From NCBI GenBank assembly GCA_963842525.1, contig CAWJGT010000019.1:352001-416000 (forward strand): a stretch of DNA of 64,000 nucleotides. Reading direction: 5' to 3'. Position numbers and translations under genes: made by a program. The notes under the pieces are model-generated. The model was not told the DNA's origin. It saw only the letters and a list, made by a program, of their open reading frames with translations, and did not search any database. This stretch comes from an uncultured Holophagales bacterium. Its GTDB lineage: Bacteria; Acidobacteriota; Thermoanaerobaculia; Multivoradales; UBA5704. Below are positions 1 through 64,000 of this stretch, piece after piece (position 1 is the stretch's first letter; every line of letters starts with the position of its first letter).

Positions 1-417
1 GCCTCGCCGAGGAAGAGGCGCAGGATCGCCGGATCCTCGTGGGTGAGGAGCTTGAGCGCCACGGACCGGCCGAGCTGGCGGTCGAAGGCCAGCATCACAC
101 GTCCCATGCCGCCCTCGCCCACGCATTTCCCGGTCGTAGCGTTCGCCGGCCGGTAGCGCCGCGCCCGGCGCCGGTTCGTCGGGCCCATCGGAATCGCCTG
201 CGGTGCCGGCCAGTCGGACGGCTGCAGGGGTGGCGAGAAACGAGTCGGAAAGGTTTTCGGCGGCGGCAAGACGGCGGCGGGCTTCGGCGGCCAGCCCGAA
301 ATCGCTGGCGGCGAGGTCGCTGAGGTAGGTTTCGCGCTCGGCGCCGTCGAGGCCGGCGGCCATCAATACGGCCTCGTCCAGGCGCAGGTGGCCACAGGGC
401 GCCGCCGGCTCGTTCAC
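1..417 (-). CDS. Ser/Thr protein kinase, N-terminal part (runs off left edge; apparent frameshifts near 135 and 360)
   Basis: Manual minus-strand translation gives VGEGGMGRVMLAFDRQLGRSVALKLL (Hanks kinase subdomains I-II). The GTG start overlaps the ECF stop (GTGA at 414-417). Not in the ORF track. Confidence 0.8.
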   Translation of the reverse strand, partial: MNEPAAPCGHLRLDEAVLMAAGLDGAERETYLSDLAASDFGLAAEARRRLAAAENLSDSFLATPAAVRLAGTAGDSDGPDEPAPGAALPAGERYDREMRGRGRHGTCDAGLRPPARPVRGAQAPHPRGSGDPAPLPRRG

Positions 418-995
418 ACGATGGGCCTCAGCTCTCCGTGGAGCCAGACCCGGACCGTTTTCCAGTCGCGGACCACGGTGCGCGGCGTGACTTCGAGGAC
501 TTCCGCCGTCTCTTCGACTGACAGCCCGGCGAAATAGCGCAGCTCGACGAGCTGCTCGTGGCGCGGTTGGATCCCGGCCAGCTTGACCAGGGCCTGATGG
601 ACCGCCAGGACTTCTTCGGGACGGCGAGCCAACGGATCGGCGATCTCCGGCAAGATCCCGTCGAGCGTCAGCGTCTCCCCTTCACCGCGTTTCTTGGACA
701 GTTGATGACGCGCTTCGTCGGCGAGGACGAAGCGCATGGCGCGGGCGGCGACGGCGAAGAAGTGGCGGCGATCGCTCCAGTCCACTTCGCTGCCGAGCAG
801 GCGGAGATAGGCCTTGTGGACCAGGCTCGTGGCCTCGTCCCGGGCTCCTCGGCCCTGACGGCGCAGCACGCCGCGGGCGAGGCTCTTGAGCTCGCCGTAG
901 AGGATGTGCCAGAGCTCGTCCAGAGCGTCGCCGCTGCCGCCCTGCCAGGCCTGGAGGAGCCGGGTGATCTCGCCGGGGCCTTTGTCGTTCTGCAT
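414..995 (-). CDS. ECF sigma factor, TIGR02999 (kinase-associated) type
   Basis: GEITRLLQAWQGG...TSLVHKAYLRL...WSDRRHFFAVAARAMR...VELRYFAGLSVEETAEVL; start trimmed to MQNDKG (ATG at 995). Confidence 0.92.
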   Translation of the reverse strand: MQNDKGPGEITRLLQAWQGGSGDALDELWHILYGELKSLARGVLRRQGRGARDEATSLVHKAYLRLLGSEVDWSDRRHFFAVAARAMRFVLADEARHQLSKKRGEGETLTLDGILPEIADPLARRPEEVLAVHQALVKLAGIQPRHEQLVELRYFAGLSVEETAEVLEVTPRTVVRDWKTVRVWLHGELRPIV

Positions 996-1247
996 CGGCA
1001 ATCGGCACCGGCGGCTCCGAACCTCCAAGCGCCCCGGGCGTCTCCAGGCACTGTTCCAGTGGTACTCCTCATTTACTGGCGGAAAGTTGCAAGAGATAAG
1101 CACAGATCGACTCCCGCGGTCAACTGGCTTATTGGAATAGTGCCATCGAAGAATGTTGATGTCGGTCGCGCGTACGCTGCGTGTTTGGGAGGGGGAAGGC
1201 TGTGAGGACGGGACACGGACTGGCACGGACGGCAAGGAGAGGGCGAG

Positions 1248-1527
1248 TGACCAAAGCATCATTTTGATCACCGGATTGCCCGGTCGGGCGGCTTGGCGGA
1301 AATGACTGTCCGGCAATGATTTGCAGGCGAGAAAGCGTCGTGGAGCCCCCTCGCGCCCACCAGAACAGCCGAAAACGAAACAAGTTTCGCTTTTTGCGAC
1401 GCGGAAAAGCCCGCCGGGATTGAGTTTTCTCGATTTTGAAGGTCAAAAAGGCTGGTTCAAACCGGTGTGGAAAGGCAACCGCAGGAAGGTAGTTAAAACC
1501 AGTGGTCTGGTGAGGGTCGGGAGGGGG
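1248..1527. repeat. ~280-bp non-coding element, copy 1
   Basis: Colinear with 1671-1952; shared blocks include gaaaacgaaac..agtttcg, tgcgacgcggaaa, gaaaggcaaccg.aggaagg and ttaaaaccag.ggtctggtg. Confidence 0.8.
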
Positions 1528-1597
1528 CGCCGCTGCTGGCGCGGGACGAGCCACCTGAGCGGAGGGAGAGACACGGACGGACACTCCCCCGCCCGGA

Positions 1598-1647
1598 CCC
1601 TCACCCCGACCCTCTCCCACCCGTAGTCCCTTCCCTCCGGGAGAGGG
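1598..1647. repeat. REP-type palindrome, family A (CCCTCACCCC...CCCTCTCCC...GGGAGAGGG), single unit
   Basis: Same motif as the paired elements at 19875, 47810 and 62679. Confidence 0.8.
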
Positions 1648-1670
1648 CGCCCCCGACCAAAAAGCCGGAC

Positions 1671-1952
1671 TGACCAAAACTCATGTTCTGATCAGTGGTT
1701 TTCCACACCGGACGGCGTCGCGGAAATGCCTGTCCGGCTTGAGTTTGCTCGCACTGAACCGTCCTCCAGACCCCCCCGCGGCCGGCTCTACCACGGAAAA
1801 CGAAACTGAGTTTCGTTTTCTGCGACGCGGAAACGCCCGCCGGGATTGGGTTTTCCTCGATTTTGAGGGGGCGAAAAAGGCGGTTCAAACCCCTGTAGAA
1901 AGGCAACCGTAGGAAGGTGGTTAAAACCAGCGGTCTGGTGGGGGTCGGGCCG
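1671..1952. repeat. ~280-bp non-coding element, copy 2
   Basis: Diverged direct copy of 1248-1527. Confidence 0.8.
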
Positions 1953-2110
1953 AGGCCCCTTGCAGGGGCCGGAGGGGGGTGGGCGGGGCGGGGTGGTCAA
2001 GATAAACCCGGCAGTTTGGCGCAGCGCTTCGAAGGCATGGCTCCATCGGCCAGAGGAGCCAATCTGGCGGACCTTGTTGCGGGGGGAGGCCCGGGTAGGT
2101 GCCCGCCCCT

Positions 2111-2204
2111 GGTTAACATAGTGCAGTCCATTATGTTAAGGCGAAGCCCGTAGGCGGGGAGTGGCGCAGGGCGAGGGTCGGATAAAGTCGTTCATTTATC
2201 GGAC
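2111..2204. promoter_or_regulatory. Two AT-rich inverted-repeat sites resembling tyrosine-recombinase/resolvase binding sites
   Basis: ggTTAACATAg-tgcagtcca-tTATGTTAAgg (2111-2141) and GTCGGATAAA-gtcgttca-TTTATCGGAC (2177-2204). Confidence 0.4.
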
Positions 2205-2299
2205 CCTCGCCCGGCGGGAGGGGGAGCCGCCCCCGCCGGAGCCAGGGGCGGGCAGCTCCCGGGCCGGAGGGTGGGGGAAATCAAGATGGGTGGGTGGAC

Positions 2300-4300
2300 G
2301 GAGATTTGGGTGGGCGCACCGGCGGATCGACGGCAGGCTTTCCACGACCACAGTCTCCGGGGCGGCCACCCGGCCTTGTTGAAACACGGCCGCCATCCCC
2401 ACGGCGGAATGGACCTTGAGAGGGTCGGGTGGCGGGGTGCTGCCATCGCACGGCGGTGCCCGGCGCGCGGGGCGGCGGGCTTTGCGCAGCGTCTTGTGGG
2501 GGCGCGCCTGCGAGGAAAGATCCGAGGACGCGGGTGGGTGGCGGGACGTTGCCATCCCCACGGCTGGTTGGACCTCGCGCGGGTGGCGGGACGCTGCCAT
2601 CGCCGCGGCGGCTGCCTGGCGCGCGGGGTGGTAGGTTTTGCGCCAGCGCCTCTGTGGGGGCGCGCCTTCTCGGGAACTCCGCATGGGTATGTTGCCTTCC
2701 CCACCTTCGGATGGAGCTCGAGCGGGCGGGAGCAGGTTGCGGAGCGTCAGCGGAGTCAAGCTGCGTCGGCGGAAAGCTGCGGGGACCACGAGAGCTCTAC
2801 CGCCAGAGTAGCTCCGGTCGGCGGAGCGGGTGGGCGGCTGGGTGGGCCGAGCCGGAGCTTCTCTGGCGGGGCACGGCGGCTCGCAGGCCCTCCTCATCAA
2901 ATAGGTGGGCGGCCGGGGATTGGGTGGGCGCGCCGGAGGACCGGAGGCCGGCTGTTCACGGCCGCAGGCTTCGGGGCTGCCACCCGGCCTTGCAGGATGG
3001 AGGCTCCGACTGCGAAGAGGCTGAGCGCAGAGAGGCGGGAGCAGGTTGCGGAGCGCCCCGCGCGGAGTCAAGCTGCGGGGCGGAAAGCTGAAGGGGCCAC
3101 GATGGCTCTACCGCCGATGGAGCGAGTACGCCCCCGCACGGAGCTGCATCGGCGGGGCACAGCGGCTTGCAGGCCCTCACCATCAAATGGGCGGGCGGGT
3201 GTGGAATCGGGGTGTGCGTCCTGGAGGACCGGAGGCCAGCTGTTCATGGCCGCAGGCTCCAGGACGGACACCCCAGCCTTACAGGATGGAGGCTCCGTCG
3301 GCGAAGAGGCTGAGCGCAGAGAGGGCGGGAGCAGGTTGCGGAGCGCCCCGCGCGGAGTCAAGCTGCGGGGCGGAAAGCTGAAGGGGCCACGATGGCTCTA
3401 CCGCCGATGGGGCGAGTACGCCCCCGCACGGAGCTGCATCGGCGGGGCACGGCGGCTCGCAGGCCCTCACCATCAAATGGGCGGGCGGCCGGGGAATTGG
3501 GTGGGCGCGCCGGAGGACCGGAGGCAGGCTTTTCACGGCCGCAGGCTTCGGGGCGGCCACCCGGCCTTGCAGGATGGAGGCTCCGACTGCGAAGAGGATG
3601 AGCGCAGAGAGGGCGGGAGCAGTTCGGCGGAGCGCCTGCGCGGAGCCGATCTGCGGGGCGGAAAGCTGCGGGGACCACGATCGCTGAGCCGACAGAGGAG
3701 CGGAGGTCGGCGAACCGGACGGGCCGGGGGTGGTTCGCCGACCCGGAGCTGCTCTGTCGGGGCAAGACGGCTCGCAGGCCCTCCCATCAAATGGGCGGGC
3801 GACCGGGAGATTGGGTGGACGCGCCGGAGGACCGGAGGACGGCTTTTCACGGCCGCAGGCTTCGGAGCGGCCACCCGGCCTTTTCAAAAGACGGCCGTCG
3901 TCCCCGCCGGCGGGCGGACCTCGCGCGGGTGGGTGGATGGCGTCGTCGTCCCCGCCCAGGCTGTTGGGCGCCCGGGGTGGTGGCGTGTGCGTCAGCGGAG
4001 TGGTGGGGGCGCGCCTTTCACGGGAGTCTCCGAGGACGCGGGTGGGTGGCCGGGACGTTGCCGTCGCCGCGGTGGGATCGACCTTGCGCGGGTGGTCGGC
4101 GGGGCGCCGCCGTCCCCGCCCGGCTGCGGGAGGCAACGTTTCCGGAAACGAAACTCGGCGGCTGCTACCACCGCGGCGGCCGCCTGGCGCGCGGGGCGGT
4201 GGCGTGTGCGTCAGCGATCAGGTGGGGGCGCGCCTTTTCGAGAACTCCGGGGACGCGGGTGGGTGGCGGGGAGGTTGCCATCGCCGCGAGAGCTGGCCGG
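2300..4300. repeat. Degenerate ~290-310-bp tandem repeat block plus a second interspersed GC-rich repeat
   Basis: gggagcaggttgcggagcg recurs at ~2728, 3037 and 3327 (degenerate at ~3615); ggaggaccggagg...cacggccgcaggct at ~2935, 3223, 3512 and 3826; gacgcgggtgggtggc at ~2527, 4035 and 4252. Confidence 0.8.
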
Positions 4301-4324
4301 AGAGGGGATGGGTGGGGGTGTTGC

Positions 4325-4380
4325 CGATCACTTGAATCCGTAGAAATTTGAACCACGAGGTCGGCAGCATCATCCCGCGC
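4325..4380 (+). repeat. Left inverted repeat flanking the DUF4157 toxin gene
   Basis: cgatcacttgaatccgtagaaatttgaaccacgaggtcggcagcatcatc matches the reverse complement of 6238-6290. Confidence 0.75.
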
Positions 4381-4953
4381 GAAGCGGGGTCGGTGGGGCG
4401 CCGGGCCGACGACGCTCAGAGGCTGTTCAGCCGCGCTGCCGCGGATATGCGCCAGCCGTTTCCTCCGATCGACCATGGAGCCCCCCACCTGCCAGGGGAC
4501 CCTTCCCCCTCGGCCACTCCCCCGCTATCCAGGCGGGCAGGTGAGAGGCCTTAATTTAACCGCCACGCCGGCGGCCCTCACTTCGCCCGAGTTCACCCCT
4601 CGAACGTCCTCTGCCTCTCCGACAGCGAGGGAGGCACCGCCGGCCAGGCCCCACTTGATCTCCCCTGAATGGCGCCACCCTCTATCCCTCCCGTGCCCTC
4701 GACGACCACCACCCCGCCTAGCCCCACACCGCCGCCGACCTCCTCCGCCAAGGCACACCAACCTGCCCCTCGGCCAGTTCCTCCAGCTCACTTCCATCGA
4801 GCACCCAACTAACGGCACCCCGTCTAGGCGAGGCCTCTCTCCTCTGCAGGCGGCCCTGATGTCAGAAGCGCTGACCCTAATGGAACACAGAGTTGCGCCC
4901 TCATCCCGCAAGATATAACATCAATACTGTAAAACCTCTTTTGTGGAGAATGG

Positions 4954-6057
4954 ATGATGCGATTTCCTCCTCCCTCACGGGGGCGTAGCGACGCCCTGCA
5001 AGGCTATTTCCCCGGCGGCCGGCCCATACTTCCCGGTCTGGTGCTTCAGGCGCGCGCCGCCAACCTGACGGCCGGCGACGCCACCGCCCTGCCCGCCAAC
5101 TTCTCGCTACCGGCCCAGCGCGGCCAGGAGCTACCGCCCGCCCTGCGCGAGCACATTGAGCGCACTTTCGGCGCCAACCTCTCCTCGGTGCGCATCCACG
5201 TCGGGCCGCAGGCTTTGGCCATCGGCGCGCTGGCCTTCACCGTCGGCGACACCGTCGTGTTCGCCCCCGGCCAGTATGCCCCCGACACCCCGCGCGGCCG
5301 CCAGTTGCTGGGGCACGAGCTGGCTCACGTGCTGCAGCAGCGGGCCGGCCGGGTGCACAACCCGCTGTCCAGCCTGGCGATCGTGCAGAACCCCGCGCTG
5401 GAATGCGAGGCCGAACGCATGGGGCTAAAGGTGCTGATTGCCGCTCCGCCGCTTGAGCGGGCACGCGGCGGCCGGCGCTCGTCGAGTTCCTGCGGGGGGC
5501 GGTGCCAGGACCGCTGCGGGGGCAAGTGCGGCGGCGGGCAGGGCGCGGTGCAGCCCATGATGAGCTCCAACACCAAGACGGACCCGCTTGGCATGATGAC
5601 CCGAGGGGCCTTCAACGCAAAGGAAATGGAGCTGAACCGCCAAGGCCTCAGCCTGGAGAACATCCTCAACGGAACGCGCATACCCAAGAAGCCGGACAAG
5701 TATGGCGCGACCTGCCTGGGCTATCCGGGCGTACAGACCATCTTCGTGGGGGGGCAGCGCTACGACATTCCTTACGACCCGGCCCCTCATTGGTATGCCT
5801 GCTTCGATCCGTGGTCAATCGCCAAAGTGCTCATCGCCTATACCGGCGGGCGTATGGGCGATGCCAACGCCGCCAACTTCGCTAGCCACCGCGCCGCCAC
5901 CCCGGCCTTCTATACCTGGCACCATGTCGAGGATTACGACCCGGGGACCAACCGCGGACACATGCAACTGGTACAGAGCGCGCCGCACAACAACTGCCAC
6001 CACCGGGGCGGTGTCTGGATGTGGCAGAACCACCACGGGCAACTCTACGGCCCGTAA
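4954..6057 (+). CDS. DUF4157 (eCIS-core) domain protein with C-terminal WHH/HNH-fold nuclease toxin
   Basis: DUF4157 signature FGANLSSVRIH...ALAFTVG...LLGHELAHVLQQ...LECEAERM; C-terminal YTWHHVED...HMQLV...HNNCHHRGG. Confidence 0.88.
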   Translation: MMRFPPPSRGRSDALQGYFPGGRPILPGLVLQARAANLTAGDATALPANFSLPAQRGQELPPALREHIERTFGANLSSVRIHVGPQALAIGALAFTVGDTVVFAPGQYAPDTPRGRQLLGHELAHVLQQRAGRVHNPLSSLAIVQNPALECEAERMGLKVLIAAPPLERARGGRRSSSSCGGRCQDRCGGKCGGGQGAVQPMMSSNTKTDPLGMMTRGAFNAKEMELNRQGLSLENILNGTRIPKKPDKYGATCLGYPGVQTIFVGGQRYDIPYDPAPHWYACFDPWSIAKVLIAYTGGRMGDANAANFASHRAATPAFYTWHHVEDYDPGTNRGHMQLVQSAPHNNCHHRGGVWMWQNHHGQLYGP

Positions 6058-6205
6058 TCCGTCACCACCCCCTTGCTCCGCTGGACGGTGGAATAGAGCA
6101 TGTAGTTGTCGTGCAGCCCCGACGCCGACAGCACCGTCACCCCACCGCAAGCATGTGGTGAACCTCTTCGCGGCAGGAGGCGGCCCCCTGTTAACTCTCA
6201 CCCCG

Positions 6206-6290
6206 ATCCGTAGGAATTTGGACAATTCTGGCGCGGAATGATGATGCTGCTCGACCTTATGGTCCAGATTTCTACGGATTCTGGTGATCG
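6206..6290 (-). repeat. Right inverted repeat / miniature element with its own 18-bp terminal inverted repeats
   Basis: ATCCGTAGGAATTTGGAC (6206-6223) versus GTCCAGATTTCTACGGAT (6262-6279); homologous to 4325-4380. Confidence 0.7.
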
Positions 6291-7684
6291 CCTCTCAAGA
6301 AAGTACCCAGTTTCTTCCGGCCATTGTCCGCGCCCCGGGGCCGGTTGCGACGCTATAGTTGGGGAGTCGTCCGCTTCCAGCGGCCGGAGGGCAGAGCGCA
6401 GGACGGTCCAGCCCCCGCGTGGGTGGTGGGCTTCTTCTTTTCCTTTTCCTTCCTGCCTCTTATGGCCTGCTCGTCGAGGCTTTGTGTAGCCGGTCAGCTT
6501 CCATAGCCTTGGGCGGGGGAAAGTGATCGTTCCCACGAAGGATGGAACTCGAATGGGCGGCGGGAGGTGATTGCCCCCGCGGTGTCCGGAGCTTGCGCGA
6601 GGAGGCAATTGCATCCAGCGCGGGCGGTGGAGCTGACCGTCGCCATGGACGGTGGGACTCGCGAATTGGGTGGATGGAGTGGCCGTTTTTGGGAAATCGC
6701 ATAGATAAATGGCTATGCGAAGCCCTTCTTTCCGAGTTCATAAGGCGCCCCGGGCCGAGCCCAGGCCTGCGTGCTGGCTTGTGTAGCCCGCGTGCGGACT
6801 TGCGTGCAGACCTGCGTGCGGCTCCCCCAGAGCTACAGACTTTGCGTGCGGCTTGCGCGGCATTCTGCGGCCCCCACCCCCCTCCGCTCCCTTCGGTTCA
6901 GCTCTCTCGCGGATGAAAATTTCGGCGGAACGGAACGAAACCTGAGGAAATCGCGGAATGACGAATCTAGAATTTTCTCACTAGATCTCAAATGGAGCTC
7001 GGAGCCTGCCTTCGGCGACACAGGGATGAAACAGCGTGCCACTGCCAGCCACCCGCCGCCCACTTCGTTAGAACCGGGGGGCAGGTGCCGCGGTGACCGG
7101 ACCTAGATGGTAGGCTGCCGATGTAGGCCGCTGGAGTGCTCAGCACGCGAACCGACTGGCGAGCCAAGCGGCTTGGCCACTCGATGGCCGTGGCTGGCCG
7201 CTGGCGATCCAGGCGGCTCCAGTGCCTCTGCAAGGCGCTCTACGGCGTTTCCCGGCCGGCGGCAAGGGGCACAAGGGGCGGCACAGCCAACGGGCCCACA
7301 GGCTCAGAGGAGCTGTCAAAAGGGGCTTGGCTTTGATCGGACTGCTGGAGCACGATCGCAAGCAACGGGTGAGAGTGAGGGACCCTGCCCACCGGCCGGC
7401 GATGACGCGGACGCCTTGCTCACAGGAGTCGAGCCCCCAAGCCAGCCAGAGGCATGCTCGGAGGGCCTCGGGTTCCCCCTTCAAGAGGGCCGCGATTCCG
7501 CGGCTCAACAGTCGGCGAGGTGCCCCGCGGCAAGTCTTGTTGACACTTTGTTACCCCCTAGTGACCCGGGAGCGCTAGTGAAAAGTGAAGACACTGAAAA
7601 CAAACAACTTACACTCAGTGCCCGGGTCTGGGGGGACGAAGGCGAGGCGTTATAGACTCTGCGGAAGATTCGAGGAGACACGAC

Positions 7685-8992
7685 ATGCGCTGGAGACCTC
7701 TTGGCGGGATGCTGGCGACCGTGGGAATGCTGGGGATGCTCGCTGGCGGCGGTGTTGCCGCGGCGGCGACCGATCCGGCCGGGACGGCGGCAGTGGCCGA
7801 GGCCCGCGGTGCGGAGCGTCCATTCGACCCGGTGGCGGCGACGGAAGCGTACCTGGCGCGCGTGCCCCCGGACAAGCGGGCCAGCTCGGACGCCTATTTC
7901 GAAGGCGGATACTGGCTGCAGCTCTGGGGCTTCCTCTATGGGCTGGGCGTGGCCTGGCTGCTCCTCGGCACCGGGCTCTCGGCGCGCCTGCGGGACTGGC
8001 TCGAGCGGCGGATCCGTTTCCGGTTCCTGCAGGTCTTCCTCTATGCCGCCGCCTACACGGTCCTGACGACGCTGCTGACCTTCCCGCTGACCCTCTATGC
8101 GGGCTTCTTCCGCGAGCACAAGTACGGGCTCGCGACCCAGAGCTTCGCAGACTGGATGATCGACCTGCTCAAGGGCCTGGGCCTGGGGATCGTCCTCGGC
8201 GGGTTGGCGTTCACACTGCTCTATGCGGTCTTCCGCCGGGCGCCCCGGACCTGGTGGATCTGGGGCGCCGTGGTCGCCATCGTGCTGACGGTGATCGGGA
8301 TCCTGATCGCGCCCGTCTTCATCGCGCCGCTGTTCAACAAGTACACCGAGCTTCAGGAGCCGGCGTTGCGGGAGTCGATCCTCTCGCTGGCCCGGGCAAA
8401 CGGTATCCCGGCCGAGCATGTGTACGTCTTCGACGCCTCGAAGCAGACCACGCGGGTCAGCGCCAACGTGAGCGGCGTCCTCGGCACGATGCGGATCTCG
8501 CTCAATGACAACCTCTTGCGGCGCGCCTCGCCCGCCGGAGTCGAGGCGGTGATGGGCCACGAGATGGGCCACTACGTGCTCAACCACATCTACGAATCGA
8601 TCCTCTTCTTCTCCCTGGTCTTCCTGGTGGGCTTCGCCTTCCTGCGCTGGGCCTTCGACCGGGCCGTGGCCCGCTGGGGGGAGCGCTGGAGAGTGCGCGG
8701 CATCGCGGACGTGGCCGGCCTGCCGCTCCTCGCAGCCATCTTCTCGCTCTACTTCTTCGTCCTCACGCCGTTCCTCAACACCTACATCCGCACGAACGAG
8801 GCCGAGGCGGACATCTTCGGCCTGAACGCCTCCCGCGAGCCGGAGGCCTTCGCCGAAGTGGCCCTGATGCTGGGCGAATACCGCAAGCTGGCGCCGGGGC
8901 CGGTCGAGGAGTGGATCTTCTTCGACCATCCGAGCGGCCGGAACCGCATCCTGATGTCCATGCAGTGGAAGGCGGAGAACCTCAGCCGCTAG
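7685..8992 (+). CDS. M48 family (Ste24-like) membrane zinc metalloprotease
   Basis: Signal peptide, several TM helices, IAPLFNKY, HEMGH zinc motif, EAEAD, DHPS. Confidence 0.93.
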   Translation: MRWRPLGGMLATVGMLGMLAGGGVAAAATDPAGTAAVAEARGAERPFDPVAATEAYLARVPPDKRASSDAYFEGGYWLQLWGFLYGLGVAWLLLGTGLSARLRDWLERRIRFRFLQVFLYAAAYTVLTTLLTFPLTLYAGFFREHKYGLATQSFADWMIDLLKGLGLGIVLGGLAFTLLYAVFRRAPRTWWIWGAVVAIVLTVIGILIAPVFIAPLFNKYTELQEPALRESILSLARANGIPAEHVYVFDASKQTTRVSANVSGVLGTMRISLNDNLLRRASPAGVEAVMGHEMGHYVLNHIYESILFFSLVFLVGFAFLRWAFDRAVARWGERWRVRGIADVAGLPLLAAIFSLYFFVLTPFLNTYIRTNEAEADIFGLNASREPEAFAEVALMLGEYRKLAPGPVEEWIFFDHPSGRNRILMSMQWKAENLSR

Positions 8993-9009
8993 CTTCCGAC
9001 CATCATCTC

Positions 9010-9043
9010 GGGCGGGTCCGCCCGGAACACAGCGGACCCGCCC
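9010..9043 (+). terminator. GC-rich hairpin after the M48 gene (no U-tract)
   Basis: gggcgggtccgc-N10-gcggacccgccc. Confidence 0.45.
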
Positions 9044-9299
9044 AAGCGGACAGCGGCGCCCTTGGACCCGGGGGCCGCCGTCCTTTCTCTGTTGTCAAAG
9101 AGCCGCGCAATCCGTGGCCCTCTGCCACACGCCGCAGTGCGAGCCTCGAACACGCCGATGATGCGGTAGCCTGACATAGATGAAAGGGAGACGTCAACCG
9201 GGGGCTTGACAGTTTCATGCACCTCATGCAACCTATGCACACAACGGCGCCACTTTCGTGCCGGCTTGTTCAAGCCTCCGGGCTCAAGAGGAGAAGGAA

Positions 9300-9686
9300 A
9301 TGACTGAAGCCACCCATGCAGGGAAGCTTGGCGCACTGGCGCGGTTCCTCACCGTCCTGACCGTCAATGCGTCCGAGCTCGTTCACCTGGACGGCATGCG
9401 TGCCGAGCTCGAGGCGATCGTGGCAGAAGCGCAAGGAGCCTCGCGGGAGCAGACCGCCTCGTCGCCAGCAAGCAGGAGGCGAGCCGGAGCATCCGGGTGC
9501 TGCTCACCGAAGGCGAGAGGCTGTCGACCACAGCAGGCAAGGTCCTCCAGAAGCACTACGGCCTGTGGCCGGAGAATCTCGTGGAATTCCACCTACAGCC
9601 ATTCCGAGGCCGCAAGGCCAAGGCGCCGCCAGAGCTCCCCGTCCGGCCCCGCGACTCCCGCGGCCCTCGCGATCGACACCCTGTAG
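9300..9686 (+). CDS. Small helical hypothetical protein (frameshift near 9457; true 3' end uncertain)
   Basis: RBS gaggagaagg before ATG 9300. Joining frames gives MTEATHAGKLGALARFL...REQTALVASKQEASRSIRVLLTEGERL...KHYGLWPENLVEFHLQPFRGRK. Confidence 0.65.
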   Translation: MTEATHAGKLGALARFLTVLTVNASELVHLDGMRAELEAIVAEAQGASREQTASSPASRRRAGASGCCSPKARGCRPQQARSSRSTTACGRRISWNSTYSHSEAARPRRRQSSPSGPATPAALAIDTL

Positions 9687-9771
9687 CCTCCACCCCTCCG
9701 GCGAGCGTGCCCGTCATGCTCCCTCGTGTTCCGCTCCCTCTCCGAAGGCGCCCACCGCTGTCCAAGTGTAC

Positions 9772-10157
9772 CCAGCGCAGAGAACGGTATCCACGCCAGC
9801 GTAAGCTTATCCACCGCAGATAAGCTTATCCGAGCCAGCGTAAGCTTATCTGGCGTAGATAACACTATCCGGCGCAGATAACGTTATCCGGCGCGGATAA
9901 GCTTATCTACGGCAGTGTAAGCTTATCCAGCGCAGATAAGCTTATCTGGCGCAGATAACACTATCTGGCCCAGATAACGTTATCCAGCGTGGATAAGCTT
10001 ATCCGTGCCAGTGTAAGCTTATCTGGCGCAGATAAGCTTATCCAGCGCAGATAAGCTTATCCAGCGCAGATAACGTTATCTGGCACGGATAACACTATCT
10101 ACCGCGGATAACGTTATCTGGGCCAGTGTAAGCTTATCTGGCGCGGATACGCTTATC
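9772..10157. repeat. Tandem array of 20 palindromic 19/20-bp units (consensus CYnGCGCAGATAAGCTTAT)
   Basis: Counted 15 units of 19 bp and 5 of 20 bp; core GATAAGCTTATC or GATAACGTTATC is a perfect palindrome. Confidence 0.95.
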
Positions 10158-10329
10158 CGGAGCATGTGGCAGTATCCCCAGCCGATGTCCTTCATCCCAT
10201 AATACGCGCCAAGGACGACGGCGCTCTACCTCGTCAGTTACATGGAGCCGTAAGCAGGTTGTGTAGACCCGTGTCCGCTGGGCTGGGAGGTCGGCGCGTG
10301 AAGTGCTTTGAGTCGGTGCCGCACGTGGC

Positions 10330-10403
10330 GCACAACGATATGGGCCTCAGCGGGCGGAACCGCGCATTATGCGGTTCCCTTCCGCTGCAGGCCTGGGTTG
10401 GCC
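10330..10403 (-). mobile_element. Solitary integron attC-like recombination site
   Basis: Minus strand GGCCAAC CCAGGC CTGCAGCGGA...CCGCTGAG GCCCATATC GTTGTGC: AAC/GTT R boxes, paired L boxes with one extra base, central stem GGAACCGC/GCGGTTCC; 74 bp. Confidence 0.7.
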
Positions 10404-10499
10404 GCCCTTCGCGAAGCGAGGCCATCGCACGAGTTACCTGCCGGCCCTTGTTGCTCTTGCGGTACTTGTCGCATTTCTATCCCGCGGGCCACGATCGAC

Positions 10500-10650
10500 T
10501 CATTTGGGCTTGGCCGAGAGGATTTCATTCGCCACTCCGAACCCCTCGATCGCCTGCCAGCTCGCGATGAGGAAACACCCTAGGGAAGCGAGACTGCATA
10601 AGAGCGTGATTCCAAACATGCAGGCCCTTGTTCTGTTCGAGGTGGTGGTG
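10500..10650 (-). pseudogene. 3' remnant of a probable cassette gene (one TM helix), truncated at the REP element
   Basis: ...RTRACMFGITLLCSLASLGCFLIASWQAIEGFGVANEILSAKPK*; lower GC; oriented toward the attC-like site. Confidence 0.4.
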
Positions 10651-10654
10651 CGGG

Positions 10655-10871
10655 AAGAGCCCTGACGGGGCTCGGGCATAGAGCCTGGCGCTTCAGCGCC
10701 AGGTAGGGCATCCCCATTTTCCCTAAGCCCTGAAGGGGCGGGGGCATTCTTCGGCCTCAATCTGTGTGCTCCCACCACCGCATCGGGGCTCGCGCCCCTC
10801 GCCCGTGCCGTCGCCCCTTCAGGGCTTGGGTCAATATCGGGTCTCGGTCCTGGGGTTGAAACCCCAGGCTT
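10655..10871. repeat. REP-type composite element, family B (5' part, interrupted by the intron; continues 12713-12735)
   Basis: Hairpins cctggcgcttcagcgccagg, gccctgaaggggc and cctggggttgaaaccccagg; colinear with the reverse complement of 49135-49350. Confidence 0.9.
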
Positions 10872-12712
10872 GTGCGCCCGTGAGCGCACACGTTCAGAGA
10901 GGTGAAAGTCCTCTTCAGGCATACGCTCTCCGGCCTGTAACCGAAGGTAACTGCGTCGCCCAAAGCGAGGTGGAGAGCAACCGGAGGTGAGAGACCAGTC
11001 CGCAGGAGACGAAATCGATTCGGCCTTGTGACCCCGACGAGCCTGCAAGCCACTGGCGAAGTCTGGACCCTCAAGGGAGACCCATCGAGCTGAGGGGTAG
11101 CGTGCGAAAGCGGCGATGGGGGGGCGTAGGGTGATTGGATGCAGAATGGTCTCAAAGGACGTGTGACGTGAAGCGGGGAGACCTCGGTCGGGCAGGAGAC
11201 TTGCCGAGGAGTCAGAGTCCTCATAGGAGCTGAGAAGCGCCGTAACGGGCGTGGAGCAAAGGGGGACAGGGAGGTGGATGCGTGACGACTGGACAAGCGG
11301 AAAGCAACCGCGCGTCAGTGCCTGTAAGGGCTAAACAAGCCGGAGAAGTCCGGGGCCGGTGGCCCTGGGTGGAACCGCATGTCTGGACGGATCGCATGTT
11401 GACGGCCCTCGAAGCTGGGGTCCAAGGAGGCCAATGGTTCAGTCTGATCGACAAGGTCTATGACTCGCGCAACCTGGACTCTTCCTACCAGCGGGTCAGG
11501 CGGAACCAGGGAAGCGCTGGGGTTGACCACGTGACGGTCGCGCAGTTCAGCGCCCACCTCGGCAAGAACCTGGAGAACCTGGCGGCTAGTCTGAAAGACG
11601 GCAGTTATCGTCCGCAGGCGATTCGCCGGGTGTGGATACCCAAGCCGGGTAGCTCCGAGGAGCGCCCTCTGGGGATTCCGACGGTTCAAGACCGGGTGGT
11701 GCAAGGAGCGCTGCGCAATGTCTTGGAACCGATCTTCGAACGGGAGTTTGCAGCCCAGAGCTACGGATTCCGTCCGGGGAGAAGTACCAAGGCTGCGCTG
11801 CGTCGCGTCTCGGAGCTGCTGGAGGCCGGCTATACCCATGTGGTGGACGCCGACCTGCGCAGCTATTACGACACGATCCCTCGCCAGGGTTTGATGGCGA
11901 GAATCGAAGCGAAGGTATCGGACGGCCGGGTCTTGGACCTGGTGCGTGCCTTTCTCGACCAGGAAGTGATGGTGGGTCTGGAGCACTGGACTCCTGAGGA
12001 GGGAACTCCACAAGGAGCGGTGATCAGTCCCCTGCTGTCGAATATCTACCTGGACCCTCTCGACCATCAAATGGCCGAACAAGGTTATGAGATGGTGCGG
12101 TACGCTGATGACTTCGTGATTTTGTGCCGTAGCCGAGAAGAGGCCGAGCGAGCGTTGGCGGAGGTGGAGGAGTGGACGGCAGCCGCCGGTCTGCAACTTC
12201 ATCCCGACAAGACGCGCATCGTGGACGCCACCCAGCCGGGTGGCTTCGACTTCCTTGGGTACCACTTCGAGCGCGGCTATCGCTGGCCGAGCAAGAAGAG
12301 CCTGAAGAAGCACAAGGACACGATCCGTTCCCACACCAAGCGCACGCACGGCATCAGCCTGCGAGAGATCATCCGCCGAGTCAACGCAGTCCGTCGGGGC
12401 TGGTTTGAGTACTTCAAACACAGTCACGGCACCACGTTCAAGCCTCTCGACCAGTGGGTGCGGATGCGCCTGAGGAGCATCCTTCGCCACCGGCAAGGGA
12501 GACGAGGACGTGGCCGGGGTCAGGACCATCATCGCTGGCCGAACGCCTTCTTTGCTGAGCATGGGTTGTTCTCCTACGTCACAGCCTATGCTCAGGCCCG
12601 TCAATCCTCTAGCAGGTAAAACCACCAACTGGAGAGCCGGATGCGGGAGATCCGCATGTCCGGTTCGGAGGGAGGGGGAGCCGGGAACTCAACCGGCCCT
12701 CCCTACCCCTAT
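10872..12712 (+). mobile_element. Group II intron, apparently complete (1841 nt)
   Basis: 5' GTGCG at 10872; domain V GAGCCGGATGCGGGAGATCCGCATGTCCGGTTC near 12634-12666; domain VI ending CCCTACCCCTAT at 12712; removing it restores the REP sequence. Confidence 0.93.
11282..12619 (+). CDS. ltrA: Group II intron reverse transcriptase/maturase (no HNH endonuclease domain)
   Basis: GSAGVD, RPLGIPTVQDR, SYGFRPG, GTPQGAVISPLLSNIYL, YADD, FDFLGY, X domain. Confidence 0.95.
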   Translation: MTTGQAESNRASVPVRAKQAGEVRGRWPWVEPHVWTDRMLTALEAGVQGGQWFSLIDKVYDSRNLDSSYQRVRRNQGSAGVDHVTVAQFSAHLGKNLENLAASLKDGSYRPQAIRRVWIPKPGSSEERPLGIPTVQDRVVQGALRNVLEPIFEREFAAQSYGFRPGRSTKAALRRVSELLEAGYTHVVDADLRSYYDTIPRQGLMARIEAKVSDGRVLDLVRAFLDQEVMVGLEHWTPEEGTPQGAVISPLLSNIYLDPLDHQMAEQGYEMVRYADDFVILCRSREEAERALAEVEEWTAAAGLQLHPDKTRIVDATQPGGFDFLGYHFERGYRWPSKKSLKKHKDTIRSHTKRTHGISLREIIRRVNAVRRGWFEYFKHSHGTTFKPLDQWVRMRLRSILRHRQGRRGRGRGQDHHRWPNAFFAEHGLFSYVTAYAQARQSSSR

Positions 12713-12780
12713 TATGCCTATGCCCCTTCGGGGCTCCTCTCAATCCACGCACAGAACCGAACAAAAATGTGTGTAAGAGG

Positions 12781-12999
12781 GCGGTTTCAACCCGGGGTGC
12801 GGATGGCTACCAAGCCATTCCCGAGCCCCTTTCAGGGGCGATGGCACGGGCGCAATGCCGTCGGTGTGAGGTGTCCGCGACGGCGGACCGGTGCGCCACC
12901 AACCCTCGCCGGTGCCCCTGAAGGGGCTCGAAAACGAAATCGGTCTCCGCAACCCCGGGTTGAAACCCGGGGCTACATGCCGGCGCCCACAAGGGGCGC
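12781..12999. repeat. REP-type element related to family B
   Basis: ggtttcaacccgggg, gcccctttcaggggc, gcccctgaaggggc, ccccgggttgaaacccgggg. Confidence 0.75.
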
Positions 13000-13067
13000 T
13001 TCCCCCGCCCCCCGATATGTGTAACGGCATGGTGTCAACCTGGGTCGATCGGGCCAGGGGGTGAGGT

Positions 13068-14627
13068 CTACGTCAGCACATATCCCCGCGCCAGCTCCGT
13101 GTACTCCTCGACCTGCTGACGCTCCCAGCCCGCATCCCGCCCCAGCTCTTCCGCAAGCAGGCGCGCCACCGCGGGGGCGGCCTCGGCGCTGGCCCTGGCG
13201 TCGAGCAGCAGGGAGCGGGTGCGGCGGGCGAGGACGTCCTCGACCGTGCGGGCCATCTCGTGGCGGGCGGCCCAGACCACCTCGCAGAGCCGGTAGGGGA
13301 GGCGTGGATGGAGAAGACCCTCCCAGCCGGGACGCTCCCCGGCGAGCTCGTCCACGGCCGGGGCGTCCGCGCCATAGGCGGTCCCCTCCACGGGCTGGAC
13401 CTGCTCCGTCCAACCGTGCAACGGCAGCGACGCCGTGACCGAAGGGAGGTCCTCCAGACCTGCTGCCCGTGCGGCCTCGTCGATCGTGTCCTCGCCCATC
13501 TTGCGGTAGGTGGTCCACTTGCCTCCCGTGATGGTGACCAGGCCCGAGGGGGAGACGAGCAGCGTGTGGTCGCGCGCCAGGGAGGAGGTGCTCTTGCCGT
13601 CCTTCGCCGCCCGCACCAGAGGCCGCAGGCCGGCAAAACAGGAGAGGACGTCTGCCGGTCCCGGATCGTGGTCGAGGTAGCGGGCGGCGTGTCGGAGGAG
13701 GAAATCGACCTCCTGCGGCAGCGGGCGCGGCTCGGGCGACGGCTCGCTCACGGGCGTATCGGTGGTCCCCACCACCACGCGCCCGCGCCAGGGGACCGCG
13801 AAGAGGACCCGGCGGTCGTCGGTGTGCGGGACCATGATCGCGCAGTCGCCGGGCAGGAAGGACCGGTCGAGGACCAGATGGACACCCTGGCTGGGTGCCA
13901 GAAGCGGTGGGCTGTCCGGCTCGTCCATCTGCCGCAGGCCGTCCGCGAAGACGCCGGTGGCGTTGATCACGACCTTCGCCAGGACCTCGTGCTCCGTGCC
14001 GGTCTCGAGGTCGCGGACCACGGCGCCACGGATCTTTCCTTCGTCCTTGAGGAGCGCGACGGCCTCGGCGTAGTTGACCGCGGTCCCGCCGAGGTTGTCG
14101 ACCAGGGTGCGGGCGAGGGTGACGGCGAGGCGGGCGTCGTCGAACTGGGCGTCGTAGTAGAGGATGCCGCCGCGCAGCTCATGCGGCTCGACCGTGGGGA
14201 TGCGCTCCAGCGTCTCCTCGCGCGAAAGGTGGCGGGACGGGCCCAGGCCCATCCGTCCGGCGAGCAGGTCGTAGAGCTTGAGCCCGGCACCGTAGAAAGG
14301 CGCCTCCCACCAGTCGTAGTTGGGCACCACGAAGGCCAGGTTGTGCACCAGATGAGGGGTGTTGCGCAGCAGGAGACCCCGCTCGCGGAGGGCCTCCAGC
14401 ACCAGCCCGACGTTCCCCTGGGCGAGGTAGCGCACCCCGCCGTGGACCAGCTTGGTGCTGCGGCTGGACGTCCCCTTGGCGAAGTCGTGGCGCTCGACGA
14501 GCAGCGTCCGGTATCCCCGGGACGCCGCCTCCACCGCCACGCCGAGACCCGTCGCCCCGCCGCCCACTACGAGGACGTCCCAGGGCTCGGGCTCGCGGAG
14601 CTGCTCCAGCGCGTGCTCGCGGTTCAT
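13068..14627 (-). CDS. glpD: FAD-dependent glycerol-3-phosphate dehydrogenase
   Basis: GGGATGLG, DFAKGTSSRSTKLVHGGVRYL, FAGLRPL, ITGGKWTTYRKM. Confidence 0.95.
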   Translation of the reverse strand: MNREHALEQLREPEPWDVLVVGGGATGLGVAVEAASRGYRTLLVERHDFAKGTSSRSTKLVHGGVRYLAQGNVGLVLEALRERGLLLRNTPHLVHNLAFVVPNYDWWEAPFYGAGLKLYDLLAGRMGLGPSRHLSREETLERIPTVEPHELRGGILYYDAQFDDARLAVTLARTLVDNLGGTAVNYAEAVALLKDEGKIRGAVVRDLETGTEHEVLAKVVINATGVFADGLRQMDEPDSPPLLAPSQGVHLVLDRSFLPGDCAIMVPHTDDRRVLFAVPWRGRVVVGTTDTPVSEPSPEPRPLPQEVDFLLRHAARYLDHDPGPADVLSCFAGLRPLVRAAKDGKSTSSLARDHTLLVSPSGLVTITGGKWTTYRKMGEDTIDEAARAAGLEDLPSVTASLPLHGWTEQVQPVEGTAYGADAPAVDELAGERPGWEGLLHPRLPYRLCEVVWAARHEMARTVEDVLARRTRSLLLDARASAEAAPAVARLLAEELGRDAGWERQQVEEYTELARGYVLT

Positions 14628-14639
14628 CGCGAGGAGACT

Positions 14640-16400
14640 CTACTGCCCCCCGCCGCTCTCGATCTGCTTCAGCCGCTCGAGGTTCTGGGCGGCCATCTGG
14701 TCCTGCGGGTTGATCTTGAGGACCCGCTCCAGGAAGGCCTTGGCCTCGGGAGTCCGGCCGGTGGAGAGGAGGAGCACGGCGAGGTCGTTCATCGCCGCTG
14801 TGTGCCGGGGCGCGATTTCGAGGGCCCGGCGCAGGTCCTTCTCGGCTGCGGTCATGTCCCGGCGGGACATCTGGACGACGCCGCGCTGGTAGATCAGGTC
14901 GGGGTTGTCCGGCTGGAGCTGGAGGGCCGCCTCGGCGGCCTGGAGCGCCTCGACGGGGCGCTGCAGAAGGAGCAGGAGCTGGACCTCGAGGAGCCGCGGC
15001 CGCAGCTCGGACGGCGAGGCCTTGATCTCCCGGCGGACCGCCTCCACGGCCTTCGCGCTCTCGCCGCGGGACATCAGGCCCAGGGCTTCCTGCATGTCCT
15101 CGCTGAGGACCGGCTGGGCCGGCGCGCTCGGCGTGGCGCCCTGGGCCGGCCCCGGAGCCTGTGCCGGAGGCGGAGCCGGAGGCGCGGCCGGCCGCGTGGC
15201 CGCCTGGACCAGCTCGTCGACCCTGGCGCGCGCCTTCTGGGCGTCGTCCTTGCGGCCGGCGGCGTCGAGGGCCTGCGCCAGCCCCTTCCAGGTCTCCTGG
15301 CCCTGCGGGTGGAGGCTCGTCGCCTTCTCCAGGTACGGCACCGCTTCCTTGGCCCGCCCGGCCTCGACCAGCAGGCTGCCGAGCTCGACCGCGATGCCCA
15401 CGGCGGGGCGCGGATCGCCGACCTTCGCAGGATCGGCGGGGATCTTGTCGGCCAGCGGCTTCAGGGTCGCGATGGCCGCCGCGGCATTGCCGGACCGCCG
15501 CTGCGCCCGGCCGAGGAGGAGGACCAGGCCCGGATGGCTGCCGGTGTGCCCCTGGAGGACCTGCAGGGTCTGGGCGGGCTCGCCGGCCGCAAGGTGGGCT
15601 TCGGCGAGGGCGCGGCGCACCTCGAGGTCCATCCCCTGGGGGTGCTTGTCCAGGAGCGGCTTCAGGACGGCGACCGCCTCCTTGCCGTTGCCCTTCTGGG
15701 CCAGCGCCCGGCCGCGCAGCAGCCGGATGGCGGGATCGTCCGCCGGCAGTCCGGCGAGGAGCGTCTCGGCCTCGTCCGGGCGCTCGAGCACCAGGGCGAG
15801 GGAGGCGGCCATCAGCCGCGCGTCGCCGTCCTGGGGGTTGCGCAGGGCCCAGGGGACGAGGAGCCCGTAGGCCTCCACCACCTTGCCCTCGCGCATCATG
15901 GCGAAGCCGAGGTCGCGCGCCGCCGGGGAGGCCGGAGCCTGGAGCGCCGCCCGGATCAGATAGGTGCGGGAGCTCTCGTTCTGGCCGACGGCCGCGGCGG
16001 CCCGCGAGGCGTTGTAGAGGACCGCCGGGTTCGCCCCCTCGAGATCGGCCAGCGGCTTGAGCACCGCCAGAGCGTCCTGCGGCCGGCTCGCTTGCAGGTA
16101 GAGGGCTCCCAGCAGCGAGCGGGCGGGGGCCGTCAGCTCGTTGCGCCGGCCTTCCAGCATCTGGACGGCGCCCGCCACGTCGCCGGCCTCGACCTTCTTC
16201 AAGGCCTCGTCCATGAGCGGATCGGCGGGAGCTGCCGGGGCGGCAGCAGGCTGGGAAGGCTGCTGGGTCTGGACCGGCTGGGCCGGGGCCGGCTGGCTAC
16301 CCGCGGCCGGCGGGTTCTGGGCCTCGGAAGCCTTCTGCTGGCCGCACGCCGGCGACCAGGCCAGGAGTGGCAGGATCAAGAGGACGCTGAGCTTCTTCAT
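14640..16400 (-). CDS. Exported (probably lipo-) TPR repeat protein
   Basis: MKKLSVLLILPLLAWSPAC signal, Pro/Ala/Gln linker, many TPR-like helices. Confidence 0.82.
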   Translation of the reverse strand: MKKLSVLLILPLLAWSPACGQQKASEAQNPPAAGSQPAPAQPVQTQQPSQPAAAPAAPADPLMDEALKKVEAGDVAGAVQMLEGRRNELTAPARSLLGALYLQASRPQDALAVLKPLADLEGANPAVLYNASRAAAAVGQNESSRTYLIRAALQAPASPAARDLGFAMMREGKVVEAYGLLVPWALRNPQDGDARLMAASLALVLERPDEAETLLAGLPADDPAIRLLRGRALAQKGNGKEAVAVLKPLLDKHPQGMDLEVRRALAEAHLAAGEPAQTLQVLQGHTGSHPGLVLLLGRAQRRSGNAAAAIATLKPLADKIPADPAKVGDPRPAVGIAVELGSLLVEAGRAKEAVPYLEKATSLHPQGQETWKGLAQALDAAGRKDDAQKARARVDELVQAATRPAAPPAPPPAQAPGPAQGATPSAPAQPVLSEDMQEALGLMSRGESAKAVEAVRREIKASPSELRPRLLEVQLLLLLQRPVEALQAAEAALQLQPDNPDLIYQRGVVQMSRRDMTAAEKDLRRALEIAPRHTAAMNDLAVLLLSTGRTPEAKAFLERVLKINPQDQMAAQNLERLKQIESGGGQ

Positions 16401-16495
16401 CGGTCGGGCTCCGATCGTTTGCACGTCTGATTCTCTCTTGGGAACGTTTTGGCGGAAGCGGGTGTTCCCGTTGTGCGCTGGCCAGTCGTGAGCCG

Positions 16496-17140
16496 TCACA
16501 TGGCTCCCTGCTCGCCATAGAGCAGCGCTGCCCGCAAGACCTCTTGCAGCTTTCCTTGCCGCAGGGCGGCCAAAGGGTTCCTGCCCTTGAGAGCTGCGTT
16601 CTCGCTCAGGAAGAAAGCCAGCTTCATCCAGGGATCGTGCTCGGCGAGGGTCCTCAGCACCTCTTCAAACCCCTGCAAGACACCGCCGGGGCCAAACTGC
16701 CAGGCGGGGAAGGCATACCCATGCCGGCCACAGTCGACGGCGAGCAACCGCCCGGCCCGATAGCGCTTGTAGACCGCCTGCCGGGAGAGGTTCAAGAGAG
16801 ACGCCACCTCCTGGATGCCGAGAGTTCCTCCTTCGGCGGTCAGGAGCCGTTGTCTCGCCTCGACGCCACGAAGCCGGGCTTCGGCCAAGGGGTCATCCTG
16901 GGTCAGGACCGCAAGGCCCGGTGCCGATTCCAGCGCTGTGAGCAGGACGCCATAGTCCGATGGAGCCGAGACAGCCTCCCGCAGGGAGGCCTCTCCCATG
17001 TGCGCCGAGAGCCGCGCTACCGCCCGCAGGGCCCGCCGGGCAAACGCCCCGCGAACGGAAGCATCGCCGGGATGGACTAGGCCACGCACAGTCTTCTCGA
17101 TCTCGTCGTCGTAGGAGGTGAGTTGAGCGGTTGCGGTCAT
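16496..17140 (-). CDS. Antitoxin-like protein (HTH plus Xre/MbcA/ParS-like C-terminus), no adjacent RES toxin
   Basis: EVASLLNLSRQAVYKRYRAGRLLAV...YAFPAWQF...WMKLAFFLSENAALKGRNPLAAL. Confidence 0.65.
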   Translation of the reverse strand: MTATAQLTSYDDEIEKTVRGLVHPGDASVRGAFARRALRAVARLSAHMGEASLREAVSAPSDYGVLLTALESAPGLAVLTQDDPLAEARLRGVEARQRLLTAEGGTLGIQEVASLLNLSRQAVYKRYRAGRLLAVDCGRHGYAFPAWQFGPGGVLQGFEEVLRTLAEHDPWMKLAFFLSENAALKGRNPLAALRQGKLQEVLRAALLYGEQGAM

Positions 17141-17287
17141 GAGGAAGCCCGCCTTCTGGTCCGGTTGACGTTTTATCACGGACCAGAAAAATGGTAACCC
17201 GCGCTGGCGCACGACACACACGAGGCAATTGAATTTCGTCGCTTAGAATGCTATATACTCTTTATGTTCTTCCGAAGGGAGGCTCTG

Positions 17288-17695
17288 ATGAAGTCACCAG
17301 TACACATTGTAGTGCTCGTGGCCCTGCTTTTGGCGCCTGCCCTGGCGATGGCCGAGAGTTCGTCTGTGGGAACCGAGGCGAGCACACCCTTGCTGCAGGC
17401 CCTCGAAGGGGCAACCTGCGGCCAGTCGGTCGTGGAACAGGGAATCCCCAAACCGATGTGGAAGACGTGCACCGCAGACCTGGACTGCCCTGACGGGTGT
17501 ACCACGTTGCACTGCGTCGGCAATACGACTTGCGTGGTGGGCTCGACCTCAGTGACCTGTGACGGCGTCGCCACTAATTGCCCCTATCCAGCGTGCTCCC
17601 CTCCGCAGTTTTGCCCCAATAAGTGCGATTACTGCGAGTGTGTGGCCCTGGGTATCCCGATCTTTAACTGTGTGCGGGCCTACTGTTCCTGGTGA
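17288..17695 (+). CDS. Secreted cysteine-rich peptide (15 Cys)
   Basis: RBS gggagg, signal peptide MKSPVHIVVLVALLLAPALAMA, pro-region, C-terminal domain with 14 Cys. Confidence 0.75.
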   Translation: MKSPVHIVVLVALLLAPALAMAESSSVGTEASTPLLQALEGATCGQSVVEQGIPKPMWKTCTADLDCPDGCTTLHCVGNTTCVVGSTSVTCDGVATNCPYPACSPPQFCPNKCDYCECVALGIPIFNCVRAYCSW

Positions 17696-17699
17696 GCCA

Positions 17700-20028
17700 C
17701 TACCCCGATAGCGCGCGCAGCTCCTTGCTGTCGGGGTGCACGGCGAGGGCGTGCCGCAGCAGGGCGGATGCTCCCCGTGGATCGCCCAGGATGCGCAGGG
17801 TGCGGATAGCTTCGGCGTAGGCGGCGGGCGAGCCGTTGCTTTCGACCAGGCGCCGCAGCACTGCCAGGGCTTCGTCGGATTTCCCCTGCGAGGCGTAGAG
17901 CATCGCGAGGTTGGCCCAGGAGCGGGTGTCGGCGGGGAAGTCGCGGATCTCCTGCAGGAAGGCCTGCTCGGCTTCGGCCTCGCGGCCGAGGCGGGCGAGG
18001 ACGTCCCCCCGGATCAGGGAGAGGCCGGCGAACTTCTGGCCCGCGGCGCCGGTCCGCGCCAGCTCGGCAGCGGCCTCTTCGACGGTGCGCAGGGCCTCCT
18101 CCAGGTGCCCCTGCTTCTGGAGGACCTGCGCCAGGGTGAGCAGCGGAGCGAGCCGCGGCCCCGGCGCGTCCAGGGCCGCCCGGGCCGCCCGCTCGGCGTC
18201 GTCGAGCCGGTTCTGCGCCAGGGCGGTCTGCGCCAGCAGGCTGTTGGCCATGGCCGGGCTGACCGCGAGGCCGAGCTCGGCGTGGGAGCGCGCCTCGTCC
18301 AGCCGCCCCATCTCGAGCAGCAGCGAGCTCGCCGCGAGCGCGATGTGCGGCGCGCCGCCCGAGCCCTTGAGGGCCTTCTGGTAGGCGGCCAGCGACTCTT
18401 CGTGCTGCCCGAGCTTCTGCAGCGCCAGGCCGAGGTTTTCCCAGGCCTCCACCATGTTCGGGTTCGCCGCCACCAGCCGCCGGAGGACCGGCACGGCCTG
18501 CCGGAAATCCTGGCGCGCCACGAGGCCCAGGGCCCGCTCGAGGCTCCGGGAGGTCGGCGATGCGGCTCTTCGGGTCCGGCAGCGTCTCGCCCTCCCCGAC
18601 GCGGACCGTGCCGCCGGCGTAGCCGAGGGCGGCCAGCCGCGCCGCCGTCTCGGGATCGACCGCCGCCGGCGCCTGAAGCTCCCGCCGGAAGCCTCCCGCG
18701 GCCTGGCGCAGTGCCGCATAGGCCCGGCGCTCGGCGCCCAGGACGTTCTTCGTCTCGCGCGGATCGGCGGCGAGGTCGTAGAGCTCGGGGTCGGGGCCCT
18801 CGATGTAGTGGAAGCGGTCGCGGATCACCGACGACAGCTCGCTCCAGCCGAAGTGCAGCCGGGGGTACCAGGTCTCGGCATAGAGGTCGCGCGGCGCGCT
18901 CCCGGCCGGGGCCAGGAGCGACCGCCCGGACAGCGCCGGCTCGCCCTTTCCCATGGCGGGAGCCTCGACGCCGGCCAGACCGAGCAGCGTCGGGAAGACG
19001 TCGACCAGCTCGACCGGCGCGGAGACCGCCTCGCCGCCCCGCTGCGCGCCGGGCAGCTTGAGGAAAAGGGGGACCTGAAGCGCTTCGCGATAGAGGAGGA
19101 TGCCGTGCTCGTTCTCGCCGTGCTCGCCAAGCCCTTCGCCATGGTCCGAGAGCAGGACGACGACCGCCCGGTCGTAGACCTCCAGGCGCTTCAGCTCGTC
19201 CAGGAAGCTTCCCACGATGGCATCCGCCGCCGCGATCTCGCCGTCGTAGCGGTCCGCGTAGCGCGCGGCGAACGGCTCGGGCGGCGCATAGGGCGTGTGC
19301 GGCTCGTAGAGGTGGAGGAAGAGGAAGAACGGCTTGTCCTTGTCCGCCGCGAGGGTGCGCACCCAGCGCAGCGCCGCCGCCGCGGCCTCGCCCCCCGGCC
19401 GCTGCGAGGAGCCGAGCGACTCGTTGAAGCGGACCTTGACGCCGTCGTCGTAGGCGTCGAACCCGTGGCCGAACCCGGTGTCGCCCCGCAGCACGTAGGC
19501 CGAGACCGCGCCGCCCGTGGCATAGCCGGCCGCCTGCAGGATCCCCGGCAGGCCGGGGGCCTTCGCGGCGTCGTAACGGTAGCCGACGTTGTCGCGCACG
19601 CCGTGGTCCCCCGGCAGGCGGCCGGTGAAGATCGACACGTGCGAGGGCAGGGTCAGCGGGATCTGGCTGTAGGCCCGCTCGAAGAGGATCGAGTCCCGGC
19701 GCAGCGCGTCCAGGGCCGGGGTCTCGACCTTGCCGTAGCCATAGGCCGGCAGGCGGTCGGACCGCAGCGTGTCGATCGAGATCAGCACGATCGGCGCGTT
19801 GCGGAAGACCGGCGTCCCGTCCGACTTGCTGCCGCGGTCACAGGCGGCGAGCAGGAGGAGGCACAGGCCGAGGGTCCTCACCCCCCGGCCCCCTCTCCCA
19901 TCTCCCTTCCACCCCCCGCCGGGAGAGGGGGAGAACGACGAATTCAGAAATTTGAACATAGATTTTCTCCCCTCTCCCGGTGGTTGGGGAGTGCGGTTGG
20001 GAGAGGGGCCGGGGGTGAGGGTCCGCAT
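17700..20028 (-). CDS. Sulfatase-like hydrolase/transferase with C-terminal TPRs, lipoprotein (frameshift near 18548; in-frame REP at N-terminus)
   Basis: LISIDTLRSD, LTLPSHVSIFTG, HLYEPHTPY, SDHGEGLGEHGE; TPR tail in ORF 17700-18719; lipobox LAAC. Confidence 0.88.
19875..20021. repeat. Paired family-A REP inside the 5' end of the sulfatase gene
   Basis: cctcaccccccggccccctctccc...gggagagggg / cccctctccc...gggagaggggccgggggtgaggg. Confidence 0.9.
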
Positions 20029-22173
20029 CTATCCCCCGAGCTGCGCCAGGACCTGGCGCGCCTTCTGGATGTCGGCTGCCCAGCGCGCGGGCGGGGCGGT
20101 GGCCACGAACCGCGAGAGGGCCTGCTTGGCCTCCGCCACCTGCCCTGCCTCGGCGGCCGCGAGGCCGAGGTTGTAGAGGGCGTCAAATTGCCGCGGATCG
20201 ATCGCCACGGCGCGCTGCCAGGCGGCGAGGGCTCCGGCCGGATCACCCAGCCTGTAGCGGGCCACACCCAGGGTGTTCCAGGCGATGGGGAGCTGCGGGT
20301 TGAGCTGGAGCGCGCGCTCCAGCCGGACGCGCGCCCCGCCGGCGTCCCCCGTGCGCAGCAGGACGATCCCCAGGTTCTCCTGGACCTTGGGGTCGTCCGG
20401 GCCCGCCGCGGCGGCCCGCTGGAGGACGGCGAGGGCCTCGCCGTGCCGGCCGTCGTCCGACAGGGCGATGCCGAGCGCGTTGAGGGTGGTCGCGTCGCCC
20501 GTCTCCGCGAGCGGCTGCAGCACCTCGACCGCCTCGTGGGCGCGGCCGGCCTCGGCGAGGGCCAGGCCGAGCCCGCGCCGCAGCGAGGCGGTCGGGGTGC
20601 CTCGCCGGAAAGCGTCCTCCAGCACGTCGACCGCCTCGGTGTGCCGTTCGAGCTGGCGCAAGGCCAGGGCGAGGTGCAACGCGACCTCGGTCATGTCGGG
20701 CCGCTCGGCGAGGACCTCGCGGGCGACCGTCGCCGCCTGCTCGTAGCGGCCCTGCGAATAGAGCTCGATCACCTGGTGCATCTGGCGGTCCAGGCCCACC
20801 AGGTTCTTGGGGTCGTCCGCTGCGGTGTAGACCTTCCTGGCCTCGCCCGAGCCGGTGGAGTAGCCGAGGCTGCGCAGCCGCGCTTCCTGCTCGGGAGAGA
20901 CCGCGCCCTTGGGCGGTGGCCAGACCGATTCCGCCGGGAGAGATCCCTCCAGGGCCCTCGCCGTCCGCCGCTCCTCGGCGTAGAGGTTAGTCTTCTCCTG
21001 CGGGTCCTTCGCCAGGTCGTAGAGCTCCGGCAGCGGCAGCTCGATCAGCTTCCTGCGCTCGCGCAGCAGGCCGCGCAGGGGGGCCCAGCCGCGGTTGAGG
21101 CTGGCCGAGAGCGCCTCGAAATAGGTCGACGCCGCGGGGTCCGGGCTCGCCAGGAGCGACCGCCCGGGGAGGCTTTTCGGCGGATCGAGCCGCAGCGCGC
21201 CGAGGACCGTGGGGAGGATGTCCACGTGCCGCGCGGGGCGGGCGTCCCGTCCGGGCCTGATGCCAGGTCCCCAGACCACGAGCGGCACCTTCAGGGTGGC
21301 CTCGTAGGCGAAGAGGCCGTGGGTCTGCTCACCGTGGTCGCCCAGGGCCTCGCCGTGGTCGGCGGTCACCACCACCAGGGCGGGTTGCTTGCCGTCCAGG
21401 AGCGGCCCGAGCAGGGGCGCCAGGAACGCATCGGTGGCCGCGACCTCGCCCAGGTACGGCTCGTCCCGGAAGCGGCCGGCGAACGGCTCCGGCGGGGTGT
21501 ACGGGGAGTGCGGATCGTAGAGATGGATCCAGAGGAAGCGACGCTGCCCGCGGTGGGCGTTCCACCAGACGAGGGCCGGGCCGACCACCTGGTCGCCTCG
21601 CCGTTCAGCCATGGCGAACTCGTCCGGCCGCGAGCCGCGGGGGAAGCGGTCGTCGTATTCGTCGAACCCCCGGGCGAGGCCGAAGCCATGGTCGAGCGGA
21701 TAGGCGCCGACGAAGGCCGCGGTGGCCCAGCCCGCCTGGCGCAGGAGGGTGGCGAGGGTCGGCACGGTATCCGGCAGCACGAAGCCGCTGTTCTCGCGCA
21801 CTCCATGCTGGTATGGGTAGAGCCCGGTCAGGATGTTGGCGTGCGAGGGGAGGGTGACGACGTTGTGGGCGTGGGCGTCGTCGAACACCCGCCCGGCCGC
21901 GGCCAGGCGGTCGAGCACCGGCGTGGCGGCGCGCCGGTTGCCGGCGAATCCGAGAGCGTCGGCGCGCAGCGTGTCGAGTGTGATGAGGAGGACGTCGGCC
22001 CCTTCGAGGCTCGGCCCGGGGTCAAACGGCCCGGCAGTGTCCTGAGCAGGCTGATCAGGGTTGGGGACCGGGCCTGCCGCGCGGTCGCGGCAGGCGGTCA
22101 CTGTCATGAGCAGGGCGCCCCAGGCCAGCAGCAGGACGGCGAGCGCCGGGAGGCGGCGGGGGCGTGGGCGCAT
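20029..22173 (-). CDS. Sulfatase-like hydrolase/transferase with C-terminal TPRs
   Basis: LITLDTLRAD, VTLPSHANILTG, HLYDPHSPY, ADHGEALGDHGE, TPR tail. Confidence 0.9.
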   Translation of the reverse strand: MRPRPRRLPALAVLLLAWGALLMTVTACRDRAAGPVPNPDQPAQDTAGPFDPGPSLEGADVLLITLDTLRADALGFAGNRRAATPVLDRLAAAGRVFDDAHAHNVVTLPSHANILTGLYPYQHGVRENSGFVLPDTVPTLATLLRQAGWATAAFVGAYPLDHGFGLARGFDEYDDRFPRGSRPDEFAMAERRGDQVVGPALVWWNAHRGQRRFLWIHLYDPHSPYTPPEPFAGRFRDEPYLGEVAATDAFLAPLLGPLLDGKQPALVVVTADHGEALGDHGEQTHGLFAYEATLKVPLVVWGPGIRPGRDARPARHVDILPTVLGALRLDPPKSLPGRSLLASPDPAASTYFEALSASLNRGWAPLRGLLRERRKLIELPLPELYDLAKDPQEKTNLYAEERRTARALEGSLPAESVWPPPKGAVSPEQEARLRSLGYSTGSGEARKVYTAADDPKNLVGLDRQMHQVIELYSQGRYEQAATVAREVLAERPDMTEVALHLALALRQLERHTEAVDVLEDAFRRGTPTASLRRGLGLALAEAGRAHEAVEVLQPLAETGDATTLNALGIALSDDGRHGEALAVLQRAAAAGPDDPKVQENLGIVLLRTGDAGGARVRLERALQLNPQLPIAWNTLGVARYRLGDPAGALAAWQRAVAIDPRQFDALYNLGLAAAEAGQVAEAKQALSRFVATAPPARWAADIQKARQVLAQLGG

Positions 22174-22191
22174 GAGGACGGTCGAGCCGGC

Positions 22192-23160
22192 TTACAGAGC
22201 CTTCAGGAACTCCTTGACCTCCTCGACCTTGGGATGCTTCGGGTCGAGCTCGAGGAGCTTCTGGAAGTCGGCCTTGGCCTCGGCGGTCTTGTTCAGGTTC
22301 AGGTAGACGAGGCCCCGGTAGTAGTAGGCGTCCGCCAGGCTGGGGTTCTCGTGCACCACGCGGTCGAAGTACTTGACGGCGTCGTCCAGCTTCTTCTCGT
22401 TGTAGGCCTTGATGCCGAGGTTGAGCAGCGCGTTGGGGTCGACCGTCGTGCCCTGGGGGAGCTTGGCCATCCACGTCTGGGCCTCCTCCTCCTTGCCCTC
22501 GGTCACCAGCAGGTTGACGAGCACCTGGATGGTCTCGGCGTCGTCGGGCTTGATCGTGAGCGACTTCTTCAAGGTCTCGATGGCCTTGTCGGCCTGCTTC
22601 TCGTAGCTGTAGGCCTGGGCGATGCCGCGCAGGATGGGCGGCTGGAACTCGGGCTCGACCTGCGCGATGGCCTTTTCGTACTCGGCGCGCGCTTCGGCGT
22701 ACTTCTGCTGGCCCATGAGGGCGTTGCCGTTCTGGACGGCGGTGAGCACGACCGAGCGCTTGTCGTTGGCTGCCGCCTGCTCCTGGACCTCCTTCGGGAT
22801 CAGCTTGAGCGCGATGTTGACCGGCGGCGCGGGGCCGAACTCGTTGACCCTGGTCTGGCCTTCGGAAGGCATGTAGCCCTCCTTCTCGATCAGGATGCCC
22901 CAGTTGCCCCCGGCCAGGCCGAGGACGGACCACTTGCCGTCCTTGTTCGTCTTGATCGGGTCGGGACCCGGCTGGGATGCGTCGACGCGGTCGGTGCCGA
23001 TGCGGAGGGTGATCGTGGCCCCATCCACGGGGCGCTTCTGCTCGTCGGTCACATTGCCCTGGAGGCGCCCTCGTCCCGCCCACTCCTGGCTCCACGCAGG
23101 CGAGCCGAGGACGAGCAGGAGAGCGGCCACCAGAAAAGGTTGAAAGCGGCGAAGAGGCAT
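22192..23160 (-). CDS. Exported carboxypeptidase-regulatory-like domain plus TPR protein
   Basis: Signal peptide, GRLQGNVTDEQKRPVDGATI, KTNKDGKW, TPRs (ADAYYYRGLVYL). Confidence 0.88.
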   Translation of the reverse strand: MPLRRFQPFLVAALLLVLGSPAWSQEWAGRGRLQGNVTDEQKRPVDGATITLRIGTDRVDASQPGPDPIKTNKDGKWSVLGLAGGNWGILIEKEGYMPSEGQTRVNEFGPAPPVNIALKLIPKEVQEQAAANDKRSVVLTAVQNGNALMGQQKYAEARAEYEKAIAQVEPEFQPPILRGIAQAYSYEKQADKAIETLKKSLTIKPDDAETIQVLVNLLVTEGKEEEAQTWMAKLPQGTTVDPNALLNLGIKAYNEKKLDDAVKYFDRVVHENPSLADAYYYRGLVYLNLNKTAEAKADFQKLLELDPKHPKVEEVKEFLKAL

Positions 23161-23266
23161 GGTGATCTCCTTTGTCCGAAGCTGCGTCAACTCCCGCCGG
23201 AGGCGGGCGCTCCGCTACCCATGCAAACAACGTGCGGGCAGGTGAGTTTACTCCCGGCGGGTCCAT

Positions 23267-23299
23267 AAAAAAACCGCCGGGGTTGCCCCCGGCGGTTTT
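23267..23299 (-). terminator. Rho-independent terminator (bidirectional potential)
   Basis: aaaaaaaccgccgggg-ttgc-ccccggcggtttt just after the TonB receptor stop. Confidence 0.85.
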
Positions 23300-23324
23300 G
23301 ACTCAGCTGCTCAGACAGCCGCGA

Positions 23325-26300
23325 TCACCGGAAGCTCAGACGAGCGCCGATGCGGAGGATGCGCGGGCTGAGGTGCTCCAGGAGGTGGTTGGTGGTGGCC
23401 AGGCCAAGACGGTGCTGCCGCTGCATGACCGTGGCCTCGTTGGTCAGGTTGAAGGCGTCCACGCCGATGGTCACACCGACGTCGCTGAAGGTGAACTCCT
23501 TCTCGACGCGGGCATCGATGGTGTGGATGTCGTCAAACCGGAAGTCGTCCGGACCCGGGGTCGCCGCGATGAAGCCGCGGACCGGAGCCGGCTGGTAGTT
23601 GGCGGGGAAGTTCACGCGGGTGAAGTACGGGATCGGATAGCCCTGGCGGCCCTGGAAGTTGAGGGCGAAGTTGAAGCCCCAGGGACGATCCGGCGAGACC
23701 TGGTAGAGACCATTCACGCTGTACGACCACTCGCTGTTGATGTAGACGGCGCCCTTGGAGCCCGAGCCGGTGCCCGAGCCCTGGAGGACGGGGTCACCCT
23801 CGATGTCACCGCCGCCGAGGCTGATGGAGAGATCTTCACGCTCGCTGTCCGGAACGCTGCTCCACTGCCAATCCGCCCACGTGAAGTTGCCACGCAGCAT
23901 CCAACGATTGGCAAGGCGCTTGTTGAAGACGAGCGACGCGCCCTGATACTCCTGCTCGCGGTCGCCGTTCTCGAGGAACGTGCCGCCGCGGGTGCTGACG
24001 CCGTTCCTGAGCTGGAAGTAGTTGATGACCCGGGACTCGCCGTTGGGCAGCCGGACCGTGGTGGAGACAGGCACGTAGTCGTCCCGCCGGTGCAGGCGGC
24101 CGACGCCGTTGAGGCAGGAGTTGCAGTAGGGGTCGTTGCCTTCGAAGACGAGCTGCTCCTGCTCGAGGATGCCGGTGATCTGCCGGAAGGTCAGGTTCAG
24201 GCCGACCACGAACTCCGGGCAGGAGCGCGTGCTCGACGCTGAGCAGAACCTCATCGGTCAACGGCGCATCGAGGTTCGGGTCGAGCCCGAAGGACTGGAT
24301 GAGACCGCCGGTCCGCGGGTCCACGTTGGCGCTGACGCCGAAGATCGGGCTGGTCAGGTCGGCCAGGGTGATGTTCGGGCCGGTCGAGTTGGTGTAGGCG
24401 TAGGCGTAGCTCTGCGAGCCGAGCGGGTTGAGATAGGACGCGATGCCGGTGCCCATCTGGTCCGCGAACCGCGAGTAGCTGGCGCGCAGCAGGGTCTTGC
24501 GCTCAGCGCCGAGCGCGTAGGTGAGGCCGAGGCGCGGGGTGATGTCCGTCCACTCCGGCGTCGGGTCGCTGCCGTCGTAGTTCACCGCGGGGAGAGCGGA
24601 CGGCACCAGCGAGTTGGCCGGCACGCCGACCGCCAGGTTCTTGGCCTTCTGATTGTCGTACCGGACGCCGATGTTGGCCGTCAGGTTGCCGGCCGACAGG
24701 GTGTCCTGAACGTACAGGCTGGTGTACTCCTGCTCCACCGACGGCAGAGCCGCCCGGCTGAAGGCGATCAGGTTTCCACCCGGTGCGCCGATCAGGGGAC
24801 CGTTCTGGATGACGCCGACACCCGGCCAGGTGGACCGCGAGGTCACCTCGGCATTGCGGTAGCCGGCGCCGAACTTCAGCTCGTGGCTGAGGCTGCCGGT
24901 GTTGAAGAAGTTGGAGGCGTCCGCCTTGTACTGCTCCTGCGGGCGCTGGGTCTGGTAGAGGGCGAAGCTGTGCCGCCAGGTGGCGGTCTGGTCGAGGTAG
25001 GGGGTCGGGCCGGTGGAACCGATCCCGATGCCACCCTGCGGGATGAGCTGGAACCCGCCGTTGACGACCGAGTACAGGCCCGTCAGGTAGAAGTTCGAGC
25101 TGAAGATGTGGGTGTCCTCGAGCTTGTACGCGGTCGGGTCGTCACCGAACTTCGACTGGTTCGACCGTGGTTTCCTGCGGCCGGGTGGGACCGGCGTTGC
25201 GGCCGATCTTGATCTTGTCGCTGTTCAGAGCGAACAGGGTGGCCGAGTTGCTCGGGGCGATCTGGGCGTTGAGCTTGACGTTGGCGGTCTCGAGCTCGGT
25301 GAAGTCCTTGACCCCGTTGGGGAACGTGGGCAGCGCCGGAGCGGTGCGCAGGTCCACCTTCTGCAGGCCGTAGGCGCCCCAGATCCACAGGCGGTCCTTG
25401 ATGATCGGGCCGCCCAGCTCAGCGCCGTAGTCCTTGACGCTGATGATCCGGTTGCCCTGTGCGAAGTTCGCCTGGTTCGCCGACGGACCGGAACCGTCGA
25501 AGTCACGGCCGAGGTCGGAGTTCTCGAGGCTGGTGTCGGACTGCCAGTCGTCGTCACCGAGGAGGTAGCGGCCGGAGCCGCGCCACTCGTTGGTGCCGCG
25601 CTTCGTCACCATGTTGAGGACGACGCCGCCGGTCGCGATGGTGGAGTCGCTGCCGCCGGTCGTGACCTGCATCTCCTCGAAGGAGTCGAAGTCGTAGTAG
25701 GCGGGAGAGGAGCCGAGGGCCGCCATGTCGGTGATGACCACGCCGTCCACCGACCACACAGCCTGGTCGCCGCCCGAGCCCGGGCCGACGTACTGCGACT
25801 GCTGGCCGCTCTCGTTGCCACCGACGTTGATGCGGTCGGTGAGCACGCCCGGGGTCGTCGACAGGATGGCCCAGGGGTCGCGCGAGGAGGGGATCTTCTC
25901 GAGCTCGGTCTGGCTGACCGTCGCACCCGTGCTGATGCGCCGCTCGTCCAGCAGCGGCGTCTCAGCCGAGGACCGTGATCACGTCCTCGACCGCGGCCGA
26001 GAGCGTGACCTCGATCGACGTGTTGCGACCGATGTTGATCGTGACGGCCGGATACTCGATCGTCGAGAACCCTTCCAGCTCGGCCTTGAGCTGGTACGAG
26101 CCGGGGCTGAGACCCAGGAAACGGAACTGTCCCTGGGCATTGGTGACCTGCACTTGCGGAGCACCGCCGCCGGTGACGGTCACGGTGACCCCGGGCAGGG
26201 GGCTGCCCTGCTCGTCCACGACGGTTCCGTAAAGGTTGCCGGTCTGCAACTGGGCGAACGCGGCACCGCCGCCGACCAGGAGCAGTATCGCGGCGACCGC

Positions 26301-26333
26301 CACGATCTGTCCCCAAAGGTTCGTGTTCTTCAT
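23325..26333 (-). CDS. Oar-type TonB-dependent receptor with N-terminal carboxypeptidase-regulatory domain (three apparent +1 frameshifts near 25970, 25165 and 24216)
   Basis: QTGNLYGTVVDEQGSPLPGVTV; plug region VDGVVITD...EEMQVTTGG...VTKRGTN; barrel PRLGLTY; C-terminal PRILRIGARLSF. Confidence 0.9.
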
Positions 26334-26745
26334 ATTCAATAAACCTCCCATTGAGTGATTGGTGAGCCTGCCGCGAGGGCTCGCGAAGGCTCGGGACGAA
26401 ACCAGGTGCGCTGTGTGCTCAGTTTCCGAGGCGACACCTCCTTTCCCTTTCGCGGGAACCATAGGCTGCTGGGAACGACTGACATTAACGAACATGACAG
26501 CCCTGGGTCAAGCAAGGGGGGTGCCACGCCGGACAGGCATTCTTTCGCGAGGTGCAAGCTCTTGGAAACATACGACTTTGGCCCGCGGCGCGATGCCCGG
26601 CCTGGACCCTGCAGGGCCGCCCGATCCAGCCCCTTGAACCGAGGCGATCCAAAACCTTGAACCGGCTGTCGGACCGGTCCGGCAGCCCTCCCGGCAGGGA
26701 CCGGGGAATTTCCCTGGCACGTCCCCTGCTATATTGAGTTACGCC

Positions 26746-27865
26746 ATGATCCGGATGAAGCTTACTGTTCCTCTCTTCTGCCTCGGTGCTACCCTGGCAG
26801 GGGCGGCGGGGTGCTCGCAATATCAGAAGTTCGACTCGGCCGGCCACCTGCGCCAGGAGTATGCCAGGAATGCCGGGGCCGAGGTGGCGGCCAGGACCAT
26901 CGTCCCCTTCGAGCTCGACGACGATCTGCGCAAGACGCTCGAGGTCAGGGTCAAGCCCGAGCCCACCGACCTGCGGACCATCAATTCCGTGCTCCGGTTC
27001 ATCTTCGAGGACCTCGATCTCCGCTATCAGCTCACCCCCACCCTCTCGGCGGTCGAGGCTTTCCGGACGCAGCGCGGCAACTGCCTCTCCTTCGTCAACC
27101 TCTTCGTGGCGGTCGCCCGCGAGAGAGGCCTCGACCCGTCCTACGTCGAGGTGACGGACTATACGAAGTGGAACCACCGGGCGGGGATGGTGGTCAGCCA
27201 GGGGCACATCGTGGCCGGCATGTACCTGGACGGCGAGCTGCAAGACCTACGACTTCCTCCCCTACCGGCCGAAGGCCTACAAGGCCTTCAAGCCGATCGA
27301 CGACCTGACGGCCGCGGCCCACTTCTACAACAACCTGGGCGCCGAGGCCCTGATGGACGGCGACCTCGCCCGCGCCCGCGGGCTGCTGCAGACCTCCATC
27401 GGCATCGCGCCGCGGTTCAAGGAGGGGTACAACAACCTCGGCGTCTGCCTGGCCCGCGGCGGCGACCTCGAAGGGGCGCTGGAGCTGTACCGCAAGGGCC
27501 TGGAGATCGAGCCCGGCAACGCCATGCTGCTCACCAACATGACGCGCGCCTACCAGCAGCTCGGCAGGACCGCCGACGCCGAGCAGCTCCTGGCCGAGAT
27601 CGACGAGTCGAATACGGGCAACCCGTTCTTCTTCGTCTATCAGGGCGAGATGGCCCTCTCCCGCGGCGCGACCGACAAGGCGCTCGAATACATGACCAAG
27701 GCACTGCGCCTGGAGAGCGAGGCCCCGGAGGTCCAGTTGGGCTTCGTCAAGATCTACCTGGCCCTGGGCGACACCGAGAAGGCCCGGCACCACCTCGCCC
27801 GCGCCCTCAAGCTGGACGCCACCAACCAGGAGGCACTCCGTTTCGCCAGCATGCTGGGAAAATGA
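26746..27865 (+). CDS. Transglutaminase-like domain plus TPR lipoprotein (frameshift near 27241)
   Basis: GNCLSFVNLFVAVARERGL, GHIVAG, then TYDF in the shifted frame; TPRs YNNLG; lipobox-like AAGC. Confidence 0.78.
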
Positions 27866-27991
27866 GCCGGAAACCTTTCCGGGGCCCGCGGGGACTCACG
27901 GAGGGGTGCCGCCGCACCCGATGCACCCGACCACCCCCACCCGTCGAGGCCGTACCGTAGTACCATGGCACCCTGGCGAAGGAGAGCTGTC

Positions 27992-30175
27992 ATGACTCCG
28001 TTCCGTGATGTCCGCCGTCTGTTCCCCCTGCTCCTGCTGACCCTTCTGCTCCCGTCTGCCGCCGTCCTGGCCGCCGCACCGCCGGCCCGTTCCGACAATT
28101 TCCAGGAGTCCTCCCAGGTCGTCGCGGTCGAGGTTCCGATCAACGTGGTCGACCGGGACGGCAAGCCGGTGCGCGGGCTCACCGCCGCCGATTTCGAGAT
28201 CTTGGACCAGGGGGACGCCCAGACGATCACCGGCTTCGAGGTCGTCGACCTGGAGCAGGCCGGCAAGCCCGCGCCGGCGGCTGACGCGCTGCCCGAGGAG
28301 CCCCGCACCGCGAGCGCCCGGCGCCACTTCCTGCTGTTGTTCGACCTCTCCTACTCGTCCCCGACCGCGATCCTCAAGGCGCGGCTGGCGGCGCGGGAAT
28401 TCCTGCTCGAGTCGCTGCACCCGCAGGACGTCGCGGCGGTGGCCACCTTCTCGGTCCAGCGCGGCCCCCGCCTGGTGGTGGCCTTCACTCCCGACCGGGC
28501 GCAGCTCGCGCGGGCCATCGACACCCTCGGCCTGTACAACGTGCTCGACCCGACCGTCGAGCGCGACCCCCTGCGCCTGGTGCTCGAGGCGCCCGAGTCC
28601 TCCTTCAACCCCGCCAGCGGTCCAGAGAGCGAGCTCCGCGACGCCCTGAAGGCGCAGCGCGACCAGGCCGTGCTCGAGCACATCAGGACGCTGACCGCGG
28701 TGGTCGAGCAGAACGAGCGTACCTTCGCCGCGGCCCGCATCTCCGGCTTCACCCGCGCGCTGGCGGAGGTGGCCCGGGCGCTCAACGCCGTCCAGGGCCG
28801 CAAGCAGGTGATCTACTTCTCGGAAGGCTTCGACGGCAGGCTGCTGCTCGGGCGCTCCGACCCCGGCAGCCAGGAGGCCGAGCAGGACACCCAGAACATC
28901 ATGCGCGGCCAGACCTGGCTGGTGGACAGCGACACCCGCTACGGCAACACCGGCCTCCAGAACGACGTCAACCGCATGCTGGAGGAGTTCCGGCGGGCCG
29001 ATTGCGTCATCCAGGCGATCGACATCGGCGGCCTGCGGGCCGAGGCCGGGGCGGGCCAGCGCAGCGAGAGGCAGGACGGCCTCTTCGTGCTGGCCGACGG
29101 CACCGGCGGCGAGCTGTTCCGCAACGCCAACGACTTCCGCGGCCAGCTCGAGCGCGTGCTGGAGCACACCAGCGTCACCTACGTGCTGAGCTTCGAGCGC
29201 ACGGACCTCAAGACCGACGGCTCCTACCACCGGCTGCGGGTCAAGGCGAAGAACCTGCCGGCCGGAGCGCGGCTCTCCTACCGGACGGGCTACTACGCGC
29301 CGCGGCCCTTCCAGGACCTCGACCCGCTGGAGAAGAGCCTGCTCGCCTCGGACGGCATCATCAGCGCCGTGCCGCGGCGCGACCTCGCGCTGAGCGTGCT
29401 GGCCACGCCGTTCCGCGCCACTCCGACGCGGGCCTACGTGCCGGTCATCATCGAGGTCCCGGGGCGCAGCCTGCTCGAGGGGCAGCGCGGCAACAAGCTC
29501 ACCGTCGAGTTCTTCACCTACGCCAGCGACGGCCAGGAGCAGATGCGGGACTTTTTCTCCCAGATGGTGACCCTCGACCTCGGCAAGGGCCGCGCGGCGC
29601 TGGAGAAGACCGGCATCAAGTATTACGGCCATCTGGACCTGCCGCCCGGCAACTACCGGGTGCGCATCCTGGTGCGCAACTCCGAGACCGGCCGCACCGG
29701 CATCGAGTCCCTGCGGGTGTCGGTCCCGACCTACGAGGAGGCGCAGTCGATCCTCCTGCCGCCCCTCTTCATGGAGGACCGGCAGGGCTGGGTGATGGTC
29801 CGCGAGAAGGACAGCGAGACCCTCCAGACCTCGGTGGTCTACCCCTTCACGGTCAAGGGCGAGCCCTACGTGCCGTCCGCCCGGCCCGTCCTGGAGCGCG
29901 AGCGCTCCGCCTCCCTCTGCCTGGTGGCGTACAATCTGGGGCAGGGGGACCTGGACCTCGAAGGGAAGGTGTTGGCGGCGGATGGACAGACCTTGCCGGC
30001 CGGGCGCCTGTCGCTGATCGAGCGCACGTCGACCGGCATCTCGGGCCTGGACAAGCTGCTCGCCACCTTCGACCCCAAGGGCCTCCAGGCAGGGAGCTAC
30101 GTCCTGCACGTGGCGGTGAAGAACTCCGCCACTGGACAGCAGGAGGTCAACTCGCTGCCGTTCACGATCCGCTGA
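27992..30175 (+). CDS. Acidobacterial VWA-domain protein, paralog 1
   Basis: VEVPINVVDRDGKPVRGLTAADFEI, LLLFDLS, GRKQVIYFSEGF, LADGTGG, YVLSF, RTGYYAP. Confidence 0.88.
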   Translation: MTPFRDVRRLFPLLLLTLLLPSAAVLAAAPPARSDNFQESSQVVAVEVPINVVDRDGKPVRGLTAADFEILDQGDAQTITGFEVVDLEQAGKPAPAADALPEEPRTASARRHFLLLFDLSYSSPTAILKARLAAREFLLESLHPQDVAAVATFSVQRGPRLVVAFTPDRAQLARAIDTLGLYNVLDPTVERDPLRLVLEAPESSFNPASGPESELRDALKAQRDQAVLEHIRTLTAVVEQNERTFAAARISGFTRALAEVARALNAVQGRKQVIYFSEGFDGRLLLGRSDPGSQEAEQDTQNIMRGQTWLVDSDTRYGNTGLQNDVNRMLEEFRRADCVIQAIDIGGLRAEAGAGQRSERQDGLFVLADGTGGELFRNANDFRGQLERVLEHTSVTYVLSFERTDLKTDGSYHRLRVKAKNLPAGARLSYRTGYYAPRPFQDLDPLEKSLLASDGIISAVPRRDLALSVLATPFRATPTRAYVPVIIEVPGRSLLEGQRGNKLTVEFFTYASDGQEQMRDFFSQMVTLDLGKGRAALEKTGIKYYGHLDLPPGNYRVRILVRNSETGRTGIESLRVSVPTYEEAQSILLPPLFMEDRQGWVMVREKDSETLQTSVVYPFTVKGEPYVPSARPVLERERSASLCLVAYNLGQGDLDLEGKVLAADGQTLPAGRLSLIERTSTGISGLDKLLATFDPKGLQAGSYVLHVAVKNSATGQQEVNSLPFTIR

Positions 30176-30294
30176 GCGCTCCCCGGAGCCCGGCATGTCG
30201 TTTTTTGGTGTCTTGTTGTTGCGTACGTGAGGGCATTCAACGCCGACGCGGTCCGCCGGAGCTTTCCGGCGGCGCGGTGCGGAAAGGGGAGATC

Positions 30295-32466
30295 ATGAGA
30301 GGAAAGCTCGAGCTTCGCCGGCTCGGCGCGCTGGCGGCCGTCCTGGCCCTGGCTCTGGCCACCACCACCCAACCAGCCCCGATGGCTGCCCAGACGTTCT
30401 CGGAATCGGCCGACGTGGTCGTCGTCGAGGTGCCGGTGCAGGTCGTCCGCGACGGCCAGCCGGTGCGTGGCCTGACCGCCGCGGACTTCGAGGTCTACGA
30501 CGGCCGCCAGAAGCAGGCGGTCACCGGGTTCGAGGTCCTGGACCTCGAGGTCGCGGCGCCCGCCGGACGGGCGGCGGCGGAGGTCCCGGCCGCCGGCCGC
30601 CGTCACTTCCTGATGCTCTTCGACCTCTACTTCGCCGAGCCCAAGTCGGTCCTCAAGGCGCGCACGGCGGCCGCCGACGTGGTCGACAAGCTGCACCCGA
30701 CGGACATGGTGGCCGTTGCCACATACACGGCCGCCAAAGGGCCGCAGATCGTCCTCGGCTTCACCTCGGACCGGCGGCAGATCGGGGCGGCGCTCAACAG
30801 CCTGGGCGTGCCGCAGATGCTCGACCGCAGCCCCGACCCCCTGCGCCTGGTGCTGGCGGACACGCAGGCGGCGCAGAACAGCCCGCAGAAGAGCGGCTCC
30901 GACCTCGGCCTGGATGTGCGCGCCGCGATCGACGAGGCCGCGGTCGATCTGGCCGAGACCCTGGCCGGCGTCTCGGGGAGGGCTCAGGCCGCGCAGCAGA
31001 AGGCGGTGATCACCGGCATGACGCGTTCCCTGGCCGATCTGGCCAAGATGATGGCCGGCGTCGAAGGGCGCAAGCACGTGGTCTACCTCTCCGAGGGCTT
31101 CGACTCCAAGCTCGTCCAGGGCTCCCTCGGCGCCAGCACGTCCGACACCGGGAGCCTGGGCGAGGACAGGCCGACGAACAGCAACGTGTCGGAGAGCGGC
31201 GAGATCTGGAAGGTCGACTCCGAGGAGCGTTACGGCGACATCAAGACGGGCAACGACGTCGAGAAGATGCTGGAGGAGTTCCGGCGCGCCGACTGCGTCA
31301 TCCAGGCGGTGGACATCGCCGGCCTGCGCGGCCAGGCGGATCTGGCCGGCCGACGGACCGGCGGCAAGGACACGCTCTTCAACTTCGCCAAGAGCACGGG
31401 CGGCGAGCTGTACGAGAACTTCAACGACCTCTCGGCCGCCATGCAGCAGATGCTCAAGCGGACGAGCGTCACCTATGTGCTCGCCTTCCAGCCCGACCAG
31501 CTCAAGGCCGACGGCGCCTACCGTCGCCTGCGCGTCGAGCTGAAGGGCCAGCCGCGCGGCACGCGCGTGATCCACCGTCCCGGCTACTACGCGCCGCGTC
31601 CCTACACCAGCCTGACCGGCCTCGAAAAGATGCTCGACGCCGCCAACGACATCGCCAGCGGCGAGGAGGCCGGCGCCATCCGCACCTCGGTGCTGGCGGC
31701 GGCGTTCAAGGTGGCCGGCGAGAAGGCCTATGTCCCGGTGCTGATCGAGGTCGACGGCCCGACCCTGCTGGCCAACACGCAGGGCACGACCCTGCCGGCC
31801 GAGATCTACGTCTACGCCATGGACAAGGGCGGCTCGGTGCACGACTTCGTCAGCCAGACCTTCGGCCTCGACCTGGCCAAGACCGGGGCGCAGCTCCGCC
31901 AGACCGGCCTCAAGTTCTTCGGCCACGTCGACCTCCTGCCCGGCGACTACTCGATCCGGGTGCTGGTGCGCAACGGCGTGACCGGCGCCTCCAGCCTGCG
32001 GGTCCTGCCGCTCCATGTGCCGGTGTTCGCCCAGGCCGGACCGGTGCTGCTGCCGCCGTTCTTCCCCGAGCCGATGAACAAGTGGCTGCTCGCCCGCGAG
32101 CAGCGCGAGAACCAGGTGCAGGTGCCCTACCCCTTCCTGCAGCAGGACCAGCCGTACATCCCGTCGTCGAAGCCGGTGCTCGGCTCCGAGCAGGAGTCCG
32201 CACTGTCGCTGGTGGCCTACAACCTGCCCGCCGGGGAGCTCAAGGCACAGTCCAAGGTGTTCTCCCGGGACGGCAAGGAGCTCGGCGCCGGGGAGCTCCG
32301 GCTGCTCGGACGCGAGAGCGGCTCGCCCGACCGCCTGAAGGCCACCTTCCGGCCGCCGCGGCTCGAGCCGGGCGAATACCGGCTCCAGGTGACCCTGGTG
32401 GATGCCAGCGGGGCTTCCCAGACCAGCTCCACCCCCTTCGTCGTCGGCAAAGGCGCGAGCGGCTAG
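30295..32466 (+). CDS. Acidobacterial VWA-domain protein, paralog 2
   Basis: RBS ggggag; PVRGLTAADFEV, GRKHVVYLSEGF, STGG, HRPGYYAP; the 1154-aa ORF call is over-extended upstream. Confidence 0.88.
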   Translation: MRGKLELRRLGALAAVLALALATTTQPAPMAAQTFSESADVVVVEVPVQVVRDGQPVRGLTAADFEVYDGRQKQAVTGFEVLDLEVAAPAGRAAAEVPAAGRRHFLMLFDLYFAEPKSVLKARTAAADVVDKLHPTDMVAVATYTAAKGPQIVLGFTSDRRQIGAALNSLGVPQMLDRSPDPLRLVLADTQAAQNSPQKSGSDLGLDVRAAIDEAAVDLAETLAGVSGRAQAAQQKAVITGMTRSLADLAKMMAGVEGRKHVVYLSEGFDSKLVQGSLGASTSDTGSLGEDRPTNSNVSESGEIWKVDSEERYGDIKTGNDVEKMLEEFRRADCVIQAVDIAGLRGQADLAGRRTGGKDTLFNFAKSTGGELYENFNDLSAAMQQMLKRTSVTYVLAFQPDQLKADGAYRRLRVELKGQPRGTRVIHRPGYYAPRPYTSLTGLEKMLDAANDIASGEEAGAIRTSVLAAAFKVAGEKAYVPVLIEVDGPTLLANTQGTTLPAEIYVYAMDKGGSVHDFVSQTFGLDLAKTGAQLRQTGLKFFGHVDLLPGDYSIRVLVRNGVTGASSLRVLPLHVPVFAQAGPVLLPPFFPEPMNKWLLAREQRENQVQVPYPFLQQDQPYIPSSKPVLGSEQESALSLVAYNLPAGELKAQSKVFSRDGKELGAGELRLLGRESGSPDRLKATFRPPRLEPGEYRLQVTLVDASGASQTSSTPFVVGKGASG

Positions 32467-32475
32467 GAGACGACA

Positions 32476-34647
32476 ATGCGAACCGCAACGATGCTCTCCA
32501 GGACCGTGCTCGCCGGCTGCGCCCTCTGGGCGGGGGCCGCGGGCGTGGCGCAGGCTGCCGAACAGAAGACCTTCAGCGACGTCACCGAGGTCACCGCTGT
32601 CGAGATCCCGGTCCAGGTGGTCCAGAACGGCGAGCCCGTCCGCGGCCTCAAGGCCGAGGACTTCGAGGTCTTCGACGGGCGCAAGCGCCAGCCGGTCACC
32701 GGCTTCGAGGTGCTCGACCTCGAGATCCCCGCCGCCGGCCCGCGTGCGCAAGCCGTCGCGGCCACGGCGCGGCGCCGCTTCCTCCTCCTCTTCGACCTCT
32801 CCTTTTCCCGCCAGGAGGCGGTCACCCGGGCGCGCGGCGCCGCCCGCCAGGTGCTCGGCAAGCTCCACGCGAGCGACCTGGTGGGCGTGGCGACCTTCAG
32901 CTTCGCGAAGGGGCCGCAGATGGTCCTCGGCTTCACGGCCGACCGCGCGCAGGTGGAGGCGGCCCTCGACCGGCTCGACTTCGTGGAGCGGCGCGGCGAT
33001 CCTCTCCGGCTGACCTTCATGAGCGAGGGCCTGACCTTCGGCTCGGACGTGATGAAGCCGGAGACCAGCCGCGGTCCCGCCGGGAGGGCGGCGGACGCGA
33101 TCGAAGCGAAGGAGGCGGCGGAAGGGACGCCGGCTGCGGCGCCGGTCATCACCCTGCCGGACATGGGGACCTTCAGCGGCAACAGGAAGGCTGCCCGGGA
33201 CGCCGAAAAGAGCGACCTCGTGGCCTTCACCCAGGCGCTCGGCGCCTTCTCCAAGGCGCTGGGCGACGTCCGCGGGCGCAAATACGTCGTCTTCCTGTCC
33301 GAGGGGTTCAAGAGCAACATCATCCTGGGCACGGACAACCCGGATGAGGTCGAGGCCATGAACACCTCCTCGATGCGCGGCGACGTCTGGAACATCGACT
33401 CCGACCGCCGGTTCGGCAGCACGGGGGCGACCAACGCCCTGGAGGGCATGCTCCAGGAGATGCGCCGCGCCGACTGCATCGTCCAGGCCGTGGACATCGG
33501 CGGCGCGCGCATCGACGACGCCATGGGGCAGGACGGGCTCTTCATCATGGCCCAGTCCACGGGCGGCGACCTCTACCGCAACTTCAACGACCTCTCGGCG
33601 GCCATGGGGCAGATGCTCAGGAAGACGAGCGTCACCTACGTCCTCTCCTTCCAGCCGGACGGCCTGAAGCGCGACGGCTCCTACCACCAGGTACGGGTGG
33701 AGCTGAAGAGCGGCCCCAAGGGGGCGCGGGTCGTCCACCGGCCCGGTTACTACGCGCCGCGGCCGTACGCGGAGCAGAGCGGGCTGGAGAAGATGCTCGA
33801 CACCGCCAGCCGGGTGGTGAGCGGCCAGGACGGCGGCCCGGTCGGCCTGTCCGTGCTGGCGGCGCCCTTCCGCATGCCGGAAGGCAAGGCCTACGTGCCG
33901 GTGATCCTCGAAGTCGACGGCACGTCTCTCCTCGCCGGCCTGGACGGCGCGCTCCTGCCGGCCGAGGTCTACGCCTATGCGCTGGACGGCAACGGCGTCG
34001 TCCAGGACTACTTCGCACAGAACCTGGGCCTGGACCTCGCCAAGGCCGGACCGGGCCTGCAGAACCGCGGCCTGAAGTTCTTCGGCCACCTCGACCTGGT
34101 GCCCGGGGAGTATTCGCTGCGCGTCCTGGTGCGCAACGGCAAGACCGGGAGCTTCGGCATGCGGGTGGTCTCGATGCAGGTCCCCGCCTTCAGCGCCGCC
34201 GATCCCGTCCTGCTGCCGCCGTTGTTCCCCGACACGCAGCAGGACCGCTGGCTGATCGTGCGCGAGACGCCGCGCGGGGAGGCGCGCGAGGTCGCCTATC
34301 CCTTCATGGCCGGCGAACGGCCGTACGTGCCCGCCTCGCTGCCGGTCCTGGCCGCGGGCACCGAGGTCCCGCTGGCCCTGGTCGGCTACCACCTGCGGCC
34401 CGGGCAGCTCGCGGCCGAGACGCGCATCCTGACCGCCGACGGCCGCGAAGCGGGCGTCGGGCAGATCCGCGTCCTCTCCCGGCACGGCGGCGCGGCGAAA
34501 CCGGACCAGCTCGTGGCGACCTTCCGGCCGCCGCCCGCCCTGGCGGCCGGCGACTACCTGCTGCTGATCACCGTGACCGACACGACCGGCGCGACCCAGA
34601 CGAGCGCCGGGTCCTTCCGGATCGCGCAGCAGGGAGGGCCCGGATAG
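32476..34647 (+). CDS. Acidobacterial VWA-domain protein, paralog 3
   Basis: PVRGLKAEDFEV, LLFDLS, GRKYVVFLSEGF, HRPGYYAP. Confidence 0.88.
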   Translation: MRTATMLSRTVLAGCALWAGAAGVAQAAEQKTFSDVTEVTAVEIPVQVVQNGEPVRGLKAEDFEVFDGRKRQPVTGFEVLDLEIPAAGPRAQAVAATARRRFLLLFDLSFSRQEAVTRARGAARQVLGKLHASDLVGVATFSFAKGPQMVLGFTADRAQVEAALDRLDFVERRGDPLRLTFMSEGLTFGSDVMKPETSRGPAGRAADAIEAKEAAEGTPAAAPVITLPDMGTFSGNRKAARDAEKSDLVAFTQALGAFSKALGDVRGRKYVVFLSEGFKSNIILGTDNPDEVEAMNTSSMRGDVWNIDSDRRFGSTGATNALEGMLQEMRRADCIVQAVDIGGARIDDAMGQDGLFIMAQSTGGDLYRNFNDLSAAMGQMLRKTSVTYVLSFQPDGLKRDGSYHQVRVELKSGPKGARVVHRPGYYAPRPYAEQSGLEKMLDTASRVVSGQDGGPVGLSVLAAPFRMPEGKAYVPVILEVDGTSLLAGLDGALLPAEVYAYALDGNGVVQDYFAQNLGLDLAKAGPGLQNRGLKFFGHLDLVPGEYSLRVLVRNGKTGSFGMRVVSMQVPAFSAADPVLLPPLFPDTQQDRWLIVRETPRGEAREVAYPFMAGERPYVPASLPVLAAGTEVPLALVGYHLRPGQLAAETRILTADGREAGVGQIRVLSRHGGAAKPDQLVATFRPPPALAAGDYLLLITVTDTTGATQTSAGSFRIAQQGGPG

Positions 34648-34652
34648 CGGGC

Positions 34653-35852
34653 GTGGCGGCGGCGCCCACCGAAGCGCGCCTCTGGCTGAAGCCTGGGCGG
34701 GACAAGAGCGTCCGCGAGGGGCACCCGTGGATCTTCTCCGGCGCCGTGGCGCGGCTGGAGGGCCCGGAAGACGCGCCCCTCGCCCGCGTTTTCGACGCCG
34801 CCGGCCGCCTCCTCGGCCTCGGCTTCTACAGCCCGCGGTCGCAGATCCGTGTCCGCATGCTCGGAGCCGGGGTGGAGGAGGTGGCCCCTGCCTTCTTCCA
34901 GGCCCGGTTGGACGAGGCCATGGTCCTCCGCCGCGCCGTGGTCCCTGCGGACACGACCGGCTACCGCCTGCTCAATGCCGAAGGGGACGGCGTGCCCGGC
35001 TGGACCGTCGATCGCTTCGGCGACGTGCTGGTCAGCCAGGTGACCGTCGCCGGCCTCGAAACGCTCCGCGGCGAGGCCTACGCCGCCCTGCGCGGCCTCT
35101 TTCCGGAGAGCCCGATCCTCCAAGCCAACGACCTGCCGTCGCGGCGGGCCGAGGGGCTGTCCCTGGAGGACGAGCCAATCACGGAGATATCGGGAGACGC
35201 ACCGGCCGAGGTCCCCTTCACCGAGTCCGGCCTGTGCTTCACGGCCGAGCTCGCCGGACAGAAGACCGGCTTCTACTGCGACCAGCGGGAGAACCGGCGC
35301 CTGGCCGAAACCCTGGCCGGAGGGCGGACGGTCCTCGACCTCTTCGCCTATACCGGCGCCTTCGGCGTCTACGCCCTGCGCGGCGGAGCGGCGCGCGTGA
35401 CCCACGTCGAGTCCTCGGCTCGCCTGGCCGAACGGGGGATGGCCCAGGTCGAGCGCAACGGCCTGGACACCAGCCGTGTCGAATGGGTCAAGGCCAACGT
35501 CTTCCAGGACCTGCGGCAGAGGACCGAGCGCTACGGCCTGATCATTTGCGATCCGCCGCCGCTGGTGCGCAAGAAGCCCGACCTGGACGCCGCGGCACGC
35601 GCCTACAAGGACCTGAACCGTCTGGCCCTGGGCCGGGTGGAGCCGGGCGGCTTCCTCCTCACCTTCAGTTGCAGTGGCGCCGTGGACACCAAGCTCTTCC
35701 GCCAGATCTTTTTCGCCGCCGCCGTCGAAGCCGGCGTCCGCGTTGCCCTCCTGCGTCCCCTCGCCGCCGCGCCGGATCATCCGGTGGCGATCACCCATCC
35801 GCAGGGCGAATACCTGAAAGGGTGGTGGGCGGCGGTGACCGGGCCGGTGTGA
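34653..35852 (+). CDS. rlmI: RlmI-like class I SAM-dependent rRNA methyltransferase
   Basis: GHPWIFSG (PUA), AEGDGVPG, GQKTGFYCDQRENR, VLDLFAYTGAF, DPP, FSCS, YLKG. Confidence 0.88.
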   Translation: MAAAPTEARLWLKPGRDKSVREGHPWIFSGAVARLEGPEDAPLARVFDAAGRLLGLGFYSPRSQIRVRMLGAGVEEVAPAFFQARLDEAMVLRRAVVPADTTGYRLLNAEGDGVPGWTVDRFGDVLVSQVTVAGLETLRGEAYAALRGLFPESPILQANDLPSRRAEGLSLEDEPITEISGDAPAEVPFTESGLCFTAELAGQKTGFYCDQRENRRLAETLAGGRTVLDLFAYTGAFGVYALRGGAARVTHVESSARLAERGMAQVERNGLDTSRVEWVKANVFQDLRQRTERYGLIICDPPPLVRKKPDLDAAARAYKDLNRLALGRVEPGGFLLTFSCSGAVDTKLFRQIFFAAAVEAGVRVALLRPLAAAPDHPVAITHPQGEYLKGWWAAVTGPV

Positions 35853-35921
35853 GGCAGGGTGTCCCGTAGCAGCGGGGGGCCTCACCTTTCAGGGTAGAGG
35901 TCCCAAGAAAGGAGAGGAGCG

Positions 35922-36092
35922 ATGAAGAAGAGGGTGAAAAAGTTGAGCCTCAGCCGTGAAACGGTGCGCCTGCTCGAGAGCGAGGCGGTGCAGGAGGCGA
36001 AGGGCGCCGTGAGCACCTCCTGCTGGAGCGACTGCTACTGCACCAACTACTCCGCATGTTGCGGCGGCGGCGGAACGCAGCTCTGCTGGTAG
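35922..36092 (+). CDS. Lanthipeptide-like RiPP precursor, 56 aa (absent from the ORF track)
   Basis: RBS aggagaggag; MKKRVKKLSLSRETVRLLESEAVQEAKGA-VSTSCWSDCYCTNYSACCGGGGTQLCW*. Confidence 0.85.
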   Translation: MKKRVKKLSLSRETVRLLESEAVQEAKGAVSTSCWSDCYCTNYSACCGGGGTQLCW

Positions 36093-36103
36093 TCCTCGAA
36101 CCG

Positions 36104-36142
36104 GGACGTTGACGGTCCCCTTCCACCGGGCCGTCAACGTCC
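36104..36142 (+). terminator. Hairpin after the precursor peptide gene
   Basis: ggacgttgacggtcc...gggccgtcaacgtcc. Confidence 0.55.
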
Positions 36143-36309
36143 GCCTGCCTCGTCGCTTTTCGCCCATCCCTTGGCGCGCTCCACTGCCTTGGCCCACAGC
36201 GCGCGCAGCAGGTCCGCCACACCTGCCTGGATGCGGCCATAGGTCACACTGGCGGTCTCTTGAGGCTCGTCTGTTGCCCTCGGGAGGTAGATGGGCCTAT
36301 GATTGGGAT

Positions 36310-36534
36310 ATGAAAGCCGTCACAGGTACCATCGTACACGGTAGAATTGAGGTTCCAGTAGATTTTGCGGCTGAGGGAGCCCAGGTCGTCGTGCTGGCTC
36401 CCGAGTCCGGCGGGCCCATCCTGCTTTCCCAGGCCGAGGAGAGAGAGCTCTTGGAAGCGATGGAAGAGATTCGCCGAGGTGAGTATGTGACCGGTGAAGA
36501 CCTTCTGAGTGAGCTGCGCTCTCTGCGGTCTTGA
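36310..36534 (+). CDS. Probable type II antitoxin (partner of ParE-like toxin)
   Basis: MKAVTGTIVHGRIEVP...EERELLEAMEEIRRGEYVTGEDLLSEL; stop overlaps the toxin start. Confidence 0.7.
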   Translation: MKAVTGTIVHGRIEVPVDFAAEGAQVVVLAPESGGPILLSQAEERELLEAMEEIRRGEYVTGEDLLSELRSLRS

Positions 36535-36753
36535 GATTTCGCATCCGGGTTTCTCCTCGCGCAGCCACTCAGATCCGCGTTGCCGCGAGAGGGTGGTCCG
36601 AAAACCGCCCGAAGGCTCCAGAGGCCTTAAGTTCGGCGGGTTCTCTTGGGGCGCATCCGCTACCAACTCTATTACAGCGTCTCACACGAGAGCGGGACGA
36701 TCGAGATCCTGACGCTCTGGCACACAAGCCGAGGTAGCTCGCCGAAGCTCTAG
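36531..36753 (+). pseudogene. RelE/ParE toxin with internal deletion and frameshift
   Basis: N-terminal RIRVSPRAATQI...WSENRPKAPEA is joined out of frame to RRVLLGRIRYQLYYSV...IEILTLWHTSRGSSPKL*; the central helix is missing. Confidence 0.7.
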
Positions 36754-36786
36754 CGGCTACAAGGGCCCGAAAGGTCTCTCGAAGCC

Positions 36787-38274
36787 TCAGGGCTGCGCCC
36801 AGCCGCTGGCGCGCTCCACGGCCCGTCCCCACAGCGCACGCATCCCGGCCGCCTTGTCCGCGCCCATGGCAGGCTCGAAAATCCTTTCCACCCGCCAGCG
36901 GGCGGCGATCTCGTCGAGGTCCTTCCACAGGCCGACGCCCAGGCCGGCAAGGTAGGCGGCGCCCAGGGCGGTGGTTTCGGGCAGGGCGGGCCGGACCACC
37001 GGCACACCCATGAGGTCGGCCTGGAGCTGCATCAGCAGGTCGTTGGTGGCGGCGCCGCCGTCGACGCGCAGCTCGGTCAGCCGGACGCCCGAGTCCGCCT
37101 CCATGGCGCTCAGCAGGTCCGCCACCTGGAGGGCGATGCTCTCCAGGGCCGCGCGGGCGATGTGCCCGGCCGTGGTGCCGCGGGTGATGCCGACCAGGAT
37201 GCCGCGGGCGTACGGATCCCAATGCGGCGCGCCGAGGCCGGTGAAGGCGGGGACCATAACGACACCGCCGGAGTCGGGAACGCTCGCCGCCAGCGCCTCG
37301 ACCTCGCCGGAGGAGCGGATGAGACCGAGGCCGTCCCGCAGCCACTGCACGACCGCGCCGCCGACGAAGACGCTCCCTTCGAGCGCGTAGTCGGTCCGGT
37401 CCCCCAGCCGCCAGGCCGGCGTGGTGAGCAGCTTGTTGGCCGAGGGGACCGGACGGCCCGTGTTCAGGAGCAGGAAGCAACCGGTGCCATAGGTGTTCTT
37501 GGCCATCCCGGGCCGGATGCAGGCCTGGCCGAAGAGCGCGGCCTGCTGGTCGCCGGCAACTCCCGCGATGGGGATGGGCCCGCCGAGCAGGCCGGTGGCG
37601 GTCTCGGCGTAGACCTCACTCGACGAGCGGACCTCGGGGAGCATCGCTCGGGGCACACCGAGGAGGCGCAGCAGCTCCTCGTCCCAGGTGCCCGTGTGGA
37701 TGTCGAAAAGCAGCGTGCGCGAGGCGTTGGTCACATCGGTGACATGCAGCGCGCCGCCCGTCAGGTTCCAGATCAGCCAGGAATCGACGGTGCCGAACGC
37801 GAGCCGGCCGGCCTCGGCCCCTTCGCGAGCCCCGGGCACGTTGTCCAGGATCCAGGCGAGCTTGGTGCCGGAGAAGTAGGGGTCGAGCAGCAGGCCGGTC
37901 TTCTCACGAAAGAGCGGCTCGCGGCCGTCATGGCGTAACTGATCGCAGAGGCCGGCGGTGCGGCGGTCCTGCCAGACGATGGCATTGCCAACCGGGCGCC
38001 CCGTGGCGCGGTCCCAGACCACCACCGTCTCCCGCTGGTTGGTGATACCGATCGCGGCGATATCCCCGGCGGTCAGCCCGGCCCGGGCCAAAGCCTCGGC
38101 CGCGACGCCGATCTGCGACGCCCAGATCTCCATCGGGTCGTGCTCGACCCAGCCCGGCTGCGGAAAGATCTGCCGGAACTCCCGCTGGGCAAGGGCGACG
38201 ACGGTGCCCTCCTCGTCGAAGACGAGCGCGCGCGAGCTGGTAGTCCCCTGGTCGAGAGCGAGGATATGCGGCAC
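36787..38274 (-). CDS. glpK: Glycerol kinase
   Basis: [56 protein letters not shown]. Confidence 0.96.
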
Positions 38275-38299
38275 GGCACGTACTATACCGGCCCGCAGC

Positions 38300-38455
38300 G
38301 CGTAGAGACGCCCTAGTCCACGACCACCACGCTTGTGGCAACCCCTGCGGCCAGGGCGTCTCCAAGGCCCCCGCAACCTCCAACGCCCCGCCAATGCCAC
38401 ACGGTCCCGCCAGCATGGCACCAAACCTTTGCCAACATCCCGGCGTCTCTACGGG
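38300..38455. repeat. GTAGAGACGCC...GGCGTCTCTAC REP-type element; first ~90 bp inverted-repeated at 41290-41378
   Basis: cgtagagacgccctagtccacgaccacc...ggccagggcgtctccaaggcccccgc. Confidence 0.8.
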
Positions 38456-38730
38456 TGGCGGTGGCGAGACTTAAACTGTTGCTTTGACATCCTAAGGCTT
38501 CGTTGCCTACCGGACATCGCGGTCCAGATCGCGCACTTCGCCCTCCATACCTGGGACGGCAGCGGCACCACACCCAGAACGGCGGACCTGGCTCGCACCT
38601 CTCCTCAGCGTACTATCGGCAACGCCGTCCGCTCTCGGCGGAGCGATGCCTCCACAAAGGGCGTACGGCACCAGGTCCGGCGGCATCGCCGCAGCGCCGA
38701 GCCTGCCGCGCACCGCACTCGAGGCCTCGC

Positions 38731-39010
38731 GGACCCGAGTCAACGTGGCGTTTCCTACAGTCAATGCTTGAAAGCCCCGGGTCCGCGGGCCGTTTCCTTT
38801 AGTCCATGCTACAGGGACCCGAGTCAATGGCCCGTTTCCTGTAGTACCTGCTACAGGGACCCGAGTCAACGTGCCATTTCCTTTAGTCAATGCTTGAGGG
38901 ACCCGAGTCAACGTGCCGTTTCCTTTAGTCCGTGCTACAGGGACCGCGGTCAACGAGGCGTTTCCTTTAGTCAATGCTTGAGGCACCGCGGTCCGCGAGG
39001 CTTGAAATGG
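38731..39010. repeat. 42-bp tandem repeat, ~6.5 copies
   Basis: Units start at 38731, 38773, 38815, 38857, 38899, 38941 and 38983; consensus GGACCCGAGTCAACGTGCCGTTTCCTTTAGTCAATGCTTGAG. Confidence 0.92.
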
Positions 39011-39320
39011 GGACCATGTCTCTCGGAGGCGACACAACGAGCCCTTGGACGAAGACGATGCCTCTTCGAGCGGGCCTGGGATGACGAAGGAAGCTCTCCT
39101 CGCCTGCTGCTGTGCACTCGGCCATCCTCACAATTTGGCGGCTTGGAGAGGTCGACGCACTGCCTGCAGGAACATACCCCGCACAGCTACACGCCACAAT
39201 CACAGGTAGCCCGCAACCGGATGACATCGGCAAGGTGGTCTTCGCCATTGACCGGGCTTTTCGCTTCGACCTCAAGAAGGTTCAACCTCAAAAGTAGGCG
39301 GCGAGGAGATGGGCGAGAAG

Positions 39321-39361
39321 AAAAGGGAGCCCGGAGCGCCATGCGGCGCCCCGGGCTTCCC
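39321..39361 (-). terminator. Rho-independent terminator for the second precursor gene
   Basis: gggagcccgg...ccgggcttccc hairpin followed by TTTT on the minus strand. Confidence 0.65.
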
Positions 39362-39387
39362 GGAAACCGTCGGGAGGCGGCTGGGCT

Positions 39388-39600
39388 TCACACCCCTTGG
39401 CAGTACCACTGACCGCACTCGGACGGGCAGCTCTGCTGGGTGATGGTGATGGGGCAGTTACAGTAGGTCACGAAGCAGGTCTGGGTCTGTGGGCAGATGC
39501 GCTCCGAGGCTCCCCCCTGAACGGCGGACATCTCCCCCGAGTTGAGGTACCGGAGGGTCTCACGGTTCAGGGTCAGGCGGAGTTTCACGGTCCTTTTCAT
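39388..39600 (-). CDS. Lanthipeptide-like RiPP precursor, 70 aa
   Basis: MKRTVKLRLTLNRETLRYLNSGEMSAVQGG-ASERICPQTQTCFVTYCNCPITITQQSCPSECGQWYCQGV. Confidence 0.85.
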   Translation of the reverse strand: MKRTVKLRLTLNRETLRYLNSGEMSAVQGGASERICPQTQTCFVTYCNCPITITQQSCPSECGQWYCQGV

Positions 39601-39870
39601 GACGGTCGGCTCTCTTTCCGATCCCGGGACGGATTTGTCCACGAGAGCTCCCGAAGAAGGGGGCTATAGAGGGATGCGGATTCCGGGCGCGAGAGGGGCC
39701 AAGCCCGCCGCAAAGAGATCTACCGCAAGTTCTCTTGAGCCCCGGAGAAGACCCCGCCGGGATGCTTATCGTCCTTCACCAGTCGCGTTGACTCTCTCAA
39801 GACGGGGGGCGTATCCTTCTTCAAGTTGAGGCTCTCGTGGAGGGTGCGTGATGCAGACCAGGATTTCAGC

Positions 39871-40335
39871 ATGCAACTAATCAGAGATCTCGAAAAGACC
39901 AGGGACGAGACGCTGCAACACTTCTCGCTCGACGAGCGTGACCTGGCGCGCACCTACTCGCCAGGCAAGTGGTCCGTCCGGTTTGTCCTCCACCACCTCG
40001 CTGATAGCGAGACGGTTCTCTTCGATCGCATTCGCCGAGTCCTCAGCGAACCTCGGCAGGTCCTTTGGGTCTTTGATGAGGATGCTTGGGCCAAGGGGCT
40101 CGACTATTCTCAAGTGCCCCTCGACATCTCGCGGCGGGTCTACGAATCGGTTCGCAATGCAATCATCTACTACGCCGGCCTGCACTACGAAAGCAAAGGC
40201 CACCTCGAGTTCGTGCACAGTGTGACGGGGGTGCGGACATTAAAGGATGAATTCGACAAGGTCGCCTCTCATAATGAGCATCACCTGGCCCAGATCAGGT
40301 TGGCGCTGCAGGGCTTTCCCGGTCCCCGGGGATGA
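39871..40335 (+). CDS. DinB/YfiT family protein
   Basis: [17 protein letters not shown]...FDEDAW...HNEHHLAQI. Confidence 0.88.
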
Positions 40336-40547
40336 TGGGAAGCGACCGAGGGTTCCCCCAGGTCAATCTCGGCGAAGAATCGGCAACACGAGATGAGCAC
40401 GCGACCCTCGGCCTGAGCCCGAGCAAAGATGACCACGTCATCTTCCTTCTGAAGCCCATAGTCCCGCACATGAACCGCGTCGGAGCCGGCTTGCCGCAAG
40501 CCTTCGGCTACGAGCGGTGAGAGGGCGTTGTCGATCAGGAACTTCAC
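40281..40547 (-). pseudogene. DUF5615 PIN-like (VapC45-like) toxin, truncated after about 53 aa
   Basis: [11 protein letters not shown]...DAVHVRD...[18 protein letters not shown], then homology is lost before the expected D-x-D-F motif; runs into the DinB gene end. Confidence 0.7.
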
Positions 40548-40774
40548 GACGCCCGAAGGAGGGGGAGCTCGCGTTCGCGAACGGCTTCCGCGGCGAACAG
40601 AAGGGCTTCGCGGATGTCCTCGGCTTCGAGGTCCGGATAGGCTTCCAGGATCTCCTCAGTGCTCATCCGGTCTGCCAGCATCGCGACCACTGTCGCGACT
40701 GGGATGCGGAGCCCTCGGATACAAGGCGCGCCGCCCATCTGGGCTGGGGAGATCGTAATCCGTGTGAAGGTCAT
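40544..40774 (-). CDS. DUF433 antitoxin (VapB45-like)
   Basis: [22 protein letters not shown]...[19 protein letters not shown]. Confidence 0.92.
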
Positions 40775-40896
40775 CCGTGTTCCTCCGTGCTTGATTCTAC
40801 CGCAACCTCCCCGCTTGGTGCAGGCCCCGGACATGCGGCCAGCGGGGCCACTGGGGTAGGATCGACGTCCTGATGAGGTCACTGGAGGTGAGCGAG

Positions 40897-41124
40897 ATGG
40901 AACCAAAGCCGGAAAGAGACGTCGAGAAGGGTTATCCAAAGGCAGACTTCGTCGCAAAATTGCGGCGCCTGGCGGACGCCATTGAGAATGGTGAGCGCTT
41001 CGAGATCCAGATTGCTGGCGAGCGCATCTATGTCCCTGTCAGGGCCACTTTCAACATCGAGCACGAGAGGTCCGATGGCGAAGAAGAGATCGAGTTTCAG
41101 ATCAAGTGGGAAGCGGTAGCCTAG
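40897..41124 (+). CDS. Amphi-Trp domain protein
   Basis: RBS ggaggtg; FVAKLRRLADAIE...IEHER...EEIEFQIKW. Confidence 0.85.
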   Translation: MEPKPERDVEKGYPKADFVAKLRRLADAIENGERFEIQIAGERIYVPVRATFNIEHERSDGEEEIEFQIKWEAVA

Positions 41125-41289
41125 CCCGTTCCCACTGTCCTCTCCGCCACCACGGTGTTCAGGGCGTCTCTCTCCCCGTCACCACAGCGGCATCGACCTC
41201 ACGCCCGGATCACCGCGGTCCGGCGCCGGTCGCCTGTCCCGTTCCCGCCAGGGCAGGTGCAGGCTGGCGAGGCCGGTGGGTGCGTTGAC

Positions 41290-41378
41290 CGGGGGTGTTG
41301 GGGGTGGCGGGGGCCTTGGAGACGCCCTGGCCGCGGTGGTTGCCACACGCGCGGTGGTCGCGGACTAGGGCGTCTACG
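41290..41378. repeat. Inverted copy of 38301-38390
   Basis: gggggccttggagacgccctggccgc...ggtggtcgcggactagggcgtctacg. Confidence 0.8.
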
Positions 41379-41579
41379 GGGTGGCCGGTGTGGTTGCGGC
41401 GGGGCCTGGCGGCCGGCATAACGTCTCTTCTTTCCGCTATTTACCGAATTTTTACACGTCTGGGCCGGTCCCCGGGATAACATATGGCCCCCGGTCTGCG
41501 TACACCAACCGGGTAGTAATGACGCCCGTGGTGTGCCAGTCGGACAGGGCCCGGAGATACGGGCAGGAGGAGCTCTCGG

Positions 41580-43818
41580 ATGGGATTGAGGCAATCGGTG
41601 GGGTCGAACGCGGTGCTTGTGCAGTCGCTGCGGCTGCTTCTGGTGGCGGGGATTCTTGCCGCCGGGCCCCTGGCCGGCGCGGAATGGCCGGCTTGGCGTG
41701 GGCCGGCGCAGACGGGCGTCTCGCCCGAGACCGGGCTGGTCTCGAAGTGGTCTCCGGCCGGGGAGAACCTGGTCTGGAGGGCGGACCTCGTCGGCCGCTC
41801 GACTCCGGTGGTCTTCGACGGCCGGGTGTGCGCCAACGGCCGCACCGGCGAGGGGATCACCAAGCAGGAGTACGTGGCCTGCTGGGACGCCGGCAGTGGC
41901 AAGAAGCTCTGGGAGCACTACCTCGACGTCTACCTCACCTCGGTCCCTTTCAACCGCGTGGGATGGGCCAGCGTGGTGGGCGACACCGAGACGGGCAACC
42001 TCTACGTCCACGGGGTCGGCGGTCTGCTGGTGGCGTTCGACCGCGCCGGCAAGATCGTCTGGCAGCGGTCGCTCACCGAGGAATTCGGCTTCTACTCGGG
42101 CTTCGGCGGGCGGACCCATACGCCGATGATCGACGAGGACCGGCTCGTCCTCTCCTTCGTGAACACGGGCTGGGGTGAGCAGGGGCCGCCGCGCAACCGT
42201 ACCTTCGCCTTCGACAAGAAGACGGGCGCGCTTCTCTGGGTCTCGACGCCGGGCGGCAACCCCTATGACCTGAACACCCAGACGACGCCGGTCGCGGCCG
42301 TCATCAACGGCCAACGCCTGCTCATCGAGGGGAACGTGGACGGCTGGGTGCATGCCATCAAGGCGCGCACCGGCGAGAAGGTCTGGAGCTTCCAGCTCAC
42401 CAAGGGCGGGATCAACACCACGGTGGTCGTCAACGGCACGATGGTCTATGCCGCGCACAGCGAGGAGAACCTGGACTCGGCGATCATGGGCCGGGTGGTG
42501 GCGATCGATGCCACGGGCACGGGCGACGTCACCAAGACCCACGAGCGCTGGCGGTCTGAAGGGCTCGGGGATGGCTTCCCCTCGCCCATGATCCACGACG
42601 GCCGGCTGTATGTGGTGGACAACTCGGCCAACCTCTTCGCGCTGGATGCCGCGACCGGCAAGGAGCTGTGGCGGCACAAGCTGGGGACGGTCGGCAAGGC
42701 GTCGCCCGTCTGGGCGGACGGCAAGATCTATGTCACCGAGACCAACGGGCGCTTCCACATCCTGAAGCCGAAGGCGGACGGGGTCGAGACGCTGGACATG
42801 GACGAGATCTCGGTGACCGATGCCGGCGGAACCCACTACGCCGAGATCTACGGCTCGCCCGCCATCGCCTACGGCCGCATCTATTTCACGGCGGAGTCGG
42901 GGATCTACTGCCTCGGCGACAAGTCGAAGCCGTTCCAGGTCACCCGTGACAAGCCGGCCGTGCTGCCCGGGGAGGCCGCCGCGAAGGGTGCGCCGGCGGT
43001 CCTCCAGGTGGTCCCGGCGGAGGTGCTGATCCGGCCGGGCGAGACGGCGCGGTTCGAGGTGCGCGCCTTCGACGCTCAGGGCCGCTCTGTGCCTGTCTCC
43101 GGACGCTCCGGAGTGGGCGCTCCAGGGGCTCGCCGGTAAGGTCGAGGGCGGCGCCTTCACGGGCGAGGCGGGTCGCCCGCAGGCCGGCAAGGTGGCGGCG
43201 AAGCTCGGTGGGCTGGAGGCGGCGGCCCGGGTGCGCGTCGTCCCTCCTCTCCCGTGGAGCTACGACTTCGAAGCCGTCGAGGTCGGCAAGACGCCGCCCT
43301 GGTGGATCGGCGCCGGCCTCAAGTTCCCGGTCAAGGAGATGGATGGCGGGAAGGTCCTCTCGAAGCCCCCGGTGGCGGTGGGGCTTGACCGTTCGGACGT
43401 CTTCCTGGGTCCCCCGGCGCTCTCCAACTACACCATCCAGGCGGACCTGCGAGGTGCGATCAAGGGACGGCGCCGGCCCGACGTGGGCCTGGTCAACGGC
43501 GGCTACACGCTCGACCTGATGGGCGCGCACCAGAAGGTGCAACTGCGCGCCTGGGCCTCCGAGCTGCGGCTGGAGAAGTCGGTCGACTTCAAGTGGGACC
43601 CCGACATCTGGTACACGATGAAGTTCCGGGTCGACCAGCAGGGAAATAAAGCCTTGCTTCGCGGCAAGGTCTGGCCCACGGGCCAGCCGGAGCCGGCGGA
43701 GTGGACGATCACCGCCGAAGACCCCAAGCCGGTCCGCCAGGGGAGCCCCGGGATCTACGGGTACTCGGCCGCCGAGATCTATTACGACAACCTGAAGGTG
43801 ATGGGAAACCAGCAATGA
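41580..43818 (+). CDS. Exported PQQ-like beta-propeller protein with C-terminal beta-sandwich domains (frameshift near 43098)
   Basis: EWPAWRGP, repeated A.D..TG..LW and SP motifs; continues as ORF 43192-43818. Confidence 0.85.
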
Positions 43819-45284
43819 CCACGAAGATAAAAGGTTTTGTCCAGGGCGGCCTGTTGGCGGCGGCTCTCCTGACGGCGGCTAGCAGCGGGGCGCAGGTGGA
43901 GATGTTCGGCGGCGATCCGTCGCGCAACATGGCGTCGGACGAGAAGGGGCTGCCCACGAAGTTCGATCCCGAGTCCGGCCTGAACATCAAGTGGTCGGCC
44001 GCGCTCGGCTCGCAGAGCTACGGCGGCCCGATCGTGGCCGGCGGCAAGGTGTACGTCGGCACCAACAACGAAGGGCTGCGCAACCCCAAGCTGACCGGCG
44101 ATCGCGGGGTGCTCATGGCCTTCAATGCCGCCGATGGCAAGTTCATTTGGCAGGCGGCCTATCCCAAGCTGCCGGCGGGCCGGGTCAACGACTGGCCGCT
44201 GCAGGGGATCTGCTCGAGCCCTGCCGTGGAGGGCGACCGGATCTATTACGTGTCGAACCGCGCCGAGGTGGTCTGCGCCGACACCGAAGGTTTCCTCGAC
44301 AAGGAGAACGACGGCCCGATCGCCAATGAGGCCGAGAAGAGCGATATCGACGAGGACGTGGTCTGGAAGTACGACATGATCGCCGAGCTCGACGTCTTCC
44401 CGCACAACCTGGCGGCCGGCAATCCGCTGATCGTGGACGACATGCTCTTCACGGTGACCGGCAACGGCGTGGACGAGGGGCACATCAACATCCCGTCGCC
44501 GACCTCGCCGAGCTTCATCGCGCTCGACAAGAAGACGGGCAAGCTCCTCTGGGAGAATTCGCTGCCCGGCGAGAAGATCCTGCACGGCCAGTGGTCGAAT
44601 CCCTCCTACGGCGTGATCAAGGGCAAGCCGCAGGTCGTGTTCGCCGGCGGCAACGGCTGGATCTATTCGTTCGAGCCCAAGACCGGCAAGCTGATCTGGA
44701 GCTTCGACTGCAACCCCAAGGACGCGATCTGGAAGATCGGCGGCGCGGGCACGCGCAACTACATCATCGCCACGCCGGTGATCTATGACGACAAGGTCTA
44801 TCTCGGCGTCGGCCAGGACCCCGAGCACGGCGAGGGGATCGGCCATCTCTGGGTGGTCGATGCAACGCAGGAGGGTGACGTCACCGGCAAGGCCGTGGTC
44901 TGGCACCGCGGCGGCGAGGACTTCCACCGCACGCTCTCGACCGTGGCGATCGCCGACGGCATCGTCTACGCGTCCGACCTCACCGGTCACCTCCATGCTC
45001 TCGACGCCAAGACCGGGGAGGAGCTCTGGGTCTATGACGCGTTCGCCGCGATCTGGGGCTCTCCCTTCGTCGCCGACGGCAAGGTCTACCTGGGGGACGA
45101 GGACGGCGACATCGTGGTGCTGCGCGCGGGCAAGAAGAAGGAGCTGCTGCACGAGGTGAACATGGGCAGCTCGGTCTACACCACGCCGGTGGCCAAGGAC
45201 GGCGTCCTCTACATCAACACCCGGGCGAAGCTCTTCGCCATCGCCGAGGGCGCCGGCAAGCAGCCGGAGCCGAAGAAACCGTGA
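43815..45284 (+). CDS. Exported PQQ-like beta-propeller protein
   Basis: ATGA overlap; MFGGDPSRNM, GKVYVGTNN, ALDKKTGKLLW, WGSPFVADGKVYLG. Confidence 0.88.
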   Translation: MTTKIKGFVQGGLLAAALLTAASSGAQVEMFGGDPSRNMASDEKGLPTKFDPESGLNIKWSAALGSQSYGGPIVAGGKVYVGTNNEGLRNPKLTGDRGVLMAFNAADGKFIWQAAYPKLPAGRVNDWPLQGICSSPAVEGDRIYYVSNRAEVVCADTEGFLDKENDGPIANEAEKSDIDEDVVWKYDMIAELDVFPHNLAAGNPLIVDDMLFTVTGNGVDEGHINIPSPTSPSFIALDKKTGKLLWENSLPGEKILHGQWSNPSYGVIKGKPQVVFAGGNGWIYSFEPKTGKLIWSFDCNPKDAIWKIGGAGTRNYIIATPVIYDDKVYLGVGQDPEHGEGIGHLWVVDATQEGDVTGKAVVWHRGGEDFHRTLSTVAIADGIVYASDLTGHLHALDAKTGEELWVYDAFAAIWGSPFVADGKVYLGDEDGDIVVLRAGKKKELLHEVNMGSSVYTTPVAKDGVLYINTRAKLFAIAEGAGKQPEPKKP

Positions 45285-45291
45285 GACCGGA

Positions 45292-46388
45292 ATGGTGGAC
45301 ACCCTGACGCAATCCCCTCTCGCCGCAAAGGTGGCCGCGGCGCGCGACCGCCTCGACGCCCATGTGCGCGAGATGGTCGCCTGGCACTTCGACCCGGCGA
45401 CCGGCTGCCCGTTCTGGCTGGAGCGCGCGGCGAGCCTCGGCTTCGATCCCCGCAAAGAGGTGCGCGGGTACGACGATCTCAAGCTGTTCGGTCACTTCGA
45501 GGACTCGTGGCTGCGCGGCGGCCCGGTGCGGCGGTGGATGCCCAAAGGCTTCGAGGGCCGGCCGGCGCATGTCTTCGAGACCGGCGGCTCGACCGGAGTG
45601 CCCAAGACGCGGGTCAACATCGAGGACTTCCGGATCGATTATGAGATGTACAGCGACAGCCTGTCCGAGGAGGGTTTTCCGCACGGCGCGGACTGGCTGA
45701 TGCTGGGGCCCACCGGGCCGCGCCGCCTGCGCCTGGCGGTCGAGCACCTGGCGCAGCACCGCGGCGGCATCTGCTTCCACGTCGACCTCGATCCGCGCTG
45801 GGTCAACAAGCTGATCAAGGACGGCCGGCCGCGCGAGCTGGCGGCGTACAAGGCGCATGTGATCGAGCAGGGGCTCACGGTCCTGCGCGCTCACGACATC
45901 CGGTGCCTGTTCACCACGCCCAAGCTGCTGGAAGCGCTGTGCGAACGGATCTCGCTCCAGAAGGCGGGCATCCGCGGCATCTTCTGCGGCGGCACCGAAA
46001 TGAATGCTCAATTCCACCGCTTCGCCCGCGAGGAGCTGGTGCCGGGGATCGACTTCGTCCCCACCTATGGCAACACGCTGATGGGGCTCGCCCGCTCGCT
46101 GCCGTACGATCCCGCGGCAAAGGAGCCGTGGGCCATCACCTACTATCCGCCGGCGCCGCGCGCGGTGTTCGAGCTGGTGAAACCTGATGATCCCGAGACG
46201 CCGGTCGAATATGGGGAGACCGGGCGGGTGATGCTGACCACGCTGACCCATGATTTCTTCATGCCGCGCTTCCTCGAGCGCGATGAGGGGGAGCGGGCCG
46301 AGCCCACGGAGCGCTTCCCTGGGACGGCGTGCGCAACCTGCGGCTTCTGTCGTCGCTCCAGGAATCGGTCATCGTGGGAGTCTATTGA
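45292..46388 (+). CDS. ANL-superfamily (PaaK/LuxE-like) adenylate-forming enzyme (frameshift near 46320)
   Basis: ETGGSTGVPK P-loop, PTYGNT, GETGRVMLTTL, FLERD; corrected end FPWDGVRNLRLLSSLQESVIVGVY* overlapping the next ATG. Confidence 0.7.
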
Positions 46389-47960
46389 TGCTCCAGCTTC
46401 CGATCCTCCGCGCCGGTCAGGCCTATCACAGCCTCGACAAGGCACCCTTGCGTGATGCACGCACGGGGGAGACGTTGGCCGAGGTGTCGCAGGCGAACCC
46501 CGGTCTGATCGCGCGGGATCTCAAAGATATCGAGGCGAGCGGCCGGGCGCTCCGGGAGCTGGGCACCGCCGAGCTGGTGGCGATCTGCCGCCGGGCCGCG
46601 GCTCTCTTCATGGAAGCCGATCTGCCGCTGAATGACAATGTTTTGCAATCCCCGGCCGACTACGTGCGCCGGCTCTCCGCCACCTCGGGGCTGCCCGAGA
46701 CGCTCTGCCGCGCCAACATGGAGAAGGTCCGTGCCACGCTCGACGGCATGGAGGCGGTGCTCGACGGGTTGACGCGCGGGCTCGATCCCGCCGTGCTCGA
46801 CACGGGCTGGGGCTGGCAGGACGGCCGGAGGCTCGAGCTATCTCCGCCAGGCCGATGTGCTGGGAGCGATCCTGCCCAGCAACTCGCCGGGCGTCAACAC
46901 TCTCTGGATGCCGGCGATCGCGCTCGGCATGCCGGTGGCGCTCAAGCCCGGCCGCGAGGAGCCCTGGACGCCGCTGCGCATCGTCCGCGCCCTCGCCGCC
47001 GCAGGCTGTCCGCCGCAGGCGCTGGGCTTCTACCCGACCGATCACGCCGGCGCCTCCGAGATCCTGCTGCGCTGCGGCCGGTCGCTCCTCTTCGGCGACG
47101 CGGGGACGGTCGGTCCCTGGCGCGACGATCCGAGGGTGCAGATCCACGGCCCCGGCTTCAGCAAGGTGATCTTTGGAGACGATCAGCTTCCGGTCTGGGA
47201 AGCGTACCTCGACCTGCTCGTCGCCAGCATTGCGGACAATGGCGGACGCTCGTGCCTGAACGCCTCAGGGGTCTGGGTGCCGCAGGGCGGGCGGGGGCGC
47301 GAGATGGCCGAGGCGCTCGCCGGCCGGCTGGCGGCCATCGAGGCGCGCCCGCTGGACGATCCCGCTGCACGGCTCGCGGCTTTTACCCGGCCCGAGACGG
47401 CGCAATGGATCTCGGAACGGATCGACCGGATGCTGAGCATCCCGGGCGCCGTGGACCTCACAGCGAAGATGCGCGGGAGCGGGCGCGTGGCGGAGGCCGG
47501 CGGCTGCACGTTCCTGCTGCCGACCCTGATCTGGTGCGACGACGCGGACCATCCGCTGGCCAACACGGAGCTGCTGTTCCCCTTTGCCGGCGCCGTCGAG
47601 GTGCCGCGGGAAGAACTGCTCGACCGGATCGGCCCTTCGCTGGTGGTGACGGCGCTCACCGAAGACCCGGCCTTCCAGCGCGAGCTGCTCGGCAGTCCGT
47701 GGATCGACCGGCTGAACCTGGGCGCGGTTCCGACCTCGCGGATCGCCTACGACCAGCCGCACGAGGGGAATTTGTTCCAGCACCTTTATCGGCAGCGGGC
47801 GTTCCAGAGCCCTCACCCCCCTGGCCCCCCTCTCCCATCCTCACACCCTATCCCCCGGGAGAGGGGGGAAGAGAGCAGTCCCCAACTCCCCTCTCCCGGT
47901 GGCTCGGGTGTGCGGATGGGAGAAGGGCCGGGGGTGAGGGGCCCGGAGGCTCAGCCATGA
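46388..47960 (+). CDS. Aldehyde dehydrogenase-family (acylating/LuxC-like) reductase (frameshift near 46835; REP-derived C-terminal tail)
   Basis: ILPSNSP, ALKPGREEP, HGPGFSK, NGGRSCLNAS (catalytic Cys), ELLFP. Confidence 0.8.
47810..47941. repeat. Paired family-A REP in frame in the 3' end of the ALDH gene
   Basis: ccctcacccccctggcccccctctccc...gggagagggg...cccctctccc...gggccgggggtgagggg. Confidence 0.9.
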
Positions 47961-49114
47961 TGGCGGCCCAGGTCATGGCTGCGGCGCCGGTGGGCACCGA
48001 GTCCTGGAGCGCCGAGATCGGCTCGATCCGGGTCCATTTCGGTCCGGGGTCGATCGAGCAGCTCGGCGACCTTGCTCGTGAGATGGGCGGGAGCCGCGTG
48101 CTGGTGGTCACCGATCCCGGAGTGCGCGCGGCGGGGTATGCCGAGCGGGCCATGCGGGTGCTGCAGGGGGAAGGGATCGAGGCCTCCGTTTTCGATCAGG
48201 TTTCGGAAAATCCCACGACGGTGGACGTGGAGGCAGGCCGGGATTTCGCCGCGGAACGGCGGATCGACCTGGTGGTCGGGCTGGGCGGCGGCAGCGCCAT
48301 GGATTGCGCCAAGGGGATCAATTTCCTTTTGACCAACGGCGGACGCATGGAGGACTACCTCGGCTTCGGCAAGGCTTCGCGGCCGATGCTGCCGTCGATC
48401 GGCGTGCCCACCACGGCCGGCACCGGTAGCGAGGCGCAGTCCTATGCGTTGATCTCGCAGGCGGAGACTCACCGCAAGATGGCCTGCGGCGACCGCAAGG
48501 CGCGCTTCCGTGAGGTGATCCTCGACCCGGACTTCTGCGCAACGGCGCCCCAGAGGGTGCGGGCCGCGACGGGGATCGATGCCGTCTCCCACGCGGTCGA
48601 GAGCTTCGTCTGCACCCGCGCGAACCCGGTCTCGCGGATGTTTGCGCGCGAGGCCTGGCACCTCCTGCAGCGGAGCTTCGACATCTCGTCGTCGGGTCCG
48701 GGTCCACTTGGCGACATGCTGATGGGCGCCCACCTCGCCGGCGCCGCCATCGAGGGCTCGATGCTGGGCGCGGCCCACGCCTGCGCCAATCCGCTGACCG
48801 CCCGTTTCGGCGTTGTGCACGGCGTGGCCGTGGGGCTGATGCTGCCGCACGTGGTCCGCTTCAACGGCGAGGTCGCCGCGGAGCTGTACCGGGATCTGTC
48901 GGGCGGCTCGGCCGAGGTCCTGGTCCGGCGGATCGAGGAGCTGCGGTCCGCGGCGGGCCTGCCCACCCGGCTGCGCGATGCTCTCGGCAGGGACCTGGAC
49001 CGGCAGACCCTTCGCGAGCTGGCCGAGGACGCGGCAGGGCAGTGGACGGCACGCTTCAATCCGCGTCCGGTGGAGGCGGGGGATCTGCTTCGGCTGTACG
49101 AGGTGGCGTTGTGA
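47957..49114 (+). CDS. Iron-containing alcohol dehydrogenase
   Basis: GLGGGSAMDCAK, PTTAGTGSE, DAVSHAVE, HACANPL, HGVAVG. Confidence 0.93.
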   Translation: MMAAQVMAAAPVGTESWSAEIGSIRVHFGPGSIEQLGDLAREMGGSRVLVVTDPGVRAAGYAERAMRVLQGEGIEASVFDQVSENPTTVDVEAGRDFAAERRIDLVVGLGGGSAMDCAKGINFLLTNGGRMEDYLGFGKASRPMLPSIGVPTTAGTGSEAQSYALISQAETHRKMACGDRKARFREVILDPDFCATAPQRVRAATGIDAVSHAVESFVCTRANPVSRMFAREAWHLLQRSFDISSSGPGPLGDMLMGAHLAGAAIEGSMLGAAHACANPLTARFGVVHGVAVGLMLPHVVRFNGEVAAELYRDLSGGSAEVLVRRIEELRSAAGLPTRLRDALGRDLDRQTLRELAEDAAGQWTARFNPRPVEAGDLLRLYEVAL

Positions 49115-50451
49115 AAAGGTTTTCAACTCCGATCGCCCCGAAGGGGCATGGGCATAAAGCCTGGGGTTTCAACCCCAGGACAGCGACCCATTCAACCCCT
49201 AGCCCCGAAGGGGCGACGGCATGGGCGAGGGGCGTGAGCCCCGATGCATGGGAGGGAACGCCTGCGCCCTTTCAGGGCTCGGGAAAAATCGGGAACGCCT
49301 ACCTGGCGCTGAAGCGCCAGGCTTTATGCCTGCGCCCCTTTGGGGCTCTTCACAAGATCCTCCTTCTCGCCCTGGCGCTGCCTCTGCTCGCCGCGGCCCC
49401 GAGCACCCCGGGTTGGACCATGTTTCGCGCCGATCCGCGGCTCTCCGGGCGAGCCCAGGGGGAGCTGCCGGCCGATCCCAAGCCGCTGTGGACGTTCCGG
49501 GCGGAGAAGGGGATCTCGTCGACCGCCGCCATCGCCGGCGGCATGGTCTACGTCGGCGCGCTCGACGGCAACCTGTATGCCCTCGATCTCGCCACCGGGA
49601 AGCTGCGCTGGAAATACGCGACCGGAGCCGAGATCAAGTCGTCCCCCTCGGTGGCCGGCGGGGCGGTCTACTTCGGCGACGGCAAGGGGATCTTTCACGC
49701 GGTCGACGCCAAGACGGGGGCCCGCCGGTGGGTCTTCAAGACCGAGGGCGAGATCGTCTCGTCGGCCAACTTCGCGCCGGGCTGTGTGCTCTTCGGCTCC
49801 TACGACCAGTTCCTCTATTGCGTCGCTCCCAAGGACGGCAAACCGGTCTGGAAGGTGGAGACCGACGGGTATGTGCATGGCACGCCGGCCGTGGATGGCG
49901 ACCGGGTGGTGTCCGCCGGGTGCGACGGCTGGCTGCGCGTGCTGCGCGCGAGCGACGGCAAGGAGCTGCGCCGGGTGCAGCTCGGCGGCTACACCGGCGC
50001 CAGCCCGGCGATCGACAACGGCCGCGCCTACGTCGGCAACTTCGAGAACAAGTTCCTGGCGGTGGACCTTGCGAGCGGCGCCGTGGCCTGGACCTACGAG
50101 CACCCCGTCCGCAAGTTCCCGTACTACTCCTCGGCCGCCCTAGGCAACGGCTTCGTGGCCGTGGGCGGACGGGACAAGCTGGTGCGCGCCCTCGACGCGA
50201 AGACCGGCCGCGAGCTGTGGGCCTGGCCGGCCCGTGCCGCGGTCGATGCCTCGCCGGTCCTCCTGGGCGACCGGATCTTCGCCGCCGACAAGGGCGGCCG
50301 CATTTTCGCCCTCAACGCCCGCACCGGCAAGCCGGTGTGGACGTTCGATGCGGGCGCCGGCATCGAAGCCTCTCCCGCCATCGGGGAGGGCCGGCTGGTG
50401 ATCGCCACCAGCGAGGGCACGGTGTACGCCTTTGGCGCCAAGAAGGGATGA
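49111..50451 (+). CDS. PQQ-like (BamB/AfsK-type) beta-propeller protein with a REP inserted in its signal region
   Basis: GTGA overlap with the ADH stop; WTMFRAD, repeated LYALDLATGKLRW and SSP. Confidence 0.85.
   Translation: MKRFSTPIAPKGHGHKAWGFNPRTATHSTPSPEGATAWARGVSPDAWEGTPAPFQGSGKIGNAYLALKRQALCLRPFGALHKILLLALALPLLAAAPSTPGWTMFRADPRLSGRAQGELPADPKPLWTFRAEKGISSTAAIAGGMVYVGALDGNLYALDLATGKLRWKYATGAEIKSSPSVAGGAVYFGDGKGIFHAVDAKTGARRWVFKTEGEIVSSANFAPGCVLFGSYDQFLYCVAPKDGKPVWKVETDGYVHGTPAVDGDRVVSAGCDGWLRVLRASDGKELRRVQLGGYTGASPAIDNGRAYVGNFENKFLAVDLASGAVAWTYEHPVRKFPYYSSAALGNGFVAVGGRDKLVRALDAKTGRELWAWPARAAVDASPVLLGDRIFAADKGGRIFALNARTGKPVWTFDAGAGIEASPAIGEGRLVIATSEGTVYAFGAKKG
49135..49350. repeat. Family-B REP composite element, uninterrupted copy
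   Basis: Reverse complement is colinear with 10655-10871 + 12713-12735. Confidence 0.92.
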
Positions 50452-50457
50452 GCAGTC

Positions 50458-51798
50458 ATGAGCAACGCTGAGCCTGCAACCGCCACCCACCATGAGGAGA
50501 CCGCAACCGAGGTGGGGAGCGTCTTCGTTTCCAACTATCCGCCGTACTCGGTGTGGAGCGAGGCCGAGCTGCCCCGGGCCCTGGAGGCGCTCCAGGCGCC
50601 ACCGCGCCCCGGCGTCCCGTTCGGCCTCTACCTGCATATCCCCTTCTGCCGCAAGCGGTGCAAGTTCTGCTACTTCCGCGTCTACACCGACAAGGACGCT
50701 GGGGAGATCGGCACCTACCTGGACGCCCTGGCTACCGAGGTAGAGCTCTACAGCGGCCTGCCCGCGACCGCCGGCCGGCCGCTCAAGTTCGTCTATTTCG
50801 GCGGCGGTACTCCTTCTTATATCAGCGTCCGGCAGCTCCAGGGGCTGGTGGACCGCGTGCAGGCCGCGATGCCGTGGACGGGCGTCGAGGAGGTCACCTT
50901 CGAGTGCGAGCCGGGGACGCTCACGCAGTCGAAGCTGGAGGCGATCCGCGCCATCGGCGTCACCCGCCTGTCGCTGGGGATCGAGAACTTCGACGACGAG
51001 ATCCTGCGCGAGAACGGCCGCGCCCATCTGTCGCATGAGATCTATCGGGTGCTCCCCTGGATCCGCGACCTCGGCTTCGATCAGCTCAATGTGGACCTCA
51101 TCGCCGGCATGGTCGGGGAGACCTGGGGGACCTGGCGGGAGACGGTGCGGAAGACTCTTGAGATCGAGCCGGACAGCGTGACTATTTATCAGATGGAGCT
51201 GCCGTATAACACGGTCTATTCGCGCAGCCTGCTCGGCGATGGGCCGGACGCCCCTCCGCTCGCCGACTGGCCGACCAAGCGGGCGTGGCAGGACTACGCC
51301 TTTGCCGAGCTGGCGGCGGCGGGCTATGAGGTGTCGAGCGCCTACACCATGGTCAAGAAGAAGGGGAGCTCGTCGAGCTTCGTCTACCGCGACGCGGTCT
51401 GGCATGGCACCGACATGCTGGGGACCGGCGTGGCCTCGTTCTCCCATGTAAACGGCGTCCACTTCCAGAACGTGGCGGGGTGGGGCGAGTACCTGGCAAC
51501 CCTTGCGGAGAGACGGCTGCCGCTCGGGCGCGCCTATGTTGCCAGCCCGAAGGAGCGGCTGACGCGCGAGCTGATCCTGCAGCTCAAGCTGGGGGAGGTC
51601 CACGCCTCCTATTTCCATGACAAGTTCGGCGCCGACGTCGTGTCCGAGTTCGCTCCGGCCTGGCGGAGCCTCGAAGCCGAGGGGATGCTCCGCGTCGAAG
51701 GCGAGCGGGTGGCGCTCACCCGCGCCGGCCTGCTGCAAGTCGACCGCCTGCTGCCCGAGCTGTACGACGAGCGCTACCGCAATGTTCGCTATACCTGA
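50458..51798 (+). CDS. HemN/HemW-like radical SAM enzyme
   Basis: SNYPP, LYLHIPFCRKRCKFC, YFGGGTPS, ECEP, RLSLG, NVDLIAG. Confidence 0.9.
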   Translation: MSNAEPATATHHEETATEVGSVFVSNYPPYSVWSEAELPRALEALQAPPRPGVPFGLYLHIPFCRKRCKFCYFRVYTDKDAGEIGTYLDALATEVELYSGLPATAGRPLKFVYFGGGTPSYISVRQLQGLVDRVQAAMPWTGVEEVTFECEPGTLTQSKLEAIRAIGVTRLSLGIENFDDEILRENGRAHLSHEIYRVLPWIRDLGFDQLNVDLIAGMVGETWGTWRETVRKTLEIEPDSVTIYQMELPYNTVYSRSLLGDGPDAPPLADWPTKRAWQDYAFAELAAAGYEVSSAYTMVKKKGSSSSFVYRDAVWHGTDMLGTGVASFSHVNGVHFQNVAGWGEYLATLAERRLPLGRAYVASPKERLTRELILQLKLGEVHASYFHDKFGADVVSEFAPAWRSLEAEGMLRVEGERVALTRAGLLQVDRLLPELYDERYRNVRYT

Positions 51799-51815
51799 TC
51801 GATCGGGGGACTGAC

Positions 51816-53036
51816 ATGCGAGACCTGCGTAATCCGATATTGCTGACCGTGGCCCTGTGCCTTGCGGCCGGGGCCGTCCTTGCCGCGGACTGGCCGCAGT
51901 ACCGCGGCCCCAACCGGGACGGCATCTCCCGCGAGACCGGCCTGCTCAAGAGCTGGCCGGCTGGAGGGCCCAAAGTGCTCTGGAAGGTGCCGTCCGGCGA
52001 CGGGTACTCCCACATGTCGGTCACCGGCGGCCGCCTCTACACGATGATCGGCCAGGGTGGGGACGAGGTGGTCGTCGCCCATGACGCTGCGACCGGCAAG
52101 CAGGTCTGGCGCGTCCGCGCCGACGCCAAGTACAGCAGCGACCAGGGCGACGGCCCGCGCTCGACCCCGGTCGTCGACGGCGGCATGGTCTACGCCTTGA
52201 GCGCCGGCGGCAAGCTCCTGGCCCTGAACGCGCAGACCGGCAAGGAGGCCTGGCGGCACGACCTGCCTGCCGAGATGGGCGCCGAGCCGCCGCAGTGGGG
52301 GATCTCCACCACGCCGCTGGTCGAGGGCAATCTCCTGCTGGTGGACGTCGGCGGCTCGGACGGCAAGTCGCTCGCCGCCTTCGACAAGAAGACCGGCAAG
52401 GTGGTGTGGACCTCGCAGACCGACCGGGCCGGCTATTCGGCGCCCATCGGCATCACGGTCAATGGCGTGCGCATGGTGATCTTCTTCACCGGCTCCTCGG
52501 TGGTCGCCGTGGCTCCGGCGGACGGCAAGCCCCTCTGGCGGGTGCCCTGGCGGACCGACTGGGACGTGAACGCGGCGACGCCGATCTTCATCGCGCCGGA
52601 CAAGCTGTACGTCTCTTCGGGCTACGACACCGGGGCCGGCCTCTTCCGCATCAAGGCGGCCGGCAAGCTGGCCATGGTCGAGGAGGTCTGGAAGAGCCGC
52701 GGCATGAAGAACAGGTTCAGCTCCTCGGTGCTCCACAACGGGCACATCTATGGTTTCGACGAGAAGACCTTCAAATGCATCGAGGCCGCCACGGGCAAGG
52801 AAAAGTGGAAGCAGGGCGGGCTCGGCCACGGCTCGCTGATCCTTGCCGACGGCCATCTGATCGTCCTTTCCGAAAGCGGCCGGCTGGTGCTGGTCGAGGC
52901 GACCCCGGCGGCCTACCGCGAGAAGGCGGGCGTCGATGTCCTTTCCGGCCGGTGCTGGACCGCGCCGACCCTCGCCAACGGAGTCCTCTACGTACGTAAC
53001 CAGGAGACGATGCTGGCCCTCAAGGTGGCCGGCTGA
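51816..53036 (+). CDS. Exported PQQ-like beta-propeller protein
   Basis: ADWPQYRGPNRDG, GPRSTP, AFDKKTGKVVW, WTAPTLANGVLYVR. Confidence 0.88.
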   Translation: MRDLRNPILLTVALCLAAGAVLAADWPQYRGPNRDGISRETGLLKSWPAGGPKVLWKVPSGDGYSHMSVTGGRLYTMIGQGGDEVVVAHDAATGKQVWRVRADAKYSSDQGDGPRSTPVVDGGMVYALSAGGKLLALNAQTGKEAWRHDLPAEMGAEPPQWGISTTPLVEGNLLLVDVGGSDGKSLAAFDKKTGKVVWTSQTDRAGYSAPIGITVNGVRMVIFFTGSSVVAVAPADGKPLWRVPWRTDWDVNAATPIFIAPDKLYVSSGYDTGAGLFRIKAAGKLAMVEEVWKSRGMKNRFSSSVLHNGHIYGFDEKTFKCIEAATGKEKWKQGGLGHGSLILADGHLIVLSESGRLVLVEATPAAYREKAGVDVLSGRCWTAPTLANGVLYVRNQETMLALKVAG

Positions 53037-53044
53037 ATAAACCC

Positions 53045-55231
53045 ATGAATACCCGGAAGCTGTTTGGCTGCCTCGCCGTCTGCGCGTTCCTCGCGCTCCC
53101 CGGTGTTGCACAGCAGGAAGGAAATACGGAGGAGGATCGATCCTCCCAGGAATCGCAGGAGCCGGTCGCCTCCTACGAGGACGTCCTGTTCGTGGAGGAT
53201 TCCCTCCCCTACGTGCCGGACTCGAACACCATCGCGACCAAGCTGCCGCTGCCGCTCCTGCAGACCCCGGCGAGCGTCGGCGTGGTGAGCCAGCCGCTCT
53301 TCCAGGAGCAGGGAGCGATCAGCCTGGGCGACGCCCTGCGCAACATCAGCGGCATGAACGTCCAGACGCAGAACGGCGTGGCCGACTACTTCCTGGTGCG
53401 CGGCTTCGACTCGGTGGCCAACGGCCTGGTGATGACCGACGGTGCCCCCGAGCCCGAGATCAGCTTCTACCAGCTCTACAACATCGAGCGGGTCGAGGTC
53501 CTGAAAGGCCCCGGCGGCTTCCTGTACGGAGCCTACCCGATCGCCGCGACGGTCAACATGGTCCGCAAGCAGCCCGCGCCGGGCCAGTTCGTGGACCTCG
53601 GGGTGTCGGCCGGGAGCTTCGGCACCCTCGGCGGCACGCTCGACTGGAACACGGGTGGGGACGGCCCGTTCGGCTTCCGTCTCAACGGGCTGTGGCAGGA
53701 GTCCGACGGCTATCGCGACGACAAGCCCAGCGAGGTGCGGGGGGTGAACCCCGCCTTCTCCTGGCGCACCGGGACCCGGGGCGTGCTCAACGTCAACTTC
53801 GAGTTTCTGGACTCCAGCTTTTCCCCCGACGCCGGGCTTCCCCTGGTGACGGTCTTCGGTCCGCCGCGCCCCGGCGGACCTTTCCCCATCCCCGGACCGC
53901 CGGTCGGCATGGCAGTGGCGGACGTGCCGCGCACCCGATCGTACCAGTCCCCGTTCGATCGTTCGGAGCAGGAGACCCGGCGCGCCCAGATCGACTACGA
54001 GACGGAGGTCTCGAGCCGGCTGTCGCTGCGCAACAAGACCTTCTACCGGCGTCTCGACTGGCTTTCGGACGGCACGATCCTGAACGGCGTCCTCCCTGGT
54101 TTCGGCTTCTTCCCCGACCAGGTCATCCGCACCCTCGTGCTCCTCGCCGACACGCAGGAGTTCCTCGGCAACCAATTCGAAGCGGTCTACACGGCCAAGA
54201 CCGGCAACGTCGGCCACCGTCTTCTGGCCGGCGTCGAGGTCGGGCAGTACGACGACCAATTCACGCTGGATTTTGCTCTGCTGCCCCTCATCAACCTGAA
54301 CAATCCGGTGGAGACGGCGCGAGAACCGCTGCAGCGGTTCCCCAACCAGGCGGCGGACGCATCGAGCCGGGTCCTGGCGCCTTATGTGATCGATCAGATC
54401 GCCTTCTCCGACCGCTTCCAGGTCACCGTGGGCGGGCGCTTCGACGACATCGACTATGAGGACGAGGTCTCCGGGACCTCGCGCGACTTCTCGAAGGTCT
54501 CGCCGATCCTGGGGTTCGTCTACTCGCCGACCGCCTCGTTCTCCCTGTACGCCAACGCCGGCGAGGCCTTTGCGCCGCCGTCTTCGCGCGTCGTCGGGGA
54601 GCGCAAGGCGGAAGAGAGCCGGCAGGCCGAGGTGGGAGCCAAGGCCGAGCTCTGGGGCGGGCGGATGCAGACGACGCTCGCCGTCTACGAGCTGGAGCGC
54701 GAAAACGTTGCGATCCCGGACCTCACCGGCTTCATCCAGCAGACCGGCACCCAGCGTTCCCGCGGCGTCGAGCTGGAGGTCGCGGCCGAGCCGGTCCGCG
54801 CTCTGCGCACGCTCTTCGCTTACGCGTACACCGACTCGGAGCTCACCCGCTTTTCCGAATTCGTGATCACCGGCCCCAACCCGACGGACTTCCAGGTGAT
54901 CGACCGCTCGGGCAACACCTCGGCCTTCGCTCCCGAGCACATCGCCAACCTCTGGGTGAGCCGGACCTTCGGCGCCGGCCTCGGCGTGGCGGGCGGCGCG
55001 CGCTACCTTTCGAAGCAGTTCATCGACGCGGCCAACTCGTTCGAGATCGACGAGACCCTGACTTTCGATGCCGCCCTGTTCCTGGACCGCGGAGACTGGC
55101 GCTGGAGCGTCAACGCCCGCAACCTGACGGATGAAGAGTACTGGACGCAGGGATTCGGCTCGACCTCGGTCCTGCCGGCTCCAGGCCTCACGGTCCAGGG
55201 CGGAGTCCAGTACCGTTTTTCGCTGAGGTAA
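53045..55231 (+). CDS. TonB-dependent receptor (siderophore-receptor-like)
   Basis: TPASVGVV, DALRNISG, NIERVEVLKGP, QRSRGVELE, NARNLTDEEY. Confidence 0.92.
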   Translation: MNTRKLFGCLAVCAFLALPGVAQQEGNTEEDRSSQESQEPVASYEDVLFVEDSLPYVPDSNTIATKLPLPLLQTPASVGVVSQPLFQEQGAISLGDALRNISGMNVQTQNGVADYFLVRGFDSVANGLVMTDGAPEPEISFYQLYNIERVEVLKGPGGFLYGAYPIAATVNMVRKQPAPGQFVDLGVSAGSFGTLGGTLDWNTGGDGPFGFRLNGLWQESDGYRDDKPSEVRGVNPAFSWRTGTRGVLNVNFEFLDSSFSPDAGLPLVTVFGPPRPGGPFPIPGPPVGMAVADVPRTRSYQSPFDRSEQETRRAQIDYETEVSSRLSLRNKTFYRRLDWLSDGTILNGVLPGFGFFPDQVIRTLVLLADTQEFLGNQFEAVYTAKTGNVGHRLLAGVEVGQYDDQFTLDFALLPLINLNNPVETAREPLQRFPNQAADASSRVLAPYVIDQIAFSDRFQVTVGGRFDDIDYEDEVSGTSRDFSKVSPILGFVYSPTASFSLYANAGEAFAPPSSRVVGERKAEESRQAEVGAKAELWGGRMQTTLAVYELERENVAIPDLTGFIQQTGTQRSRGVELEVAAEPVRALRTLFAYAYTDSELTRFSEFVITGPNPTDFQVIDRSGNTSAFAPEHIANLWVSRTFGAGLGVAGGARYLSKQFIDAANSFEIDETLTFDAALFLDRGDWRWSVNARNLTDEEYWTQGFGSTSVLPAPGLTVQGGVQYRFSLR

Positions 55232-55235
55232 GCTC

Positions 55236-56543
55236 ATGACGTATGACGTAATTGTGATCGGTGGTGGGCCGGCAGGTGCCACGGCAGCGACGTTGATCGC
55301 GCAGAAGGGGCACAAGGTGCTCCTGCTCGAGAGGCTGCGCTTCCCGCGCTTCAAGATCGGCGAGTCGTTGATGCCGGCGACCTATTGGACGCTCGAGAGG
55401 CTGGGCGTGCTGGAGAAGATGAAGGCCAGCGGGTTCGTGCCCAAGCACAGCGTCCAGTTCTCCAGCCCGGCGGGCCGGTTCTCCAGGCCCTTCTATTTCT
55501 CGGAGACCGATCCGCACGAAAGCTCGGTCACCTGGCAGGTGCTGCGCAGCGAGTTCGACGCCATGCTCCTCGACAACGCCCGCGGGCATGGGGTCGAGGT
55601 GCGCGAGGAGGCGCCGGTGAAGGAGGTGCTGTTCGAGGGCGACCGGGCGGTGGGCGTCCGCGTCGAGTTCGGCGGCGAGGGAGAGGAGAGCGCCGGGTCC
55701 GTCCGGCCCGGGCAGAACGGAGGGCGGCGCAGGACGGGACAGGCCCAGGACATTTTTTGCAAGGTGGTCGTCGACGCGAGCGGCCAGAGCTCGCTCATCG
55801 CGCGCAAGCTGGGGCTGCGCCGGCACGACCCCGAGCTGAAGAAGGCCTCGTTCTTCACCCACTTCCAGGGGGCGTACCGCGACCCCGGCATCGACGAGGG
55901 GGCGACGCTGGTCCTCCACACCGAGGGGGCAAAATCCTGGTTCTGGTACATCCCGCTGCACGACGACAAGGTGAGCGTCGGCGTGGTCGGCGGCATCGAC
56001 CATCTCGTGACCGGCCGCGTGGCCAATCCACAGCAGGTCTTCGACGAGGAGGTGGCGCGATGCCCGCCGCTGCCGGGCCGGCTGGAAGGTGCGAAGCAGC
56101 TCTTCCCGGTCGTGGCGACGCGCGACTTCTCGTACAAGTCGAGCCGCATCGCCGGCGACGGTTGGGTGCTGGCCGGGGACGCCTTCGGCTTCCTCGACCC
56201 GATCTATTCGTCGGGCGTCCTCCTGGCGCTCAAGTCGGGCGAGCTGGCGGCTGATGCGGTCAACGATGCGCTCGCCGCCGGCGACGTCTCGGGGACCCGC
56301 CTGGGCGCCCATGGCCCGCGTTTCCTGGCCGGCATGGAGGCCATGCGCAAGCTGGTCTATGCCTACTACGAGCAGGATTTCAGCTTCGCGAAGTTCCTGC
56401 GCCGCTTTCCGGACCAGCGCATCGAGCTGATCCATCTGCTGGTTGGCAACGTTTTCCGGGAGGAGGCCGGCAACCTCTTCGAGGACATGGGGCAGATGAT
56501 CCGGTTGCCGGAAGCTGGCTATCTCGAGGCGATGAACCCTTGA
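55236..56543 (+). CDS. Flavin-dependent halogenase-like oxidoreductase
   Basis: GGGPAG, KIGESL, GFVPK, DASG, WFWYIP (WxWxIP), GDAFGFLDPIYSSGV. Confidence 0.85.
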   Translation: MTYDVIVIGGGPAGATAATLIAQKGHKVLLLERLRFPRFKIGESLMPATYWTLERLGVLEKMKASGFVPKHSVQFSSPAGRFSRPFYFSETDPHESSVTWQVLRSEFDAMLLDNARGHGVEVREEAPVKEVLFEGDRAVGVRVEFGGEGEESAGSVRPGQNGGRRRTGQAQDIFCKVVVDASGQSSLIARKLGLRRHDPELKKASFFTHFQGAYRDPGIDEGATLVLHTEGAKSWFWYIPLHDDKVSVGVVGGIDHLVTGRVANPQQVFDEEVARCPPLPGRLEGAKQLFPVVATRDFSYKSSRIAGDGWVLAGDAFGFLDPIYSSGVLLALKSGELAADAVNDALAAGDVSGTRLGAHGPRFLAGMEAMRKLVYAYYEQDFSFAKFLRRFPDQRIELIHLLVGNVFREEAGNLFEDMGQMIRLPEAGYLEAMNP

Positions 56544-56767
56544 AAAAGCCCGCATGGAAGTGGCCGCTCTATGCGGCTTTGGCGGTGCTCTACCTGCTGC
56601 ACAACGACCTGTGGCTGTGGAATGATCCGTCCCTGGTCTTCGGCATGCCGGTGGGGATCGCCTACCATGTGGCCTTCTGTGCCGCCACCTCGATCGTGCT
56701 CACGCTGCTGGTGATCTACGCCTGGCCGGAGCACCTGGACGCCGAGGCGGAGGAGAGGCGGCCTTGA
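56540..56767 (+). CDS. DUF3311-like small membrane protein (SSS accessory subunit)
   Basis: LHNDLWLWNDPSLVFGMPVG; two TM helices; overlaps the symporter start. Confidence 0.75.
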   Translation: MKKPAWKWPLYAALAVLYLLHNDLWLWNDPSLVFGMPVGIAYHVAFCAATSIVLTLLVIYAWPEHLDAEAEERRP

Positions 56768-58226
56768 CCCTCGCGATCATTGCCGTTTATCTCGTCGCCG
56801 TGCTGGTGATCGGCATCTTCAGCCACCGCTTCTTCCGCGGCACGAGCGAGGACTGGTTCGTCGCCGCCCGCACGCTGGGTCCGTTCATCCTCCTGGTCTC
56901 GCTGTTCGGCGCCAACATGACCGCCTTCACCCTGCTCGGCGCCTCGGGCGAGGCGTACATGGAAGGGATCGGCGTCTTCGCGCTGATGGCCTCCTCGTCG
57001 GCGCTGGTCATCCCGACGGTCTTCTTCTTCGTGGGCACAAGGGTCTGGGCCCTGGGCAAGCGGCGCGGCTATCTCACGCCGGTCCAGCTCTTCCGCGAAC
57101 GGTGGGGTTCGGACGCGCTGGGGTTGCTCATCTTCATCGTACAGATCGCCCTTCTTGTTCCCTATCTGCTGATCGGAGTCATGGGCGGCGGCATCACCCT
57201 GACCCAGGTGACGGACGGGCAGGTGCCCGACTGGGTCGGCGGCCTCGTCATCTGCGTCGTGGTGCTCGCCTATACGACCTACGGCGGGATGCGGGGGACG
57301 ATCTGGGTCAATGTCTTTCAAACGGCCGTGCTGATCGCCCTGGGATCGATCGCCTTCTGGGTGATCGTCCACAAGCTCGGCGGCCTGGAAGACGCCATGG
57401 CGCGGGTGGCCGCGAGCCATCCGGACATGCTGATCCGGGGGGAGCACATCCAGCCCTGGAAGCTGCTGACCTACACCTGCATCCCGCTGTCGGTCGGCAT
57501 GTTCCCTCACATGTTCGTCCACTGGCTGACGGCGCGCAGCGCGGGCGCCTTCCGCGCGCCCCTGGCCTTCTACCCGGTCTGCATCGCCATCGTCTGGGTG
57601 CCGAGCGTAGTGCTGGGCGTGCTCGCCCGCCCGGATTTCCCGAACCTGAACGCGGCGGCGGCCAACTCGGTGCTGGTCAAGATGATCGACCTCTACGCTC
57701 CGGGGTTCCTCGCCGGGCTGCTCGCTGCCGGCGTCTTCGCCGCGATCATGAACTCTTTCGATTCGCAGGTGCTCTCGGCGGGCACCATGTTCACCCAGGA
57801 CATCGTGCGCCATTACGGCTTCCACGACCGCATGAGCGAGAGCAAGCAGATCATGGTGGGCCGGCTGTTCATCGTCGGCATCCTGATCGCCACCTACATC
57901 CTGTCGCTGTTTGTCGACCGCAGCATCTTCAAGCTCGGCGTCTGGTGCTTCACGGGCTTCGCCGCGCTCTTCCCCGTGGTGGTCGCGGCTCTGTTCTGGA
58001 AGCGCAGCACCAAGTGGGGGGCGTTCGCCTCGACGTGTTGTCGGTCATCGTGCTCTGGCTCTATTTCGTGCGCGTGGGGTGGAATTCCGCCGACTACACG
58101 ATCGGCGGCAGCGGCATCATGCCGGTGGCGGTGATGCTGGTGGTCTCGACCCTCGCCATGATCGTGGGATCGCTGCTGACCCGGCCGCCGGAGCGTGCGG
58201 TCCTTGCGAACTTCTTCCCGCAATGA
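56764..58226 (+). CDS. Sodium:solute symporter (frameshift near 58035)
   Basis: EDWFVAARTLGP, YTTYGGMRG, AAIMNSFDSQ, FWKRSTKWGA; tail in another frame ending ANFFPQ*. Confidence 0.9.
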
Positions 58227-58233
58227 AACCGCA

Positions 58234-59535
58234 ATGAAAATCGCCTACATCGCGGCAGGTGCCGGCGGAATGTACTGCGGCACCTGCCTGCACGACAACA
58301 CGCTGGCCGCCGCGTTGCAGCGAAGGGGGCACGACGTCGCCCTGGTGCCGACCTACACGCCGATCCGGACCGACGAGCCCGGCGTGAGCATCGACCGGGT
58401 CTTCTTCGGCGCCGTCAACGTCTACCTGCAACAGAAGATCACAGCCTTCCGGAGCCTGCCGCTGTTCGATCGTCTGCTCGACCGGCCCGGCCTGCTGCGC
58501 CAGGCCGCCAAGCTGGGCGGGTCGACCGATCCCACGTCGCTCGGCGCCCTCACGTTGTCCGTTCTCAAGGGGGAGGACGGCTTCCAGGCCCGCGAGCTGG
58601 CGAAGCTCGTTGACTGGCTGCGCGACGATTTCCGCCCCGAGATCGTCCACCTGACCAACTCCATGTTTGCCGGCTTCGCGCGCACCTTGAAGCGCGAGCT
58701 GGGCGTGCCCGTCCTCTGCTCGCTCCAAGGCGAAGACCTGTTCCTCGACCAGCTCCGCGAGCCCTGGAAAGAAAGGGTTTTCGCGGTGCTGCGCGAACGG
58801 GCGCGCGACGTCGACGCCTTCCTGGTGAACAGCCGCTGGTACGGCGACACCATGGCGGCCTGCCTGGACGTGGAGCCGGAGCGGATGCGCGTCATACCGC
58901 TGGGCGTCTCGCTGGACGGCTATGAGAAGGACAGCGCGCCCGGCGTCTCTGGAGACCCCGGAGATTACCGGCCGCTGACGATCGGCTATCTCGCCCGCAT
59001 CTGTCCCGAAAAGGGGCTTCACGTCCTGGTCGAGGCCTTTCGTCTTCTGACCGCGAGCGAGCCGGGCCCGGTACGGCTCGCCGTGGCCGGCTGGCTCGGG
59101 GAACGGGACCGCTCCTATTTCAAGGACATCCAGGAGCGGATCGCCGGCTGGGGGCTCTCCGGCTTTGTCGAGCACGCCGGCGAGCTGGACCGCGATGGCA
59201 AGCTCCGTTTCCTCCACGGCCTCGATATCCTCTCCGTGCCGACCACCTACAAGGAGCCCAAGGGTCTGTTCGTCCTGGAGGCGCTGGCGAGCGGCGTGCC
59301 GGTGGTGGAGCCGCGGCATGGCAGCTTTCCGGAGATGATCGAGGCGACCGGCGGCGGCGTGCTCGTCGAGCCCGGCTCGGCCGAGGCGCTTGCCGAGGGG
59401 CTGCGGTCGCTGCTGCGCGATCCGGAGAAGCGGCGGGCATTGGGCAGGCAGGGCCGCGAGGCGGTCCACGCCGAGTTTGATGATGAGACGATGGCGAATC
59501 GGACGCTCGCGGTCTATCGAGACGCAATGGGGTGA
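58234..59535 (+). CDS. Glycosyltransferase family 4 (GT-B)
   Basis: MKIAYIAAGAGGMYCGTCLHDN, RICPEKG, EPKGLFVLEALASGVPVV. Confidence 0.9.
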   Translation: MKIAYIAAGAGGMYCGTCLHDNTLAAALQRRGHDVALVPTYTPIRTDEPGVSIDRVFFGAVNVYLQQKITAFRSLPLFDRLLDRPGLLRQAAKLGGSTDPTSLGALTLSVLKGEDGFQARELAKLVDWLRDDFRPEIVHLTNSMFAGFARTLKRELGVPVLCSLQGEDLFLDQLREPWKERVFAVLRERARDVDAFLVNSRWYGDTMAACLDVEPERMRVIPLGVSLDGYEKDSAPGVSGDPGDYRPLTIGYLARICPEKGLHVLVEAFRLLTASEPGPVRLAVAGWLGERDRSYFKDIQERIAGWGLSGFVEHAGELDRDGKLRFLHGLDILSVPTTYKEPKGLFVLEALASGVPVVEPRHGSFPEMIEATGGGVLVEPGSAEALAEGLRSLLRDPEKRRALGRQGREAVHAEFDDETMANRTLAVYRDAMG

Positions 59536-59536
59536 C

Positions 59537-59950
59537 ATGCACGAATTCCGGACGCAGCGCAGGGTCGAGTTCTCGGACACCGACGTGGGGGGCATCGTCC
59601 ACTTCGCCCGCTTCTTCGTCTTCATGGAGACCGCCGAGCACGAGTTCTTGCGCGCCCTGGGCACCAGCGTCCACCTGGACGTCGACGGCCAGAAGATCGG
59701 CTGGCCCAGGGTTTCGGCCACCTGCGAGTACCTGTCGCCGGCCCGCTTCGAGGAGGTGCTGGACATCCTGGTCCGGGTGGAGCGGAAGGGGAGCAAGTCG
59801 ATGACCTATGGGTTTGAGATCACCCGCGGTGAGACGGCTATTGCACGCGGCAGGATCACTTCGGTCTGCTGCATCCTGAACGCGCCTGGAGGGGTGAAAG
59901 CCATTCCCATTCCCGACTTCCTCGCCGATCGGATCGAGGAGGCGCCGTGA
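59537..59950 (+). CDS. Hot-dog fold acyl-CoA thioesterase (4HBT/YbgC-like)
   Basis: RRVEFSDTDVGGIVHFARFFVFME. Confidence 0.9.
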   Translation: MHEFRTQRRVEFSDTDVGGIVHFARFFVFMETAEHEFLRALGTSVHLDVDGQKIGWPRVSATCEYLSPARFEEVLDILVRVERKGSKSMTYGFEITRGETAIARGRITSVCCILNAPGGVKAIPIPDFLADRIEEAP

Positions 59951-60630
59951 GGCTCCTCCTCCGCGACGTCTCCAAGCACTTCGACACCGCCGCCGGCCCC
60001 GTCGCGGTGCTGCGCGGCATCTCCTTCGAGATGGCGGAAGGAGAGGCGCTCTGTGTGATGGGGCCGTCGGGGTCGGGCAAGAGCACGCTTCTGCACCTGA
60101 TCGGCACCCTGGACCGGCCGTCGTCAGGAGTCATCGAGATCGACGGCCGCGCGCCGCATGGGCTGTCCGAGCCGGAGCTGGCCCGCTTCCGCAACCGGTC
60201 GATCGGCTTCGTCTTCCAGGACCCGCACCTGCTGCCGCAGTACTCGGTGCTGGAGAACGTCCTGATCCCGACCCTGGCCTTTCCGCAGAAGGGAGACGAC
60301 CCGGCGGCGCACGAGGCGCGGGCGCGGGAGCTGCTGGACCGCGTCGGGCTCGGCCACCGGCTCGGCCACCGGCCGGCCGAGCTGTCGGGCGGCGAGCGTC
60401 AGCGGGCCGCGGTGGCCCGGGCGCTGATCTACCGGCCCGGCCTGCTGCTCTGCGACGAGCCCACCGGGAGCCTCGACCGCGCCGCCGCCGCTGCCGTGGC
60501 GTCGCTCCTCTTCGAGCTGCACGAGGCGGAGAAGGCCATCCTCCTGGTGGTGACCCACAGCCTGGACCTCGCCGGCCGCTTCGCCCGGCGCGGCGAGTTG
60601 GTGGAGGGACGGCTGTCCTGGTCCGCATGA
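59947..60630 (+). CDS. ABC transporter ATP-binding protein (LolD/MacB-type)
   Basis: GPSGSGKS, LSGGERQR, LCDEPTG, VVTH. Confidence 0.95.
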   Translation: MRLLLRDVSKHFDTAAGPVAVLRGISFEMAEGEALCVMGPSGSGKSTLLHLIGTLDRPSSGVIEIDGRAPHGLSEPELARFRNRSIGFVFQDPHLLPQYSVLENVLIPTLAFPQKGDDPAAHEARARELLDRVGLGHRLGHRPAELSGGERQRAAVARALIYRPGLLLCDEPTGSLDRAAAAAVASLLFELHEAEKAILLVVTHSLDLAGRFARRGELVEGRLSWSA

Positions 60631-63600
60631 CGGCTTTCCGGTCGCTGCTCTTCTTCTGGCGCGAGAGCCTCGCCGTGCTCCTCGGCACGGCCGTGGCTTC
60701 TACGGTCCTGACGGGTGCGCTCCTCGCCGGCGATTCCGTCCGCGGCAGCCTGCGCGATCTGACCCTGGAGCGGCTGGGGCGGATCGACCTCGCGCTGGTC
60801 TCCGAAGGCTTTTTTCGCGAGAAGCTGGCTGAGGATCTGGGTGGAGCGGCGCCGGCCCTGGCGGCTCGCGGCTCCGCCGTCCATGGCGGCTCGCAGGCCC
60901 GCGCCTCGCGGGTGGAAATCTGGGGCGTGGACGACCGTTTCGCGAAGCTGTACGGCGCTCGCGGCGGCGAGCTCGGCTTCACGACAGGTCAGATTTTCCC
61001 GCCGCTGGTCGTCAACGAGACGCTCGCCCGCGAGCTGGGCGCACGGACGGGGGACGAGGTCCTCCTCTCCTTCGGGACGGCCAGCGAGATTCCGCGCGAG
61101 ACCCTGCTCGGGGAGAAAGACCCGGGCGAGCTGTTGACCACCCGCCGTTTCACCGTGGCGCGGGTGATTCCCGACCGCGGTATCGGCCGTTTCGGCCTCG
61201 CGGCCCACCAGCAGAGGCCGCGCAACGCCTTCGTGCCGCTCGCCGAGCTGCAACGGGCGTTGGAGCAGGAAGGGCGGGCCAACGCCCTCTTTGCTGCCGA
61301 CGGAGCGAAGTTGCCGCGCCGGATCGTCCAGCTCGAAGACCTGGGGCTCACCCTGCGCCGCGGTCCCGGCGTCGTGGTGTTGGAGAGCCGCGAATTCTTT
61401 CTGAAGCCGGCCGCGATCGAGGCCGCGGGTGCGCTGGCCAAGGAGATGGGTGTCCCGGCGCAGCGGGTGCTCACCTACCTCGCGACTCGCCTGGAAGCGC
61501 GAGGACGGCTCGTTCCGTACTCCCTCGTCGCGGCAGTCGATGCATCGGGGGCCCGACCAGGAGAGATCCTGCTCGATCGTTGGGCTGCCGACGACCTCGG
61601 TGTTGTTCCCGGCGAACCCATCGCGCTGACCTGGCTGGCGCCGGGCCCGGGCGGCACACTGCTGGACAAGAAGGCCACTCTGCGCCTGGGCGGGATCGTC
61701 GAGATGTCCGGCCTTGCCGTGGACCGCACCCTGACGCCCCGGCTCGCTGGCGTTGACGAGGCCGAGGACATGGCCGGCTGGGACCCGCCGTTCCCGGTGG
61801 ACCTCTCCCTAATCCGCCCCCGGGACGAGGCCTTCTGGGACGAGCACGGTCCGACCCCCAAGGCCTTTGTCGCCGAGGAGACCGGCCGTCGCCTGTGGAG
61901 CAGCCGTTTCGGCGATACCACCTCCTTGCGGTTCGCCATCCCACCTGGCGCCGATCCGGCCCGTTTGGAAGAAAGAATTCTTCGCGAGCTGCCGCAGCGG
62001 ATCGACCTCGCCGCGTTCGGCCTCCAGCTCCGGCCGGTCAAGCAGCAGGGGCTGGAAGCGGCGGAGGGGGCGACCGACTTTGCCGGCCTCTTCCTGGCCT
62101 TCAGCGTCTTCCTGATCGCCTCCGCCGCGATGCTCGCAGGGCTCCTGTTCAGCCTCGGCGTCGAACGCCGCGCAGGCGAGCTCGGCCTGCTGCTCGCCGT
62201 GGGCCATCCCGTCCGGGCCGTGCGCCGCCGGCTTCTCCTAGAAGGAGCCGTGCTGGCGGCTGTCGGCGCGCTGCTGGGGCTGGCCGGCGCCGTGGGCTAT
62301 GCCGCCCTGCTCATGGCCGGCTTGCGTACCCTGTGGCTGTCCGCGGTGGGGACGCCCGACCTCTTCCTCCACGTGGAGCCATCGAGCCTGATCGTGGGTT
62401 GGCTCTCCTCGGTGCTCGTGGTCCTCCTGGCGATCTGGCTCACCGTGCGCCGCCTGGCGAAGATCCCCTCTACCGCGCTCCTCGCCGGCTCGACAAGCCT
62501 TCCCGTCGCACGGAAGGTCCGGAGGCGCTGGCCGGTCTGGGTGCTGACGGGGACCGGTGTGCTGCTCGTCGCCTGGGGACTTCTGTCGCGGGAGGCCTCG
62601 CCAGGACTGTCGTTCGCTCTGGGTGCGTGGGCTCTGGTGGCGGGGTTGGTCGCATTCTCAGGGTGGTATCGGCGGGGGACCCTCACCCCCCTGGCCCCCC
62701 TCTCCCATCCGCACTCCCTTCCCCCGGGAGAGGGGGGAAAGAAAAGGTTTTCACTCCCCTCTCCCGGGGGTTTGGGAGTGCGGATGGGAGAGGGGCCGGG
62801 GGTGAGGGGTCTCCTCGGCATGGCTGCCCGCAACGGCGCCGCCAACCCCGGTCGAAGCCTCCTCTCCGTCGCCCTCGTCGCCTGCGCCTGCTTCGTCCTG
62901 GTCGTCGTGGCCGCGAACCGCCGAGGCGGCGCTGTTCACGGGGAGGAAGGCGGCGGCGGCTTTCCGCTGCTCGCCGAGTCGGACATCCCCCTGCTGCATG
63001 ACCTCGACCGCCCCGAGGGACGGATGGAGCTGGGTCTGATGGAGGACGAGCTGCAAGGCGCCTCCATCGTCTCCTTCCGCGCCGTCCCTGGCGAGGACGC
63101 GAGCTGCCTCAACCTGTACCGGCCGTCCCGTCCCCGCCTGCTCGGCGTTCCGTCGGGCTTCGCGGAGCGCAGCCGCTTCTCGTTCCAAGAGGGCTCCTGG
63201 GGCCTGCTGGAGAAGGACCTCGGACCGAATGTGATTCCGGCGGTGGCCGACGCGGGCTCGGCGCAGTGGATCCTCCATCTCGGGTTGGGCGACGACCTGG
63301 TCCTGGAGAGCGAAACGGGCGCGCCGGTCCGCCTCCGGCTGGTCGGTCTGCTCGGCAAGAGCATCTTCCAGAGCGAGCTGCTGATCTCGGAGGCGAATCT
63401 GCTGCGGCACTTCCCGAGCCGCGCCGGAAGCTCCTTCTTCCTGATCGGCGCTCCCGCCTCCCGCGAGACGCAGATCGCCCGGGTGCTGGAAGAGGGACTG
63501 CAGGACTACGGCTTTGACGTCACGACCACTGCCGAGCGCATGGCGTCCTTCCAGGCGGTCGAGGAGACCTACCTGGCGACGTTCCAGACCCTGGGCGGCC

Positions 63601-63950
63601 TCGGTCTGCTGTTGGGCACCCTGGGCCTCGGCGTGGCGCTGTTGCGCGGCGTGACCGAGCGCCGGGGAGAGCTGGCGACCCTACGCGCCTTCGGCTTCCG
63701 CCGCCGCCGGCTCGCCGGCCTGGTGACGGCCGAGAACGCCTTCCTGCTGTTCGCCGGGGTCGCCCTCGGCACCGTGGCCGGAGGCCTCGCGGTTGCGCCG
63801 CACCTGCTGTCCAGCGCGGACCGGATTTCCTGGCCCTCCCTGCTGCTCACCCTCCTGGCGATCCTCGCCGCGGGGCTGCTCTCCTGCGTCGCCGCCGTGC
63901 GCAGCGCCCTGCGCGCGCCGCTGCTGCCGGCGCTCAAAGCGGAAAGATGA
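60627..63950 (+). CDS. FtsX/MacB-type ABC permease, duplicated architecture, with internal in-frame REP
   Basis: Two ERR.EL.L.A.G motifs, large periplasmic loops, TM blocks. Confidence 0.9.
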   Translation: MTAFRSLLFFWRESLAVLLGTAVASTVLTGALLAGDSVRGSLRDLTLERLGRIDLALVSEGFFREKLAEDLGGAAPALAARGSAVHGGSQARASRVEIWGVDDRFAKLYGARGGELGFTTGQIFPPLVVNETLARELGARTGDEVLLSFGTASEIPRETLLGEKDPGELLTTRRFTVARVIPDRGIGRFGLAAHQQRPRNAFVPLAELQRALEQEGRANALFAADGAKLPRRIVQLEDLGLTLRRGPGVVVLESREFFLKPAAIEAAGALAKEMGVPAQRVLTYLATRLEARGRLVPYSLVAAVDASGARPGEILLDRWAADDLGVVPGEPIALTWLAPGPGGTLLDKKATLRLGGIVEMSGLAVDRTLTPRLAGVDEAEDMAGWDPPFPVDLSLIRPRDEAFWDEHGPTPKAFVAEETGRRLWSSRFGDTTSLRFAIPPGADPARLEERILRELPQRIDLAAFGLQLRPVKQQGLEAAEGATDFAGLFLAFSVFLIASAAMLAGLLFSLGVERRAGELGLLLAVGHPVRAVRRRLLLEGAVLAAVGALLGLAGAVGYAALLMAGLRTLWLSAVGTPDLFLHVEPSSLIVGWLSSVLVVLLAIWLTVRRLAKIPSTALLAGSTSLPVARKVRRRWPVWVLTGTGVLLVAWGLLSREASPGLSFALGAWALVAGLVAFSGWYRRGTLTPLAPLSHPHSLPPGEGGKKRFSLPSPGGLGVRMGEGPGVRGLLGMAARNGAANPGRSLLSVALVACACFVLVVVAANRRGGAVHGEEGGGGFPLLAESDIPLLHDLDRPEGRMELGLMEDELQGASIVSFRAVPGEDASCLNLYRPSRPRLLGVPSGFAERSRFSFQEGSWGLLEKDLGPNVIPAVADAGSAQWILHLGLGDDLVLESETGAPVRLRLVGLLGKSIFQSELLISEANLLRHFPSRAGSSFFLIGAPASRETQIARVLEEGLQDYGFDVTTTAERMASFQAVEETYLATFQTLGGLGLLLGTLGLGVALLRGVTERRGELATLRAFGFRRRRLAGLVTAENAFLLFAGVALGTVAGGLAVAPHLLSSADRISWPSLLLTLLAILAAGLLSCVAAVRSALRAPLLPALKAER
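62679..62809. repeat. Paired family-A REP in frame inside the permease gene
   Basis: accctcacccccctggcccccctctccc...gggagagggg...cccctctccc...gggagaggggccgggggtgagggg. Confidence 0.9.
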
Positions 63951-63959
63951 GGTGATTTC

Positions 63960-64000
63960 ATGAGCTGGCTCGGTTTCGCCCTGATGACCGTCGTCTCCTG
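63960..64000 (+). CDS. Start of a membrane protein (partial)
   Basis: RBS gaggtga; MSWLGFALMTVVS. Confidence 0.6.
   Translation, partial: MSWLGFALMTVVS

Follow-up and report, generated by a model that had tools for sequence, protein, structure and literature searches.

A group II intron with IIC-like exon recognition in a REP-like hairpin repeat of an uncultured Holophagales bacterium

A 2015 review of group II intron evolution names three kinds of target for bacterial introns, namely homing sites defined by their sequence, terminators, and attC sites (PMC4424553). Class IIC introns, such as B.h.I1, E.r.I1, GsI-IIC and O.i.I1, are characterized in Toor et al. 2006 (PMC1702495) by a domain V whose triad is CGC and whose distal stem is 2 bp shorter than that of IIA and IIB introns, by an 11-nt epsilon-prime bulge with a conserved AGGAA, by an IBS1-EBS1 pairing of 3–4 bp and by a location downstream of terminators 'or other inverted repeats'. 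A further hairpin-targeting lineage, the IIC-attC introns (S.ma.I2 and its relatives), has specialised in the attC hairpins of integrons, the structured recombination sites of another mobile system, of which a genome offers many similar ones (PMC4424553). IIE and IIF introns have a 5-nt domain V loop and, besides EBS1, a clearly covarying EBS2-IBS2 pairing (Nagy et al. 2013). Tobes and Pareja 2006 (PMC1525189) tabulate a group II intron of P. putida, 2 of whose 9 copies are associated with REP sequences. The motif Acido-Lenti-1 (RF01687) is filed in Rfam under the type 'Gene; sRNA', as a small RNA gene without known function, and is marked as a likely RNA in Table 1 of Weinberg et al. 2010 (PMC2864571). 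Our literature search on Acido-Lenti-1 found nothing on introns, although the descriptive supplement of Weinberg et al. 2010, which lay outside the search, may mention them. Searches joining group II introns with RAYT or REPIN returned only IS papers with incidental mentions, and those joining them with Solibacter returned nothing.

We analysed a stretch of 64,000 nucleotides (hereafter the window; contig CAWJGT010000019.1, assembly GCA_963842525.1) from an uncultured Holophagales bacterium of soil. It contains a group II intron, the two exon parts of its target and an empty counterpart of that target, as follows.

10655–10871, plus strand: 5′ exon, formed by the 5′ part of the occupied palindromic repeat doublet (REPIN-like); colinear with 49135–49350
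10658–10703, minus strand: opposite end of the occupied doublet, formed by an inverted and unoccupied Acido-Lenti-1 copy (RF01687, 30.5 bits, E 1.8e-4)
10849–10868, plus strand: target hairpin 1, cctggggt tgaa accccagg (stem 8, loop 4), ending 3 nt before the insertion
10867–10871, plus strand: IBS1, GGCTT, pairing 5/5 with EBS1 AAGCC
10872–12712, plus strand: group II intron, IIC-like, 1841 nt, intact, with an RF00029 match and an RT/maturase ORF
11047–11051, plus strand: EBS1, AAGCC, intron positions 176–180, identified by covariation
11134, plus strand: EBS3, A, intron position 263, the best-pairing alignment column; its partner is the first 3′ exon base, T
11282–12619, plus strand: RT/maturase ORF, 445 codons counted from the first GTG, YADD present
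12634–12666, plus strand: domain V, 33 nt, AGC triad, 4-bp tip, 5-nt loop GAGAT (Rfam alignment and fold)
12669–12712, plus strand: domain VI, in which the A at 12705 is bulged and lies 7 nt before the 3′ splice site (RF00029 alignment, fold and sequence)
12713–12735, plus strand: 3′ exon part of the motif, with IBS3 T at 12713, linker TATGCCTAT and hairpin 2 at 12722–12734
49134–49179, minus strand: empty target site, an Acido-Lenti-1 copy with GGCTT↓TATGCC (RF01687, 34.1 bits, E 2.6e-6; the arrow marks the insertion point)
49135–49350, minus strand: empty repeat doublet, flanked by genes for an Fe-alcohol dehydrogenase and a PQQ beta-propeller protein
49302–49347, plus strand: the empty doublet's other Acido-Lenti-1 copy, in inverted orientation and again with GGCTT↓TATGCC (RF01687, 46.2 bits)

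The intron begins with GTGCG at 10872 and ends with CCCCTAT at 12712. The Rfam model Intron_gpII (RF00029) matches domains V and VI at 12632–12712 with 55.1 bits, and the Rfam models of group II domains D1–D4 gave no match at E≤1. The ribozyme is compact, with about 410 nt located 5′ of the ORF and 93 nt 3′ of it. RVT_1 (7.3e-42) and GIIM (1.8e-13) are the sole Pfam domains of the encoded protein, corresponding to reverse transcriptase and maturase, with the endonuclease domain absent; against NCBIfam TIGR04416 the protein scores 389.6 bits. The consensus fold puts EBS1 in the apical loop of a predicted stem-loop in domain I, gcc-TGCAAGCCACT-ggc. The sequence CGAAGGTAACTG lies at about intron positions 71–82 and AAGGAAAC in fragment C26; the epsilon-prime bulge is beyond the resolution of the consensus fold.

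The 5′ flank of the intron ends with cctggggttgaaaccccaggctt and the 3′ flank starts with tatgcctatgccccttcggggc. The first two bases of IBS1 are the last two bases of the hairpin 1 stem, and hairpin 2 reads gcccc-ttc-ggggc. The joined flanks have the layout of Acido-Lenti-1, an 8-bp hairpin, a 12-nt linker starting with CU and a 5-bp hairpin, and 12713–12735 corresponds to RF01687 model positions 24–46, as judged from the empty copy. The target repeat is thus Acido-Lenti-1, and the occupied site has no RF01687 score of its own because it is split by the intron. Among the three matches in the window only 49302–49347 exceeds the gathering score of 37 bits; the 34.1- and 30.5-bit matches are sub-threshold, yet full-length. 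The copy at 10658–10703 carries GGCTC↓TATGCC, in which position −1 is mismatched to EBS1. Excision of the intron from the window regenerates a palindromic element of roughly 216–240 bp. The first-pass annotation had described an insertion exactly within a REP element, 3 nt past a perfect hairpin, with its empty target in the same window and the whole ~220-bp element colinear, and the alignments bear this out. The joined flanks share 45 bases of reverse-complemented 49135–49179 with one mismatch (T/C), and joined 10655–10871 plus 12713–12735 aligns with 49135–49350 at 188 identical columns out of 214, plus one indel block of ~21 nt. The hairpin that ends 3 nt before the junction has a perfect 8-bp stem and a 4-nt loop.

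Exon recognition was analysed across a set of 80 related loci, 19 of which lack a 5′ boundary (contig ends or weak alignment); L056, L071 and L089 were left out of the pairing and hairpin counts, their 5′ boundary calls looking wrong, and the relatives were arranged in a quick tree with SH-aLRT support. In 96–100% of 56 introns, the last five exon bases (−1 to −5) are paired with intron positions 176–180. Among 38 distinct IBS1/EBS1 combinations, 33 pair 5/5, four pair 4/5 and one pairs 2/5, whereas mismatched partners reach 5/5 in 1.6% of cases. An EBS1 complementary to the exon end, for which the first-pass annotation had suggested looking, is thus present: AAGCC pairs with GGCTT and covaries across the relatives. 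Three covarying sublineages occur within the host genome itself (GGCTT/AAGCC, GGTCC/GGACT and GCTCC/GGAGT), and a sequencing run (X2) contains a roughly 95%-identical variant with EBS1 TAGCC beside a GGCTA hairpin. For EBS3, the column at intron position 263 gives 43/47 Watson-Crick pairs (45/47 including G-U) against 40/47 for the runner-up column, and 15/17 of the exons not starting with C pair with it. An earlier candidate for EBS3, an A/G difference near intron position 103, failed across the relatives, and position 263 was taken from the column scan instead. The same kind of scan found no EBS2 partner for exon positions −6 to −20 (best columns 57–77%); the hairpin occupies the place where IBS2 would be.

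These features place the intron close to class IIC in most respects. Like the IIC introns, it combines an endonuclease-less RT/maturase and a compact ribozyme with a short IBS1-EBS1 pairing, a single-base IBS3-EBS3 pairing and no EBS2, it inserts a few bases past a DNA stem-loop, and it is intergenic and multi-copy. Its RT is closest to the IIC enzymes, with which it aligns over 358 residues (GsI-IIC RT, 230 bits; E.r. IIC RT/7uim, 229 bits), against 147 bits for T.el4h of class CL2 and 131 bits for LtrA of class ML, in a comparison that covers solved structures only, none of which exists for classes D, E and F. Identity to GsI-IIC is about 40%, read by eye from the alignment, and the 34–39% found for plasmid RTs is not far below. 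The intron differs from IIC introns in its domain V, with AGC, 33 nt and a 5-nt loop instead of CGC and a distal stem 2 bp shorter; in its IBS1, which has 5 bp rather than 3–4 and overlaps the stem foot with no spacer; and in its hairpins, which are repeats of another mobile element and not terminators. In each of the 38 relatives that a regular expression matched, domain V carries AGC and a 5-nt loop; the other 27 were read by eye, and L098 among them has CGC. A 5-nt loop is also found in IIE and IIF introns, which however have the covarying EBS2-IBS2 pairing that our scan of exon −6 to −20 did not find. The specialisation on a structured recombination site of a different mobile system recalls the IIC-attC introns, but the target here is the terminal hairpin repeat of Y1 (HUH) elements, not attC, and an integron is absent. 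The AGC triad and the missing endonuclease domain, both reported by the first-pass annotation, are confirmed; the contrast that it drew with class IIC holds for domain V, which is non-canonical, and was overdrawn otherwise, since exon recognition, hairpin target, endonuclease-less RT and closest RTs are all IIC-like. As far as can be judged from sequence, the intron appears to work like an IIC intron with a domain V that is not of the canonical IIC form, and by descent it may belong to class C, to class E or F or to an unclassified lineage.

The genome contains four copies of this intron that are 100% identical over 1841 nt, and a fifth (G000:C1) that is interrupted by a 1658-bp IS with an 8-bp duplication. 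All five are inserted at hairpin-CTT↓TAYGCC-gccccttcggggc, each site having the form hairpin-GGCTT↓TAYGCC-hairpin with a hairpin 1 of stem 8, loop 4 and offset 3. Sharing the same motif position in 5/5 copies, the insertions are not due to chance. About one site in ten of the GGCTT↓TAYGCC subtype is occupied. As a measure of replication-strand bias, the GC skew of the strand carrying the intron sense sequence, over 100 kb, is positive in 7/9 copies, with values of 0.004–0.03 that lie within the weak skew of the genome (mean absolute 0.014). The reading that we prefer, with a probability of roughly 0.85, is that of a group II intron, recently active and lacking an endonuclease, which would retrohome in the IIC manner into a single subfamily of a hairpin repeat present as DNA in many copies.

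The same sites could be obtained by ordinary IIC behaviour, in which any terminator-like stem-loop followed by a short IBS1 is accepted and the repeat is merely the commonest such hairpin. The sole difference between this explanation and the preferred one is the specificity assumed beyond the hairpin and six nucleotides. The wording 'or other inverted repeats' in Toor et al. 2006 (PMC1702495) leaves room for it, two stems are in use within the host genome, and unrelated hairpins precede most relatives. A hairpin as such is the rule, as the preferred reading also has it: of the 62 upstream flanks of own copies and relatives, 47 contain a perfect stem that is 6 bp or longer and ends at most 8 nt from the site, with offsets of 3 nt in 27, 5 nt in nine and 2 nt in six. 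When a strict two-hairpin architecture was sought in joined exons, it was present in 6/41 relatives, not above a swapped-exon control (11.8%), so that most relatives use other hairpins. The genome also holds 30 more hairpin-GGCTT↓T sites with other downstream sequence (25 CTTTGC and 5 CTTTCG). Against this explanation, the insertions are 5/5 in the TAYGCC subtype and 0 in the 30 other sites, numbers that are too few for significance. A T-run follows only 1 of 50 hairpins, and with T-runs nearly absent the hairpins are not canonical terminators. Moreover, sister sublineage B also uses a high-copy hairpin repeat of its own, with 51 empty copies. We consider ordinary IIC behaviour improbable as a full account of the pattern.

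Alternatively, the intron-bearing repeat itself may have been copied, by doublet transposition or segmental duplication, the common flank being inherited by descent. The host element does look mobile, bordering Y1 transposase genes, and four of the five copies have one 20-nt hairpin in common. However, the introns are 100% identical whereas the doublets that carry them show only 76–84% identity with the empty element of the window, and sequence beyond the motif core differs among the five copies. By BLAST, the occupied doublet has 20 HSPs in the genome that cover at least 180 of its 226 nt, at 70–85% identity. The C6 copy has another hairpin variant, with stem ggcgctgaagcgcc in place of ggggttgaaacccc and unchanged IBS1 and IBS3. 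With both strands counted, the genome has 45 empty sites with the exact core GGCTTTAYGCC. Copying is also at odds with the covariation of EBS1 and EBS3 with the flanks across relatives and with an apparent empty allele in a sequencing run. This soil run, X1, contains the intron at 100% identity together with a 297-nt contig that joins 10870 to 12712 and whose 30 shown downstream letters are those of the C1 site flank. We take the joined contig to be the empty allele of the occupied C1 site, guessing that X1 is DNA; if it is RNA, the contig would represent ligated exons. The comparison of occupied and empty alleles proposed in the first-pass annotation thus comes out in favour of insertion, subject to that guess, as does the comparison of exon flanks. 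Among the sequencing runs, the share of sampled words never exceeded 0.26, and contigs from RNA runs (X7 and X16) are limited to relatives at 90–95% identity, of which they contain either the 5′ exon-intron junction or domain V. The copied-repeat explanation is largely refuted, and we give it very little credence.

The repeat is abundant in the host genome, with at least 135 RF01687 matches at E≤0.01 and at least 98 above the cut-off (150 scored of 2775 candidates). Its copies form inverted pairs, 34 in (−,+) against 5 in (+,−) orientation, with a median span of 199 bp, and four Y1_Tnp genes are flanked by inverted copies. Several Y1 genes are present, each with its own repeat subtype, and the gene at C9:225386–225727 has GGCTT↓TACGCC, the target subtype of the intron, on both sides. 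These properties are those of REP/REPIN-RAYT systems: high-copy extragenic palindromes, arranged in inverted doublets that also occur without a gene, and flanking a single small Y1 transposase gene. The Y1 protein differs from a RAYT: it scores 77.5 bits with the NCBIfam IS200/IS605 transposase model (cut-off 55) and 24.6 bits with REP_Tyr_transpos (cut-off 80), and there are several such genes; we accordingly call the repeat 'REP-like' and not a proven RAYT system. The label REP of the first-pass annotation is supported in this sense by the inverted copies around Y1 transposase genes. As with the IS elements that target REPs, the repeats act as landing sites for other mobile elements. Compared with the P. 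putida intron found at REPs, occupancy here is 5/5 and not 2/9, and it is explained at the base-pair level. That Acido-Lenti-1 is instead a genuine small RNA gene, which the intron interrupts or regulates, would agree with its Rfam type and its listing as a likely RNA but is hardly credible given inverted pairs on both strands, copies bordering Y1 transposase genes, the number of matches in one genome and the occupation of about one tenth of the sites of one subtype only; here it acts as a DNA repeat.

The association extends beyond the host. Introns of five other genomes (L033, L039, L046, L088 and L093) are colinear with the top RF01687 matches of their own genomes, which contain 38–145 matches each, and the L033 genome has identical GGCTT↓TATGCC sites. 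Homologous introns in unrelated flanks, which the first-pass annotation had named as the sign of a one-off insertion, are thus not what is found; the five share the same motif type. For the Lentisphaerae relative L077, whose domains V and VI are recognisable, neither a 5′ end nor an RF01687 match was found within its 7.3-kb locus. On plasmids, tblastn detected one member of the clade (Cupriavidus, 53.8%); the remaining plasmid RTs, at 34–39% identity, carry no class labels. The proposal that a high-copy repeat of the REP type serves an intron lineage for homing is upheld by the 5/5 copies, the EBS1 covariation, these five genomes and the repeats flanking Y1 genes.

Under the preferred reading of retrohoming into a hairpin repeat subfamily, the intron RNP would recognise a DNA stem-loop, the sequence GGCTT at and just past the stem foot (IBS1, through EBS1 AAGCC) and the next base T (IBS3, through EBS3 A), and would reverse splice between IBS1 and IBS3 with no IBS2-EBS2 pairing. 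The repeat would bound small IS200-like Y1 (HUH) transposase genes, and likewise gene-less doublets of roughly 200 bp, as their terminal inverted repeat, and in this capacity Acido-Lenti-1 would provide dozens of near-identical intergenic landing sites. The Y1 transposase probably makes the repeat, and the intron lands there. By analogy with published work on IIC introns (Chung et al. 2022, PMC10190682; Toor et al. 2006, PMC1702495), we infer that the RNP may read the shape of the hairpin, that the target may be single-stranded, that priming may take place at the replication fork and that the site may be selectively neutral.

A broader reading, which we hold only tentatively and think somewhat doubtful, is that the intron belongs to a distinct hairpin-homing lineage specialised on the single-strand hairpin repeats of Y1 (HUH) elements, a parasite of a parasite with IIC-like exon recognition. 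Such a lineage would be widespread in Acidobacteriota, Thermodesulfobacteriota, Planctomycetota and other phyla, would keep pace with the diversification of REP subfamilies through changes of one or two bases in EBS1 and EBS3 and, its domain V being non-IIC, may represent an unnamed class. The public description of Acido-Lenti-1 reportedly mentions an unexplained closeness to group II introns in acidobacteria. If it does, the present result explains the proximity, and the broader reading, if true, would account for its having been noticed.

For annotation, our results mean that RF01687 matches are to be regarded as DNA repeats, and half-motifs beside GTGCG or CTAT as intron junctions. For the biology of group II introns, hairpin repeats of Y1 transposases (REP-like) constitute a fourth target flavour beside homing sites, terminators and attC sites, described here at base-pair resolution and in several genomes. 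The series of retargeted introns (GGCTT, GGCTA, GGCTG, GGTCC, GCTCC and others) indicates that the whole address consists of a hairpin shape and six bases, and is relevant to structure-plus-sequence targeting of single-stranded DNA.

The Holophagales genome (34 contigs, 9.95 Mb) carries in the window a 1841-nt group II intron that begins with GTGCG and ends with CCCCTAT. The features of the intron and its target are as follows.

10872-12712: intron, between the flanks cctggggttgaaaccccaggctt and tatgcctatgccccttcggggc
11047-11051: EBS1 (AAGCC)
11134 (intron position 263): EBS3
49135-49350: empty element, a repeat doublet without intron, with an inverted motif copy at each end
10715-10850 and 49195-49290: doublet interior, with more short GC-rich hairpins (gccctgaaggggc and gccccttcagggc)

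The first-pass annotation had described an intron inserted 3 nt past a hairpin, lacking an endonuclease domain, with its colinear empty target in the same window, and all of this was confirmed. The hairpin has an 8-bp stem and a 4-nt loop, 49135-49179, reverse-complemented, reads as the two flanks without interruption, with one mismatch, and the joined flanks share 188 of 214 aligned columns with the whole empty copy. The 445-codon ORF contains RVT_1 (YADD present) and GIIM as its only domains found, and the 3′ end of the intron matches the Rfam domain V/VI model (55.1 bits).

The public description of Acido-Lenti-1 (Rfam RF01687) mentions an unexplained nearness to group II introns. Its function was given as unknown in October 2026. 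This motif, an 8-bp hairpin, a 12-nt linker starting with CU and a 5-bp hairpin, is the target of the intron: inverted copies form the two ends of the empty element (46.2 and 34.1 bits), and a third copy (30.5 bits) forms the far end of the occupied one. One interior doublet hairpin, at 49201-49243, is a weak match (17.2 bits). Among 150 scored of 2775 candidates in the genome, at least 135 match at E<=0.01, 98 of these above the gathering score; most are paired in (-,+) orientation (34 pairs versus 5 in the opposite arrangement), with a span of about 200 bp. The genome encodes no fewer than eight strong IS200-like Y1 transposases (Y1_Tnp, PF01797); their genes include those listed here.

Y1 transposase genes (loci L099-L105), by contig
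C9:225386-225727
C3:199401-199745
C32:133626-133973
C14:204236-204577
C34:527792-531498 (three genes)

Four Y1 genes are enclosed by inverted Acido-Lenti-1 copies, each by its own linker subtype; a structural scan detected no motif at the three-gene C34 cluster. The C9 gene has cctggcgctgaagcgccagg-CTT-TACGCC on both sides, the target subtype of the intron itself; further Y1 genes have the linker subtypes CTAATTCC and CTATATGC. In L099 the third hairpin of the doublet interior recurs, with the motif on one side and the Y1 gene on the other. By score the C9 protein belongs to IS200/IS605 (77.5 bits), and it falls below the cut-off of 80 for the RAYT equivalog (24.6 bits). With inverted pairs flanking such genes, the repeat system can be called REP/REPIN-like only, not a proven RAYT system.

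Four full-length copies of the intron, 100% identical, are found in the genome, and a fifth, on C1, is interrupted by an insertion sequence of 1658 bp that has produced an 8-bp target duplication. All five occupy one position of the motif, hairpin + CTT/TAYGCC + gccccttcggggc (slash, insertion point). Outside this core the flanks are unlike one another, the host elements are only 76–84% identical to the empty element of the window, and the C6 copy follows a stem of different sequence. Being identical and at the same position in dissimilar flanks, the copies are recent, independent insertions into older repeats and did not arise by duplication of a single block that already carried the intron. 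With both strands counted, the genome has 45 instances of the exact empty core GGCTTTAYGCC. The C1 insertion sequence (C1:132463-134120; L005:2721-4220 plus L008:1-1500) splits the RT gene; it has terminal inverted repeats, a single 470-codon ORF and the duplication GTTATGAG, and about 16 near-identical copies (98.4–100%) exist in the genome.

None of the public runs contained the whole locus, the highest share of sampled words being 0.26. Run X1 (soil, guessed to be DNA) contains the intron without differences, as well as a 297-nt contig of depth 3 in which 10870 is joined to 12712 and whose 30 downstream letters shown are those of the C1 flank. If X1 were RNA, this contig would represent ligated exons; provided that it is DNA, the contig is an empty allele of a site occupied in the assembly.

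Three sublineages within the genome gave the first hint of pairing between exon and intron.

5′ exon ends and domain I loops
sublineage A (window type): GGCTT, AAGCC
sublineage B: GGTCC, GGACT
C8 fragment: GCTCC, GGAGT

We fetched 80 related loci (52–81% amino-acid identity), mapped their boundaries and aligned domain I. The 56 introns with a 5′ exon comprise 38 distinct IBS1/EBS1 combinations, with 5/5 pairs in 33, 4/5 in 4 and 2/5 in 1, against 5/5 in 1.6% of mismatched partners; the expected EBS1 complementary to the target exon was therefore found, and it covaries. Each exon position from -1 to -5 is paired with its partner among intron positions 176-180 in 96–100% of rows, and no covarying partner was found for -6 to -20 (best columns 57–77%, low-entropy); IBS1 therefore spans exactly 5 nt, with no EBS2. 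The partner of EBS3 is the base that opens the 3′ exon: the two pair in 43 of 47 cases (45 with G-U), and in 15 of the 17 where this base is not C. In 47 of 62 upstream flanks a perfect stem, 6 bp or longer, ends within 8 nt of the site, most commonly at 3 nt (27), then 5 nt (9); a T-run follows the hairpin in only 1 of 50. The address of the intron is therefore a hairpin shape plus six bases, five read by EBS1 and one by EBS3. Cryo-EM structures of the E.r. IIC retroelement (PMC10190682) likewise show a hairpin shape and six bases for IIC introns; in the window intron, however, IBS1 overlaps or abuts the stem foot with no spacer. Run X2 contains a relative (~95%) with A>T at 11047 (EBS1 becoming TAGCC) and A>T at 11134, whose adjoining 5′ exon ends in cccggggcta; this single contig looks like natural retargeting by point changes.

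The flanks of homologous introns bore out the proposed homing site, against the alternative of a one-off insertion. In five relatives (L033, L039, L046, L088 and L093, all from Acidobacteriota except for one Desulfomonilaceae MAG) the exons are colinear with the top RF01687 hits of their own genomes, which have 38–145 matches each among 150 scored; the genome of L033 has identical GGCTT/TATGCC sites, and L046 uses a GGCTG/G subtype with EBS1 CAGCC. Most relatives, however, lie outside Acido-Lenti-1: a strict architecture scan gave 6/41, not above the swapped-exon control (11.8%), and the Lentisphaerae relative L077 had no motif nearby. In a quick-search RT tree (SH-aLRT support), users of Acido-Lenti-1 and of other hairpins are intermixed; a 10-row Acidobacteriota clade (SH-aLRT 99) contains both target types, and two further Acido-Lenti-1 users fall in other clades. 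This interspersion suggests that target type is readily switched. Sublineage B targets another high-copy hairpin, gcgggcgRgacgcccgc-GGTCC/CAGGG, with 51 empty copies. Its copies L006 and L007 (C34:607720-609565 and C9:1683028-1684872) are 76% identical to the window intron, and L036 and L037 occupy this site type in another genome. A further B-type copy (L010/L012, C34:123200-126107), with 5′ 232 nt and 3′ 712 nt about 2 kb apart, is either rearranged or interrupted. The C8 fragment (L009/L013, C8:45341-46069) is a 729-nt derivative without any of the ORF, reduced to the first 560 and last 164 nt of the intron; it follows its own hairpin, its EBS1 matching the exon, and may be a non-autonomous mini-intron dependent on RT in trans.

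The intron resembles class IIC in its endonuclease-free protein, compact ribozyme (~410 nt before and 93 nt after the ORF), predicted short domain II hairpin, EBS3 without EBS2 and hairpin target; its closest solved RTs are also IIC (230 and 229 bits over ~350 residues, versus 147 and 131 for others). Domain V, as claimed, is AGC, with 33 nt and a 5-nt loop, unlike the CGC type with a distal stem shorter by 2 bp given for IIC by Toor et al. 2006 (PMC1702495). The 5-nt loop is shared with IIE/IIF, which in contrast have a covarying EBS2 (Nagy et al. 2013). We file the intron as IIC-like in mechanism; by formal class it may or may not belong to C.

Insertion of IIC introns downstream of 'other inverted repeats' is already on record in Toor 2006, and a 2006 survey (PMC1525189) placed 2 of 9 copies of a P. 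putida group II intron at REPs. A 2015 review (PMC4424553) names homing sites, terminators and attC as the only target types, and no paper in the library searched tied group II introns to RAYT/REPIN or Acido-Lenti-1. The use of a REP-type repeat by this intron, proposed by the first-pass annotation, is borne out by its five copies and by homologues in other genomes, and the intron-in-repeat finding is real and well explained.
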